Shown here one piece after another: positions 1 to 64,000 of a stretch of DNA of 64,000 nucleotides. This DNA comes from Candidatus Marinacidobacterales bacterium. Its GTDB lineage: Bacteria > Acidobacteriota > Vicinamibacteria > Marinacidobacterales > SMYC01. The notes beneath the pieces are model-generated. The model saw only the letters and a program-made list of their open reading frames with translations. It made no database searches and had not been told where the DNA came from. Both the position numbers and the translations under genes were made by a program. Location: assembly GCA_965237955.1 (NCBI GenBank), contig OZ250169.1:5440001-5504000 (forward strand), given 5' to 3'. Position 1 is the first letter of the stretch; the number at the start of each line of letters is the position of its first letter.

Positions 1-52
1 CTCAATGTAAAACCGGACCACATGGGGAACGCGCGGGAAAACATCAAGGACT

Positions 53-894
53 ATGGCCATCTTCCATACCTCTAGTCTGCTTTTTTTCAACGATCGGGCG
101 ATGGTTGAGTCCCCTGTAATCTACGCGTCGAAGGCCGCCCACGACGACCCTCTCTACTCACATCCGGAAGGAGAGACGCTAGACATCTTCGAGTTCATCG
201 CACGCGCTGACGCAGATTCCAGAGCCTCGCAAGCATGGCATTCACTAATATGTTGCGCGCCGATTTATGTAAAGTAGGACCTGTAACGCTGCATTAATAA
301 AGGATCGAGAGCCAGATAGCTTCACATAATATTTGGCGATCTGAGATTGCGAGGAACTCCAGGAATATCGTTTACGGTGCTTGTCTTCTTCATACCTTTG
401 TAAAAACATCTCTCTACTTCCTTTTTTAGAGCAATAAAGGAGAGACGCGCGATCGCAACGCGATGGGCTCGAGTCGATTTTTATGTTGAGTGAAAACGAA
501 CTCAAGTCTTTGGATTCAAGGAAATAGGGAGCGCACTTTGCATAAATAAGCGCGATACATATAAATGAAAATGTATCGCGATACGTTTCCTGTATTTCAG
601 TGCCTATTCTTCGAAAGCGCGAGCTTGCCGGGCAAAACAAAGCTCACGCTGCAATCGTTCGCTCTGAAGGATACCCAGGCCGCTCAGGATGAGCCTCCAC
701 TCTCACCGCAAAAGCGCGCCGCTCTGAGAAGAAGCTGGGCGCGCCTCATTCGACGGGTCTATCTTACCGACCCCTTGAAGTGTGAGTGCGGCGGCGAGCT
801 CCGCGTGATCGCGTTCCTTACCGACGACAAAGTCATTCGAAAGATCTTGTCGCATTTGGCGACGCGAACGACGGACTCTCGCGCTCCTCCCTAG
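53..894 (+). pseudogene. IS91-family (Y2) transposase, C-terminal remnant, interrupted and frameshifted
   Basis: Pieces read across frames as LDIFEFIARA-LTQIPEPRKHGIHY / FSAYSSKARA / SWARLIRRVYLTDPLKCECGGELRVIAFLTDDKVIRKILSHL...RAPP, the typical IS91 C-terminus. An oriIS-like TTTTTCCTATC lies near 1106-1116. Confidence 0.8.
246..594. mobile_element. Miniature non-coding RIT-type element inserted in the IS91 transposase
   Basis: Imperfect 30-bp inverted repeats at 246-275 and 535-564 (24/30 match). Paired (T/A)TATG motifs are 17 bp apart, with inward third sites near 320-330 and 481-491 and an outer palindrome near 567-589. AT-rich, and the transposase frame resumes after it. Confidence 0.65.
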
Positions 895-1158
895 CTCATG
901 CAGCCGTTCCCCAAAACCCCGTGGTTGTCTCCCGTCAAGCGCGGCCCGAATTCTGCCTGCACTCACCTTCTGCTTCCCTGAAGGATTAGCCACACGTCGC
1001 TTCTGCCGCTCTTGGGCTTTTGCTATTGCTCCAGGACGGACGGCATGGACCTTTCTCTCGTGCACGCTGACAAAATTGGCACCGGCACGCATCCGCCCGA
1101 CATGATTTTTCCTATCTCTTATCCGGAGCGACATAAGAAGAGGAATACGTGATACGTT

Positions 1159-1740
1159 TTACTTCCTGTCGACCCCGGACCAACGCTTGATCGTACCGGC
1201 ATCGAGCCCGAAAAGATCCAATACTCGACATACCGAGTGGTTGATGATGTCATCGATAGTTTTGGGATCGCTATAGAATGCAGGCATAGGAGGTGCTACG
1301 ACCGCACCCATTTCTGCCGCCTGGTAGAGTAACTTGCAGTGCCCGGCGTGCAGCGGGGACTCTCGCGGCATCAACACCAGCCTGCGGCTTTCCTTAAGTG
1401 CGACATCTGCGGCGCGGCAAAGCAAATTGTCGGCATAGGAATGTACTATCGCTGACAGCGTCTTCATTGAACACGGTGCCACAATCATCCCATCGGTGCG
1501 AAAGGATCCGCTGGAGATGCTCGCAGCCACATCATTGGTGCCATGAACAACATCAGCCAGCGCCTCGACCTCTTTCACCGTGTAGTCCGTTTCTATTCTG
1601 ACGTTCATTTTGCCGGTGGCGGACATCACCAAGTGCGTCTCAACATCGTTCTGACTTTGCAAAATCTCAAGGAGTCGTATCCCGTAGATGACACCACTTG
1701 ATCCCGAAATCCCGACAACTAGCCGCTGCATACCATGCAC
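1159..1740 (-). CDS. ubiX: Flavin prenyltransferase UbiX
   Basis: Motifs VVGISGSSGVIYG, ASISSGS, IVAPCSMKTLS, RAADVALKE, PRESPL and PPMPAFY. Confidence 0.95.
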   Translation of the reverse strand: MHGMQRLVVGISGSSGVIYGIRLLEILQSQNDVETHLVMSATGKMNVRIETDYTVKEVEALADVVHGTNDVAASISSGSFRTDGMIVAPCSMKTLSAIVHSYADNLLCRAADVALKESRRLVLMPRESPLHAGHCKLLYQAAEMGAVVAPPMPAFYSDPKTIDDIINHSVCRVLDLFGLDAGTIKRWSGVDRK

Positions 1741-1905
1741 TCCTTCGACTACTTACTTAGTGCTGCAGAACAAGTTTAGACGAACGCGCCATGCAGATTC
1801 TTATTGGCCGAATGACATGTCGCGCGTGTCTTTTTTGGAGTGTAGCACCGTTTGTTGATACGATGTTCGAGAACGCATTCGTCTGCACAATTGATGGGTT
1901 GGACT

Positions 1906-2454
1906 ATGGTGGAAAGGTTCTGGGATTTTTCAGTGCGAACCTATGGAGTGTCGGGCGTATCCCAGGCTTGTCTCGCCTTGCAGGACGAGCGCGGTGTTGA
2001 TGTCAACATGCTGCTCTATTGTATCTGGATTGGCGCAACTCGCGGTGTGTTCAACGAACAGTTGTACCGGGCGGCCATGGACTACTCACATGACTGGGCA
2101 GCTCACGTCGTGCGTCCGTTACGAGCGGCGCGAACCTGGATGAAATCGGAAGGTTGTCGCCGGGAAGGGGCGCCGGCCGAATCATGTATGTCCGTTCGCA
2201 AGCGAATCAAGGCCGTCGAGCTCGAAGCGGAAAAGTTGCAACAAGATGCGTTGGAGTCGTTTGCACTGGATCAAGACGGCGAACCCGAAAAGAATAATCA
2301 GGTGATCGCAGCGGTCGAGAACATCAAACGCTATTTCGCGGATATCGAAGTTCATCTCGACAACCGGGTCTGCCAAAACAGCGCGATCGTCGTAGGCGCG
2401 GCAATCGATGGGGCGTCACCGCAGCGGGTGGTGGACGCATTACATGGGGCTTAA
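1906..2454 (+). CDS. TIGR02444/DUF2390-like protein
   Basis: FWDFSVRTYG..GVSQACLALQD..GVDVNMLLYCIW, VVRPLRAAR and IKAVELEAEKLQQ. Confidence 0.8.
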   Translation: MVERFWDFSVRTYGVSGVSQACLALQDERGVDVNMLLYCIWIGATRGVFNEQLYRAAMDYSHDWAAHVVRPLRAARTWMKSEGCRREGAPAESCMSVRKRIKAVELEAEKLQQDALESFALDQDGEPEKNNQVIAAVENIKRYFADIEVHLDNRVCQNSAIVVGAAIDGASPQRVVDALHGA

Positions 2455-2582
2455 ACCTGGTGGGGAAAATTCGAGCGGGTCGGCGACGGACGTGGCCTTT
2501 CCCTTTCGTGGGAGCGTGCGCTTGAAATGAATCGGTTTGCCCTACCTAAGCGTGCGGGTTACCGTCTGGTAAACTGGACCGT

Positions 2583-2745
2583 GTGAAGGTCCGGGCGGTG
2601 ATTCGGTTGCTGAAGGATGGAGAACCTCGAAGGCAATCCCAGGCGACCCGACATCGAGATCTTCAATACGCAGTACGACCGGAACTCCGGCCGCGATCCG
2701 CAGTTGGAAGCAGCCGTAGAGGAGCTGTTGAGCGACCTGCGCTGA
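2583..2745 (+). pseudogene. Chimeric fragment: HicA-like N-terminus joined to an S41 (tricorn-like) peptidase C-terminus
   Basis: MKVRAVIRLLKDG (2583-2621), then in another frame ENLEGNPRRPDIEIFN...GRDPQLEAAVEELL-stop (2617-2745). Confidence 0.5.
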
Positions 2746-2769
2746 CGCGCACGACGACAGTCCCTCCCC

Positions 2770-3348
2770 ATGCCTTGCATCGGTGAAGCAGCAGCGCTCG
2801 GCACAGCGCTGTTGTGCTCCTTCACGTCCATTTTCTTCTCGGAAGCCGGCAAGCGTATCGGCGCCTTCAAGGTCAATAAGATCCGGCTGTTGATCGCGGT
2901 TTTGATCTACGGACTCGTGCTGCTGATCAAATCGGGATCGCCCATCCCTACGGGAATCGGCCAGGTCGCCATCTGGTGGCTCTGCCTCTCGTCATTGATG
3001 GGACTGGTCATAGGCGACAGCATGTTATTCAAGGCGTTCGTCGCTCTCGGGCCGCGACTCACCACGTTGGTATTTACCAGTTCACCGATCATGGCCACCA
3101 TTATTGCCTGGGTGTTTCTGGATGAGCAGCTCGGCGCCTGGGACATGCTGGGCATTGCCATCACCATGGCCGGCATCAGCTGGGTCGTGGCAGAGCGGCG
3201 CTATGCCAACACTAAACGCGTGCACGACGATCACCCCGACTCGATGTCGTTCGCCGTCGGAATCCTTCTGGCACTCGGGGGCGCGTTCGGGCAAGCGGCC
3301 GGACTCGTTTATCCAAACAGGCAATGTTGCACGCCGGCGAGGTGGTAG
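2770..3348 (+). pseudogene. DMT/EamA transporter, truncated early in the second repeat
   Basis: GEAAALGTAL, GLVIGD..LFKAFVALGPRL and AWVFLDEQL. Frameshift near 3310 and the second half is missing. Confidence 0.8.
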
Positions 3349-3576
3349 GTGCCTTCGCCTTGGAAAGCCGACGAAGAGGACCGCGCTCGCCTCGACCAGG
3401 GCCGGAAGCTTCCCGCACTCGCGCGCGTCATTGCCACTTGGGGGCTCGCGGTCGCGAGCGAGCGAGCGGGCGATGTCGCGGGCTCCGAGAGCCTCATCGC
3501 CGAGCTCCGCGAGGCCGCGCCCCACAGCGCTCCGCTTCTCCTGATCCCCCCGAGAAACGTCTAGCGTCGTCTTCCG

Positions 3577-5007
3577 GTGCTAGACTCGGGAATGAGGTTG
3601 CTGACGGTGCTCTTCATCAGCGCCGTGTCGGGCATCGGTTCCGCGGCCCAGGACGATTGGATTCAGGTTCAGAGCCCTCACTTCATCGTCATCACCAACG
3701 CGCGCCGCGGCGAGGCGTGGGACGTGACCGACGAGTTCGAGCGCATCCACGCCGTTTATCAGAGAGCGATCACACGCAAGCCGGACCGTCCTCCGCCGCC
3801 GACGGTGATCTTCGCCGTTACGGACAACCAGAGCTTTCGAGAGCTTCTACCCGACGCTCACGAGGAACTGGCGGGCAGGTTTCTGGAGTCGAAGGATGGG
3901 CCTCGCATCGTGCTCCGTCTCAACGTACCGGCCGAAGTGGGCCATGCGACTCTATACCACGAGTACCATCACGCCATGCTGCGAGCGAGCTATGGTCGGG
4001 GGACGCCGAGCTGGCTCCGGGAAGGTCTAGCCGAGTTCTGGTCGCAAGCAACGATCACGCTCAAAGACGTCGAGATCGGGACGGCCCATGACGCTCACCT
4101 CCAATACCTTCGCCGCCAGACCACCTTCGAGTTGGCTCCGCTGTTCGCGCCGAACGGCTCGACCCACGACATGGATCCTCGTGACCGGCGCGCGTTCTAC
4201 GCGAGCGCGTGGGTGCTCACCCACTGGATCCTGATGGCCGATCGAGGCGACGGCGAAGAGAAACTCAACCGCTACATCGAGAGTATCATGGAGGGTGGCG
4301 ATCCCAACGAGACCTTCGAATCGACGTTCGGGCCGGTCACGAAGGTCGAGTCCGAAGTAAGGCGCTACTTCCGTCAGTCGACGTTTTCGTCCAAGAGATT
4401 CCCGGCTCCAGCCGAGATCAACGAAGCGTTCTCGATTCGAGAGCTGAGCGCGGAAGAATCCGTGGCGCTCCGAAGCCGATTTCTGACGTCTCGCGGGCGA
4501 ACCGCGTCGACCAGAGGTTTGCGGGAGCGGACCGGGACTCTAGGCGTCGGCGCCGAAGCCGAGGGAGTCGAAGCCTTCGAAAGCTACGAGCTCGAACTCG
4601 CCCGCGAGCGCTTCGAAGAGGCCGTCTCCGCCGGCGCGGCGACCCACCTTTCGCACTACTACCTCGCGCTACTCTCCCAACAAGAGGGAGATCGCGCCAA
4701 CGTCGCGTCACGGCTGGAACACACGCTCGATCTCGACCCCGAGTTCGCGCCGGCCATCATCGCGCTCGCCGAGCACTACGCGCGCGAGCCGGAGCGAAGC
4801 GAGCGAGCGCTTGAGCTCGCTCGCCGTGCCCTCGCGCTCACGCCCGACGACCGGTTCGAGCTGGTGCGCCTCGGCCGAACGTTCGTGGCGCTCGAGCTGC
4901 TCGACGCGGCGCAAGACGTTCTCGCCCGCCTCAAAGCGATGCCGTCCGCTCCCGGAAGCGCGGCAATGATTCGCGCGCTAGAGGATGAGATAGCCCGCCA
5001 ACGCTAA
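3577..5007 (+). CDS. Secreted DUF1570-like (HExxH) protein with C-terminal TPRs; likely start 3592
   Basis: Signal peptide, WIQVQSPHF, YHEYHH...PSWLREGLAEF, FYASAWVLTHW and TPR-like helices. Confidence 0.75.
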   Translation: MLDSGMRLLTVLFISAVSGIGSAAQDDWIQVQSPHFIVITNARRGEAWDVTDEFERIHAVYQRAITRKPDRPPPPTVIFAVTDNQSFRELLPDAHEELAGRFLESKDGPRIVLRLNVPAEVGHATLYHEYHHAMLRASYGRGTPSWLREGLAEFWSQATITLKDVEIGTAHDAHLQYLRRQTTFELAPLFAPNGSTHDMDPRDRRAFYASAWVLTHWILMADRGDGEEKLNRYIESIMEGGDPNETFESTFGPVTKVESEVRRYFRQSTFSSKRFPAPAEINEAFSIRELSAEESVALRSRFLTSRGRTASTRGLRERTGTLGVGAEAEGVEAFESYELELARERFEEAVSAGAATHLSHYYLALLSQQEGDRANVASRLEHTLDLDPEFAPAIIALAEHYAREPERSERALELARRALALTPDDRFELVRLGRTFVALELLDAAQDVLARLKAMPSAPGSAAMIRALEDEIARQR

Positions 5008-5308
5008 AAACTTAGGAAATTAGATCCCGGTCGCTGCCTGGTGAACGGGCGGAATTGCGCCCGACGGTGTGCGGACGGGGGTTTTCGGTGCGCGGGTATG
5101 GGGATACAAGCGGCCGGTGCGGCATTGAGCCTAGGACAAAGTGTAGCGAGGGTGGTTCGGGCGCACGGGTCTCATCGAAAGACCCCTGAATGGTGCCAAC
5201 CGCTATGCCCGCGGCAGGGAGTCCGGCGGAATAGGAGGGTCCTTGTTATTACGATTTTCGAGATGGTTCAAGATCTGGCGGATGACGGAGGGCTCGGTCG
5301 ATTAGGTT

Positions 5309-7411
5309 TCATAATGCCCCCTTTCCTACAATCCAGGAATTGTGAGAGTTTTTGTTGTCGCGAGGGGTTGTTCGCGGACGGTAGTCCTTCGAAGCCTGCA
5401 CGGCCTGTTTGACTTGTGGTTCGTCGAGGTCGCTACGGCGGATACTCCACGGGACCGATGGCGCGGCCTGAAGGGCAGGCAAGATGCCGCGGCCGATGAT
5501 ACGCCGCACGGTCATGGTGCAGACGCCGAGAATGCTTGCCGCCTCGTTGAGAGTGAGCACCTCGCTCGGCTTGTCGTCGGACCGGTCCAGTGCGGGGAGG
5601 TTGTGGTAGGAACGGTAGGCCCGTACACGGCCCGCGTTCCAGGTTAGCCCCGTGCTCGTGTGGATGCTAATCCGGTTGAGAGTCAAGGCGATGTCGTCAT
5701 CGGAGAAGCGTCCCGCCAACTGCTCCATGATTTTCGAAGTCTTCTCGGCGCCAACGCGGCGATGTCCCGTGGTGTTCTTCCGGACTCGGCGCGTCGAGTG
5801 GATACCGCCCCTCCAGTGAATGACGGCTTCGATGGTGTCGCCGGCCTCGTTGACGTCGGCAACGATCTCCTCGACGAGCGTGCGCACGATGCGCTTTTTG
5901 AGGCGCATGTCCGTCGAAGGATCCTCCCATACCCTCGCGAAGTCTGAGCCCAACGTGAGCAGCTCCTCGGGATCAATCGCGCGCTGGGGTGATGGAGTTT
6001 GCTCCTGCTCGCGAAGACGCTCCTCAAGCGAGCGCACACGCAAAAGCGTCTCGTTCCAGCGCCGCTCGAGCTCACCCGTTACCAGCCGATTCTCAGGGTC
6101 GGAGGCGTCGTACTGGCGGAAGTTCCGCTCGGCCTGGTAGCGCGCCTGCTCCAGCTCCAACTCCACCGCCTGAAGATGCTCGTCCCTATCCTCGACCGCC
6201 ATTCGCCCTGCCGCGACCGCGGCTTCGATCGCGCCTGGCTCCAGCACCTTGAGGACCTCTTCCTCTACCGCTCGCTCCAGGCCGTTTCCACGAAAACCCA
6301 GACAGCTACGCTCGCCGTATTGGGCGACGGCACTCCGACATCGATACAAAGCGACGCCCTGTTTGCCGGAGTAATGCACGTGGAGCTTGCGCCCGCAACG
6401 GCCGCACCGAAGTAGCCCCGCAAGTAGGGCCCCGCCTTGTCGGGGCGCGCCCCTGACCATCCGCCCTTTCATGTTGGCATTCTCCTCCAAGAGCTTCTGA
6501 TTCCGCTCGTATTCCTCCCATGTGATGTAACCAGGATGATGGTCCTTGATCAAGACGGTCCACTCCGAGCGCGGCTTGTGATGACCGCGCGTGACATGGG
6601 CACGCTCGTCCACGATACTCGTGCGCGAACTCGTCCGGCCAAAGGCGTAGGCACCAGCATAGATGGGGTTGTTCAACATGTTCAACACCGTCGTGTAGCT
6701 CGGCAACGCCCAAGCAATCTCCGCATCCAAGCGGCGGCCACGGCGCTTGGGAAGCGCTATCTGCTGTTGACGCAGCCAGAACAAGCTCTGGCGCGCGCTT
6801 CCCAGCTCGCGGAACTTCGCGAACACCATGTCGAGGGCTTGTTGGATGCGCAGGTCAGGCCTCTTCTCGAGCGCGCCCTCTGCTGTCCACTGGAAGCCTA
6901 CCGGTACGAGGAATCGCAGCTCGCCTCTGACCGCCTTCTGATGCCTCGCCTCGAACGAGCGTTGACGAAACAGCGTCAACTCGTACTCGCTCATCGTGCC
7001 CTTGAGGCCGAGCAACAGTCGGTCGTTGCTAAAGCGCGGGTCGTAGATGCCCTCGGGGTCGATGAGCAACGTTCCCACCAAGCCACACAGATCGATCAGG
7101 TGATGCCAGTCGCGGTTGTTGCGGGCCAGGCGTGACGCCTCCAAGCACAAGACAGCTCCCACTGCGCTCAGAGAGACCTGGGCGACCAGTCTCTGGAACC
7201 CGGTTCGTCCAGCAAGAGTGGAACCCGAGCGGCCTAGGTCCTCATCGATCAGTTCCACGTCACCGAAGCCCAAGCTGCCTGCGTGCTCGACGAGCGCATA
7301 CTGCCGACGCTGGGACTCCAGGTTCTCGCGGACTTGTGTCGCGGTCGACTGCCTGACATAGACGATGGCTTTACGCGCGAGATGCTCAGACGTGATCTTG
7401 GCGCTCATCAT
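5309..7411 (-). CDS. Large serine recombinase with Zn ribbon, coiled coil and C-terminal excisionase-like HTH (Y4bA-like)
   Basis: AIVYVRQST catalytic Ser, EASRLARN, LNNPIYAG, LLRCGRCG...YRC and LTLNEAASILGVCTMTVRRII. Confidence 0.95.
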   Translation of the reverse strand: MMSAKITSEHLARKAIVYVRQSTATQVRENLESQRRQYALVEHAGSLGFGDVELIDEDLGRSGSTLAGRTGFQRLVAQVSLSAVGAVLCLEASRLARNNRDWHHLIDLCGLVGTLLIDPEGIYDPRFSNDRLLLGLKGTMSEYELTLFRQRSFEARHQKAVRGELRFLVPVGFQWTAEGALEKRPDLRIQQALDMVFAKFRELGSARQSLFWLRQQQIALPKRRGRRLDAEIAWALPSYTTVLNMLNNPIYAGAYAFGRTSSRTSIVDERAHVTRGHHKPRSEWTVLIKDHHPGYITWEEYERNQKLLEENANMKGRMVRGAPRQGGALLAGLLRCGRCGRKLHVHYSGKQGVALYRCRSAVAQYGERSCLGFRGNGLERAVEEEVLKVLEPGAIEAAVAAGRMAVEDRDEHLQAVELELEQARYQAERNFRQYDASDPENRLVTGELERRWNETLLRVRSLEERLREQEQTPSPQRAIDPEELLTLGSDFARVWEDPSTDMRLKKRIVRTLVEEIVADVNEAGDTIEAVIHWRGGIHSTRRVRKNTTGHRRVGAEKTSKIMEQLAGRFSDDDIALTLNRISIHTSTGLTWNAGRVRAYRSYHNLPALDRSDDKPSEVLTLNEAASILGVCTMTVRRIIGRGILPALQAAPSVPWSIRRSDLDEPQVKQAVQASKDYRPRTTPRDNKNSHNSWIVGKGAL

Positions 7412-7571
7412 CGCTCACCTCGCTTTCGCTCTTCGTCACTTCGGCGCGCCGAGCTGCTTCGAGCAGTAGCTGCTGCATCAACTGACGCAGTGTCTCCCGC
7501 GAGGATGTCAGAAGCTCGTTCCAGCGCGGGCGGTCGCTTTCGAACAGACACCCCTGTATCGGTCGTTTCAT
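7386..7571 (-). CDS. Small 61-aa ORF of the LSR element, overlapping both neighbours
   Basis: GGAGG SD upstream. PRWNELL..SRETLRQLMQQLLLE amphipathic helix; it ends inside the recombinase 5' end. Confidence 0.55.
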   Translation of the reverse strand: MKRPIQGCLFESDRPRWNELLTSSRETLRQLMQQLLLEAARRAEVTKSESEVSDDERQDHV

Positions 7572-7870
7572 CAGAAGGCACCTCCTTTTGGTGCCCTCTG
7601 GATAACACGGCTCGCAGAAGTTTCCCCATCTCCGACAGTGCCTCCATCGACGCCTGAGGCGAGCTCGCTAACGACAGTCCCGCGCAGTGCACCGCGTCCG
7701 TCATCCACGCCGGCACCGGAACAGGTGTCCCCTCCCGCGAGATGCACTGGTAATACGCCACGCCGCCGTGTCGCTGCACACTGCTCACGCTCAGGCACTG
7801 GCCGCAACGCGGGTGCCAGCGGTAGTGGACCGTTACTGAACCCTGTTCACGTGCAGTATGTGACTGGGTT
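7408..7870 (-). CDS. Accessory protein (Y4bD/DUF5372-like); the frame is open to the element end and its start codon lies at the other end
   Basis: VHYRWHP..GQ...VPAWMTD...C...P.AS..AL..M..LL. There is no stop and no ATG/GTG/TTG between 7870 and GTG 7788. Its stop overlaps the recombinase ATG. Confidence 0.7.
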
Positions 7871-9416
7871 GGTGATGAACGAGACGACGCGCATTCGGCC
7901 GCGGCAGTTTTTGCAAATCAACGGGTCGGTTTTGAACACACGGCGGATCAAGTTGGCCCATCGTCGGCGAAGGGTTTTACGCTGAGTGGCGTTGAGCTCG
8001 TTGTCGTCAGGTGCAGGTCGTTTCTTTCGGGTATGTTTTCTTGTTCGTCGGGCGTAGTGACCGTAGTACAAGATCGAATGCTGGTTGGGCTGGAAATCGT
8101 CCGCATTCGGGCTGCTTCGAGGGAATCAGATGTTGCGGGGCTGCTTCGAAGGACCCCTACCGCAAAAATGTGGATGAGCACGCGGGCGAGGAACTCGAGC
8201 GGGTCGAGGAGCTCGGCTTTTCTATTTTTTGATTTGGGCTGATAGAGAACGTAGTTGCTCTTTTTGTCGTAACGGAGTCTTTGTAGGGAGACGGGGCATC
8301 GGACGATGTAGCGAGAAAGGGATTCAAGGGCTTGGGTATCGGAGGGATATAGGTAGACATCATTATCGGTGCTAAAGCCGCTCCTGCGCCACGAACGGAG
8401 AATCTTGATGCGTTCGTCCGAGAGAAGGTCGTGTACTTGAAGAAGTCGAAAGATCTTCTCCCGAAACAGAATTTCCGCGGCGTGGGTGTCGATGTAGGGA
8501 ACAGGAATCCACTGTCCGTCGTCACGCCAGACGCCTCTGGAGACGATGGAGTGCAGATGTGGATTCCACTTCAAGTTGTCGGAGAAGGTCTGTATCGAGG
8601 CGACCATGCCGACGCGAACGTTGCTGTCCTCGACAGCAGCGGCCATGAGCTCGTGGACGGTTTCGTAGCCTGCGCGGGCGAGCTCGGTGAGGAGCTCTCG
8701 GTGGAAGAGAAAGTAGGGGCGGAGCATTTCGGGAATGGAAAAACTCCAGACGGCATGGCCGACGTCTTGCAAAAGCTCCTCTTGAAGAAAAGCTGCGAAG
8801 GCCGCGGCTCTTTTGGCGTCGCATGACGGACAAAGACTCCTGGCTTTGCACGAGAAGCAAGTAAGAATTCACTCCGGCAATCCTCGCAAACGATCCGGGC
8901 GAAACCTCCTTCTGGAACCCCGCAGTCAAAGTACCGTAGCACCACGTTGTCGACGAACCCGCGCCAATACCCATACACTTTTTCGAAGCGGTCCTCCCAG
9001 TGTGCGTATTCCAGCCATCGTGAACGCCGAATCCAGAGCAAGCTGAACAGCGAATCCGGTGAAGCCGAACGCTCATCGAAGCGATGAAGTGTTGGGTGAC
9101 CTCCTTCCCACTGATTGAAAACGTGAACCTATCTTACCTGCGTGTTGTGTAGCAAGGGGCGGCAGGTCGGTGCCGGAGGGAGCGGGCGTAAGGAAAGACG
9201 CGAAGCGACCTTCCCGCTCCCGTAGGCAGCGACCTGCCGCGGCCGAACCCCGGGCGATGTGGGGCTGGTTTCGGGGGGTTGCTGGGGTATGGCCTGGCTC
9301 GAGAAGACGCTTCCTGAGGCATTCTCGCGCGTCGTTTTGGCGCCGCATCGTCTGGTACCCCGGGTTTGGCGGTTTCACCCGTTTTTATCGCATCGACGCT
9401 GTGGTCCCTCGCTCGC

Positions 9417-10175
9417 TCATGCATCGGCGTTGTCAAATGCCTTTGGCGCAGCCTTGGTCTTTCTCAGAGAAGCTCCTTTGAGAGTGATGCGGTGCGCGCT
9501 GTGGAGAATGCGATCGCAGATAGCGTCTGCCTGGTTTGGGTCGCCAATCGCTTCGTGCCACTGCTTGAGCGGAATCTGGGTCGCGATGAGTGTGGAGCCA
9601 CGCTCGGCGCGGTCTTCGATGACCTCCATTAGATCCCGTCTCTCCGATTCTTTCAGCGGGTGAAGCAGCCAATCATCGATAGCCAGTAAGTCCAGCTTGG
9701 CGAGTTTCGTCAAAAGCCGGGCGTAGGAACCATCACCACGAGCGACCGCGAGCTCGTGGAGCAAGCGCGGTGCTCGCACGTAGCATCCGGTGAAGCCGCG
9801 ACGACAGGCCCGCTCCACGAAGGCGCAAGCCAAGAACGATTTGCCAATCCCCGTCGGGCCGGTGATGAGCAGGTTATGGCGCTCACCGACAAAGCGGCAG
9901 TTGCCCAGGCTCAAGATCTGTTCGCGGTTTAAGCCTCGAGGCGCTTGGAAGTTCACGTTCTCCAAACATGCCGGATAGCGGAGCTTTGCCGCTCGCAGTC
10001 GTCGAGAAAGCTTACGCTGTTCGCGGGCGGTCCACTCGGCATCGACCAGGAGTCCCACACGTTCCTCGAAGCTCAGCTCCTTGTATTCGCTCGAGCTCAA
10101 CTGGGTTTCGAACGCGGACACCAAGCCGAACAACTTCATGGCGTTTATCTTTTCTATCGTTTCGGGTGTCAGCAT
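9417..10175 (-). CDS. istB: IS21 helper ATPase
   Basis: GPTGIGKS Walker A, LLAIDDW Walker B and ADAICDRI. Confidence 0.95.
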   Translation of the reverse strand: MLTPETIEKINAMKLFGLVSAFETQLSSSEYKELSFEERVGLLVDAEWTAREQRKLSRRLRAAKLRYPACLENVNFQAPRGLNREQILSLGNCRFVGERHNLLITGPTGIGKSFLACAFVERACRRGFTGCYVRAPRLLHELAVARGDGSYARLLTKLAKLDLLAIDDWLLHPLKESERRDLMEVIEDRAERGSTLIATQIPLKQWHEAIGDPNQADAICDRILHSAHRITLKGASLRKTKAAPKAFDNADA

Positions 10176-11725
10176 CGGGACTCTCCTCCTTCGTAGTGAT
10201 CCGCGCCTCGGATGTTCTCGTGCTCCTCTCGCGGTTTCGCTTCGGCGTCCGATTCGAGCACCACACGATCCAGACCAGCCGAGAGAATGTTTTTCACCGT
10301 GCGATAGCTGTAAGAGCTCAAAGCTTCCGCTCGTGCGCAAGCGGCCTCGAGACGCTCACTGCCCCAGCGGCTGCCTAGTCGCATGACTCCCAGGCAAGAG
10401 CGAAATCCCTGCTCCGGGTGAGGCCGACTCTCTAGAATCCCCGCAACCAGCCTTCCCGTGGCGCGACCTGACTGCTCCGCCCAGTGGAGCAGCCGCGACG
10501 GCGTCCACTCCAGGTGCTCCCGATGCGAACGTGGCATATGCTCCGGGTTCGTGGAGTAGTGCCCCTTTCCTTTCTTGCGGGGATGCGACGCGACGCGCTT
10601 TCCCTTGAACAGGACCTCCACCACCGAGGCCGTCACCCGTGCCTCGACTTTCTCGTGAATGAGCTGATAGGGAACGCTGTACAAGTTGTTCTCCACCTCC
10701 ACGTGGTAGTCGATGTTCACTCTGCACCGCTTCCACGTCGATAACTCGTAGCTCTCCTGCGGTAGCGGTTTCAGTACGGGCCGGTCTAGCCTTTCGTACA
10801 ACTCCCGCCGACTCACACCGAGCTTCTGCATCGGACGCGCATTCAGGACCTCTAACTTCTCCCAGATGGCTTCGTTCAGTTCCGCCAGGCTGAAGAACGT
10901 GCGATGACGAAGCACCGCCAGGATCCAGCGCTGCGCCACCTGCACTGCCGACTCCACCTTCGCTTTGTCTTTCGGCTTGAACACCCGAGCCGGGACCACA
11001 ACCGCACCGTAATGCGTCGCCAGCTCTTCGTACGTCCGGTTGATCCCTGGCTCGTAACGGTCCACCAAATCCACGCCGCTCTTCAAGTTGTCCGGAACCC
11101 AGATCTCCGTACTGCCACCGAAGTAATCCGACATCCCCTTATGGGCCTTCGCCCACGATTCCAGCGACTGGTTCAGTGTCGCTTCGACGTAGGTGTAACT
11201 GCTCGCGCCCAACGTCCCGACGAACAGCTCCATTTCGACGAGCTCTCCCGTTTTCGGATCGACGATGTGAGGCTTCTTCCCCGAAAAATCGACGAATGTC
11301 TTCTCGCCTGCTCGATGCCGTTGACGCATCGTCGGGTTCAGCTTCTTCTTCCACTGACCGTACAGCTCGCAATAACGGCTGTAGCCGTACGCTCCCGGCT
11401 TATTCTCCGCGTACTCCACCCACAGCTGCAGCAACGTCAGCTCTCGGTGACGCCTCAGCTCCTCGTGGATGTGGGCATAGTCCAGACCCGGCCGTGCGCC
11501 AGACGAGCCCGGCGGCGGAAACAGCCCTGCCTCCAGCTCCCCGCCGCTCAGCTCCTCCGGGAGCGGCCAGCTCAGACCACCCTTCTTCGCCTTGGCCAGG
11601 TACTCACTCACCGTTCCAACCGCCACGCGAAGTGCCTTTGCGATCATGCGGTGAGTAAAACCCAGCTCGTACTTTAACCTTAGAACCTCTCGTATTTTTC
11701 TCATCGATAACCTCTTAGCTGCCAT
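10169..11725 (-). CDS. istA: IS21 transposase
   Basis: HTH, FVDFSG, VPDNLKS, KPKDKAKVESAV and YSVPY. Confidence 0.95.
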   Translation of the reverse strand: MAAKRLSMRKIREVLRLKYELGFTHRMIAKALRVAVGTVSEYLAKAKKGGLSWPLPEELSGGELEAGLFPPPGSSGARPGLDYAHIHEELRRHRELTLLQLWVEYAENKPGAYGYSRYCELYGQWKKKLNPTMRQRHRAGEKTFVDFSGKKPHIVDPKTGELVEMELFVGTLGASSYTYVEATLNQSLESWAKAHKGMSDYFGGSTEIWVPDNLKSGVDLVDRYEPGINRTYEELATHYGAVVVPARVFKPKDKAKVESAVQVAQRWILAVLRHRTFFSLAELNEAIWEKLEVLNARPMQKLGVSRRELYERLDRPVLKPLPQESYELSTWKRCRVNIDYHVEVENNLYSVPYQLIHEKVEARVTASVVEVLFKGKRVASHPRKKGKGHYSTNPEHMPRSHREHLEWTPSRLLHWAEQSGRATGRLVAGILESRPHPEQGFRSCLGVMRLGSRWGSERLEAACARAEALSSYSYRTVKNILSAGLDRVVLESDAEAKPREEHENIRGADHYEGGESRC

Positions 11726-11969
11726 TTCCTAGATCGTCCTCCTTCCGGGTACGACCTAGAGTTGCCTTGAAACGTGCTATCGATGAGCGTTCGCGATGCC
11801 GGAACCGGCGTTCACGTTGCCTGGAATCCGTGTTCACCTTCCCCGGAATCGATGTTCACGATCCCCGGAATCCGTGTTCACGATGCTTTGGAATGGATGT
11901 TCACCTTCGGCTGGAATCTGCGTTCACGATGCCCCGGAATACGCAATCTAAGACTACCCCCGGGTGCTT

Positions 11970-13398
11970 GAGGATATCCTGAATCTAGTTGAAATCGGTG
12001 AGTGACTCCCTTCAAGATCGTCGGTGTCAAAGCTGACGATCAAAAAGAAAGGAGCCACCCGGTGAGAGCAGATACGAAGAAGAGAAAGAATGCAACACAG
12101 ATGCTGAGGGCGACGCAGGAGCAAGAGTGGTGGGCGGATCAAGTTGTGCATGTGATGCTGGAGGGCAAGCGAGCGCTGGACGCCGCGATGCTCGATGTCG
12201 GACGCCTGGTAGCTGAGACGCTCATGTACATGGAGCGCGAAGAGAGATCTGGGCCAGACTACCATCCTACGTCGTCCGGGCTTCGCAAATGGGCGAGTCA
12301 ACGTGGGTCGATCTATGTCGGTGACCAGAAGCTCCCTGTCGAGCACCCTCGATTGCGGGGCCCGGAGGGTGAGGTCGGGCTGAGAACCTACGAGCAGCTC
12401 AAGAATCGCGGGGGCTTTTCGGAGGAACTCCTGTCGGAGGTGCTTCGGGGAATGTCTGCTCGCAAGTACGAAGAGACGGTGACGGCGGCAGGCAAGGCTT
12501 TCGGTGTGACGCCGAGCTCGGTGTCCCGCCATCTGGTCGAGGCGACGGCGAAGCAGCTGAAGCAGTTCCAGGAGCGCAGTCTCGAAGAGTTTCCGCTCTT
12601 CGCGATGTACCTAGACACGGTCCACCGCGGCGGTCAGGCGTTCGTGGTCGCGCTCGGCGTGGACCGTGAAGGGAAAAAGCTCCCCCTGGGCTTCTGGGAA
12701 GGGGCGACGGAGAACCACGAGATCTGCGAGGAATTGCTGGAAGAGTTGGAGCGACGGGGGTTAAAGCTCTCCAAACGGATCCTCTGGGTAACCGATGGTG
12801 GCGGGGGGATCATCAAGGCGCTCAAAGACCGATACGGCAAGAAGCTCATCCACCAGCGGTGTACTTTGCACAAAGACCGCAACATCCAGCGCCACCTGCC
12901 CAAACGCTACCGCAAGCAGGCACACCACCTCTTCGCGACTGCCTTGGAGCAGAACAGCTACAAGGACGCGAAGAAGATGTTGCAGGAGTTCGAGCGCTGG
13001 CTTCGCGACATCAACGAGTCGGCGGCAGACTCACTCCTCGAGGCACTCGAGGAGGTGCTGATGCTCCACAAGTTGAAGGTCCCCGCTCTACTGCGCCAGA
13101 GCCTGCACTCGACGAATCCTATAGAGAGTATGTTCTCCATGGTTCGTAGTTGCGAGCGCAACATCAAACGCTACCGTAACAGCAAAATGCGCCAGCGATG
13201 GCTCGCCGCTGTGCTGCTGCACTGCGAACAACAGTTCAGACGAGTCAAGGGGCACGCATCCATCGACGTAGTGGTTGCGGCCATCGATGCGATCCAACGA
13301 GAGGACGAGATGCCTGAGGCCGCGTAAGGTCAGGGGCGTAGAGCTGGAAATGACCACGAGTCGCTTATGATGGTTTCAACTAATTCCTTGACATCCTC
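11970..13398 (+). mobile_element. IS256-family element A
   Basis: IRs GAGGATATC..TAGTTGAAA / TTTCAACTA..GACATCCTC and an 8-bp TSD GGGTGCTT (11962-11969, 13399-13406). Confidence 0.95.
12062..13327 (+). CDS. IS256 transposase
   Basis: MYLDT, VTDGG, QRCTLHKDRN and STNPIES. AAGGAG SD before GTG 12062. Confidence 0.9.
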   Translation: MRADTKKRKNATQMLRATQEQEWWADQVVHVMLEGKRALDAAMLDVGRLVAETLMYMEREERSGPDYHPTSSGLRKWASQRGSIYVGDQKLPVEHPRLRGPEGEVGLRTYEQLKNRGGFSEELLSEVLRGMSARKYEETVTAAGKAFGVTPSSVSRHLVEATAKQLKQFQERSLEEFPLFAMYLDTVHRGGQAFVVALGVDREGKKLPLGFWEGATENHEICEELLEELERRGLKLSKRILWVTDGGGGIIKALKDRYGKKLIHQRCTLHKDRNIQRHLPKRYRKQAHHLFATALEQNSYKDAKKMLQEFERWLRDINESAADSLLEALEEVLMLHKLKVPALLRQSLHSTNPIESMFSMVRSCERNIKRYRNSKMRQRWLAAVLLHCEQQFRRVKGHASIDVVVAAIDAIQREDEMPEAA

Positions 13399-15361
13399 GG
13401 GTGCTTTGATAGAGAAATTGATTGAATAAATACTATTAATAGGTATTATGAATATATGACGCTTTCCAAAATACACTTCATATTAGCCGTGGCCCAACAC
13501 AAGTCCTTTAGTAAAGCCGCTCGGACATCTAATGTCACATAGCCAACCCTCTCTAATGGGATATCTAAGGTTGAAGAAGAGCTTCAGCAAGCTATTTTTT
13601 TAAGATCGACCCGAAGTGTGACATTGACTCAATTTTGGGAAAGTATTTTGCCTTCCGTTCGTTCCATGATCGAGATAGAGAAGTCCATACACAGCAAAGC
13701 TAAGGAGTTTCTCAATCCCAAAAACGTAGTTTTACAGGTAGGAATTTCTCCATTGGTAAACACAAGATTTGTAATTCTTTTGGTTAGTGCATTCAAAGCC
13801 AATCATAAAGATCATGAGGTGATTTTGGTTGAGCAAGATTTAAAGGTACTTCAAGAAAAACTTGTTAGTGGAGAACTAGATCTTATAATTGCACCTAAAG
13901 TTAGTAAAACAGCCATAGGTAATGCACTTTCTATTTATAAAGAACAGCTTTATCTTATTGATCGGGGATGTCCCGCCGGATGTTGAATTTGGGGTAGCGG
14001 CGGCTCCTTGGCCGGCCTAAGAATAGGTCTGCCAATAAACGGTCTCCAGAGGGGGACAAGGAGCCACCAGTGCCTAGGAAATCAAAGAAGCCAGTAAGAA
14101 AGCAAACGCACTCGCCTACGGGCAAGGTAGTTGGCCAAGTCGGTCAGATACTGCTACCGATGATAGCTGGGATCGCGGCCACGAAGGCGGATCTGACGGA
14201 ATGGGTGTATGAGCAAGGACTGACAGCTCTGCACCTACTGCTCAGAGAGGACGCCGAGGGAGATCGCGGGGCTCAAGGGCAAGCACGAGAAGGAGCGAAC
14301 TCATAACCACTGGGGGAGCACGAACGGAGAGCTGAGCTTCGGTGGTCGTCGCATCCAAGTGTCGCGACCTCGAGTTCGCTCGAAGTCGGGCGAGGAGGCG
14401 TCGCTTCCACACTTCGAAGCCTTCCGCGAAGAAGACCCGCTTCCAGAGCGAGTGTTGAATCAGATCTTGGTGGGGGTATCGACCCGAAATTACGAATCGA
14501 GTCTGGACAAACCCGCGGCCAAGTTGAAGTCTCGTGGCACGAGTAAGAGTGCCGCCAGCCGTCACCTCGTGAGCCAGACGACTAAGAAGCTCGAGGAATA
14601 CCTGTCTCGGCGGCTAGAGGAGTTCGAGCTTGCGGCACTGATGCTGGATGGCCTTGAGGTGGCCGGACAGACCGTCGTCGTAACTCTCGGTATCACAATA
14701 GATGGAACGAAGGTGCCCCTGGGTATATGGCTGGGCTCGACGGAGAACTCTCGGGTGTGCACCGCGATGTTGCAGGACCTTCTCGAGCGAGGCTTGCGCG
14801 TCGATGCGTCGATTCTCTGCGTAGTGGACGGAGGCAAAGGCATCCGCAAGGCACTCGTCGACGTTTTTGGGGACCTCGCGGTCATCCAAAGGTGCCAGAT
14901 CCATAAACTCCGAAATCTTCGCTCGTACCTTCCCAGAGTCTCGTCACGCCTACGTGCTCCAGACGATGAAGGAAGCCTACAAGTGCAAGAGTGCCGACAA
15001 GGCGCGCAAGCGACTTCAGGCATTGGTGTCGTGGCTCGAGCGAAACGGCTACGACGAAGCTGCCGGAAGCCTTCGTGAAGGGATGGAAGAGACACTCACG
15101 GTCGTGAAGCTCGCGCTGCCCGCCTTACTTCGCCAGTCTCTTGCCACGACGAACGCCATTGAGAATCTCAACGGAACCATTCGCAGAGTATCGAGAAACG
15201 TCAAGCGTTGGAAGAGTCCTTCCATGGTTCGCCGATGGACCGCTCTTGGCGTCGTCACCGCGCAGAAAGAGTTCCGGCGTATCAAAGGCTATCGCCATAT
15301 GGGCGCTCTCGTTCACGCGCTTAGAAGCAAACAGAAATCTCTTGACAGCGATGAGTTTGCT

Positions 15362-16728
15362 GGATCCGTCCCGCTTCCCGTGGAAATAAGAATGGCGTAA
15401 CCTCCGGTTAAACAAAACGAAACCGCGCCTGGAAAGGCGAGGAGGAGGATTACGCCATGAAGAAGCCTACCACCATATCGAAGGAGTCTGTAAGCGAGTA
15501 CCGGGAGTTCGTCCAACTTCGGCTGCGTAAGCGGGTACTGGAGGCAATCGAGGTCGTGCTCGAGGAAGAAGTCAACCAAGCGCTGGGGTGTGGTAGCTAC
15601 GAGCGTGCGGAAGACCGCCGTGGATATCGCAACGGAGCCGAAACCCGTCGCGTGACGACGTCGGTGGGAACTCGCGAGCTCCGGGTGCCACGAGCCCGCG
15701 TGCGAGACGAGGAAACGGGAGAAACGACAGAGTTCAGGAGCGAGCTGTTGCCCCGGTACGCGCGCCGGACTCGTGAGGTCGACGAGGCGATCTTGGGGAC
15801 GTACTTCTCGGGCGCGAATAGCCGCCGGATCCGCAAAGCGCTGAAACCACTGCTCGGTGAGGAGCACCTATCGAAGAGCGCGGTGTCTCGCGTGGTTAGC
15901 CGGCTGAAGGAGCGCTTCGAGGAATGGCAGAACCGTGCTCTCAGCGAGGAGGTCTACGCGATCGTTTACCTGGACGGCTTCCACCTGAAAGTGCGGATGG
16001 CGAAGCGTGTGATCAGCGTACCCGTACTGGCCGCGCTCGGGGTCACGCCAGACGGGCAGAAACGTCTGTTGTCATTGCGTCTGGCGGTGAGCGAAGCCTC
16101 GACGCATTGGGGCTCCGTGCTGGAGGGACTCCAGGCTCGAGGACTCCGGGCTCCCAAGCTAGTGATCAGCGACGGCCACAAGGGGCTGACGAAAGCGCTG
16201 GAGAAGTGGCCGGGGTGCCGGTTGCAGCGATGTACCGAGCACAAGCGCGCCAACTTGCTCGAACATTGCCCGGCGCACGCACGCCGTGAGCTCCGGCGTG
16301 ACTACAACCGGATCGTCTACGCCAAGAACGGGATCGATGCTCGCAAAGCCTATGACGAGCTCGTCGCCAAGTGGACGCCTCTCGCGCCAGCCGTCGTCCG
16401 AAGCCTAGAGGAGGCCGGTAATCAGCTGCTGACCTTCTACGAATTCCCTCGTGCCATGTGGAAATCGATTCGAACGACCAATGCTCTGGAGAATCTCAAC
16501 CGCGAGTTTCGACGCCGGACGAAAACCCAAGCGTCGTTCTCCAGCGAGGAGTCCGCGGTCGCTTTGCTGTTTGGGCTTATCGCCTCTGGCCAGATTCAAC
16601 TACGACGCATCGACGGCTACCAACGTCTGAGCGAGGTTCTCGAACACACGGAGGTTGCCGCCTGATATGATACTCTGATGACGGAGTGGAGGGCGCCGTT
16701 CTTTTTCCACGGACCTCGGGACACATCC
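15362..16728 (+). mobile_element. IS256-family element C, copy 1
   Basis: GGATCCGTCCCG / CGGGACACATCC ends and an 8-bp TSD AGTTTGCT (15354-15361, 16729-16736). Confidence 0.95.
15457..16665 (+). CDS. IS256 transposase (intact)
   Basis: YRNG, VYLDG, ISDG, QRCTEHKRAN and RTTNALENLNREFRRRTK. Confidence 0.95.
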   Translation: MKKPTTISKESVSEYREFVQLRLRKRVLEAIEVVLEEEVNQALGCGSYERAEDRRGYRNGAETRRVTTSVGTRELRVPRARVRDEETGETTEFRSELLPRYARRTREVDEAILGTYFSGANSRRIRKALKPLLGEEHLSKSAVSRVVSRLKERFEEWQNRALSEEVYAIVYLDGFHLKVRMAKRVISVPVLAALGVTPDGQKRLLSLRLAVSEASTHWGSVLEGLQARGLRAPKLVISDGHKGLTKALEKWPGCRLQRCTEHKRANLLEHCPAHARRELRRDYNRIVYAKNGIDARKAYDELVAKWTPLAPAVVRSLEEAGNQLLTFYEFPRAMWKSIRTTNALENLNREFRRRTKTQASFSSEESAVALLFGLIASGQIQLRRIDGYQRLSEVLEHTEVAA

Positions 16729-17239
16729 AGTTTGCTGCCTAAGAGTATTCACAGGTGCCGCCGCTACCCGACCAAATTCAACAGCGGCCGGGACATCCCC
16801 TATTGATCCGGCAGATCGGGATTCTTCGAAGGTTGAAATAGGAGATATCAGAGATAAAACTTTTGTGATGGTACCTGACTCATGCGGTCTCTCAGAAATC
16901 ACCAGATCTATTTTAAGAAGTACCAGTAGAGACTTCAAAGAATATGAGGGAAAAGCCATGACTTATCAAGTCCTCGTTGACTGGTCTGCAAATGGATTGG
17001 GTTGCGTCATTTTACCAGAAAGTAAAATTCCTAAAGGAATAAAAAAAACTTTGATCACCAAACGGTCAAAACCCATCGCTATAGTTTTTGAGGCAAAGTG
17101 GCAGTCTTCACAAAAGAAGATAAAATCCTTCGTTAAACACTTAAAGACAAACTCTGAGAAAATATACTCTGACCTGGTTTGAATTAAAAACGCTCCTAGT
17201 GTTTCATAGATACATGTCTAGGATTGGTAAAGTAAAAGG

Positions 17240-17620
17240 TTTCGTAAGGCCTATATCGGACAGGAGGTTGTTGTCACGGGAAGGATCGTGCAGACGTTCA
17301 ACTCCGGCAGTGCGTTGTTTTTCAACTTCGATCCGGACTTCAGGCGGACGCTGACGCTGGTGTTGCTGGATGACAATTTCGCTGCGTTCGGCGGGGCACA
17401 GGGGATCGAAGCGGAGTTGAGGGATGTGTCCCGAGGTCCGTGGAAGCTCGTCATCGATCACCCGTTGTGAGGCCAACACTTCGTTGAACTCTGCCAGATC
17501 CTCGTCCGTCCAGGTGACGTACCGCGCAAGCCTCGCACGTCGCTCGTGAACGCCGACAGCTCTCTTGAGAATCTCCACGACGGTCGCATTGACGCTCGTA
17601 CCGCGCTCCTCACTGAGTCG
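17240..17620. pseudogene. Two convergent fragments: an OB-fold-like piece (+) and an antitoxin-like C-terminus (-)
   Basis: Plus strand KAYIGQEVVVTGRIVQTFNSGSALFFNF. Minus strand RLSEERGTSVNATVVEILKRAVG...WTDEDLAEFNEVLASQRVIDDEL. Confidence 0.45.
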
Positions 17621-17823
17621 CGTCTATGGGAGCGTATTCAGCACGAAATTCTTCCCTGGCTTTCGATCCTTCCCGTAGGTAGCTAAGCGTCGCAACCAGT
17701 TCTCGACAACCAGACCTTCGACGCGCGCTAGATGTTTGACGTTCGTGGTGGAAGCGAACGCGTCGAGCCCGCGCGGCGGGGAAAGACTCCTCGTGATATT
17801 TTCCTCGTTTGGGGAGGCCGGTT

Positions 17824-19165
17824 ATGACTCACCTCTTTCTCATTCTTTTCCTTGCCGCGGCGACGTTTGTTTCGGGCAGCCGGTGGAGCGCTATACCATG
17901 GCGCTCACGGGAGATTCGATCGTCACGCGCAAGCTCTCGGTCTACGAAGAGCCAGAGTTTCTGGAGATGATCGAGCTCATCCGGAGCGCCGACGTCGCTT
18001 TCACGAACGTCGAGATCCTCTTCCACGACTACGAGTCCTACCCCATGGCGGCGGGCGGTGGCACCTATATGAGAGCGCAACCGGAGATCGCGAAGGAGCT
18101 CGCCTGGGCGGGATTCGACCTGGGCTCTCTCGCCAACAACCACTCGGGGGATTACGGTCCACCGGCGATGCTCCTCACCGAGAAGCATGTCCGGGAGGCG
18201 GGCATGACCGGCGCCGGGATCGGGAAGAGTCTCGCGGAAGCGCGCGAAGCCAAGTTTCTCGAGACGACGAAAGCGCGCATCGCCTTCATCTCGGTCGCAT
18301 CGACGTTCCCCGACCACGCGATGGCAAGTGCCACCCGAGACGATATTCCCCCACGGCCCGGGCTCAACCCCTTGCGGCATCAGACGACCTACCGCGTGAG
18401 CCGTGCACGCCTCGAAGCCCTGCGCGCCACGATGGAAGAGCTCTCGATGAATCCTCCCGAGGAAGGCGACTCCTTGAGGTTCCTGCGGTCCCAATTCGTC
18501 GCAGGCGATCCCGCCGATGTGATCACCGAGCCACACGCGGGGGATCTGGCTGCGATCGCCGCCGTGGTTCGAAACGCCGCGCGCCAGGCGGACTACACCA
18601 TCGTCACGATCCATGCGCACGAAGGCGACAAGAGCCGCTTCGTCCCGGCGCAGTTTCTCGTGACGTTCGCGCGGGCGATGATCGACGAGGGCGCCGATGT
18701 CTTCGTGGGACACGGCCCTCACGTACTGCGCGCCGTCGAGATCTACAAAGGAAAGCCGATTCTCTACAGTCTCGGAGACTTCCTCTTCCAGAACGAGACG
18801 CTCCAGAGACTGCCTCACGAAAACTACGCCCGCTACGAGCTGGGAGAGGACAAAGGGCTTGCCGACTTCAACGACGCGCGGTACGAGAACGACACCGTGG
18901 GCTCTCCCGCGACGCCCGAGATATGGGAGTCCGTCGTCGCCAGGCCCGTGTTCGAAGGCGACGCGTCGTGGAGCTACGGCTTCACCCGATCTCTCTCGGT
19001 TTCGGGAAAGCACGAACCGTGCGCGGGAGGCCGATGTTCGCGGACGAGGCGCTGGGACGAAAGATCATCGACGACTTGAAACGACTCTCCGAGCCCTTCG
19101 GGACAGAAATCGACTACGTGGACGGCGTGGGCGTCGTGCGCCTCGCGATGCCCACGAGCAACTAG
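17824..19165 (+). pseudogene. CapA-family metallophosphatase-fold protein with two frameshifts
   Basis: ALTGD, FTNVE, SLANNHSGDYG, IHAHEG, GHGPHVLR and YSLGDF. The signal peptide (17824) and the C-terminus (to 19165) are in other frames. Confidence 0.85.
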
Positions 19166-19357
19166 AAATGCTCGGGCTCGTTCTACTCGCGCTGAAATCA
19201 ATAGGAAAAATCAAGGTCCGTTGGCATGCCGGGGAGAGGCAGAACTCAATTTAAAGGGGGTTCGCATGAGTCGTTGGTCAAAGCTGAGCTGAATCCGACG
19301 CGTGGCTAGCGGAATTCACGCGGAGAGGAGCTGCTAGCTCTGATTGAGACACAGCAC

Positions 19358-20481
19358 GGCGTTGGTGCATGAATCAGTTCGGGACACGCACGGAACCTTT
19401 TGGCGGCCCAACTTACTCCCCGACGATCGCTTGGGATTCAGGCTTGCCCAGCTCAGCCATCCGGTTCAATACGTTGCACCCGATCATCGCCTCCCGCTTC
19501 TGCGATTCGTAGCCGCACGCGCGAAGGCTGTTTCCGAGCGTGCGCTTGTACTGAAGAAAAGATTCTCGACGGTGCCCTGTCCGCCCTGTCGACGATACCA
19601 TGACTCCCGCTGCCAGCCTTGGCGTCCGACTTTGCGAATCGTCTCGAGGGTCGCGTTCCGCTGCGCCCACGTGCCCTCGGCGCCGTCCGAAGGCACCGCC
19701 CCTCGTCGAGGTGGGATCACGATCTTGATGTTCGCGGTGCCGACCTCACCGAGCAGCTCATACACTGACCGCGTGTCGTAGGCCCCATCGGCTGTGAAAC
19801 GTCGGATCGGAGAGTCGACCTGTTCGAGCAGACACGGGACAGTGGACGGATCGTCCTCGCTGCTCTTCGTGCGTGTCGCCGCCACGATGAAGCCATCGTC
19901 ATCCACGCCGACATGCAGCTTCCACCATTGTCGACGCGCCTTCGAGCTCTTGCGCCTGTGGACATGCCACTCACCGGCACCCGAGAGTTTGAGTCCTTTC
20001 GAGTCGACAATCAGATGGAGCGCGCCATCATGCGCTCTGGTGGGACAAGGCACGTCGACGTCTTTGTTCCGCCGCGACAGCGTGGTGTGGTCCGGTGCTT
20101 TCAGGTCGAGCTCCATCAACCGCAACAACGAGTCGAGGAATCCCTCGGTCTGTCGGAGCGGAAGGTGAAAGACCATGCGCAACGTCTTAGCCGTCACGAT
20201 TGCCAGATTTCGAGTAGCGCGGCTGGCCACCGCGACGGCCGTTCCGCGGTGGCGTCCAGGCTTCGCGCGCCTCTTGGCTGAACCAGACCGTGATGTCGCC
20301 ACGGCTCTTGAGACCACGCTCATACTCCGGCCAGTTGGTCACGCGATACTTCGTCTTGTATTTGCGGTTCACTCTGGTGGACTTGCGCGCGGCCATGGGT
20401 TCATCTCCTCGATATTCGATGTATCGAGAAGCTGAGTCGAAGCGGTTGCCGGAGATCAAGAGCTATTCATGCACCAAAGCC
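19358..20481 (-). mobile_element. IS5-family (IS903-like) element, degenerate copy
   Basis: GGCGTTGGTGCATGAAT / ATTCATGCACCAAAGCC IRs. The transposase is frameshifted relative to the copy at 45055. No TSD. Confidence 0.9.
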
Positions 20482-20737
20482 CGCCTGCTCTGGCAGTTTA
20501 GCAACGCGACGTCTTTCGAATTCCGCCAATTGGCTTCGCCGTCGCAAAAATACCTCATTGGAGGATACGATGACGGGCTTCGGCGAGGGCGCGCCGGAAC
20601 GGGATGCGGGCAGCCTCGAGCTTGGCGCGAGCGCCGCCGTCTGAGTGCCGCGGGTGAGCGACTGCGACCGACTGGCTGGCCCTATTGAGACGACCATTGC
20701 CCAGACCGTCTCGCGTGTGGTAAGAGGAGAGACAGAA

Positions 20738-22084
20738 ATGAAAATCTTTTTCGATCACATTGAGCTGTGGCTAAGCGGGGCGGCCTTGCTGATCGTCGTG
20801 ATCGTACCCTCCTTGATTGTTCCACCCGACGACGATATCTGGAAGGCGACGGCAATCACCGCCATCAGTGTAGGAACGCTTCATGGCATTATCTTTTGGG
20901 CAGTTCGCAGGCAGCGCCAACGAGCGGAGGAGATGCTTCGGCGCAGCGAAGAACGTGCTCGGCAATCGCAAAAAATGGAAGCCGTGGGCATCCTGGCGGG
21001 CGGCGTGGCCCACGATTTCAACAACCTTCTCTTGATCATCACGGGTCACAGCGACCTCCTTGCTCAGAGCCTCGCTGACGATTCAATGCGCGACAGCGCG
21101 AAGGAGATAGGCAAGGCCGCCGAGCGCGCGTCGTCGCTGACTCGTCGACTTCTTGCTTTTAGCCGCGGGCAAACGCTCGAGCCGAGAGTCGTGGAACTGA
21201 AGTCGCTCGTGAGAGGGATGAAAGAAATGGTGAGACGCCTGATTCGGGAGAGCATCGATCTCGAACTGGTCATCGATCCGCGGCCCGGACGAGTGAAGGC
21301 CGACCCCGGGCAGATCGAGCAAGTGATTATGAACCTGGTTGCCAACGCCGGAGACGCGATGCCGGGAGTTGGCACGCTGTCGATGGAAGTGGCAAACGTC
21401 GATTTCGACGACGGCGACGCCGTCGGGGTTCCGGCAGGCTCCTACGTCATGCTCGCAGTAAGCGACACTGGCTGTGGGATGGATGCAGAAACGCGGAGCC
21501 GAATTTTCGATCCGTTCTTCACTACCAAGAAGCAGCCCCAAAGGACGGGGCTCGGCCTTTCGACCGTCTATGGCATCATAAAGCAGAGCGGAGGAAACAT
21601 CACGGTCGACAGCGACCCCGGGCTAGGGACAACTTTCAAGGCGTTCTTGCCGCGGGTAGAAGAAACGGTCGATCACGCGCCGCGGTCGTCCGGTGCTGCG
21701 ATTGAGGGAGGCACGGAAACGGTCCTGCTGGTCGAAGATGAGTCGGCGGTTCGAGCGCTCATCCGCAAGGTTCTGTCCAGCAAGGGCTACACCGTTCTGG
21801 AAGCGGGCCATCCCGACGAAGCTCTCCGACTCGGAGAGAGTCACGAAGGCCCGATCCATTTGACTCTGACAGACATCGTGATGCCCGGTATGAACGGCCG
21901 GGAGTTGGCCAGACGTGTCATGTCCTCGCGCCAAGAGATGAAGGTGCTCTACATGTCGGGCTATTCACCGGACAGTCATCATGCCATGTTGGAGCCGGAC
22001 GGTGTCCTCCTTGCGAAGCCGTTTTCGCCGGAAGCCCTGCTTCGCAAAGTGCGCGACGTGCTGGATCTGAGCCCGAGAGAGTAG
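20738..22084 (+). CDS. Hybrid sensor histidine kinase/response regulator (CckA-like)
   Basis: Two TM helices, AGGVAHDFNNLL, NLVANAGDAM, DTGCGM, FDPFFTTK, GLGLSTVYGI and a C-terminal receiver domain. Confidence 0.92.
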   Translation: MKIFFDHIELWLSGAALLIVVIVPSLIVPPDDDIWKATAITAISVGTLHGIIFWAVRRQRQRAEEMLRRSEERARQSQKMEAVGILAGGVAHDFNNLLLIITGHSDLLAQSLADDSMRDSAKEIGKAAERASSLTRRLLAFSRGQTLEPRVVELKSLVRGMKEMVRRLIRESIDLELVIDPRPGRVKADPGQIEQVIMNLVANAGDAMPGVGTLSMEVANVDFDDGDAVGVPAGSYVMLAVSDTGCGMDAETRSRIFDPFFTTKKQPQRTGLGLSTVYGIIKQSGGNITVDSDPGLGTTFKAFLPRVEETVDHAPRSSGAAIEGGTETVLLVEDESAVRALIRKVLSSKGYTVLEAGHPDEALRLGESHEGPIHLTLTDIVMPGMNGRELARRVMSSRQEMKVLYMSGYSPDSHHAMLEPDGVLLAKPFSPEALLRKVRDVLDLSPRE

Positions 22085-22522
22085 CGGCGGCGCTGCGAAC
22101 CCGCCGGGTACCGGCTGTACCAAAGCTGCATCATCCTATTGCCGGTCCGCGGTCGGTGCTTAGAGGTCCGTCAACATCTCCGCGTGTTGCGTCTCCCAAT
22201 TCTGCGAAGATTCCTCCGAAAGCGTCTCGAGACGGGTTCAACTGGGGAAGACATGCGCCCGAAGGCGATACACGCGGAGAGGGGCTCTTCGGCCACGATG
22301 AGCCTGGGCGAAAGCGCGCGACGCCCATGTCATGGGTGATGACGATGGTCGTCGTCTGGCGTTAGCGATCGCCTCGATGTCGCCGAGCCAACCGCCCCTT
22401 GTTTGACACCCAGCCATGAGATAGTTTCTCAACCGACGGAAAGGAGACTTGTGTAAATAATTACAGGAGCCTTGGATAATTTCAACTAAGAAAGGACTTG
22501 ATTCCCAAAGGAGGCGAATATC

Positions 22523-22942
22523 ATGGAACGCGCAATCAGATCGATGGTTTTGATGATGACCGTCAGCATTCTAGGTGGCTGCGGACAACAAGCGACTGAA
22601 CAAGCGAAAAAGGAAATGAAACGGATCGGCATGGTAATCGGTATCAAACCGGATATGATCGAAGAATACAAAAGACTTCATTCAGATTCTAATCCTGGTG
22701 TCCGCGACTTGTTGAACGAATACCATATCCACAATTTATCCATATTTCTTCAGGAGATCGATGGCAAGTTCTATGAATTTGGCTATTACGAATATACCGG
22801 GGATGATTTTGAGAGAGATATGGCCAAGCTGGCTGCCGAACCTCGAAACATTGGATGGCTGAAGATCTGTGACCCAATGCAGATTCCGCTTCCCGGTTTG
22901 GAAAGCTGGGCGGAAATGGAGCAGGTATATTTCAACGAATAA
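22523..22942 (+). CDS. L-rhamnose/L-fucose mutarotase family protein with a lipoprotein signal
   Basis: LGGC lipobox, EEYKRLH, IHNLSIF, YYEYTGDDF and WAEMEQVY. Confidence 0.85.
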   Translation: MERAIRSMVLMMTVSILGGCGQQATEQAKKEMKRIGMVIGIKPDMIEEYKRLHSDSNPGVRDLLNEYHIHNLSIFLQEIDGKFYEFGYYEYTGDDFERDMAKLAAEPRNIGWLKICDPMQIPLPGLESWAEMEQVYFNE

Positions 22943-23001
22943 CTCTTGGCAAACGTATCTCGGGGCTGGTTTCTGATGACCGAATAAGAAAGAAGTCACT
23001 A

Positions 23002-24651
23002 ATGCAAAGTTCAGGAGTCACAATTCCAATTGTTGATCTCGTCATCGTTGCAGTTTATCTGCTTGGCATCATGACGATTGGTATTCTTGTGGGATACAAG
23101 AAAAGGGTCGGCAGTGAGGAGTTTTTTCTGGCAGGCAAATCATTGCGGTGGCCCATAATTGGGGCAGCACTGTTTACCGCCAATATCTCGACGATTCATT
23201 TGGTTGGCTTGGCTGCAGACGGATACAGAATCGGTCTGGTCGTCGGTAACTTTGAATGGATGGCTTCGTTTACGCTAATTATCCTCGGACTTGTTTTTGC
23301 CCCTTTCTATTTTCGAAGCAAGATCGGTACGTTGCCTGAATATCTTGAAAGGAGATACAGCAGTGATTCTCGTATGATTATGGCATTCACTACATTGTTG
23401 GGTGCTCTTTTGATCCACATTGGAATAAGCCTTTACGCTGGCGCAAAGGTTATGCAGCATTTCTTCGGAATCAACATCTATGTGTCCATCATTGTTATAG
23501 CAACCATTACCGCGACTTACACCATTATCGGGGGCCTCAAAGCAATCGTAGTTACCGACGCAATCCAGGCAGTCTTGTTGTTGGTCGGCACAGCAATCCT
23601 GACGCTAACCGCTATACTTACCCTGCCAGAGATCGGCATCCATTCCCTGTCACAATTCCAAGAAGCAATTAAGCTCGATCAAATGAGCATGGTCCATGAT
23701 TTCAAGAATAGCGTGACAGGTCATCTAAATGAATACTCGTGGGTTTCGGTCTTGCTCGGCTATCCGATTTTGGGCGTTTGGTATTGGTGTACGGATCAGA
23801 CGATTGTGCAGAAAGTACTTGGCGCTCGAAGTGAACGAGATGCACAGTATGGCGCCATTTTCGCAGGATTCCTCAAGATTTTGCCCGTCTTTCTAATGGT
23901 CTTTCCGGGTGTCTTAGGCTATTTGCTTTTCAAAAATCAGATCGTCGAGCCTAACGATACCTTGCTTGTCATGATGCAGAATCTGTTGCCCACTGGATTA
24001 AGGGGCTTGATGGCTGCTGCTCTGCTTGCAGCCTTGATGAGCACCATCGAGGCGGCTCTCAACAGCACGGCTTATGTTACTGCTGAAGACATTGTCAAGC
24101 GCATAAGACCGAAAACGAAGGACCGATCGCTTGTTTTGATCGGTCGAATAACTGCTGTTGTGGTTATCTTGTTGGCAATGGCGTGGTCAACTCAAGGAGG
24201 AAGATTTACTAGTATTTTCGTAGCAATCAATAAGATACCGATGATGTTTGCACCGGCGATTACCTGCGTTTTTGTTTGGGGAGTTTTTTGGCCTCGTGGA
24301 ACTAAACAAGCTGCCTTGGCGGCCCTCACCCTGGGATCAATTGCGGGGGGAGCGTATTTCCTAGTCGACTTGCCTGCTTTTGGTGATATCCAACTCGTTA
24401 CCGATCCTGAGAAAGGCTTGGGTATACCCTTCATGCAGGTTGGATGGTGGTTGTTCTGTTTCTGTAGTGTGGTTTATGTGATCGTTAGTCTTTTGACTCC
24501 AAAACCTGGTCGCGAACAGCTCGAGAATCTTTGCTGGGAACACCCATTCAGGGCCATCACTCAGAGTGAATCAAAGGGCATTAACGGTCCAGCAGTGGCG
24601 GCAGCCATCTTGTTTGTGACTGTGATTATCCTTTACACTATCTTTCGTTAG
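23002..24651 (+). CDS. Sodium:solute symporter (SGLT-like sugar transporter)
   Basis: FFLAGKSL, LFTANIST, TLPEYLERRY, GGLKAIVVTD, WYWCTDQTIVQ and AALMST. Confidence 0.93.
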   Translation: MQSSGVTIPIVDLVIVAVYLLGIMTIGILVGYKKRVGSEEFFLAGKSLRWPIIGAALFTANISTIHLVGLAADGYRIGLVVGNFEWMASFTLIILGLVFAPFYFRSKIGTLPEYLERRYSSDSRMIMAFTTLLGALLIHIGISLYAGAKVMQHFFGINIYVSIIVIATITATYTIIGGLKAIVVTDAIQAVLLLVGTAILTLTAILTLPEIGIHSLSQFQEAIKLDQMSMVHDFKNSVTGHLNEYSWVSVLLGYPILGVWYWCTDQTIVQKVLGARSERDAQYGAIFAGFLKILPVFLMVFPGVLGYLLFKNQIVEPNDTLLVMMQNLLPTGLRGLMAAALLAALMSTIEAALNSTAYVTAEDIVKRIRPKTKDRSLVLIGRITAVVVILLAMAWSTQGGRFTSIFVAINKIPMMFAPAITCVFVWGVFWPRGTKQAALAALTLGSIAGGAYFLVDLPAFGDIQLVTDPEKGLGIPFMQVGWWLFCFCSVVYVIVSLLTPKPGREQLENLCWEHPFRAITQSESKGINGPAVAAAILFVTVIILYTIFR

Positions 24652-24681
24652 AACAATTCTCTGAAAGACAAGAGCACTATC

Positions 24682-24874
24682 ATGCGACAGGCAATCATGG
24701 TTGAACCGGGGAGTTGGTATGAGAATGACACTCAAGGATGTCAAAATGCCTGAAGAGCAAATTCCAGCTCTGGCTAAGCAGAGTATGGTTTTACCTGATT
24801 ACAAGGGAAATCCGCGTGTGGCAACTGAAGAGGAAATGTTGGCCCTGATCGAGCAGGCATATTTTGGAATTTGA
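24682..24874 (+). pseudogene. Deletion scar: start of a Zn-dependent dehydrogenase joined to the tail of an Fe-dependent alcohol dehydrogenase
   Basis: MRQAIMVEPG, then in another frame GMRMTLKDV...IPALA...NPRVATEEEMLALIEQAY. Confidence 0.6.
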
Positions 24875-24925
24875 CTGGAAGAAACAACCTGTTCGGGGTC
24901 GTTGCAGAAAAGGGGCAGGGCAGAA

Positions 24926-26461
24926 ATGTTAAGAAAGTCGATTGAATTGGCAGCGATATTGACCGTAGTGATAGTGACAACAGGTTTGCTTACCGGCTGT
25001 AAAAATGACCCCGTGATCGAGGAATCCTATAAACCTACCTGGAGATCTCTAAAACGCTATCCAATCCCGCAGTGGCTAAAAGACGGCAAGTTTGGAATTT
25101 ATACGCATTGGGGAATCTATTCGGTACCTGCCCTGGGTCCCAATGGTACCGGCTATGGCCCTGCTATTTATGCGGGTGAAGATTCCGAACAGTATAAACA
25201 CCATGTGGAAACCTACGGTCCTCTTTCGGAATTCGGATACAAGGACTTCATACCTATGTTCAAGGCGGAGAAGTTCGATGCTGACGAATGGGCAGAGCTT
25301 TTTGAAAAGTCAGGCGCCAAATTCGCCGGTCCAGTCGTAGAGCACCACGATGGCTTCGCAATGTGGGATACCAAGTACTCAGAGTGGAATGCTGCGAAGA
25401 TGGGACCGAAAAGAGATGTCGTCGCGGAGTTAGAAAAAGCCATCAAGAAGCGCGACATGAAGTTTGTGACGACATTCCACCATGCCACGAACTGGACTTA
25501 CTTTCCTGTCTGGGACGAGAGCTGCGACTGTTCCGATCCACGGTATTCAGGATTATACGGCCAGATACACGAGAGAGGAGAAAAGCCCAGCAAGGAGTAC
25601 CTAGATGAATGGCACGGAAAAATAATAGAAGTTATAGATAAATATGATCCGGACCTTATATGGTTTGATGGTGGTCTGGCTGGAATAAGGGACGATTATC
25701 ACAAGAACTTTCTGGCCTATTTTTATAACAAATCCGTTGAGCGCGGCAAGGAAGTTGTCGCATCCTACAAAACTCATGATTTTCCGCCTGGCGTTGGTAT
25801 CCAGGACATAGGTGGGATGATGCCTGAGTTGACACATCACATGTGGATGACGGATACCTCTGTGGATGACCCAGCCGCATGGTCTTACACTAAGAACGCG
25901 GGCTTCAAATCGGTAAATACGCTAGTGGATAACCTGGTGGATAGAGTCAGTAAGAATGGATTTCTTTTACTCAACGTTGGTCCCAAACCTGATGGAACAA
26001 TCCCTGAAGAGGCCAAGGAACGTCTGCTGGGGATAGGCGAGTGGCTGAAGGTAAACGGCGAAGCGATTTACGGTACCACGGCGTGGATAAAATATGGAGA
26101 AGGTCCTGCTCATGCCCCTCTGCCCAGAGGCTACTGGGTAGGGGACTACGTCGAATTTCAGAAGAAGCGAAAGAGAGTCCAACTTACAGCTCAGGACATC
26201 AGATTTACCGTTAAGGATAACGTCATATACGCGATTTCTCTTGATTGGCCAAGCGATGAGGTGACAATCAAATACCTGGCTGGCGAAGACGATTATGTTG
26301 GATTGTATGAATCAGAGATTAAATCCGTAAAGATGCTTGGTGTTGATGAAGAACTGGAATGGAAAATGACTGAAGACGGCCTCACAATCAAACCCCCGGA
26401 CAAAAAACCTTGCGAGCATGCTTTCACCTTCAAGATTGAACGCAAAGCATTGAGTCTATAG
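24926..26461 (+). CDS. Alpha-L-fucosidase (GH29), lipoprotein
   Basis: PQWLKDGKFGIYTHWGIYSVP, EHHDGFAMW, PDLIWFD nucleophile, VSKNGFLLLNVGP and WLKVNGEAIY. LTGC lipobox. Confidence 0.95.
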   Translation: MLRKSIELAAILTVVIVTTGLLTGCKNDPVIEESYKPTWRSLKRYPIPQWLKDGKFGIYTHWGIYSVPALGPNGTGYGPAIYAGEDSEQYKHHVETYGPLSEFGYKDFIPMFKAEKFDADEWAELFEKSGAKFAGPVVEHHDGFAMWDTKYSEWNAAKMGPKRDVVAELEKAIKKRDMKFVTTFHHATNWTYFPVWDESCDCSDPRYSGLYGQIHERGEKPSKEYLDEWHGKIIEVIDKYDPDLIWFDGGLAGIRDDYHKNFLAYFYNKSVERGKEVVASYKTHDFPPGVGIQDIGGMMPELTHHMWMTDTSVDDPAAWSYTKNAGFKSVNTLVDNLVDRVSKNGFLLLNVGPKPDGTIPEEAKERLLGIGEWLKVNGEAIYGTTAWIKYGEGPAHAPLPRGYWVGDYVEFQKKRKRVQLTAQDIRFTVKDNVIYAISLDWPSDEVTIKYLAGEDDYVGLYESEIKSVKMLGVDEELEWKMTEDGLTIKPPDKKPCEHAFTFKIERKALSL

Positions 26462-26910
26462 GCTACTTTGGTGAACAAGGGCCAGCGACGGCCACCGCCA
26501 CGTGAACCTCTCCCTTGGGGAGAGGTCGAGCGAGCGCAGCTCACCCGGGTGAGGGTCGCCGAATTAACTGGCACGAAGCGTCCCGCGCGGAGCAATCGGA
26601 GCTCCTCTCGGCCGTGACCAATCGCCCGTGAAGCGATCCTCGCAAAGCATCGACCCCAAGGCTTCATGGGCCTCAACTTGGCCCACGGCGGAGAGCATCA
26701 TTCCCAATAGCTCTCGCACGCTGAAGTTCTCGAGGCCGGCAGCGAGGAGGCGGTCGATTTCGTCGTCGAGAGTCTTGGACAGGGAGTTTTGTGATAACGT
26801 TGGGTTTGGGATCTGAAGGCATTGCTTGTTCCTTTCAAGTAAATGGGTCCTTGCCGCAAGGTGGCAGCCTTGGGGCTTTTCTTTTTGGCTCGCGCTTGCG
26901 AGCCACTCCC
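26462..26910 (-). pseudogene. Degraded transposase remnants (IS256-like 5' end plus another fragment)
   Basis: GGGAGTG-type end near 26910, SD and ATG near 26823, then SVRELLGMMLSAVGQVE followed by an abrupt break. Confidence 0.35.
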
Positions 26911-27214
26911 ACGCAGTGTATCTCCGGAGTCGATCCGATCGGACAGCAACTGAGAGTTCGACCGCTCGGTACGGAGAATCCCTACGCCGTCGTTGTCGGC
27001 GTCGTCGGCCACGTGCGGCTTCACGACCTCACGAGACCACTCTTGCCGCAAATCTACAGGCCTCTCTCCCCGGGCCTCAACTACAAGCGTAGCCCTGCGA
27101 ACGACCGGAGATCCGAAATCCCTGGCGCCTCTGGTTCGCGACGAGATCAAGACAATGAGCCCCGGTGCGGCGATCCAAGACATGCTTCTGATGGAGGAGC
27201 TCGTCTCGAAAGCC

Positions 27215-28576
27215 GGATCTGTCCCGGGTTCCGTGGAAATAAGAATGGCGTAACCTCCGGTTAACCAAAATCAAAACCGCGCCTGAAAAGGCGAGGAGGA
27301 GGATTACGCCATGAAGAAGCCTACCACCATATCCAAGGAGTCTGTAAGCGAGTACCGGGAGTTCGTCCAGCTTCGGTTGCGCAAGCGGGTACTGGAGGCG
27401 ATCGAGGTTGTGCTCGAGGAGGAAGTGGACCAAGCGCTGGGTTGTGTTAGCTACGAGCGTTCGGAAGGACGCCGTGGTTATCGCAACGGCGCCGAGACCC
27501 GCCGCGTGACGACATCGGTGGGAACACGCGAGCTGCGAGTGCCACGAGCCCGTGTGCGAGACGAGGAAACGGGAGAGACGACGGAGTTCAAAAGCGAGCT
27601 GTTGCCCCGGTACGCGCGCCGCACTCGTGAGGTCGACGAGGTGATCTTGGGGACATACTTGTCGGGCGCGAACAGCCGTCGGATCCGCAGGGCGCTGAAA
27701 CCGCTGCTTGGTGAAGAGCACTTATCGAAAAGCGCGGTGTCTCGCGTGGTTAGCCGACTAAAAGAGCGCTTCGAAGAATGGCAGAGCCGTGACCTGAAGT
27801 CTACGCGATCGTTTACCTGGACGGCTTCCACCTGAAGGTGCGGATGGCGAAGCGTGTGATCAGCGTGCCTGTGCTGGCAGCGCTCGGGGTCTCGCCAGAC
27901 GGGCAGAAACGTCTGTTGTCGTTGCGTCTGGCAGTGAGCGAATCCTCGACGCATTGGGGCTCCGCGCTGGAAGGACTCCAGGCCCGAGGACTACGGGCTC
28001 CCAAGCTGGTGATCAGCGACGGCCACAAGGGGCTGACGAAGGCGCTCGAGAAGTGGCCGGAGTGCCGGTTGCAGCGATGTACGGAGCACAAGCGCGCCAA
28101 CTTGCTCGAACATTGCCCGGCGCACGCACGCCGCGAGCTCCGGCGTGACTACAACCGGATTGTCTACAGCAAAAACGGTATCGATGCTCGCAAAGCCTAT
28201 GACAAGCTCGTCGCCAAGTGGACGCCTCTCGCGCCGGCCGTCGTCCGAAGCCTAGAGGAGGCCGGCAATCAGCTGCTGACCTTCTACGAATTCCCTCGTG
28301 CCATGTGGAAATCGATTCGCACGACCAATGCTCTGGAGAATCTCAACCGCGAGTTTCGACGCCGGACGAAAACCCAAGCGTCGTTCTCCAGTGAGGAGTC
28401 CGCGGTCGCTTTGCTGTTTGGGCTTATCGCCTCTGGCCAGATTCAACTACGACGCATCGACGGCTACCAACGTCTGAGCGAGGTTCTCGAACACGCGGAG
28501 GTTGCCGCTTGATCTGATACCCTGATGACGGAGTCGAGGTGCGCTGTTCTTTTTCCACGGACCTCGGGACACATCC
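27215..28576 (+). mobile_element. IS256-family element C, copy 2 (frameshift near 27790)
   Basis: Close homolog of 15362-16728. 8-bp TSD CGAAAGCC (27207-27214, 28577-28584). Confidence 0.95.
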
Positions 28577-29007
28577 CGAAAGCCCGTGCCCAAGCGCGGC
28601 TGAGCCTCGTATTGATGATCGCGTTCGGAGTCTTCGCCGTCGTGCTCGCTTCGGTGGGTCTGTTCGGTGTGATCCCTACGCTGTGAGCACCCGCAAGGTC
28701 GAGCTTGGAATCCGCATAGCGCTCGGCGCGAGCTCGGCCGTCATTCGAAAGGGAATCTCGCCGAAGGCGGGCGTCTCGTTCTCACCGGCATCCCGCTCGG
28801 TTTCCTGGGGGCGGCGGTGCTCGCGCATTTGATGGGAGGCCTGTTACGGAGTCGCTCCCGTCGACCCCATCACCTACGCGTCTGTTGCTTTGACGCTCGG
28901 CGCCGTGGCGCTCGCCGGCTGCTGTCCCCCGCCCCACGATTTCTTTGGACAGTGATTTGAGAGAATACCGAACAGGAGGATCACGATGTCCAGAGGAAGA
29001 AATATAG

Positions 29008-30727
29008 GGTTCTCCTGTCGTTTCGGGGGATCTGATTTGTGTTGGAGGGCATGGCCTATGGACGCTGCCGCGATTGTGGAAAACGCCGAAAACTCCGGGC
29101 GAGAGAGGCGTTTAGGGAAAGGTTGTGAGCACGTACAAACGTGGAGCGGCGTTTTCCACAATCGCTTGGAAAACGCTTCGCGTTTCCCACGAGCGCCCAC
29201 AGGCCCCTCCTGATATATATACAAGAAAGATTAATTCATATGGAATAAGGAAGGGGGGGCTCGATTAGTGGAGGCTATAGAAAACGCCCTTCCAGGCTTC
29301 GAAGAGAACTCAGTCGTGAGCAAGGTCTGAACGACCAGAACCGTGGGGGCGTTTCCCACAGCCTCGTCTCCCGCTGAGGGGCAGTGGCATTTGGTGAGGC
29401 CCGTGGGTTGAGAGGGTAAGCCATGTGTAGATGCGCATCGGCGAGAACGCTAGAATCTTTTTTTTCCGAAAGAGAAAAGAGCGTTCCCGCGATGCGCGTT
29501 ACTACGTTAGTCAACAAGCTCATCGGATTGCAAGGCCTGTGGGTCCGAGGTTTCCACTTCCAGGCGGACAAAGCCAGAGTGGTGGTGGATGTAGTACCAC
29601 GGAGGAGGAAGCCTCTGTGCGGGATTTGCGGACGAAAGGTCCGCAAGAACAAAGATCGCTACAATCGCTACTGGCGGCACTTGGACCTGTTCGGAGTCCG
29701 GACCTATCTTCGCTACTCGATCCGACGAGTGGTATGTCGGCGGTGTGGAGTGGTCAGAGAAAAGGTGCCTTGGGCAGACAAGGGAAGCCGCTTTACCAAA
29801 AGCTTCGAACAAGAGGTAGCGTGGCTGGCACAGAGGACGGACGTCAGCGCCGTAGCGAACTATTTCCGAGTGACGTGGCGTTCGGTGCGACGGATCATCC
29901 AGCGAGTGGTTGCCGAGCAGCGGGATGAGCGGCGCGAGCTCGATGGATTGCGGGTGATTGGGATGGACGAGATCAGCTACCGCAAACGCCACAAGTACTT
30001 AACAGTGGTAATAGACCATCTCAGCGGCCGGGTCGTCTGGGCGGGAAAGGAGCGCAAGGCCAAGACGCTGCTGCGGTTTTTCCGCAAGCTCGGACCACAA
30101 AGAGCCGCGGAGCTCGAAGCGGTCAGCATGGACATGTGGGAGCCGTACATAACTGTCGTCGGCAAAAAGGCTCCTCAGGCACGGGTGATCTTTGACCGCT
30201 TCCACATCGTCAAGCATCTGAACGAGGCCGTGGATAAGACCCGGCGCGAGCTGGTGCGCGAGCTCAAAGGGACTGCCCGGCGCAACCTCAAGAACACCAA
30301 GTTTCCCCTTCTCAAGGCCAAACACAACCGCAGCGCGAAAGACAAACGGGTGCTCCGCGAGCAGGTGCGAGCTAATCGTCGCCTCTACCGCGCCATGCTT
30401 CTGCGCGACGACTTCATGGACCTCTACACCTACAAAACCGAGACATGGGCCAAGAAGTTTCTCCGAGGATGGCTGCGGCGCGCTATGAGCTCGAGGATAG
30501 AGCCCGTCAAACGCGCGGCGAAGATGATCCGCAGCCACTTCGATGGCGTCATCGCGTGGGTCACGTGGAGACTCAGCAACGGCCGACTCGAAGGAATGAA
30601 CAACAAAATCAGGCTGCTGAGCCACCGCAGCTTTGGACTCCACTCTGCCGAAGCTCTCATCAGTCTCGTCTACCTAAACTGTGGCGGTCTCACCCTCGAG
30701 AGGATCCACTGAAATGGCAGGAGAGGC
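29008..30727 (+). mobile_element. ISL3-family element
   Basis: GGTTCTCCTG..GGATC / GATCC..CAGGAGAGGC IRs and an AT-rich 8-bp TSD AAATATAG (29000-29007, 30728-30735). Confidence 0.95.
29492..30712 (+). CDS. ISL3 transposase
   Basis: CGIC..CRRC zinc finger, IGMDE, SMDMW, FDRFHIV and SNGRLEGMNNKI. Confidence 0.95.
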   Translation: MRVTTLVNKLIGLQGLWVRGFHFQADKARVVVDVVPRRRKPLCGICGRKVRKNKDRYNRYWRHLDLFGVRTYLRYSIRRVVCRRCGVVREKVPWADKGSRFTKSFEQEVAWLAQRTDVSAVANYFRVTWRSVRRIIQRVVAEQRDERRELDGLRVIGMDEISYRKRHKYLTVVIDHLSGRVVWAGKERKAKTLLRFFRKLGPQRAAELEAVSMDMWEPYITVVGKKAPQARVIFDRFHIVKHLNEAVDKTRRELVRELKGTARRNLKNTKFPLLKAKHNRSAKDKRVLREQVRANRRLYRAMLLRDDFMDLYTYKTETWAKKFLRGWLRRAMSSRIEPVKRAAKMIRSHFDGVIAWVTWRLSNGRLEGMNNKIRLLSHRSFGLHSAEALISLVYLNCGGLTLERIH

Positions 30728-31084
30728 AAATATAGAATCGAGGGCGGCGCAAGGAGCCCGTAGGGCGACCGAAGCGGCCCCGGATTCAGCGCGACGCGGG
30801 AAGGTCCGTTGGTCGGCCCGGCGGAAGGTAACGGTGGTGCTAGAGCTAATGCGTGGCGTCGAACTGGAGGCGACGAGCCGGAAGTACGCAGTGACGGCGG
30901 CGACACTGACGAGTTGGCGCGATGCGTTTCTGCAAGGAGGCGAGGACGGGCTGAAGAGCCGGACGAGGGAGGTGGCGGACGAGGAGAAGAAGACGCTGAA
31001 GTCCGCAGTGACCGGTCTGGTGATGGACAACGAGCTGTTGAAGGAACGCATCCGGCAGCTGGAGGATGAGAACCCTTTTCTACG

Positions 31085-31990
31085 ATGGAGGTCGAACAGA
31101 TGAGCCGGACCAAGTCGCCCTCCACCGGAACGCCGTATGGTCTGGCCCGTGTCTTGGGGGCCTGGGGCGTGCCCCGGTCGACGTACTATTGGCAACGGAC
31201 TCGGCGGCACAATCCGCTCGAGGCACGCAAGCGCGGACCGAAGACCGCGTTCAGCGACAAGGAACTGACCGAACGGCTCCGGCAGGAGATCGCGGCCTCG
31301 CCGTTTACCGGAGAAGGCCATCGTAAATTCTGGGCCCGGCTCCGGATCGCGGGTGTCCGGACCTCGAAGGCCCGGGTCCTGCGCTTGATGCGGGACGCGC
31401 AGCTGCTGGCGCCCCAGCGGCAAGCGGCGCCCGTCGCCGAGAAGGTGCATACCGGAACCATCGTGACCGAGCGCCCGAATCAGATGTGGGGCATTGACGC
31501 CACGGCCACCGTGACGATCGAGGAGGGCCAGGTCACCGTGTTCGCCGCAGTCGATCATTGCACTGCGGAGTGTGTCGGCATCCATGCGGTCAAACGGGCG
31601 ACTCGTTTTGAGGCCCTGGACCCGATCCGGCAAGGCGTTAACGAGCACTTCGGTGGCTTTCACGCCCGTGGCGCGACAGGACTCCAGCTTCGCCACGATC
31701 ACGGATCGCAGTTCATGAGCGATGACTTTCAGAACGAAATCCGGTTCCTCGGGATCGAGTTCTCGCCCGCCTTCGTCCGTGAACCCGAGGGCAACGGCTG
31801 CATCGAACGTTTTTTCAAAACGCTCAAGGAACAATTGCTCTGGGTTCGCCACTTCCGTTCCATATCGGAACTGGTTCACGCCCTTCAGGAGTTCCGCGCT
31901 CTCTACAACCGATCCTGGTTGATCGAGCGCCTTGGATTTCAATCTCCGATTCAGGCGCGAGAACGTCTTGCGCTCGAACCGGCTGCTTGA
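31085..31990 (+). CDS. IS3 OrfB (DDE integrase core)
   Basis: PNQMWGID, RHDHGSQF and NGCIERFFKTLK. Confidence 0.92.
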   Translation: MEVEQMSRTKSPSTGTPYGLARVLGAWGVPRSTYYWQRTRRHNPLEARKRGPKTAFSDKELTERLRQEIAASPFTGEGHRKFWARLRIAGVRTSKARVLRLMRDAQLLAPQRQAAPVAEKVHTGTIVTERPNQMWGIDATATVTIEEGQVTVFAAVDHCTAECVGIHAVKRATRFEALDPIRQGVNEHFGGFHARGATGLQLRHDHGSQFMSDDFQNEIRFLGIEFSPAFVREPEGNGCIERFFKTLKEQLLWVRHFRSISELVHALQEFRALYNRSWLIERLGFQSPIQARERLALEPAA

Positions 31991-32456
31991 TTATGGTGGG
32001 CTCGTTCTGTCCAAGAAATCAGGGGCGCAACACTCGCCGGCTGCTGGGTCCCTGCACGTAGTGCGACGCGAGTGGATCCCATCGAGGTGCGCAAGGCCGA
32101 GTGACGAAAATCAGAAAAGCCCATCGATGATCGTGATGTCGCTCGTGTCGAGCTCGTCATGCGTGAAGTAGATCCGCCGCCCGTCGGCTGAGACTACGAG
32201 ACATCGCTCGCGGCCACGGTGTAGATACCTGGTGGCACGTCGACGAAGGCGTGCTGTCCCTGGTCGTTGCTCGGCGTGGGGCGTGTCTGATTCGTTCCTT
32301 CGTTCGTCAACGTCACGACGACGCCGTGGATGTTGAAACAGCTCAGCTTGGTCAATTCGCGCGGCCTCGTCGCGTTGAATCGTTTCCCTTCACCGCCTTG
32401 AGCTTCAGGTCACGGCAGGCTAGATTGTGAGTATCGATTGTGACGGGGAGATCATC

Positions 32457-33119
32457 ATGCTGCTGGGAATTCTTCTTCTTGCGCTCACCACACCTGCCAC
32501 CTCCCAAGAGGCCGACGGCGCTTTGGGTGGACTCGATCGTGCGACCGTAGAGAGAGTCATTGCCAACGTCTCCGAGGGGCGCTGGCCCCACATGTTTCAT
32601 CTGGGAGGTCTGGGCGCTGGATTCGACGTTACGACGCCTTATATGAAAATCGCTATCGCCTCGGCCACTGCTCAGGGTCGCAATCGCACCTTCACCGCGG
32701 ATAACGTCACTTCCGAAATGCTGACGTTCGATGTCTACGTGACGCCTCCCCCCAAATCCAGCGACGAAGCCATTCGTCAGTTCGTCGAGTACGAAGCGAA
32801 CCATGAGAGCCACGGTCTGTTGAGCCACTGCGTGATAGCGCCCACCCATACCGAGGTCCTGAACGTGGTCGATGCCGTTGTCACCGGACCCCATGGCACG
32901 GAGTTGGACGAGGTGTCGCTCGCCGAAACGAAGCCCTTGGACGTGAGGGTCGCGGATGCCGGAGCTCGAGCACCGGATTCAGCCGGTCGCTACGGCACCG
33001 GCTTGATCGTGACCATCCCTTTGGAGGCGGTTCGGCAGCGGGCGAACCTGCGAGTCTTATTTTCCAACGGTTCTCACGATGACTTGAAGTTGGAACCGGA
33101 GTGGCTCCGATCGCCGTAG
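32457..33119 (+). CDS. Hypothetical secreted protein
   Basis: GGGGAG SD, clear signal peptide and a 220-codon frame. No motif recognised. Confidence 0.6.
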   Translation: MLLGILLLALTTPATSQEADGALGGLDRATVERVIANVSEGRWPHMFHLGGLGAGFDVTTPYMKIAIASATAQGRNRTFTADNVTSEMLTFDVYVTPPPKSSDEAIRQFVEYEANHESHGLLSHCVIAPTHTEVLNVVDAVVTGPHGTELDEVSLAETKPLDVRVADAGARAPDSAGRYGTGLIVTIPLEAVRQRANLRVLFSNGSHDDLKLEPEWLRSP

Positions 33120-33763
33120 GCTCCGTTTCAGTCGCCACGAACCACTAGGTACTAGTTCGGCGTCTCCCATCAAAACGAAGGCGGCCCCCAATAGAAAGGG
33201 TGAGAAATAGCCGTTCTCGCTGTTTGTTCTTCGGATCAGCTCGATCTAGCTCATCGTTTCGTCTCAGCACACGGTCCAGGCCTACGATCCGAACGACGGC
33301 AAGGTTGTCACTCATCATTATTAATCCGGAGGAATACGCACGTAGCCACGCACCGCTGTCGGACACGGAGGCAGCGAAGCCAACGGCACGCCCCGGAAGC
33401 ATGTTTGGGCATGGCGAGGACGTCTGTCGGTGACGAGTTCAGGTGGTTCGAGAACTGGCCTTACCGCCACCGCTCATCTAGGCCCACTCGAGCTTTCTGC
33501 TCAAGCAGCCTCGCGCCATTCGTAGCGGTGGTGGAGTCCGCCCACACACGGTAGCGCAACCACCTTTGCCGTGGGTGACGGTCGCGGCATGATTGCTCTT
33601 GTGTTCGGGGTGTCTTTCTTGAGTCCCAAGTGGCAACGGTCCTCGTGGTAATAGCAGATTTATGCCGAGTACCGGATTATGCCGCGTAGGGGTGGTGCGC
33701 GTTGGATCGATGCACGGTTGGCGCGTGTTTTGCGCGGTTGAAGGCATTCTCTACGCGGCATAA

Positions 33764-34321
33764 TCAAAGGCTCTCCAAGAAGGCGAGTAGCTGGTCCTGA
33801 GGGCGGAAGCGTCCAGGCCTTGTATTGGGCAGAGCGGTCTTTGCGAGCGCACGTTCCTTGATGGCGAGATCTGCGTGCAGATAGATCTGAGTGGTCTCGA
33901 CAGATTCGTGCCCAAGCCAAAGGGCGATGACGCTGGTGTCGACCCCAGCCTCGAGGAGCTGAACGGCGGTGGTGTGGCGCAGGACGTGGGGGGATACGTT
34001 TTTGTTGATGAGAGCCGGGCACTTCTTGCAAGCGGCGGCGGCGTGCTTTTTGACGAGCCGTTCGACGGCGTCGCGGCTCAGGACGCCGCCGCGACGGCTG
34101 GGGAACAGCGGCTCAGCTGGAGTTGCACGTTGTTGCTTAATCCAGTTTCGGAGAACCGCGACTGCCTGAGAAGTGAGAGGCGTAGAACGTTGCTTACGGC
34201 GCTTGCCTCGACAGCGGACGTGAGCAACAGATTCAAGAGAGATATCTTCGCACTTCAGCTGGATGAGCTCCGAGACACGAAGTCCGGTTTGGATCATCGT
34301 GAGCAGGAGCGCATGGTCTCG
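33764..34321 (-). pseudogene. Tyrosine recombinase (RitC-like), catalytic half only
   Basis: TGLRVSEL, SPHVLRHT, IALWLGHES.ETTQIY and GRFRPQDQLLAFLESL. The N-terminus is replaced by IS256. Confidence 0.9.
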
Positions 34322-35768
34322 GGGAGGTGCCCCCACCATAGTTGAAGGTTCGAGGTGGTGGCGGCTCCTGACACATGGTTTACCCGACTTTGGCGTGCTT
34401 GTCGAGCGCTTGATTCTCAGTGACCTCCGCTAACTTCGCTTCGAGGATCGGTAGCGATTGGTATCCAATGATACGACGGAAATTTTTCTCCGTGGCGAGC
34501 AGAGCCGAAGCGGCCCATCTCAGAACCATCTTGCCATTGCGCCAGCGGGTGACGCGACGGGTACGACCTCGCGCACCGCTGAAGCACGACTCGATGATGT
34601 TCGTCGATCCAAGGCAGCGTTTCAGAGATGCGGGGAGGTCGAGCTCGTTGATGGTGAACATCTCGTCGAGCCCCTCCCGGATGCTCTCCGCCGCCGAGGG
34701 GTAGTCGTCCTCGAGCCACTTCGCCTGTTGCTCCAACCGCGCTTTGCCCTTCTTTGCTGGGAGCTGCCAGGCCGAACGCAGGCTCGCTTGCACTTGCGGC
34801 TTCAGCTCCTGCGGCAGATAACCGAGCACATTGCGCTCCTTGTGCTTCCTGCAACGCTGGACCTTGTTGTGGGTACCGAACACAGCGTCGACGGCGACCC
34901 GTAGCGCCTTGGAGCCATCGATCACGAACAGCCGACACCGCTCTGGGCTCAGGCCTCGTTCGACCAGGTCCTCCAGCAGCGCCTTGCACACTATCTGGTT
35001 CTCCGATGCTCCATCCCGAAGCCCCAGAACATGCTTGTATCCCTCTGTATCTACGCCGATTGCCGCCAGAGCGTGGTGCACGCCGAAGCGAATCCCGTCC
35101 AGATACACGACCGCGATCTCCAGCTCGTCCAGTGGACGCTCCATCAGCCCCTGCAACTGCTCCGCGCTTGCTTCCACGAACTCACGGCTCACCTCGCTCT
35201 TGCTAACCCCTACCGTCTCCGCCATCTCGGGAAGAACCGACGCGTACTTGCGCGTCGACACACCCAGCATCAGGATTTCCCAGATGCGTTGGCTCAGCCG
35301 AGACGAGTTGTTCACCGCTTCGTAGGCAGGAATCGCAACCTCCCCTCCCTCTGCCTTTCCCTTACGCCGCAGACGTGGCCGGCTCACTCTCAACTTCCGC
35401 TCCGCAAGGCTTACTACGCCACCCTGCCGGCCGTGCCAGCGAACATCGCTACCCTTCTTCCCCGGGTGTTTCTCCCCAGCCACACTTTGGGCTGACAGAT
35501 CCAAGACCGCTTCGATCGTCGCTCGGCCAGCAACGTCGATCACTTCGTCGATCGCTATCTCGGTTCGCTCAATCGCATCCAAGAACGGCAACAGAGCTTG
35601 CCCCTTCGAGCTCAGTATCTCTCGAAGCTTCTTCCTGTTCTTCGCATCGATGATTTGGTAATTTGACATCGTGGTGGCTCCTTTCTTTTTCCTTCACAGC
35701 CGGATTCTATCGAACCCGGCCTTAGGAGCCGCCACTCCTAACCTTCAACTATCTCAGGGGCATCTCCC
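34322..35768 (-). mobile_element. IS256-family element D (intact transposase 34380-35669), no TSD
   Basis: GGGAG.TGCCCC..ATAGTTGAAGGTT IRs. VYLDG, VIDGSKAL, QRCRKHKERN and STNIIES. Confidence 0.93.
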
Positions 35769-37014
35769 TCTACGCGGCATAATCCGGTAGTCGGCATACA
35801 TCAGCTTATGCCGATATCGGCATAAGCTGATGTAAGACCGCATGAGTCGAACGAGATGACTCTCGCCGAGGACCATGATGTGCTCTAGGAGCTCGCGCCG
35901 ACAGCTGCGGATCCAGCGCTCGGCGGTTCCGTTTTGCCAAGGACTGCGAAAAGAAATACGGACCGGCTTTGTGCCCATCGCCTTGATGAACTCGACCACG
36001 GCGGAGCTGAAAATAGAGTCGCGGTCAAAGATGAGGTATCTCGGCGCGGTGTCGTAGGGAAACGCCGCACGTAGTTGCTGCATCACCCATGTCGCCGTCG
36101 GGTGGAACGTGGCGTTGAAGTGAACAATGTGTCGACGGCCGTGCTCGATGACGAAGAAGCCGTAGAGGAGCCGGAGCGACGCCGTCGGCACTGCGAACAG
36201 ATCCATCGCGGCGATGTCGTCCTTGTGGTTCCGCAAGAACGCAACCCAGCGCTTCACCTGATCGGGCTCAGCTGGGCGGCGCGGCAAGTAACGCGACACC
36301 GTCATCTCCGAGACGAGGAATCCGAGCTTCGTGAGCTCCGCGTGGATACGCGGCGCACCCCAGCCGTCTTGCGCCATCGTGCGGATGAGCCGACGAATCT
36401 CGGCATCAATCCGAGGCCGGCCCGGATAGCGCCTGCTTGAGATCCGGGTCCAGTATCGTCGGAATCGATCCCGATTCCACCGCGCGACCCTGTCGGCGTT
36501 GACGATGACCAAGCGGCTCGCCCACGCCGGCCACGAGCTTCGGAGCGCAACCCAGAAGCCCCGGTCGATGTCTCCGAGGAGTGGACGCGGCCGCTCCTTC
36601 TTGAGCGCCATCACTTGCTGCCGCAGCGCGAGGTTTTCCATCACGAGGTCGGCTCGGCGCCGACAGAGCGCGCGCAGCGCGCGAGCACCGAGTGAGACGA
36701 GGAAGATGAGAACACGGAGCATAGCGCCGGAGTGTCCTCCGCCTTCGGCGCGATCTCAAGCGCAGCACAGGGCGCTTTGGCGGAGTCGACAACGGCGCGT
36801 AAGTCTTTGATTTCACGGCCGGACGCATTCTGATGAGGGACAGCTGCTACTCCAGGTAGCCATACATATCAACATATAAATGACCCACTACATGCCTACA
36901 TATTGCACCCAAAATTCAGCCTCTCGGTGTCCATAAAGACGCGTAATCATTGGGGATTCACACTGTCAGTGGGTTCATTCGACTACGGAACTTCAGTTTA
37001 GTTCTCGGTAGGAC

Positions 37015-37192
37015 TCCACCGTGGCCACGCTACCGCTACCGCGATCGTGTCCTTGTGAACATCCAGTCCGACGTATTCGCTATACTCTTCCACGGCCTGT
37101 CCTCCTTGCTTGTGGCTCTGTGCCTTCGTCTTCTACGAGTCGAAAGCTTAATCCACGCTCTCAAGGTTGGGCAGGCCTCAATACATAATGTC
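37015..37192 (-). pseudogene. IS110-family left end plus the first ~22 transposase codons
   Basis: AAGGAGG SD, GTG at 37093, EEYSEYVGLDVHKDTIAVAVA and a ~100-bp upstream non-coding end. Confidence 0.75.
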
Positions 37193-37277
37193 TATCCGTT
37201 ATATTCTAGTGATGAGCCCAGCTAATCTAAAAGAATTATACACGGCTATTTAGAGAGCAGAGCGTAAACCTTCGACT

Positions 37278-40200
37278 ATGATAAAAGGAAAAATGATGAG
37301 ATTTAAAACATTCTCAAAATCAACTCTCTTATTCACTATCTTTCTTGCAGCATTGTTAGTGATAGCGATAGCTGAGCCAGTAACCACTTATGCGAAAAAT
37401 AACGATACGAGCAGTAATATTGTTTATGATCCCGATCTATATGCTGCAATGAAATATCGCTTAATCGGGCCCCACCAAGGCGGGCGAGCTACCGCAGTGG
37501 AAGGGTTTCCGGACAAGCCGTTCACCTTTCTTATGGGAACGGTGGGCGGCGGTGTCTGGAAGACCACCGATGCTGGTGAGTCCTGGAACAATATTTCAGA
37601 TGGGTACATGAATGTCAGTTCCATGGGCGCGATTTCTGCCGCTCCATCCGACCACAATGTCATCTACGTTGGCACTGGTTCTACAGGTGTTCGTGGTTGT
37701 GTCTCTGTTGGCGATGGGGTCTACAAGTCGACTGATGGAGGCACAACATGGAAATACATTGGTCTTCCTGAGGTCGGGCAAGTTAATGTGATCAGGGTTC
37801 ACCCTGACAATCCAGACTTGGTTTATGTGACCGCGTTGGGACACATATTTGGACCAAATGAGGAACGCGGCATATATCGTACAAAGGATGGAGGGCAAAC
37901 GTGGGAGAAGGTGCTGTACGTGAGTGAGAAGACAGGAGCCATAGACCTGGTGGTGAGCCCGGATAATCCGCGAGAACTATATGCGGCTATGTGGAGGGCA
38001 GAGCGGAAGCCATGGACCATGATCAGTGGAGGTAATGAAGGAGGAATATACAAAACTACCGATGGAGGGGATACATGGGCCAAGTTGACAAATGGTATTC
38101 CGGAATATCCCATCGGAAGAATAGGCCTGGCGATTTCCAAGGCGAATCCAGATCGTGTATACGCACTCATCGAAGCCGCAGGATGGCTAGGAGGCCTTTA
38201 TCGGTCTGACGATAGGGGGGAGGAGTTTAACCTCATTAACCCAAGCAAGGATTTAATGGCTCGCCCCTGGTATTACATGCATGTTGATGCTGACCCCCAG
38301 AACGCAGACATTGTCTGGGTAAATAATGAACTTCTTTCACAATCTACTGATGGAGGTAAGACTTTTACGAGGGTAGGAACGCCGCATGACGACAATCACG
38401 ACATGTGGATAAACCCGGACAATCCGGCTCTGATGATCCAGTCAAATGACGGTGGTGTGAATATTACGTTTAACGGGGGGAGGACATGGAGTACACAGCA
38501 TAACCAGCCTACCGCTGAGCACTACACAGTGGCGGTAGACAACCAATTTCCTTACAGGGTTTACGCGCCTCAGCAGGACAACTCTACAATTAGTATTCCA
38601 AGCCGCATTATCGATGGGCCGCTTACACCCACTCAAACGTGGTATGGCGTTGCTGGTTGTGAGACCGGACCTATTGCTGTTGATCCGCGCGATCCAAACA
38701 TCATCTATGGAGGATGTAAGGGCAGAATCAGTCGACTTAATCTCAGGACCGGTCAGGAACGGCAAATCGCTGTATATCCTGAGGGTCTGCAATCCATGCC
38801 CAACGCAGAGATTAAGTACCGCTTCCAGTGGGAATCCCAGATTCTCATCTCCCCGCACAACCCGGACGTTATCTACCATCCATCTCACTTGGTACACAAG
38901 ACGACCAACCACGGTCAAAGCTGGGAGATCATAAGTCCTGACTTAACGAACTTCGAACAACACAGACATCTCCATGAGGATTTGCCCGGTGAGCCTATTA
39001 CCCATGACCAAACCGCAGTAGAGATCTATGGTGTTATTTTTGCTTTTGCCGAATCTCCACTTACTGAAGGCGAATTATGGGCTGGCAGCGATGATGGCTT
39101 GATTCATATCTCTCAAGATGGAGGCAGAATCTGGAACAATATTACACCTAACGGACTGGCGTTGCATAGCACAGTGGACAAAATTGTCGTGTCGAATCAC
39201 CAACCTGGCCGCGCTTTCGCAGCCGTACACCGTTACCGTATGGATGACTTTACTCCTTACTTTTACCGTACGGAGGATTATGGGCATTCCTGGAAGCTCT
39301 CAACCAGTGGCATCCCTGCAGGTCATCCACTCCGGTCCATAGCGGAAGATCCTGACCGCGAGGGATTAGTATATGCCGGTACAGAATTTGGGTTGTTTGT
39401 CTCGTTTGATAATGGTGACCACTGGCAATCACTTCAGCTCAACTTGCCGGTGACTCCTGTTATGGATTTGCAGGTGCATGAAAAGGATTTGGTTGTGGCA
39501 ACAATGGGCCGCTCAATATGGATATTGGATGATCTAACCCCTCTCCACCAGTTGACAGACGAAGTAGCAAATGCAGATATCCATCTCTTCAAGCCTCGCG
39601 ATGCCTATCGGCTGAGATTGAATCGTGGCCGAGCTGCCGCATCACGTTCGGCTGAGAACCCGCCTGACGGAGCCATGGTCTTCTATTATTTCAAAGCTGT
39701 ACCCGAAGATGAAGTCATACTTGAGGTTCTGGAATCGAGCGGCAAAGTCGTAAAGTCATCTTCCAGCAAAGACGAAGATGGTTTGCCTGTGAATAGAGGA
39801 ATGAACCGATTCGTGTGGAATCTTCGATATCCGGGTCCGTATGTGACGAAAGGCGTAGATGAAGGCCGCAGCAGACCTATTCGAGGTTACCTGGGAGAAA
39901 TCGCCGCCGTACCTGGGACATACAAGGTGAGACTTACGGTCGGTGAATGGAGCCACACGGAATCCCTTGAGGTTAAGAAGGATCCGCGTCTGGAAACAAC
40001 TCAAGCAGAGTTACAGGAACAGTTCGATCTTATGGTTGAGGTGAGAGACAAGATAACTGAAACCCAGAAGAGCGTCACAAAGATCATGTCAGTGCGCGAA
40101 CAGATAAACAATAAAGCTGAACGCGCAGCGAAGCCTGATCTAAAGCAGCTTGCGGAGTCTATCAGTGAGAAGCTTTCAATAGCCGAAAGGAAACTCTGCA

Positions 40201-40427
40201 TAACAGAGCACGGTTCAGACGAAGCTTTCTATGCAGGGATGACCCAAAGATTAGCTGTTTTGTACTCGGTTATCGTAGCGTCGGATCACAAGCCTATAGA
40301 TTCAGCCTATGAAAGATTTGAAGATTTGAAGAAAGTTTTATCTGTACATTTAGAGCAACTTAAGGAAATTTTCGAGGTCGACATCAAACAATTTAATGAT
40401 AGACTTTTGAAAAGTGGGATAGAATAA
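37278..40427 (+). CDS. Secreted VPS10/BNR-repeat glycosyl hydrolase-like protein
   Basis: Signal peptide, RLIGPHQGGR, many S/T-x-D-G-G-x-T/S-W Asp boxes and a C-terminal coiled coil. Confidence 0.93.
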   Translation: MIKGKMMRFKTFSKSTLLFTIFLAALLVIAIAEPVTTYAKNNDTSSNIVYDPDLYAAMKYRLIGPHQGGRATAVEGFPDKPFTFLMGTVGGGVWKTTDAGESWNNISDGYMNVSSMGAISAAPSDHNVIYVGTGSTGVRGCVSVGDGVYKSTDGGTTWKYIGLPEVGQVNVIRVHPDNPDLVYVTALGHIFGPNEERGIYRTKDGGQTWEKVLYVSEKTGAIDLVVSPDNPRELYAAMWRAERKPWTMISGGNEGGIYKTTDGGDTWAKLTNGIPEYPIGRIGLAISKANPDRVYALIEAAGWLGGLYRSDDRGEEFNLINPSKDLMARPWYYMHVDADPQNADIVWVNNELLSQSTDGGKTFTRVGTPHDDNHDMWINPDNPALMIQSNDGGVNITFNGGRTWSTQHNQPTAEHYTVAVDNQFPYRVYAPQQDNSTISIPSRIIDGPLTPTQTWYGVAGCETGPIAVDPRDPNIIYGGCKGRISRLNLRTGQERQIAVYPEGLQSMPNAEIKYRFQWESQILISPHNPDVIYHPSHLVHKTTNHGQSWEIISPDLTNFEQHRHLHEDLPGEPITHDQTAVEIYGVIFAFAESPLTEGELWAGSDDGLIHISQDGGRIWNNITPNGLALHSTVDKIVVSNHQPGRAFAAVHRYRMDDFTPYFYRTEDYGHSWKLSTSGIPAGHPLRSIAEDPDREGLVYAGTEFGLFVSFDNGDHWQSLQLNLPVTPVMDLQVHEKDLVVATMGRSIWILDDLTPLHQLTDEVANADIHLFKPRDAYRLRLNRGRAAASRSAENPPDGAMVFYYFKAVPEDEVILEVLESSGKVVKSSSSKDEDGLPVNRGMNRFVWNLRYPGPYVTKGVDEGRSRPIRGYLGEIAAVPGTYKVRLTVGEWSHTESLEVKKDPRLETTQAELQEQFDLMVEVRDKITETQKSVTKIMSVREQINNKAERAAKPDLKQLAESISEKLSIAERKLCITEHGSDEAFYAGMTQRLAVLYSVIVASDHKPIDSAYERFEDLKKVLSVHLEQLKEIFEVDIKQFNDRLLKSGIE

Positions 40428-40589
40428 ATTGAACGGCCAACGGTCGGAAGCTGTCTCGCCCATGGGGAGGCTGGTACCCCCCTTCAAATACGCTATCTGC
40501 GAAACGAAGCCAACGCCTGAACGAAAGGGGCGACGATCTAGCCCTCCTAGCAGTCATGTTGGCATCATCGGCCAAGTCTGCCACTCACC

Positions 40590-40947
40590 CACTGAACTTG
40601 ACAGCAATGGCACCGCCCGTGTGGGCGGAGGTCATCGGGGAGTGAACGAACTCCGTTCGTTCACTCGAAAGTACCGCGCCGAAGTCTCCCACCAGCCGAC
40701 ACGGCAACGCGAGCGCCAAATGCGAAGGTTCAAATCTCCAGGTCAAGCGCAACGATTCTTGTCAGTGCACGGGCTCGTCCGAAACCTCTTCCACGTCGGC
40801 CGTCACCTGTTGCGAGCTGACCATCATCGGAAGTTACGAGGTCGCGCTTTCCTCACTTCGGATGCAGTAACGATCGCCGCCTAACTCGAGCAGAGACCAC
40901 AATCCGACGGTACCGGCTCGCTCGAGTAACGCCAACTTGACAGTACC
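40590..40947 (+). pseudogene. IS6-family transposase C-terminal remnant and right end
   Basis: RAEVSHQPTRQRERQMRRFKSPGQAQRFLS and AACTTGACAGTACC end. Confidence 0.8.
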
Positions 40948-41226
40948 GTCGAGAGCGCATAACTTTTGGAGTTCAAGCGCTTTGAATGTGACAACTCGAA
41001 ATAGGCTGCGTATTCCGGGGCATCGTGAACGCAGATTCCAGCCGAAGGTGAACATCCATTCCAAAGCATCGTGAACACGGATTCCGGGGATCGTGAACAT
41101 CGATTCCGGGGAAGGTGAACACGGATTCCAGGCAACGTGAACGCCGGTTCCGGCATCGCGAACGCTCATCGATAGTACGTTTCAAGGCAACTCTAGGTCG
41201 TACCCGGAAGGAGGACGATCTAGGAA

Positions 41227-42798
41227 ATGGCAGCTAAGAGGTTATCGATGAGAAAAATACGAGAGGTTCTAAGGTTAAAGTACGAGCTGGGTTTTACTCA
41301 CCGCATGATCGCAAAGGCACTTCGCGTGGCGGTTGGAACGGTGAGTGAGTACCTGGCCAAGGCGAAGAAGGGTGGTCTGAGCTGGCCGCTCCCGGAGGAG
41401 CTGAGCGACGGGGAGCTGAGCGACGGGGAGCTGGAGGCAGGGCTGTTTCCGCCGCCGGGCTCGTCTGGCGCACGGCCGGGTCTGGACTATGCCCACATCC
41501 ACGAGGAGCTGAGGCGTCACCGAGAGCTGACGTTGCTGCAGCTGTGGGTGGAGTACGCGGAGAATAAGCCGGGAGCGTACGGCTACAGCCGTTATTGCGA
41601 GCTGTACGGTCAGTGGAAGAAGAAGCTGAACCCGACGATGCGTCAACGGCATCGAGCAGGCGAGAAGACATTCGTCGATTTTTCGGGGAAGAAGCCTCAC
41701 ATCGTCGATCCGAAAACGGGAGAGCTCGTCGAAATGGAGCTGTTCGTCGGGACGTTGGGCGCGAGCAGTTACACCTACGTCGAAGCGACACTGAACCAGT
41801 CGCTGGAATCGTGGGCGAAGGCCCATAAGGGGATGTCGGATTACTTCGGTGGCAGTACGGAGATCTGGGTTCCGGACAACTTGAAGAGCGGCGTGGATTT
41901 GGTGGACCGTTACGAGCCAGGGATCAACCGGACGTACGAAGAGCTGGCGACGCATTACGGTGCGGTTGTGGTCCCGGCTCGGGTGTTCAAGCCGAAAGAC
42001 AAAGCGAAGGTGGAGTCGGCAGTGCAGGTGGCGCAGCGCTGGATCCTGGCGGTGCTTCGTCATCGCACGTTCTTCAGCCTGGCGGAACTGAACGAAGCCA
42101 TCTGGGAGAAGTTAGAGGTCCTGAATGCGCGTCCGATGCAGAAGCTCGGTGTGAGTCGGCGGGAGTTGTACGAAAGGCTAGACCGGCCCGTACTGAAACC
42201 GCTACCGCAGGAGAGCTACGAGTTATCGACGTGGAAGCGGTGCAGAGTGAACATCGACTACCACGTGGAGGTGGAGAACAACTTGTACAGCGTTCCCTAT
42301 CAGCTCATTCACGAGAAAGTCGAGGCACGGGTGACGGCCTCGGTGGTGGAGGTCCTGTTCAAGGGAAAGCGCGTCGCGTCGCATCCCCGCAAGAAAGGAA
42401 AGGGGCACTACTCCACGAACCCGGAGCATATGCCACGTTCGCATCGGGAGCACCTGGAGTGGACGCCGTCGCGGCTGCTCCACTGGGCGGAGCAGTCAGG
42501 TCGCGCCACGGGAAGGCTGGTTGCGGGGATTCTAGAGAGTCGGCCTCACCCGGAGCAGGGATTTCGCTCTTGCCTGGGAGTCATGCGACTAGGCAGCCGC
42601 TGGGGCAGTGAGCGTCTCGAGGCCGCTTGCGCACGAGCGGAAGCTTTGAGCTCTTACAGCTATCGCACGGTGAAAAACATTCTCTCGGCTGGTCTGGATC
42701 GTGTGGTGCTCGAATCGGACGCCGAAGCGAAACCGCGAGAGGAGCACGAGAACATCCGAGGCGCGGATCACTACGAAGGAGGAGAGTCCCGATGCTGA
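41227..42798 (+). CDS. istA: IS21 transposase
   Basis: As copy 1, plus a 5-aa duplication ELSDG. Confidence 0.95.
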   Translation: MAAKRLSMRKIREVLRLKYELGFTHRMIAKALRVAVGTVSEYLAKAKKGGLSWPLPEELSDGELSDGELEAGLFPPPGSSGARPGLDYAHIHEELRRHRELTLLQLWVEYAENKPGAYGYSRYCELYGQWKKKLNPTMRQRHRAGEKTFVDFSGKKPHIVDPKTGELVEMELFVGTLGASSYTYVEATLNQSLESWAKAHKGMSDYFGGSTEIWVPDNLKSGVDLVDRYEPGINRTYEELATHYGAVVVPARVFKPKDKAKVESAVQVAQRWILAVLRHRTFFSLAELNEAIWEKLEVLNARPMQKLGVSRRELYERLDRPVLKPLPQESYELSTWKRCRVNIDYHVEVENNLYSVPYQLIHEKVEARVTASVVEVLFKGKRVASHPRKKGKGHYSTNPEHMPRSHREHLEWTPSRLLHWAEQSGRATGRLVAGILESRPHPEQGFRSCLGVMRLGSRWGSERLEAACARAEALSSYSYRTVKNILSAGLDRVVLESDAEAKPREEHENIRGADHYEGGESRC

Positions 42799-43550
42799 CA
42801 CCCGAAACGATAGAAAAGATAAACGCCATGAAGTTGTTCGGCTTGGTGTCCGCGTTCGAAACCCAGTTGAGCTCGAGCGAATACAAGGAGCTGAGCTTCG
42901 AGGAACGTGTGGGACTCCTGGTCGATGCCGAGTGGACCGCCCGCGAACAGCGTAAGCTTTCTCGACGACTGCGAGCGGCAAAGCTCCGCTATCCGGCATG
43001 TTTGGAGAACGTGAACTTCCAAGCGCCTCGAGGCTTAAACCGCGAACAGATCTTGAGCCTGGGCAACTGCCGCTTTGTCGGTGAGCGCCATAACCTGCTC
43101 ATCACCGGCCCGACGGGGATTGGCAAATCGTTCTTGGCTTGCGCCTTCGTGGAGCGGGCCTGTCGTCGCGGCTTCACCGGATGCTACGTGCGAGCACCGC
43201 GCTTGCTCCACGAGCTCGCGGTCGCTCGTGGTGATGGTTCCTACGCCCGGCTTTTGACGAAACTCGCCAAGCTGGACTTACTGGCTATCGATGATTGGCT
43301 GCTTCACCCGCTGAAAGAATCGGAGAGACGGGATCTAATGGAGGTCATCGAAGACCGCGCCGAGCGTGGCTCCACACTCATCGCGACCCAGATTCCGCTC
43401 AAGCAGTGGCACGAAGCGATTGGCGACCCAAACCAGGCAGACGCTATCTGCGATCGCATTCTCCACAGCGCGCACCGCATCACTCTCAAAGGAGCTTCTC
43501 TGAGAAAGACCAAGGCTGCGCCAAAGGCATTTGACAACGCCGATGCATGA
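42792..43550 (+). CDS. istB: IS21 helper ATPase
   Basis: Walker A/B; the protein is identical to copy 1. Confidence 0.95.
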   Translation: MLTPETIEKINAMKLFGLVSAFETQLSSSEYKELSFEERVGLLVDAEWTAREQRKLSRRLRAAKLRYPACLENVNFQAPRGLNREQILSLGNCRFVGERHNLLITGPTGIGKSFLACAFVERACRRGFTGCYVRAPRLLHELAVARGDGSYARLLTKLAKLDLLAIDDWLLHPLKESERRDLMEVIEDRAERGSTLIATQIPLKQWHEAIGDPNQADAICDRILHSAHRITLKGASLRKTKAAPKAFDNADA

Positions 43551-44011
43551 GCGAGCGAGGGACCACAGCGTCGATGCGATAAAAACGGGTGAAACCGCCA
43601 AACCCGGGGTACCAGACGATGCGGCGCCAAAACGACGCGCGAGAATGCCTCAGGAAGCGTCTTCTCGAGCCAGGCCATACCCCAGCAACCCCCCGAAACC
43701 AGCCCCACATCGCCCGGGGTTCGGCCGCGGCAGGTCGCTGCCTACGGGAGCGGGAAGGTCGCTTCGCGTCTTTCCTTACGCCCGCTCCCTCCGGCACCGA
43801 CCTGCCGCCCCTTGCTACACAACACGCAGGTAAGATAGGTTCACGTTTTCAATCAGTGGAAAGGAGGTCACCCAACACTTCATCGCTTCGATGAGCGTTC
43901 GGCTTCACCGGATTCGCTGTTCAGCTTGCTCTGGATTCGGCGTTCACGATGGCTGGAATACGCAATAGGCTGACTTCCTTAGTTACAAATTGCTAACGCC
44001 CCAACTAATAT

Positions 44012-44959
44012 ATGGGACCAAACACTATGAACCTCGGAAAGATTTCTTGGCGTGGCAGTTTTGCGGCTGTCGTCACACCCTTTGATATTGAAGGCCGCAT
44101 TGACGAGCAACTGTTCGAAGAAAATCTAACCCTTCTTTTGTTGGAGGGAGCGCGCGGTTTTTTGATTTGTGGGTCGACGGGCGAAAGCTGGTCACTTGAT
44201 GTTGACGAGAAAATACGCCTTTTTAATTTGGCAAAGTCGCTTGTCGGATCACGCGTGCCACTCATTGGCGGGACTGGTGAGATAAGAACCGACCGCGTAA
44301 TTGAAGCGTCACTTGGTGCCAAGGCTGCAGGTCTCGATGCGGTTTTGATTATTCCGCCCTACTATGCAGAGTCGTCACGCGAGGCAATAGTAAATCACTA
44401 CCGCCGAATTTCCGACGCTGTTCAAATGCCGATTGTAGTTTACAACCATCCGCACACGAGTGGCGTTAATCTGGATGAATCGATTCTACCGGACCTCATC
44501 GCCCTGGAGTGGGTCGTGGCCACGAAAGAAAGCGCGGGCGATTTTAATCAACTGGCCCGTCTGCATATTGCTTACGGTGACCAAATCGACATACTGACCG
44601 GTTATTCTGGACGCCATGGGTGCTTCGCCGCGCTCATTGGTAGCCCGGTCTTTGTTGGCGCGATGGAAACTCAGGTTCTAGGCGCCGAAGGTTTTTCCCT
44701 GTTTGATCTCGTGGAAAGCGGCGACATAGCTGGTGCCGTCGCAGTTCAGAAACGATGTATTGAACTTGGTCAAATTGGAAAAATCGGTTCGTCCCCGGCT
44801 AATATAAAGGCAGCGATGAATCTTCTCGGCCGTCCTGGCGGGCACTGCCGCAATCCGATCGATGATCTAACCCCGTTGGAAATTGCAGAGGTACGGATTG
44901 TGCTTGAAAAACTCGGACTATTCAGGAGTTCTGCTTGTAAACTTGAGCAGAATTCTTAG
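44012..44959 (+). CDS. Dihydrodipicolinate synthase/NAL-family aldolase
   Basis: VVTPFD, GSTGE, IPPYY, VYNHP and the KES Schiff-base Lys. Confidence 0.9.
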   Translation: MGPNTMNLGKISWRGSFAAVVTPFDIEGRIDEQLFEENLTLLLLEGARGFLICGSTGESWSLDVDEKIRLFNLAKSLVGSRVPLIGGTGEIRTDRVIEASLGAKAAGLDAVLIIPPYYAESSREAIVNHYRRISDAVQMPIVVYNHPHTSGVNLDESILPDLIALEWVVATKESAGDFNQLARLHIAYGDQIDILTGYSGRHGCFAALIGSPVFVGAMETQVLGAEGFSLFDLVESGDIAGAVAVQKRCIELGQIGKIGSSPANIKAAMNLLGRPGGHCRNPIDDLTPLEIAEVRIVLEKLGLFRSSACKLEQNS

Positions 44960-44970
44960 TCACTCTGGCA

Positions 44971-46084
44971 GGCGTTGGTGCACGAATAGCTCTTGACTCC
45001 GGCAAGCGCTTCGACTCAGCTTCTCGATACATTGAAGATCGAGGAGATGAGCCGATGGCCGTGCGCAAGTCCACCAGAGTGAACCGTAAATACAAGACAA
45101 AGTATCGCGTGACCAACTGGCGGGAGTACGAGCGTGGCCTCAGGAGCCGTGGCGACATCACCGTTTGGTTCTCAGACGAGGCGCGCGAAGCGTGGACACC
45201 ACCGAAGAACGGCCGCCCGGGTGGCCAGCCGCGCTACTCGAATCTGGCAATCGTGACGGCGTTGACGTTGCGCATGGTCTTTCACCTTCCGCTCCGACAG
45301 ACCGAGGGATTCCTCAACTCGTTGTTGCGGTTGATGGAGCTCGACCTGAAAGCACCGGACCACACCACGCTGTCGCGGCGGAACAAAGACGTCGACGTGC
45401 CTTCACCTAGCAGGGTGCTTGATGGCCCGATACATCTGATCGTCGATTCCACTGGACTGAAAATCTCGGGTGCCGGTGAGTGGCACGCCCACAGGCACAA
45501 GAGCTCGAAGGCGCGTCGACAATGGCGGAAGCTGCACGTCGGCGTGGATGACGACGGCTTCATCGTGGCGGCGAAGCTCACGAAGAGCAGCGAGGACGAT
45601 CCGTCCACTGTCCCGTGTCTGCTCGAACAGGTCGACTCTCCGATCCGACGTTTCACAGCCGATGGGGCCTACGATACTCGGTCAGTGTACGAGCTGCTCG
45701 GTGAGGCCGGCACCGCGGACATCAAGATCGTGATCCCACCTCGACGAGGGGCGGTGCCTTCGGACGGCGCCGAGGGCACGTGGGCGCAGCGGAACGCGAC
45801 CCTCGAGACGATTCGCAAAGTCGGGCGCCAAGGCTGGCAGCGGGAGTCACGGTATCGACGACAGGGCGCGGTCGAGAATCTTTTCTTCAGGTACAAGCGC
45901 ACGCTCGGAAACAGCCTTCGTGCGCGAGGCTACGAATCGCAGAAGCGGGAGGCAGGGATCGGGTGCAATGTATTGAACCGGATGGCTGAGCTGGGCAAGC
46001 CTGAATCCCAAGCGATCGTCGGGGGGTAAGTTGGGCCGCCAAAAGGTCCCGTGCGTGTCCCGAACTGATTCATGCACCAACGCC
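44971..46084 (+). mobile_element. IS5-family (IS903-like) element with intact transposase 45055-46029
   Basis: GGCGTTGGTGCA / TGCACCAACGCC IRs. NWREYERGL..RG, LPLRQTEG, PDHTTLSRR, DSTG, WRKLH and ADGAYD. Confidence 0.95.
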
Positions 46085-46626
46085 GGTCCACAGTCCACCG
46101 AACGCTCTTGTATCAATATGGAAGAGAGACCTGGCAACTCTCGCTCGACGAAGAAGTCGTGAAACCGTTCATGACCCACGAAGGGGCTACGGTGCGAGAG
46201 GCAAGGTTCTCGCCAGACGAGCGCTTCGTCGCCTACCGGTCAGACGAGACCGGCCGGGACGAAGTCTATGTCGTGCCGTATCCGGGCCCGGGTGGTAAAT
46301 CGCAGATCTCGACGGACGGTGGCGCGCAGCTGATGTGGGCACCCTCGGGGGGAGAGCTTTTCTACAGTAGTGGCGACTGCATGATGGTCGTCTCCGTCGA
46401 GACCGAGCCGACGTTCGAACCGGGCACTCCGCGCGTTCTCTTCGAGACGCCTCTTCCCGAAAGTACGCCCGGCGATCCCTCCCGCTATGGCGTGAGCGCG
46501 GACGGCCAACGATTTTTGATTATCGCCCCAGCCCCAAACTCTGATACCGGAGATGAGGCCGCGGAAATCCACGTGATCGTGAACTTTTTCGAAGAGCTGG
46601 AGCGCCTGTCGCCGGCAGGGAACTAA
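46085..46626 (+). pseudogene. C-terminal PD40/TolB-like repeats of a kinase-type protein, 5'-truncated
   Basis: FSPDERFVAYRSDETGRDEVYV.PYPGPGGK.QISTDGG and YGVSADGQRFL. Confidence 0.8.
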
Positions 46627-46660
46627 CGGCCTCTCCCTGTTCACGTTGTCCACGAGATTT

Positions 46661-46951
46661 ATGAAGAACACGTGGTCGTGGGCCGTCCTTCTCTCTCTCG
46701 TTAGCCTCGCGGTGGCAGCGTCGGCGTTTTCCCTCGCAAATTTTGGAGCACCCGCGTGGGTCTTTGTGCTGCTATTGGGCTGGATGCTCACGGTCGGGCT
46801 CCCGACGTCGGTCGCGATTGTCGTGACGGCGTTCTTTTGGGCCGGTGTTTCACTGCCCGCGTTTCTGGCGACGGTCGCGACGGTCGCATTGGTTCTTCAG
46901 CTTGGCGCCCTCCGCCTCGTTCAACGCAGAATTCTGGAACGGCGCGTATGA
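46661..46951 (+). CDS. Small membrane protein
   Basis: Three hydrophobic segments. ATGA overlap with the next gene. Confidence 0.6.
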   Translation: MKNTWSWAVLLSLVSLAVAASAFSLANFGAPAWVFVLLLGWMLTVGLPTSVAIVVTAFFWAGVSLPAFLATVATVALVLQLGALRLVQRRILERRV

Positions 46952-47997
46952 AACTGGCGCGCCGAGACTTTCTTGCGATTGCCGCGCTCGGCGTCGCGGG
47001 GTGCTCGTCCCGGCCAGTCGCACAGCCGCGTGGTCCGATGGTCGATTTCCACGTGCATCTCATGGGAGTCGGGGACGGCGGCACCGGGTGTTTCTTGTCG
47101 CCCGCGCAGAGAGAGCACAGGAACTATCGCTTCCTGCTGACGCTCCTCGGTCTCTCCGAGAACGGGCGCATGGACCAGGACTACGTCGAGGTTCTCGTCC
47201 GTCAACTTCGCGCTTCTTCGATCGCGAAAGCGGTATTGGTTGGCCAGGACAAACGCTACGACGACAACGGGTACGCGGATGACGAGGCAACCGCGTTCTA
47301 CGTTCCGAACGACTACGTGTTCCAAACCGTTCGCCAACATCCGGAGCTTTTCGTTCCCTGTGTATCGATCAACCCGAAACGCCGTGACGCGATGGATGAG
47401 CTCGAGAAATGCGCATCGGACGGCGCGCGCGTGCTCAAGATCCACCCGCCCATCCAGGACGTGGACGCTGCCGACGAGCGCTTCCGGCCGTTCTATCGAC
47501 GCGTCGCGGAGCTCGATATCGTTCTCATGATCCACACCGGCGCGGAGCATTCCTCCGTGGTCGTCAATCACGAGTTGAGCGATCCCGCTAGGCTCGTACC
47601 GGCGCTCGAAGAAGGTTGTACCGTCGTCGCCGCGCACTCGGGCATGAACGCGGTCTTCGACGATACGTCGAGCTTCCGGGATTTCCTACCGAATCTGGTT
47701 GCACTCGCCGAGCGCTTCCCGAACCTGTATTGCGACACCGCCGTCCTCGCTTCGATGTTCCGCTGGCGCAACATTCCGCAGCTCCTCGAGAAGGAGGTTC
47801 TCGCCGAGCGCCTCGTGCACGCAAGCGATTTCCCGTTCCCCGCGAACGCGCTCGTCTTCTGGAACCGGTTATCGCCAGCGCAAACACTTCGCCTCTGCAG
47901 CGAGACCAACCTTTTCGAGAGAGACTACCGGATCAAACACGGACTTCGAGTTCCGGTGGCGGCGTTCGAGCGTGGCGCAGGGCTTCTTGGGCTATGA
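46948..47997 (+). CDS. Amidohydrolase-family Tat lipoprotein
   Basis: RRDFL..AGC, DFHVH, LKIHP, IHTG, AAHSG and HASDFP. Confidence 0.88.
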   Translation: MKLARRDFLAIAALGVAGCSSRPVAQPRGPMVDFHVHLMGVGDGGTGCFLSPAQREHRNYRFLLTLLGLSENGRMDQDYVEVLVRQLRASSIAKAVLVGQDKRYDDNGYADDEATAFYVPNDYVFQTVRQHPELFVPCVSINPKRRDAMDELEKCASDGARVLKIHPPIQDVDAADERFRPFYRRVAELDIVLMIHTGAEHSSVVVNHELSDPARLVPALEEGCTVVAAHSGMNAVFDDTSSFRDFLPNLVALAERFPNLYCDTAVLASMFRWRNIPQLLEKEVLAERLVHASDFPFPANALVFWNRLSPAQTLRLCSETNLFERDYRIKHGLRVPVAAFERGAGLLGL

Positions 47998-48626
47998 GGC
48001 ACACAATACTCGCTATCTGCATCGTACTTGCGAGCGGCTGCTCGCCTTCGGAATCTTCGTTGAAGACCTACAACGTACGCGACGTCAGCGACGCGGACGT
48101 CGTGGTCGACGGAACCATCGAAGAGCCCGCCTGGACCGACGCTGAGCTCGAGACAGAGTTCAGCTTTTCCCGGCAGGAGCGCGAGGCGCCCGCGACCGAG
48201 TTTCGTGCGCTGACCGACGACTCGTATTTCTACTTCGCGTTCCGCGTGGAAGACGCCGATATCGTCGTCGACGACGGTGACGACGAAGAAGCCGTTGCTC
48301 GAGGCGATCGGGTCGAGCTCTTCTTCGCGCCGAATTCGGCGCTCGACGACTATGTTTGCTTCGAGATCGACCCGAGCGGTCGGGGTTTGGATTATCGCGC
48401 TTCTTACTATCGCGAGCTCGATTTCGATTCGGATCTACCGGAGCTCGTCGTCGCGGCGACGCTCACGGAGACGGGCTACATCGTTGAAGGGCGCATCCCG
48501 CAGGCGGCGTTTCGCGACGCCGGGCTACCGACGTTAGCTGCCGAGTGGATCAGCTGGGTGACGCCAAGCTCCGAGGAGCCGGACTTTCATATTCCGTCGG
48601 CATTCGGATGGTTCCAAACACGCTGA
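47994..48626 (+). CDS. CBM9-like sugar-binding lipoprotein
   Basis: LASGC lipobox, VDGTIEEPAW, YFAFRVED, DRVELFF and PDFHIPSAFG. Confidence 0.75.
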   Translation: MRHTILAICIVLASGCSPSESSLKTYNVRDVSDADVVVDGTIEEPAWTDAELETEFSFSRQEREAPATEFRALTDDSYFYFAFRVEDADIVVDDGDDEEAVARGDRVELFFAPNSALDDYVCFEIDPSGRGLDYRASYYRELDFDSDLPELVVAATLTETGYIVEGRIPQAAFRDAGLPTLAAEWISWVTPSSEEPDFHIPSAFGWFQTR

Positions 48627-48633
48627 TAACGTT

Positions 48634-49612
48634 TCAGTGCTGGCAGCGGATCACGGCTTCCCAATATTCTGTTGACAGGGTGCGAGCGTCAGCCACGTCC
48701 CTATCGTTGTCGGGAAACTGATTTTCTCGGCGGTCGTTGCAGTAGCAAACGCATCGACAGCTTTTCCCGTTCCGAGAAGCTCTCGACGGTTCCGCGCCGT
48801 CGGAAGGTGTTCATGATGTCTTTTGTCCCGTTCGTGTGGGTGAAGCCGAACAAGTGCCCGAGCTCGTGCGGGGTGGTGGATGTGCGGACCCGTTCGATGG
48901 AGTCGAAGGTCGCCGTGCCGCCGATGATGGCAAAACCCCTGAACCTCCATCGCGCCTCGCCAACCGCGTCGACGAGCACGTTCGGGTCGATGAGGAACTC
49001 GAAGACCACGGCGCCGGGCGGCGCTTCGTCGGCGACGATCATACGCATCTCGCCGCGCGTGGCGTCGTTAATGTCGTCAGCCGCGGCATTGATGATGCTC
49101 ATCGCGCGGGAGTCGCGCCGGATTTGTTCCGTGGGCACGACGTAGGCTTCCGAAACGCCCGGGTCGATGCGTATCGACCCGCGTAGGGTGCCGTCGATCC
49201 CTCCATAGACGAGGTCGCGGGTGACGGTCTCGTTGAGCCCGTTCTCGTGCTCGCGTGGCCACAACCTGAACCGTGTCTCGCCGGCATTGCGCAGGAGTGT
49301 CCGGCGCTCCAGAAAACCTTCGGCGGTGATGCCGAGATTCACATTGGCATTGACTCCGGTGGTGAGCGTCACGCGCCCGCGGCCGTTCGTTTGGTAGGTC
49401 GTCCCCGCGACCACGACCTTGGCGTTCGCCACCGGCGCCGCGCCCGCGCCCGAGACGATTTGCAGCACCGTTCCCTCGGGAAACGCACTTGCGGGAACGA
49501 GCGGGCTCGTGACCGTGGACGTCGGGCTCGGGCTCGTCGTAGGGCCGTCGTCGCCGCACCCCGCCATCGCGACGACGAGGAGTCCCATGACGACTTTTCG
49601 TAGAATCGACAT
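48634..49612 (-). CDS. Metzincin (matrixin-like) lipoprotein; frameshift near the C-terminus
   Basis: MAGC lipobox, S/T/P linker, HELGHLFGFTH and DIM Met-turn. The tail NQFPDNDR...RCQH is in another frame. Confidence 0.75.
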
Positions 49613-50113
49613 GAATGTGTTCATATCGTAAATACCGTTCACCTGCAACGTCGGGACGATCACAGTGGCACAGTGGCACAGTGGCGACCCAGGGTGTGGT
49701 ATGGAGGGGCCGTTACCACTAGGGGGGGAGGAGACATGTCCTGCATAGCTTTTCTTGGTTTGTTGCTGGTGGTTCCGCACGCGTCCGCTCAAGAGCTGCC
49801 CCTCGTCCGCGGTGTCGAGGGGCAGCCCTTGGTGGCGCAGGTGATGCGCCTCAAAGAAGCACTTGCCGTTGCGGATCGGCCGCTGCATGTTCTTGGGAAG
49901 AACGATCTGGTCCCTGCAAATCCGCTGACCCAGAGGATTGTAAACACGAAGAAACTTTTCCAGAAGCAGGAGTGCTACGACCGTGCTTCCGAAAAGAGCG
50001 AGGAGCTTGAAGGCTAAGACACGCAAGACTAGGGAGATTCTAGATAGTCTCGCGCCTCGAGTCGAATTTGCGAAGGCGCAGGGGCGAGCGTCCGCCCGCC
50101 CCTGCTGACGAAG

Positions 50114-50893
50114 CTAGTTGGACGTCGTGCGGGTCGCCGGAGGATGGCTGAGATCGGGCCGGTAGTCGATCTCGACGACGACGCGCTGGGCTGATGGACG
50201 CGTGATCGTCTCCAGAATCTGTCTGACCTCGCTGTCCGAGTACGCGGCGGACATATAGTCCCCGAACGCGGGCCACTTGTCGCGTTCCGCGCCCGTATCG
50301 AAACCCGTCGCTGTCGTGAAGATGGCCCTGTCGCCCAAGACGCGCCGGCGGGTGATGCGCCGCGGCGAGCCTTCCGCGTTGGCTTCTGCTTCGCGAATCT
50401 TTCGAAGCGCGTAAGTGAAGTCCCCGACTCTGCCGGGCCTCACTCGATTAGTACTGACGAGATAATGCGCGCGAACCGCGTCGTTGCGATCCGGGTGCGT
50501 GCTGAGCGCTGGCGCCAGCCTGGATTCGTTAGTTTCCGTGCCAGCGATGGCGACGTTGCCCGAGCGGAAGATTGTCGCGGCCTCCTTGTCGCCAAAGGCC
50601 TTTTTCAGCATGTCGAGCGGAGTCGTCCAGGAATCTCTCTCCGCCCAGTTCTCATGAGGAAGGACGAAGATGTATTGTCCGCCTGTCGTGCCGACACCGG
50701 CCTGAAAGGCGTACCAGGGCTGAGCGTCGCCGTTTTTTTCGGCAGCCTCGACAACCTTCTTGACGTAGTCCTCATACTGCAGAGACATGCCCGACTTTAC
50801 CGTCACGGTCCGGTAGTAGTGCAACGTGGCCGATTGAGCGACGGCCAACGAGGCCATCGCCAAGAACAAGACCGTCCACCGCATAGTTTTCAT
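50114..50893 (-). CDS. Secreted hypothetical protein (duplicated NIPSNAP-like barrel)
   Basis: Signal peptide and two similar halves (TVKSG..YE..VKK / RVRPG..FT..LRK, each ending P.LS). Confidence 0.65.
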   Translation of the reverse strand: MKTMRWTVLFLAMASLAVAQSATLHYYRTVTVKSGMSLQYEDYVKKVVEAAEKNGDAQPWYAFQAGVGTTGGQYIFVLPHENWAERDSWTTPLDMLKKAFGDKEAATIFRSGNVAIAGTETNESRLAPALSTHPDRNDAVRAHYLVSTNRVRPGRVGDFTYALRKIREAEANAEGSPRRITRRRVLGDRAIFTTATGFDTGAERDKWPAFGDYMSAAYSDSEVRQILETITRPSAQRVVVEIDYRPDLSHPPATRTTSN

Positions 50894-51009
50894 AGCACCC
50901 CTCCTGGGTTTAGCGAGGGTCGCACAGTAAGTTGAACCCACCGTTGTCAACGAGCATGCCGAACGGGTGCGAGTTGTGAGTTGCCAAATGAATTTCTGCG
51001 GGCCAGGGC

Positions 51010-52023
51010 TCAGCCCACTCCGTCTTCGTGCCCTTCGACGAATCGCGCCCACGCGGGAGCGCTCGACGCGAGTCGCGTTCTGAGCGCAGCGATCTCGCCG
51101 CTGCTCATCGGTGTGAAGCTACGCGCGGCGGCGACGTTTTGTTCGAGGATGGGGATACTCGTGTGGCCGATATCGCACGAAGCGACGGGGAGCGACAGAT
51201 CGTAGCGGATGAGCTCCTCCGGTGTGGCTTGTGCCTCTCCATTGCCCACGATAGTGGCCCGGCCCATGACTTTCATGGCGATGACCCCGACTCCCTTCTC
51301 TACAGCGGCGGGAAGGACTTCTTCTTCGAACGCCGCCAACGGCTCGCCCGGCGTCATCGATAGGGGATGCACCGCCTGGGCCGCGTTCAGCGAGATGAGG
51401 AGCATATCGATGTCGAACCGCCGCACGGCTTCGAGCAAGACCTTTGGGTTGTAGTGCCCCGTGGCTCCGAATAAGCGGACCACCTTCTGGTCTCTCAGCT
51501 CTGTTAGCGCCGAAAGCGCTCCGTCGGGACGCTCGACGCGATCCAAATCTTCCATTTGGGAGAGGCTGTGCATCTGGATGAGATCGAGATGGTCGGTCTG
51601 CAAGAGCTCGAGGCTATAGTCGACGGAGCGCAACAGGCCGTCTCGATCCCGGTCTTGGGCTTTGCTGGCGAGAAAGATCCGGTTACGGTGCGGCGCGAGA
51701 ATTCGCCCGTAGTAGGTTTCCGAGAGCCGTTCATGGGGGCGAAACGTGTAGCCCGCTGCGGTGTCGAAGTAATTGATGCCGAGCTCGAGAGCCCGGTGGA
51801 TGAGCTCCGCGACTTTCTCTTCGCTCCCGCCGACGCCGCGAAGGAAGTGGCTTCCTCCCCCGAACGCAAGCACGGAGACGTTCACGCCGGTCTTGCCGAG
51901 CTCTCGCTGCGGAAGCACGGACGTTTGCGACGTACCCGAACTCGCAACCGCGGCCGTCAGACCCGCGCCCACCGTCGTCTTCAGGAAATCCCGGCGACCG
52001 ATCGTCTTTCCTGAACAAGTCAT
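51010..52023 (-). CDS. Aldo/keto reductase with Tat signal
   Basis: RRDFLK, RELGKTG, GINYFDTAAGY, IFLASK, LDLIQMH and IAMKVMG. Confidence 0.92.
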   Translation of the reverse strand: MTCSGKTIGRRDFLKTTVGAGLTAAVASSGTSQTSVLPQRELGKTGVNVSVLAFGGGSHFLRGVGGSEEKVAELIHRALELGINYFDTAAGYTFRPHERLSETYYGRILAPHRNRIFLASKAQDRDRDGLLRSVDYSLELLQTDHLDLIQMHSLSQMEDLDRVERPDGALSALTELRDQKVVRLFGATGHYNPKVLLEAVRRFDIDMLLISLNAAQAVHPLSMTPGEPLAAFEEEVLPAAVEKGVGVIAMKVMGRATIVGNGEAQATPEELIRYDLSLPVASCDIGHTSIPILEQNVAAARSFTPMSSGEIAALRTRLASSAPAWARFVEGHEDGVG

Positions 52024-52036
52024 GGCAAAGCCTCCC

Positions 52037-52335
52037 TTAGCTCTCGTTGGCCGTCGACCAACCGGTGCCGGCGCGCCACTTCACGTCGAGGTCTCTCTCA
52101 CGGTCGAGCAACTCGTCGTCCGAAATGCGGGGGCCCCACTCGTCTATCCCGAGAGCCGCAACCGCCTGGCTCTCTTCGTGGGGATTCCGCAGGGAGAGAC
52201 GCAGGTCCTCTCGGCGTCTCCGCTCGAGCTCGCGCCGGCCGCATCCAAGATGAACTTGCTGCGGTTTCGTGTCCTGCGATCGATGTCCTCGACGACCTCG
52301 CGGGGCATCGTTATCGTCACACGCTCCGTAGGCAT
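52037..52335 (-). pseudogene. Ribbon-helix-helix antitoxin-like gene, frameshifted
   Basis: ERVTITMP..VVEDID....NRSKFI, continuing in another frame as RRELERRRREDLRLSL. Confidence 0.65.
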
Positions 52336-52351
52336 ATGAGTAAGGTTCTCA

Positions 52352-53899
52352 TTAATTACCGTTATTTGGCACGAACCGCAAGTCCTCATAGTCGTAGCTC
52401 GAGTCGGCGGCGGCGGAGTACGGCTTCATGCGCATTTCTTCAATGGTACCGTCGGGTCCCATGGAGAAAGTCACGAACGCGTCCTCGATGGAGTGGTGGT
52501 CGAATCGTGCGACGAACGTATCGTAGTGCCAGTGCTCGAGGCGGGCATTGAACGGTGGAGACTTCGCGAACTGGAGGTGCAACGTGCCGCCGTTTTCCTC
52601 GATGACCGCATCGCCATAGAGGACATCGGTGTAGCGTCCGGCGTAGTCCGACAGCTTCAGGCTCGTGGATGTCGACGGGATGCGATTCTTTTCGATGGCC
52701 TCGAGCATCGGCTCGATCCGCCGGACCCATCGTTTCTCGGCGGCCTCACGCTGAGCGGCGGTCCAATCCGTCCGCGGTGCCCCGAAGTAGCTGTCCAGTA
52801 CCCAGTAGATCAACGCAGTCTGCACCGACGTCTCTTGGTTCGTGAGCACGACGATGCCGAGGTTCTCCTCCGGTACCAGCGTCGTCAGCGACGTCATCCC
52901 CGCGAGGCCCCCGCCGTGATGGACCAGCTTGCGACCACGATAATCCTTGAGGCGCCAGGCGAGTCCGTAGGCCGCGAAGTGTGGGTGTCGTGACGCGAGC
53001 TGCGGTGACGGTTTCCCGATCGGCAAGATCGTGTGTGGCGTCCACATCTGGCCGGCTTGCTTTTCGGAGTAGACGCGAACGTCGCGGAACTTGCCGCGCC
53101 CGAGCTGGAGCAGAAGCCAGTGACTCAGGTCGGCGGCGCTGGCATTGATGGCGCCGGCTCCACCCAGGTTGTCCACGTTCTCGGGCGTGATGGTCTGGAC
53201 CGTTCCCTTCACGCGCACATGAGGCGTGGCCCAGTTGCCGCTTCCGTCTCGCTTACGAATCGTCGTGTTCGAAGACGTCATCCCGAGTGGCGTGAAAATG
53301 CGCTCGGCCAGCAGTGAGTCCCAGCTTTTCCCAGAAACAGCCTCCGCAAGCTCTCCCGTTGCAATGAACATCACGTTTTGGTAGCCGTACCGACTGCGGA
53401 AGCTGTACGCGGGCTTGATGAAGCGAATGCGATGCAGGATCTCGTCGCGCGTGTACGTCGAGCGCAGCCAGAGCAAATCACCGCCGCCCGACGCGATCCC
53501 GCTTCGATGCGACAGGAGATCGCGGACCGTCAGCTCGCGCGTGGCGTAAGCGTCGTAGAGACGAAACCCGGGAAGGTGATCGATGACGCGGTCGTTCCAG
53601 TTGAGCACGCCCTCGTCGACGAGCGTGGCGAGAAGTGCGGCGGTGAAAGCCTTTGTGTTCGAGGCGATCGCGAAGAGCGTATCGGCGTCGACAGGCGTCG
53701 ATTCACCGAGCGTCCGGACGCCGAAGCCTTGGGTGAGAACGACGCGGCCGTCTTTCACGATCGCGACAGCGGCGCCGGGAACTTCGTAGGCCGCGAACGA
53801 CTCTTTCGCGTATTTCTCGAAGGCGCCGAGGTCGAGCTCTTGGGCAGGAGCGACCGGTGCGACGAATGCAGCGAGAATGACGTATCGCAGGGTCTTCAT
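52352..53899 (-). CDS. Serine hydrolase (beta-lactamase-like) with DUF3471-type C-terminus
   Basis: IASNTK (SxxK), LLSHRSG, YQN, HGGG and YAGRY...YG. Confidence 0.92.
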   Translation of the reverse strand: MKTLRYVILAAFVAPVAPAQELDLGAFEKYAKESFAAYEVPGAAVAIVKDGRVVLTQGFGVRTLGESTPVDADTLFAIASNTKAFTAALLATLVDEGVLNWNDRVIDHLPGFRLYDAYATRELTVRDLLSHRSGIASGGGDLLWLRSTYTRDEILHRIRFIKPAYSFRSRYGYQNVMFIATGELAEAVSGKSWDSLLAERIFTPLGMTSSNTTIRKRDGSGNWATPHVRVKGTVQTITPENVDNLGGAGAINASAADLSHWLLLQLGRGKFRDVRVYSEKQAGQMWTPHTILPIGKPSPQLASRHPHFAAYGLAWRLKDYRGRKLVHHGGGLAGMTSLTTLVPEENLGIVVLTNQETSVQTALIYWVLDSYFGAPRTDWTAAQREAAEKRWVRRIEPMLEAIEKNRIPSTSTSLKLSDYAGRYTDVLYGDAVIEENGGTLHLQFAKSPPFNARLEHWHYDTFVARFDHHSIEDAFVTFSMGPDGTIEEMRMKPYSAAADSSYDYEDLRFVPNNGN

Positions 53900-53956
53900 A
53901 GTTGCGAGGTTAGCACACGATTTTCCGAGCCACGCTGCTAGAATGCCGACATCACA

Positions 53957-54100
53957 ATGAACCTTTCCGCTGGTCAGACACTGGGCGTCTTCGAGATCCT
54001 CGGTGCCATCGGCGCCGGCGGCATGGGCGATGTCTACAAAGCTCGCGATACCCGGCTCGACCGGACGGTGGCCATCAAAGTGATGCCGTCGCACCTTTCG
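53957..54100 (+). pseudogene. Ser/Thr kinase N-terminal fragment
   Basis: IGAGGMGDVYKARDTRLDRTVAIKV followed by an abrupt loss of similarity. Confidence 0.85.
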
Positions 54101-54385
54101 GAGGTCCTCGTTGACACCCAGTCTGCAACCGGTTTTGCGACAGACTCTTCCGTCAAGGACCGGTTCGGCGCTTCTTAGTCCTGGAGCGGATTGGCGATCC
54201 CCCTCCGTTGACGCTTATACAGAACTGGACGGCAGAGCTTCTCTGATCAGAGGTGTAGCCGACCGCGCTACACCCGAGCGCGCCCAACACCCCCTGTAGT
54301 CAGGTCGTCTACACGCCTCGCCGAGGAACCTGGCTGCAAGCCGTTCGACCGTCGAGAGATCCCCACCACGCTCGCTTGGCCGTTC

Positions 54386-54401
54386 TGGCATCCATCATGC
54401 A
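54386..54401 (+). promoter_or_regulatory. Candidate sigma-54 (-24/-12) promoter
   Basis: TGGCATCCATCATGCA fits GG-N10-GC, about 40 bp before ATG 54443 (GAGGA SD). Confidence 0.55.
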
Positions 54402-54442
54402 ATAGACGTAGAGCATCCAAACAATTTCAAGAGGACATCGCT

Positions 54443-55369
54443 ATGACGTTGGTCATGGAGAAGACCCAGGCGTCCGCCACGGATACGACGACACCGGGCT
54501 CGTTCGAGCTGAAGGTCGAAATCGGAAAGACCGCGGCGTTTGCTTTCCTTTTAGACCCGTCGGGAGACGGCTCGGGGCCCGAGCACTTCCGTCAAGGCCG
54601 GAACCGACTGCCCCGCTACTTCGATTGGCTCCAGGTTCCTTCGGAGCGCGCCTTGTCGCTCGTCGACGAGCTCATGCCGCGTCATCCCGAGGTTCTGCCT
54701 CCGCTGCCTTTCAACCTTCTCGTCTCGCCACGTTGGGCGGGGAGCGCGCAGTCCGTCGAGGTCTTCGTGAACATGGCCTTCCGTCGTCACAACGAGTTGC
54801 TCGTCCGCGTCCCGGCATGGGCCAAGTTTCTGATAGGGCACCAACCGATCGAGCGGTGGATTGCGCTGCAGCCCTATCTCGCTCGACTCGGGACAGTCGG
54901 CTTGATTGGTGTCGACACGTCGAGCACGGAAGGACACGCCCTCGAGGTACTCGTCAGGGCCGACGATCTCCAAGCGGAGGATCTGAAACGGCTCGCGACG
55001 CTGGCCGGGGCACCGTCGGGTCAACTCCTTCACTTGTGGCGATCGCTCTCCATGACAGGCGTCAGCGACCCCGGCCCGACAATACTGTCGATAAGACTCG
55101 CGGGTGATGAATCGCTCGACGTGGGCGTCACGTTCCCGGCCCGGCGCGCGGGATCATCCATCGGGATTCAGAAACGGATTCAGTCGTTGGCGCACGTCTA
55201 CGACCTCGAGATCCGTAGGTATCTCAAATCGATCGAAGAGCTGAAACGGCTGTCGGGTCGCGCTCCTGAGCACACCGTGCTCGGGTTCTCCTCGAAGAAC
55301 GGCCGGATTGTTCTAACCGCTTCCTCCGAATCGGTTGCGGCACCCTACGGGATGTCACGCGCGTCATAA
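54443..55369 (+). CDS. Hypothetical protein, possible ABBA prenyltransferase-like barrel
   Basis: 308-aa ORF with SD and paired beta-strand pattern. No certain motif. Confidence 0.6.
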   Translation: MTLVMEKTQASATDTTTPGSFELKVEIGKTAAFAFLLDPSGDGSGPEHFRQGRNRLPRYFDWLQVPSERALSLVDELMPRHPEVLPPLPFNLLVSPRWAGSAQSVEVFVNMAFRRHNELLVRVPAWAKFLIGHQPIERWIALQPYLARLGTVGLIGVDTSSTEGHALEVLVRADDLQAEDLKRLATLAGAPSGQLLHLWRSLSMTGVSDPGPTILSIRLAGDESLDVGVTFPARRAGSSIGIQKRIQSLAHVYDLEIRRYLKSIEELKRLSGRAPEHTVLGFSSKNGRIVLTASSESVAAPYGMSRAS

Positions 55370-56978
55370 ACCTCCCGCGACGTCGACGACAGCTCCAGAT
55401 TCATCTTCCGGAGCAAGTCCTGGAACCTCGGCTCGGAGTGGAGCATGTGCCAATCCCAGGCCACGGCGAGGTGCACCAAAGCGGGTTCGCGCTCTTCGAA
55501 TGCCTTCTCCAGCCACGCGAGCGCCTGAAGTTTGTTTCCAGCGTGAGCATACAGGCGAGCGACACGCACGGCGCCAACGTAATTTTCCTCGGAGCGTGCC
55601 GCGAGTCTTTCGGCAGCGACGCTCATCGCTTTCCGGTAGTCAGACTCCGTGGCACCGTTTGTTAGTGCTTCCGCAACTTCCGTTCTTCCCAAGAGAGTGA
55701 AAAAGTCCTTCGCCGCCTTCAGCGCCTCGTTACTCACACGTTTTCTGTAAAGAGCACCCCAAAGTCCTTGACGCGCCGTTGGAAAATTCGGCTCTGTTCT
55801 GAGCGCCCGTCGGAGCTCGACAAGGGCGTCATCGTTGCGGCCGAGATACAGCAGGACCAGCCATGAAAACACTGGTAGAACGCATTGAATGGATCGAGCT
55901 CGAGTGCTCGTTCGAGCTCGACCATGGCCTCGGACGGCCGGTTCATCGAGATCAGAAAATCCGAGTAGAAGAAGTGCCCGTCAGCGTAATTTTGGTTGAG
56001 CTGAACGGCTCGTCGAAACTCCTTCTCCGCGCTCGCCCAGTCCCAATCGTGGACGAAGTGGACGTTCGCCAGCATGCCGTGAACTTCCGCGAGCGTGTCA
56101 TCCATGGCCATCGCCGTCAGGAGCGACGCCTTCATGCGAGCATGTGCTTCCGGTGGGGGTGTGACGCCACAATCACCCTTGGAAAACCAGGTGTAAGCGA
56201 TGCCCACGTGCGGGAGCGCGTAATGGCGATCTTTCTTCAGGGAGAGCTGGAAGTACTCGAGCGCGGTGTCGAGGTGGTCTGGTGAGAGCTTGTACCAGTG
56301 GAACCGTCCTTTGAGATAAGCCTCGTAGGCTTCGCGGCTGACTTTGCGGTCTCCCCCGAGTCGCTCGGTATCCTCCGGCGTCAACGCTACGTGGATCTCG
56401 GACGCGATCGCCCGCGCGAGCTCGCTTTGAAGCGCAAGGACGTCTCCTAGATCTCGTTCATAACTTTCAGCCCAAAGATGCTCATCCGTCCGACCGTCGA
56501 TGAGCTGGATCGTGACGCGAACCCGCTCGCCGACGCGCAATACCGAGCCTTCGATGACGGCGTCCACACCCAGCTCCCGGGAAATCTCGGGAATCGATCG
56601 GCGCGCTTCGTTGTAGCGCATGACCGATCGGCGGGAGATCACCCTCAAGGCACCGATTTTCGACAGGTCCGTGATCAACGCATCATGCATTCCGAGCACG
56701 AGGTATTCCTGGTCCGGATCGCGCGTGAGGTTTTCGAGTGGCAGGACGGCGATCCCGAATCTCTTGCGGGATATCTCATGAGGACGTCGGCTCTCGAGCC
56801 AGGTATCGATCTCGGAGTGATACGCGTAGACGCTGGCTTGTTTCTGGTGGACGTGGCGGTGGACAGGAAGGCCTTCCTCCTTCTCCCATCGCCGCACCGT
56901 GCTCGTATCGCGATCGAGGTAGACCGCGATCTCTTTCCACGACTCCAGTCGTTCGGCGGAACGAGAATCAAGGCCCAT
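55345..56978 (-). pseudogene. HTH + TolB-like + TPR protein, frameshift near 55860
   Basis: LESWKEIA.YL.R..STVRRWEK, IAVLPLENL, LRVISRRS, TPRs and EPRFQDLLRKM. Confidence 0.85.
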
Positions 56979-57135
56979 CGAGCTAGAGTCTACTGGCGCC
57001 ACCCGCGGAGAATCAAAGGCGGTGCCGAGGTGCTCGTGCGCGCGCAAAGGTGCTCAAAGTCGCGTGGCCACGCTCCCATGTCTTGACGGTACCCGGAACT
57101 CCTTGTAGCGTTGGGACCTATCAAGGAGAGTGCTG

Positions 57136-57528
57136 ATGGAAACGACGCAGGACAAGGGCAGCGAGTTGCTCAACGATTATGCGGCCGCACTAACGGCTGG
57201 AGACATGGAACGTTGGATGTCTCTGTGGGCAGAGTCTGGCATACAGATGGCACCGGATGCTCCGTCTCGCACGAGTCAAGAGCAGATTCGCGTTGCGATG
57301 GAGCCGTTTTTCGATCTCTACGATCACGAGATGACGGTGGATTGCCAGGACGTCCGGCTTGCGAGTGCGTGGGGATTCGTTCGCGGTGAGTTCACGCACG
57401 AGAGCAAAGCGAAAAACGGCAGTGGCAAAGCAAGTCGTACCGGCAAGTTCTTGACGATTGTCGAGAAACAAGACGGTGGCGCGTGGAAGATCGTGTGCGA
57501 CTGCTTCAACTACAACGCACCCGCGTAG
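57136..57528 (+). CDS. SnoaL/DUF4440 NTF2-like protein
   Basis: AALTAGD, GKFLTIVEKQDGGAWKI and AAGGAG SD. Confidence 0.85.
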   Translation: METTQDKGSELLNDYAAALTAGDMERWMSLWAESGIQMAPDAPSRTSQEQIRVAMEPFFDLYDHEMTVDCQDVRLASAWGFVRGEFTHESKAKNGSGKASRTGKFLTIVEKQDGGAWKIVCDCFNYNAPA

Positions 57529-58609
57529 GTGCGTCGCCGGGGCGCACCTAGCTGACCTCGTCTTTCATCGATTTTCCACTGAATGAAATCCGCCCCGTAC
57601 ACGTGCTCCGCCTCGAGCTGGTTATGGGCGGGGCAGAGGAGACGCAAAAAACGTTCATCGTTGCTGAGGAAGATGGCGAACGGTCGCACGTGGTCGATCT
57701 GAAGGCCGGTCCGCGAGCTGCATCGTGTCCGGTTAGGGCCCCGGTATTCACATTGATGACCCGCACGAGCGTGGACCCGCTCGACGACCTCGGAGGGAAT
57801 GTAGCGGGACTTGGCGGGCTCGTCGTCCCTCGGGTTTTTCACAATCTCGTCCGGACGAGATGGCCGTTGGCGCCCTTTCCGGCGTTCGAGCTTCTTCTTT
57901 GGGTCCTTTTTCTCGAGGGCGATGTCGAGAGCTTTCTCGATAATCTCGGCCATGTGCTTCTGAGTGTTCTCGACACCCAGGACTTCGGCCAGCCGTTCGA
58001 ACTTGTCTTTGAAGTTGCGGTCGGCCGTGAACCTGAAGTTGAATTCGTCGGGTCGCGCGGGCTGGAGAATGTTGGGGGAGCTCGATGATCGCGGCGGTTT
58101 GGTCGTCGTCACGTCGTGCACGGGCGTCGTTTCGACTTGCGGTCGTTTTGGCTCGGGGCGCTTTCGGATGGATGGCTCGAAGACGGGTTTGGGCTCGAGG
58201 GTCACCAGGTGCTCGAGTACGGCGTTTTTGGTCATCCCAGCACAGTCGGAAAGGAGCTGGTCGACGTTGTCTTCACTCAGATGGGGCGCCAAGAGACCGG
58301 CGACGGTGAGACTGAGACGGTTTTTACTCAACGCGACGAGCAGCTGAGGGAAGCGAATCGAGACATTCGCGACGTGGATTCTTGATGCGACCGAGCCCTC
58401 GCTCAGATGGAGCCTCTTGACGCAGTAGTCGAAGAGGCTTTGTAGCCGAGCTCCAGCGCGGCCTTACGTCTCGACATTTCGGCGACATGAGCGATTAGCT
58501 TGGCGACGTTTCGTTTCTCGGCGCAAACCAATTGTTCTGCTGATCGGTCGAGCTCCCCATTCGAGAGCCGTTCGAGTTTTGCGAAGTATGTCTTGAACCT
58601 ATCGAGCAT
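57510..58609 (-). pseudogene. DUF222-like/HNH endonuclease domain protein, frameshifted
   Basis: N-part LIAHVAEM.RRK..LELGY.SLFDYC. C-part SRYIP..V...QC....C.....IDHV.P...LC.AHN. Confidence 0.8.
57526..57550. terminator. Hairpin between convergent genes
   Basis: TAGGTGCG...CGCACCTA inverted repeat starting at the SnoaL stop. No U-tract. Confidence 0.4.
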
Positions 58610-58863
58610 CGTTTTCCCGCGTTCGAAGAGTCAGTAATAAAGTATACCCCCTGGTTTTTGCTCGCCCAGAGATTGCGAGAGAGTGGCGAAGACGAGGAAA
58701 TCTGAAACGAAAGTCGGAAACCAGGTCACGACCGCGTCTGGGGCCATGGGAGCGTTTGTGAGCGCCCTTGTGAGAGCGGAGGTGGTCGAGAACAAATTTG
58801 TTCCACGAAAGCTGTCAAGATTTTTTTGTGTTTTTTTTGAAGTCGATGATAGCTTCTGTAGGA

Positions 58864-59661
58864 ATGAGCGAGACGCAATCCATTCCCTTGTTAGGTCTCG
58901 GCACGTGGGACTTTCGGGGTGCCGACTGCGTGCGCGCGGTTCGCGAAGCGCTTGACATCGGGTACCGCCACGTCGATACGGCACAAATGTATGAGAACGA
59001 GCGCGAGGTCGGTCGGGGGCTGAGCGAGTCGGGTGTCGACCGAGAGCAGGTGTTCGTCACGACGAAGCTCTGGCTCGATAACTTGACGCGGAACGCCGTG
59101 TCCTCGAGTTTCGAAGAGAGCTTGAAGCGGCTGGCGACGGAGTATGTCGATCTTCTCCTGATCCACTGGCCGAGCGGCGAGGTGCCTCTCGAGGAAACGC
59201 TCGATGCCATGGACCGTGTCCGCGAGTCTGGAAAGGCGCGTGCCATCGGCGTCAGCAACTTTCCGACGGCGCTTTGGAAACGGGCGCTGGAGCTAGCTCG
59301 GGTGCCGGTGAACCAGGTGGAGTTTCATCCGTTTCTGGACCAGAGCGCTCTCATGGGTTTTGCGCGCGAGCGCGATCTTCGGCTGGTCGCCTACAGGCCC
59401 ATCGCCAAAGGAAAAGTCGCCGAGGAGCCGGCGATCGTGGAGGTCGCGCGCACGCACGAGCGCACTCCAGCCCAGGTGGCCCTACGGTGGGTGGTCCAAC
59501 AAGGAGTGTCTGCCATTCCGAAATCGTCACGCCGCGATCACCTCGAAGAGAATTTGCGCATCTTCGACTTCACGTTGAGCGACGACGAGATGCAACGGAT
59601 GTCGGCGCTCGGTCGCGGTCTCAGACTCGTCGACCCGGGCTGGGCGCCCGATTGGGACTAG
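58864..59661 (+). CDS. Aldo/keto reductase (2,5-DKG reductase-like)
   Basis: LGLGTW, GYRHVDTAQMY, FVTTK, LLLIHWP, IGVSNF and IPKS. Confidence 0.95.
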   Translation: MSETQSIPLLGLGTWDFRGADCVRAVREALDIGYRHVDTAQMYENEREVGRGLSESGVDREQVFVTTKLWLDNLTRNAVSSSFEESLKRLATEYVDLLLIHWPSGEVPLEETLDAMDRVRESGKARAIGVSNFPTALWKRALELARVPVNQVEFHPFLDQSALMGFARERDLRLVAYRPIAKGKVAEEPAIVEVARTHERTPAQVALRWVVQQGVSAIPKSSRRDHLEENLRIFDFTLSDDEMQRMSALGRGLRLVDPGWAPDWD

Positions 59662-60028
59662 CCCTATCATGTTGCTAGAATCGCCGACAGTCCATGGCGC
59701 TCGCACGCGGGGAGCTTGCCGAGAGTGCGGAGCGACGGGCTTTCTATACTTCACCTGGGAAGAATATCTCGGCGACGTCTGGGTGATGGACGTGGTTTAT
59801 GAGTAGCGGCGTACCCCACGCCACCCGATGGCGCTAGCGCGCCATCGACCGCTGTCAGGGCTAGCGGTCGCGCGCGGCTCTCAACGGGTCTTCGGCTGCG
59901 CGAATCTGATCGACGTAGGCTCTGCAGGTCGCGTCCGTTCCGCCGGGACGCCGAGCAGCGGCGAAACAGTTGCGCTCGGCTTCTGCGAGCCGGTCGATTT
60001 GGTCTTCTATTTGCTCAACTTGCGTTTG

Positions 60029-60763
60029 TCAGGGAAGGGCGGGAACCTCGGAAGAGGGGAAGAGGTTGGAATCCTCGTCAGCGAAGACGACTTCGATTCT
60101 GTAGCTCTTCGCGTCGTCATAGGATGCTAGAAGCCAATTGCGGATGAAATCCTCGGTTTTCTTACGGCCGAGCTCTCTCACGAGCGCGATGTTCTCCTGA
60201 GCGCGCATCTTCGAGAGGTTCGGGAGGCCGCGTTTCAGGTTTTCGAGCGCTTCCTCTTCGTCTCGTAGCACGCTTCGGTCAGCGACGTCATAACGAAGGT
60301 TGGAGACGTCGATGGCGGGCTGGTTGTATCGAATCTCGGGCGCGTGCACGAGAACGGTTTGGTCCTCGATGAGAAGCTCCCATCGATCGTCGAGGTTGAG
60401 GTAGTAGGTGTACTCGACTGGAGCCTCGGCGCGGACGACGACGTCGGGAAGAGCGAATTGGCCCCAGAGCACGGTTGCACTGTCGGTGCGCTCGAACACC
60501 TCGACCTGCTTCAGATTCGCAAACTGCAGGTAGTTGCTGCCGCTCATCTCGGCCGCGTAGCTGATGAAGCGGGTGGTGACGGTTCCGCTTTTGAATGCCT
60601 CGATGAGCGACCGCCCGGAATCGATGACGTCCCCGGGTAGGCTGCGTGTCGAGTGGAAGACGTACGCGACCAACGCGAGGGAAGCGAGCCCGAGAAGCGT
60701 AACGACGCGCGGCCAGGGCGACTTCCGATCCGTGTTGTCCGGTGACGACACCATCCCTCTCAT
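60029..60763 (-). CDS. DUF4230-like membrane-anchored protein
   Basis: One N-terminal TM, EAPVEYTYYLNL..W and VHAPEI. Confidence 0.65.
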   Translation of the reverse strand: MRGMVSSPDNTDRKSPWPRVVTLLGLASLALVAYVFHSTRSLPGDVIDSGRSLIEAFKSGTVTTRFISYAAEMSGSNYLQFANLKQVEVFERTDSATVLWGQFALPDVVVRAEAPVEYTYYLNLDDRWELLIEDQTVLVHAPEIRYNQPAIDVSNLRYDVADRSVLRDEEEALENLKRGLPNLSKMRAQENIALVRELGRKKTEDFIRNWLLASYDDAKSYRIEVVFADEDSNLFPSSEVPALP

Positions 60764-61388
60764 TGTACGGGACGGTCACGGTGGATGGAGAATCTTTCCC
60801 GGGTTCATGTCCATACGCCGTCAACCGAACACTCTTGGACGTAACGTCGAAACGGAGATAAATCACGGGCGCGCGTGTCTGTTCGGTATGCGACGCGGTG
60901 TCGCACTCGCTGCACACGAGCTCGCGGTGCTGCTCGAGATCTTCTACGGTCCGACAAAGTTGAGCTAGCTGGCCGAGAACGTCCAGGTTCTCCGGATCCA
61001 CGGCGGCCACCTCGACGAGGTAATCGAAGAGAGTCGTTTCATCGAGGCCGTTGGGAATGGATACCTTGCCGAGCGGGTGGATCGCGCGGAGGTTATGGCC
61101 CTCGATTTCGAGCGCGACTTGGTGTCCGCCCCGATAAAGCTCGAGCATCCCTGCGTCGATACTGTAAAACAGAGAAAGCGGATCGACGAAAAGCCGTGTT
61201 TGACACGGGTTTTTCGTGCGGGGGGGGGCAGGGGGGGAGAAGTTGTCCGGGGTCCGTACGGCCACCGCTACGGCTTCCGTACGGGAGGGTACAAAAGCGA
61301 AACCGCCGGGCCGGCCAGCCCGACAATGCTGACAACGGCGCTGGCAAAGTGTTTCTCAACAGGTTGCCCGCAGGCGAAAGCTTACGAT

Positions 61389-62483
61389 TTACTTTTCGTA
61401 AGCCTTTACTTTGTGCGTTTGTTTCCCGATCTTTTCGATGTAAGCCTCTACCGTGTCTCCGGGCTTTAAGAAGATCTGCTCGGCGCGGGCACTGCGCGAA
61501 AAACCGGCGCCCCTCGGGCTTCCCGCCGAGATGACATCTCCCGCTTCGAGGGTGAGTCTTTGAGATCCGTACTCGATGAGCTCGTAAATATTGTGGATCA
61601 TGTCGGAGCTGCGGGCGTCCTGCATGACCTGCCCACTGACGGTGAGCGTCTGATGCAGATCCATGACATTCTCGATGAACTCGGCGGGCACGATGTAAGG
61701 TCCCATGGGAGCAAAGGTGTCCTGTCCCTTCCCGACCAGCCAGTCGGAACCGAAACGAGGCTCAGCCTCTCCTCGACCGCCCCTATCGGAAACATCGATC
61801 AGGATAGTGAAGCCGAAGATGTGATCCTTGGCGTCGGCCGCCGTCACAAACCTCGCCGGCTTGCCGATGACGGTGGCAATCTCGCACTCCCAATCGATTT
61901 TGGATCGGCCTCTGGGGACGACGATGGGCTCGCCGTCGGCAATGACCGCGTTGGTGGCGGATTTTATGAACAAGTAAGGAATGCCCCGATCCCTTCGTCG
62001 TGCCTCGGCAATCCTTGCTTGCACTTCAGGGGGGTTGGACTCGCCGGCGTGCCCGTAGTAGTTGGCGGCTGCATTTAGAATCTTGTTGGGATAGAGGATA
62101 GGCGCCAGAGTCTCCACTTCTTCCACCCCATGCACATACCAGGGTCGGTTGCTTGCCTCCAGCAAGTGCTCGCCAATCACGTAATTGGTGATCTGGTAGA
62201 GGCGTTCCTTCAAACCGAGGCGGTAACGACCGGCCAGTTCTTTCATGTCCTCGGCCATGGGAATCTTCACATACAAGGGGCGGCGCTGAAGGTAGTTGTT
62301 GGCGGCTTCGAGCTCGACAACATATTGATCACGCAGAACCAAACCGAGCTTGATCTCTCCTTTGATGTCGAAGGTTCCGAGCTTAAACGACTCCGCCGGC
62401 TGTGTCTCCGCCGCTACCGATTCCATGGCGGCGGCGGAGCATATAAAAACACTCGCGACAAAGATGAATGCTTTTTTCTTCAT
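61389..62483 (-). CDS. Fumarylacetoacetate hydrolase family protein with signal peptide
   Basis: AAANY..H, LFIK, DWECE, DVSDR, GKGQDTFAPMGP, GDVISAGSP and FLKPGD. Confidence 0.92.
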   Translation of the reverse strand: MKKKAFIFVASVFICSAAAMESVAAETQPAESFKLGTFDIKGEIKLGLVLRDQYVVELEAANNYLQRRPLYVKIPMAEDMKELAGRYRLGLKERLYQITNYVIGEHLLEASNRPWYVHGVEEVETLAPILYPNKILNAAANYYGHAGESNPPEVQARIAEARRRDRGIPYLFIKSATNAVIADGEPIVVPRGRSKIDWECEIATVIGKPARFVTAADAKDHIFGFTILIDVSDRGGRGEAEPRFGSDWLVGKGQDTFAPMGPYIVPAEFIENVMDLHQTLTVSGQVMQDARSSDMIHNIYELIEYGSQRLTLEAGDVISAGSPRGAGFSRSARAEQIFLKPGDTVEAYIEKIGKQTHKVKAYEK

Positions 62484-62714
62484 GGGCTCCCTCACACTCA
62501 AAAAAGGTTGTGTCTTTTAATGAATTGCGACTCCGCCTTCGTGCGGCCGCCGGTCGGAGCCTCCTTCCAGCGCGTTCTCCTCGGGAACGATAAAGAACGC
62601 AAGCTGGGAAAGCAACTGCGCAGACAATGAATCCTATGGAGATGACGAGAGCCGCTAGATCCTGACGAGTGGCCGTATCGCACGACGAAACTCGCCACGG
62701 CTCGTCTTTCAGGC

Positions 62715-62895
62715 GGAACTCCGATATTGTCCGGCTCACGGTCCCGTAACCGACAAGTCGGGACTCGAGCAAACGCTCGCCTATCTCGAGCTCCTTACGA
62801 CGGAAGCACGACGACGTTACGACGCGGGGATGCCGGTCGAAGAGGCCATCGAAGACATCGGTCTCGACCACTACCGCGGCTGGCTCGATGCCGAT
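62715..62895 (+). pseudogene. Metallo-beta-lactamase-fold C-terminal fragment
   Basis: HGPVTDKSGLEQTLAYL.....RRRYDAGMPVEEAIEDI. Confidence 0.55.
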
Positions 62896-62985
62896 GAGCC
62901 GCTACAAACGCGCTCTCGCCGCGGCGTGACGAAAACGAACGCTCCTCGGACTTCGAGGCGCGCGTGTTAGGCTACGCTCATTACG

Positions 62986-64000
62986 ATGTCGAAACGACTA
63001 TGGCCCGTTCTCGCCATCGGTGCGTTGGTCGTCGTGCTCCTCGGGCTGACGTGGCTCGGGTCGGCGGACAGCAGCGAGCAGATTCGCCAAGCGAAAGTGA
63101 CGCAGACGGCGGTCATCTTCGTGCTGGCGTCGTGCGTACTGCTCGTTTGGGCCGCGTTTTTCTCGGGCTTGCCGCAGCGCATGCGCCTATGGCTAATAGG
63201 CGGCTTCTTCGTGTTCGTTGCGGCGTTTTTCGTGATGTTCCGATATCGGGGTGTGAGCGGTGACCTCGTTCCCCAGTTCGAGCCGCGTTTCTCGACGGCG
63301 TCCGCGGAACTGGCCGATGTGAACTGGACGTCGCTTCGAGGTGCCGCCGACTACCCGCAATTTCTCGGTGTCGATCGCATCGCTCACGTCGAAGGCGTTC
63401 GCCTCGCGCGTAACTGGTCTCTCGACCCACCGAAGCTCCTTTGGCGCCGGCCGGTTGGACGGGGTTGGTCGGGTTTCGCGGTCTCGGGGAACGCCGCGGT
63501 GACGCACGAGCAACACAGCGCGGAAGAGCGTGTTGTTCGCTACGAGCTTTCGACCGGGCGCGTCGAGTGGGCCTCGCGTGAGGTCGCGCACTATACCAAC
63601 GCACTAGCCGGGGAAGGACCGCGAGCGACTCCCACGATCCACGACGGCCGAGTCTACGCGATGGGGGGAACGGGGCTGCTCACGGTGCTCGACCTCGACT
63701 CGGGCGAGCTTCTCTGGAAACGGGACGTGTTCCGGGACAGTGGCGGCAAAGTGCCGACGTGGGGCAAGAGCGATTCGCCGCTTCTCTTGGACGATGACGA
63801 GCTCGTCGTCGTGGGTGCGGGCTCGGCGCTTTCTGCTTATCGCGCGGAAGACGGGGAGCCGGCTTGGAGTGTCAGTGACGTGTCGCCCGCTTATGGCTCA
63901 CCGCTTCTGACGACGCTCGCGGGCGTCCGGCAGATCGTTTCGTTCAACGCGGACAGTCTTACCGGGCACGATCCCGAAGAGGGGACCGTTCTGTGGAGAG
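62986..64000 (+). CDS. PQQ-like beta-propeller membrane protein (runs off the window)
   Basis: Three TMs, YPQFLG.DR, LLWRRPVG.GWS, GPRATPT and AYGSP. Confidence 0.88.
   Translation, partial: MSKRLWPVLAIGALVVVLLGLTWLGSADSSEQIRQAKVTQTAVIFVLASCVLLVWAAFFSGLPQRMRLWLIGGFFVFVAAFFVMFRYRGVSGDLVPQFEPRFSTASAELADVNWTSLRGAADYPQFLGVDRIAHVEGVRLARNWSLDPPKLLWRRPVGRGWSGFAVSGNAAVTHEQHSAEERVVRYELSTGRVEWASREVAHYTNALAGEGPRATPTIHDGRVYAMGGTGLLTVLDLDSGELLWKRDVFRDSGGKVPTWGKSDSPLLLDDDELVVVGAGSALSAYRAEDGEPAWSVSDVSPAYGSPLLTTLAGVRQIVSFNADSLTGHDPEEGTVLWR

Follow-up and report, generated by a model that had tools for sequence, protein, structure and literature searches.

How can a gene be read if the element that carries it holds the start codon at one end and the remainder of the coding sequence at the other? 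This question is raised by a large serine recombinase (LSR) element in the window, that is, the whole stretch of 64,000 nucleotides analysed here. As far as sequence can tell, the likely answer is that the product of the divided gene, orfA, is made only after the element has been excised as a circle.

An element with its gene divided by the crossover

The features of the locus are listed below.

5296..7873, minus strand: LSR element (2,575 bp plus 3 bp common to both ends), from empty sites and the host-protein offset (N=2575)
7874..8868, minus strand: 5' part of the host IS91-like (Y2) transposase gene, whose own coding sequence is spread over more than one frame; context, outside the element
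7871..7873, minus strand: left crossover region ACC, dinucleotide likely 7873-7872, from empty sites
7850..7872, minus strand: left att arm, serving also as orfA codons 6-13, with the start ATG mirrored by the His codon CAT at 7860-7858 (column profiles)
7408..7872, minus strand: orfA body, 154 codons with no native start; stop overlaps the LSR start
7386..7571, minus strand: orfB (61 codons), lying within the orfA tail in its +1 frame and preceded by an SD of its own, AGGAGG at 7586-7581
5309..7411, minus strand: LSR, 700 aa (Resolvase, Recombinase, Zn ribbon, HTH_17)
5298..5323, minus strand: right att arm; it carries orfA codons 1-5, which begin with ATG 5312-5310, and the outward SD at 5323-5317
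5296..5298, minus strand: ACC of the right crossover region, whose dinucleotide 5298-5297 corresponds to start codon +14/+15, from empty sites and homologues
5221..5295, minus strand: rest of the IS91-like transposase gene on the 3' side of the insertion, from empty sites; context

The element sits at the 3' end of the IS91-like transposase gene. Its length of 2,575 bp is given by two empty sites of the same genome (C1:1453404-1453856 and 1580808-1581038), and joints skipping exactly 2575 bases, which are empty sites, are present in contigs from five of eight runs. The crossover is fixed by the empty sites at start codon +14/+15. The ACC shared by the two ends, pointed out in an earlier note made from the letters alone, was located at 7873-7871 and 5298-5296, just where the empty sites put the crossover. 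In 42 of 53 loci the two ends agree in the start+14/+15 dinucleotide; at shifted offsets only 0-12 do so. Column profiles (58 left ends, 66 right ends) show inverted arms on either side of this dinucleotide in the joined site. As an inverted repeat the arms are imperfect, with CAT opposite ATG and GCAT opposite the upstream ATGC; a general repeat search at the element ends yielded nothing useful. Insertion is conservative, at a short core of 2 bp that follows the start codon by 14 nt and with no target duplication beyond this core, and the targets are mainly other IS genes, namely IS66 tnpB (in both orientations) and IS91-like genes, and once a tRNA end.

Because the crossover falls inside the fifth-to-sixth codon of orfA, the gene is split while the element is integrated. 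The earlier note had described the accessory frame as open from the element end at 7870 and lacking a start until GTG 7788; it is true that no ATG, GTG or TTG precedes GTG 7788, but the frame is open from stop to stop over 7917-7408 on the minus strand and thus begins in host DNA. The motif YRWHP lies at 7824-7810. At the other end, the SD and the ATG face outward as had been claimed, and encode a 14-codon peptide in the integrated state. Joining of the ends gives an orfA of 159 codons, five from the right end and 154 from 7872-7411, which reproduces the 159-aa frame of the note.

The product of orfA and its possible role

By sequence comparison, orfA is related to DUF5372. The orfA of the window scores 13.2 bits (E 0.095) against the family (PF17342), below the Pfam cut-off of 25 bits; homology is nevertheless detectable, since of 55 aligned homologues 30 match the family at E <= 1, the best of them at 5e-07, and in Atlas the first hit stands at 0.94 and 29 of 30 hits are DUF5372. 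OrfA is predicted to fold into an SH3/KOW-like barrel with a helix (about residues 10-93), followed by a disordered tail. A fold search gave no significant match (best Foldseek E 0.031), and the best VIA Z score, 5.7, is to SH3/KOW-type barrels, an arrangement that is common. The N-termini of 23 database homologues are unrelated or late, and none of the 23 is of the junction type. DUF5372 is not mentioned in any paper found in the literature search.

What would an element gain from such a gene? We consider it probable that orfA, divided by the crossover in its fifth-to-sixth codon, is translated only after what is likely to be excision; OrfA may then act as a cofactor of re-insertion. The cycle may be pictured as follows. 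Conservative insertion at the 2-bp core 14 nt past the start, mostly into IS genes, leaves orfA with no conserved start, and orfB and the LSR retain their own SDs. Low expression of the LSR and orfB, probably by read-through from the host IS, would lead to occasional excision. The joined site, in which the frame is restored as described above, would then supply the SD and the start for expression of orfA, and ribosomes ending orfA would reach the LSR start, so that the att site could serve as a translational sensor of state. In the last step, about which we are almost evenly divided with a leaning to doubt, OrfA might be the cofactor of the circle state that works with extra LSR to bring about re-insertion at a new target. 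A wider picture is possible, but only tentatively drawn: a widespread family of minimal LSR elements preying on IS, with attP as a translational switch, a circle-only SH3-like integration cofactor translationally coupled to the LSR, and a nested gene with a sliding-clamp-like motif that serves the integrated state. If the scheme is true, an accessory factor for integration would be the reverse of the known excision factors, the DUF5372 family would gain a testable role, and translation initiation would join the ways by which a mobile element senses its integration. If OrfA or OrfB controls the LSR, they would also be new cofactors for serine integrases in genome engineering, of a kind that cannot be found from integrated sequence alone.

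The same gating might, however, serve the opposite job, with the circle-made OrfA as a directionality factor, or brake on re-insertion, or as an aid to excision of further copies. In the available part of PMC12286644, known LSRs integrate alone and need a small partner for excision only, and the accessible portion of 10.1101/2024.08.21.608926 describes directionality factors (RDFs) with no common fold, so that an SH3-like fold is compatible with this role. On the other hand, an excision factor made only by the excised form cannot serve the first excision, orfB, which carries an SD of its own, is more plausible than OrfA as the factor of the integrated state, and the presence of up to 8 copies of one type per genome speaks for efficient re-insertion. 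We regard the opposite job as a doubtful, though serious, alternative to a re-insertion cofactor.

Conservation of the frame and of the start signals

Is the register between the two ends maintained in other elements? Element length was taken from the interrupted host proteins, a measure blind to the orfA frame. Among the homologue rows anchored on both sides, 36 of 37 have orfA in frame, and the distance from ATG to the His codon is exactly 27 nt in 34 of these 36; 13 of the 50 rows were left out for weak anchors. Two rows are out of frame and count against the scheme, L052, which is anchored, and L005, whose score is just below the cut. Five multi-copy groups are in frame as well: groups of 8, 3, 3 and 2 copies are identical to start+15, have a common +14/+15 dinucleotide and are in frame at 75 or 63 nt, and in a 7-copy group the dinucleotide matches at both ends at the same start+14/+15 spacing. 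The crossover of the second element was placed at start+14/+15 using a copy at another site; at L151 and L173 the shared-base scan is ambiguous and the in-frame placement comes from host-gene continuity, read by eye, and the single-copy loci L150, L156, L157, L168/169, L174 and L175 have no usable end pair. The layout, judged in this way, is common to relatives across many bacteria, the homologues being related to each other so that these counts are not independent trials. Thus, the expectation that the frame is kept more often than one time in three holds in number but is weaker than it looks: since the start codon lies within the inverted att arms, all homologues may inherit one ancestral spacing. 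As this spacing could be a single ancestral chance, the case rests on other signals.

Such signals bear directly on the possibility that the arrangement is a by-product of att geometry, in which the ATG and the purine run bind the recombinase, the frame is an ancestral one-in-three accident, and orfA is translated otherwise, from host fusions or non-standard starts. The ATG mirrors CAT across the crossover, so that DNA binding can hold its position, no circle was met in metagenome, viral-contig, genome or run-contig searches, and 21 of 58 integrated copies have an in-frame host start upstream, which counts against gating; 10 of these starts have an SD of <= -4, a level that 39% of background windows reach. 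However, SD strength is unequal between the arms, with a mean energy of -7.85 in the right arm (-10.1 in the window) versus -3.09 in the mirrored arm and -3.35 in the background. An in-frame stop lies at most three codons upstream of the crossover in 22 of 58 copies, and host fusion is therefore excluded there. For the G284 type with 8 copies, inspection by eye shows a triplet other than CAT opposite the ATG. The canonical start position reads CTG in two lineages and GTG in two others, with C or G as first base, and in these cases the next codon is an in-frame ATG. Variation in the right-end codons is synonymous, in-frame pN/pS being 0.34 for codons 2-5 (16 pairs); the corresponding values are 0.57 for the left arm, 0.51 from arm to motif and 0.14 for the motif (23 pairs). 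Against this background, we hold a by-product of att geometry to be unlikely.

The reading in favor of gated translation also finds no in-frame stop in 47 junctions, while the other two frames have 31 and 13, and only three length variants among 57 arm-to-domain segments, each a multiple of 3. Internal orfA starts are unconserved, being present in 25 of 58 left ends at scattered codons, although two internal ATGs close to the motif in L170 count against gating. In support of what was first noticed, orfA has no conserved start in the integrated state, and the opposite end carries a conserved SD and start whose register matches the crossover.

Neighboring genes, circles and known systems

The nested orfB is conserved, overlaps the LSR start and has the family motif QLxL...ALADLLLEALG; its product is predicted as a single helix, and Pfam and NCBIfam contain no family that matches it. 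In the LSR, the catalytic, recombinase and zinc-ribbon domains (PF00239, PF07508 and PF13408) are all above cut-off, the catalytic serine is present, and Y18, R20 and S22 are invariant in 47 sequences. A +1 frameshift near 5349 changes its last ~14 residues here: the family C-terminus KTL..PG.* is in another frame, with its stop TAG at 5328-5326, and one base at 5349 is missing in related contigs. The orfA tail has no stop up to the LSR start in 64 of 66 copies, where synonymous recoding of orfB predicts 13.2; the third frame is free of stops in only 10 of 66. Because this tail is kept open, ribosomes finishing orfA would land on the LSR start.

How far, then, are the two genes coupled? The earlier note had proposed an entirely coding circle, in which ATGA overlaps at both joints couple two genes to each other in a closed translational loop. 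The overlap of the orfA stop with the LSR start at 7411-7408 is present, kept in most homologues and selected, and the LSR stop is near the outward start in nearly all copies. That second joint is not conserved as an overlap: among 72 right ends of this clade the LSR stop codon starts 15-18 nt ahead of the ATG in 69, lies 42 nt away in one, and forms ATGA in two, the case in the window being a product of the frameshift, even though ATGA is found in a few distant copies (the 3-copy G284 type and L173). Moreover, orfB is a third, nested gene with its own SD, an SD precedes the LSR in 77 of 81 copies, and in a distant DUF5372 branch orfA is short, the accompanying genes are different and non-coding gaps are present. 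The core observation is thus confirmed, the closed loop was overstated, and we find a strict two-gene loop quite improbable.

Circles were searched for at several levels. A metagenome pattern scan returned four matches, each of them an integrated copy within IS66 tnpB where the host supplies an ATG by chance; viral contigs gave no circle junction, 50 element-bearing genomes (of roughly 70 source genomes) gave neither circle nor tandem junctions, and back-joints were absent from 8 of 22 listed runs, in assembled contigs, which drop rare forms. The search patterns recover 40, 46 and 48 of 55 known junctions, and contig-based negatives do not amount to absence. No sigma-70-type promoter that could give rise to a transcript across the junction was found on the minus strand, a single match being on the wrong strand with 1.1 expected (chance level); this, like the failure to find circles or tandem junctions, counts against the scheme. 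That the joined site occurs mainly in tandem copies or cointegrates, with a real gating that reports 'attP present' and not 'excised', would suit the failure to see a free circle and the sequence logic by which any attP junction restores orfA, but is very improbable given the lack of tandem junctions in the 50 genomes and the metagenome scan, and insertions with no target duplication beyond the core, as expected of LSR excision and integration.

Precedents exist, in so far as the available portions of their descriptions go, in archaeal suicidal integrases, in the repressor of phage BPs and in circle-joint promoters. IS110/IS1111 elements are reported to form promoters at the circle joint. Tn4451/Tn4453, with TnpX (cited in PMC13023037), reportedly do the same. 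In ICEclc and ICEKp1, according to partial accounts, end joining switches on expression in the circular intermediate. Circle-joint promoters switch transcription, whereas the joint here supplies a translation start and N-terminal codons. The LSR and RDF pairs in the accessible part of PMC12286644 have the same recombinase architecture, 2-bp core and small neighboring genes. In the literature searched, no RDF with a start split by attP and no description of the split-start layout were found; subscription papers, older NGR234 papers and supplements lie outside this literature, and these recombinases may be among those given in the supplements of PMC10083194. SSV-type 'suicidal' integrases (SSV1, pTN3, pT26-2) have the recombination site in an element gene that is whole on the circle and split when integrated, an arrangement called exclusive to archaea in the available part of PMC8371274. 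The likeness is that here too the site lies within an element gene split on integration; as far as that source describes them, the tyrosine integrase itself is split there, while the bacterial serine LSR is whole here and the crossover takes from an accessory gene no more than its SD and five codons. Assignment to the SSV type was rejected, att being in orfA and the recombinase an intact serine enzyme. In the integration-dependent immunity of mycobacteriophage BPs, attP is within a gene whose product depends on the integration state; a C-terminal degradation tag is lost on integration and the integrated form is active (PMC4557955, available in part). Here, in contrast, integration removes the N-terminus and the SD, and activity would belong to the circular form.

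An element of Sinorhizobium fredii NGR234, whose genes are presumably those named y4bD/y4bA, resembles that of the window in its LSR (38% identical), a DUF5372 gene at the left end, a start+14/+15 crossover and an in-frame right-end start. This DUF5372-HTH-recombinase element lies on plasmid pNGR234a (NC_000914.2, 33989-37258). It differs in its 3,320 bp, a short orfA with no tail, and an HTH gene and an 88-codon gene in place of the nested orfB; its order of DUF5372, HTH, small gene and LSR is not that of the window, which has no separate HTH gene. Its DUF5372 gene is annotated with a GTG start that has no SD (-0.7), and a split start would explain why the start annotation of DUF5372 genes is inconsistent or missing.

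The element in the window and its split gene

The element occupies 5296..7873 on the minus strand, where it breaks an IS91-like transposase gene. Its large serine recombinase (LSR) gene is preceded by the open frame of a DUF5372-related accessory gene, orfA, and 565-13327 of the window is a cluster of nested mobile elements:

7411-5309, minus strand, LSR of 700 aa (PF00239, PF07508, PF13408, PF12728)
7917 to 7408, minus strand, open stretch of the orfA frame, no ATG/GTG/TTG before 7788
5323-5310, minus strand, outward-pointing SD and ATG
7571-7386, minus strand, orfB, contained within the tail of orfA in its +1 frame
565-894 and 7948-8868, IS91-like fragments of the nest
9417-11725, IS21 pair of the nest
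12002-13327, IS256/Mutator transposase of the nest

The earlier note placed the crossover at a shared ACC, and the ends are indeed fixed there by empty sites in the source genome and by skips of exactly 2575 bases in contigs of five of eight sequencing runs. Joining them gives the 159-codon ORF it had described, of which the right end supplies five codons and 7872-7411 the other 154, and the integrated frame was confirmed to have no ATG, GTG or TTG until 7788. The source genome carries a second element of the family (G000:C1:~319776-322410; LSR 43% identical), whose start is likewise split and whose right end adjoins an IS21 copy, and a partial third LSR copy at C1:4097334-4097566.

Register across the junction

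Homologues were collected as 80 loci from GTDB genomes, the top 80 out of 456, together with the second element of the source genome and one metagenome locus. In nearly all right ends the LSR stop is closely followed by a purine run and by an ATG. The left ends are start-less at the outset and read ..HSAY....YPWHP. Most are inserted in an IS66 tnpB gene, with a single split position in the five genomes checked. Flanks of L005-L080 show insertions at the same codon in both orientations and a core of mostly CC or GG, in accord with orientation. To keep the measurement blind to the orfA frame, element length was taken from offsets between the two halves of the host protein. Among 82 loci, L044 being left out, both ends and sufficient flanking sequence were present in 50. 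Anchors on both sides were obtained for 37 of them: 24 in one tnpB orientation, 12 in the other, and the window. How often is orfA in frame across the junction? It is so in 36 of these 37, against the one-in-three chance that the earlier note had named; L052 is the only exception, and L005, just under the anchoring cut, is also out of frame. The dinucleotide at start+14/+15, counted from the orfA start, is identical at both ends in 42/53 loci (0-12 at shifted offsets). In integrated copies at L081-L084, the host tnpB ATG is by chance in frame with orfA, and a few such insertion sites could permit fused orfA expression while integrated.

LSR relatives occur in 15/61 close genomes, and canonical DUF5372 elements (LSR 36-40% identical) in 12/301 genomes of the source phylum and 6/401 of another; orfA relatives are found in 211 plasmid records, chiefly rhizobial. 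Boundaries in this distant branch were set by multi-copy comparison, without any host protein. In groups of 8, 3, 3 and 2 copies, identity reaches start+15, the +14/+15 dinucleotide is shared and the join is in frame, and both ends of a 7-copy group carry the same dinucleotide at that spacing. The pNGR234a element agrees with this layout: its annotated DUF5372 gene begins at a GTG without SD, and an SD-led start lies in frame at the far end. At L139-L149 and L178, of this canonical branch, orfA and LSR are separated by an HTH gene plus a further small gene, in place of the nested orfB. L172 (G734:C7) is integrated at the end of an apparent tRNA gene (identified by eye) with 10 bp shared, and has a shorter, 48-nt spacing and a double start, GTG-ATG.

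Likely translation from the joined site and a proposed role of OrfA

With the crossover at its centre, the two att arms make up an imperfect inverted repeat, in which the ATG is mirrored by a His codon, CAT. Recombinase binding by itself thus predicts a constant spacing, and the in-frame cases could all go back to a single chance event in an ancestor. Other signals are not accounted for by binding. A strong SD is confined to the right arm, where its energy averages -7.85, against -3.09 on the mirrored arm and -3.35 in the background. In-frame stops at the junction number 0/47, with 31 and 13 in the other two frames; the three length variants in 57 arm-to-domain segments are each a multiple of a triplet, and spacing differs between branches in whole codons (48, 63, 75). 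Read in this frame, substitutions are biased to synonymous sites, also within the four codons that follow the ATG, though the pairs are few. Wherever CTG or GTG occupies the canonical start position, the next codon is an ATG in the same frame. An in-frame stop lies within three codons upstream in 22/58 integrated copies. No internal orfA start is conserved among the integrated left ends compared; such a start would have spoken against the earlier proposal. Taken as a whole, these signals make it likely that orfA is translated from the joined site.

What the sequences show is an element that inserts conservatively into genes of other IS, and an accessory gene that is split, keeps its register and has a frame under selection. 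On the proposed mechanism the element would be excised as a circle, a transcript would run across the junction, and OrfA would be produced only from the circle form and might help re-insertion. No promoter for such a transcript was found in the promoter scan. Searches of metagenomes, viral contigs, element-bearing genomes and contigs of the eight runs gave no circle junction; these are assemblies, from which rare junctions are lost. A role of OrfA in promoting integration is favoured, because a protein made only from the circle cannot start excision, and orfB is available when integrated. OrfA as a brake or an excision factor is a real rival. OrfA itself scores under the Pfam cut-off for DUF5372; AlphaFold predicts a confident barrel with helices at about residues 10-93, followed by a disordered tail, and its weak fold matches, to SH3/KOW/Tudor-type barrels, indicate no function.

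Like the crossover inside orfA, att sites lie within genes in archaeal suicidal integrases (PMC8371274) and phage BPs (PMC4557955), and promoters formed at circle joints are already known (PMC13023037). The consulted parts of PMC10083194 and PMC12286644 do not mention this family, and our literature search returned no description of an LSR crossover separating a start codon from its accessory gene.

Gene overlaps and the nested orfB

The earlier picture of a circle of two coupled genes stands in one half. The overlap of the orfA stop with the LSR start holds, and the orfA tail is open across orfB in 64/66 cases, where 13.2 are expected. This fits selection that either couples orfA to the LSR start or preserves the tail as such. 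In 77/81 the LSR is served by an SD of its own, so it does not have to rely on orfA. An ATGA at the LSR stop does not characterise the family: in 69/72 homologues the stop falls 15-18 nt ahead of the ATG. In the window copy the normal LSR C-terminus is in a different frame, and a base at 5349 is absent from related contigs. Overlooked in that picture was orfB, a 61-codon gene identified in 72 loci together with its SD and start codon, conserved as QLxL..ALADLLLEALG and predicted to form one helix. A QLxLxL/QLxLF-like motif stands at its start in 63/72 homologues, and the C-terminus of most LSRs reads ..xLPG[FIL]; both presumably resemble beta sliding-clamp binding motifs.
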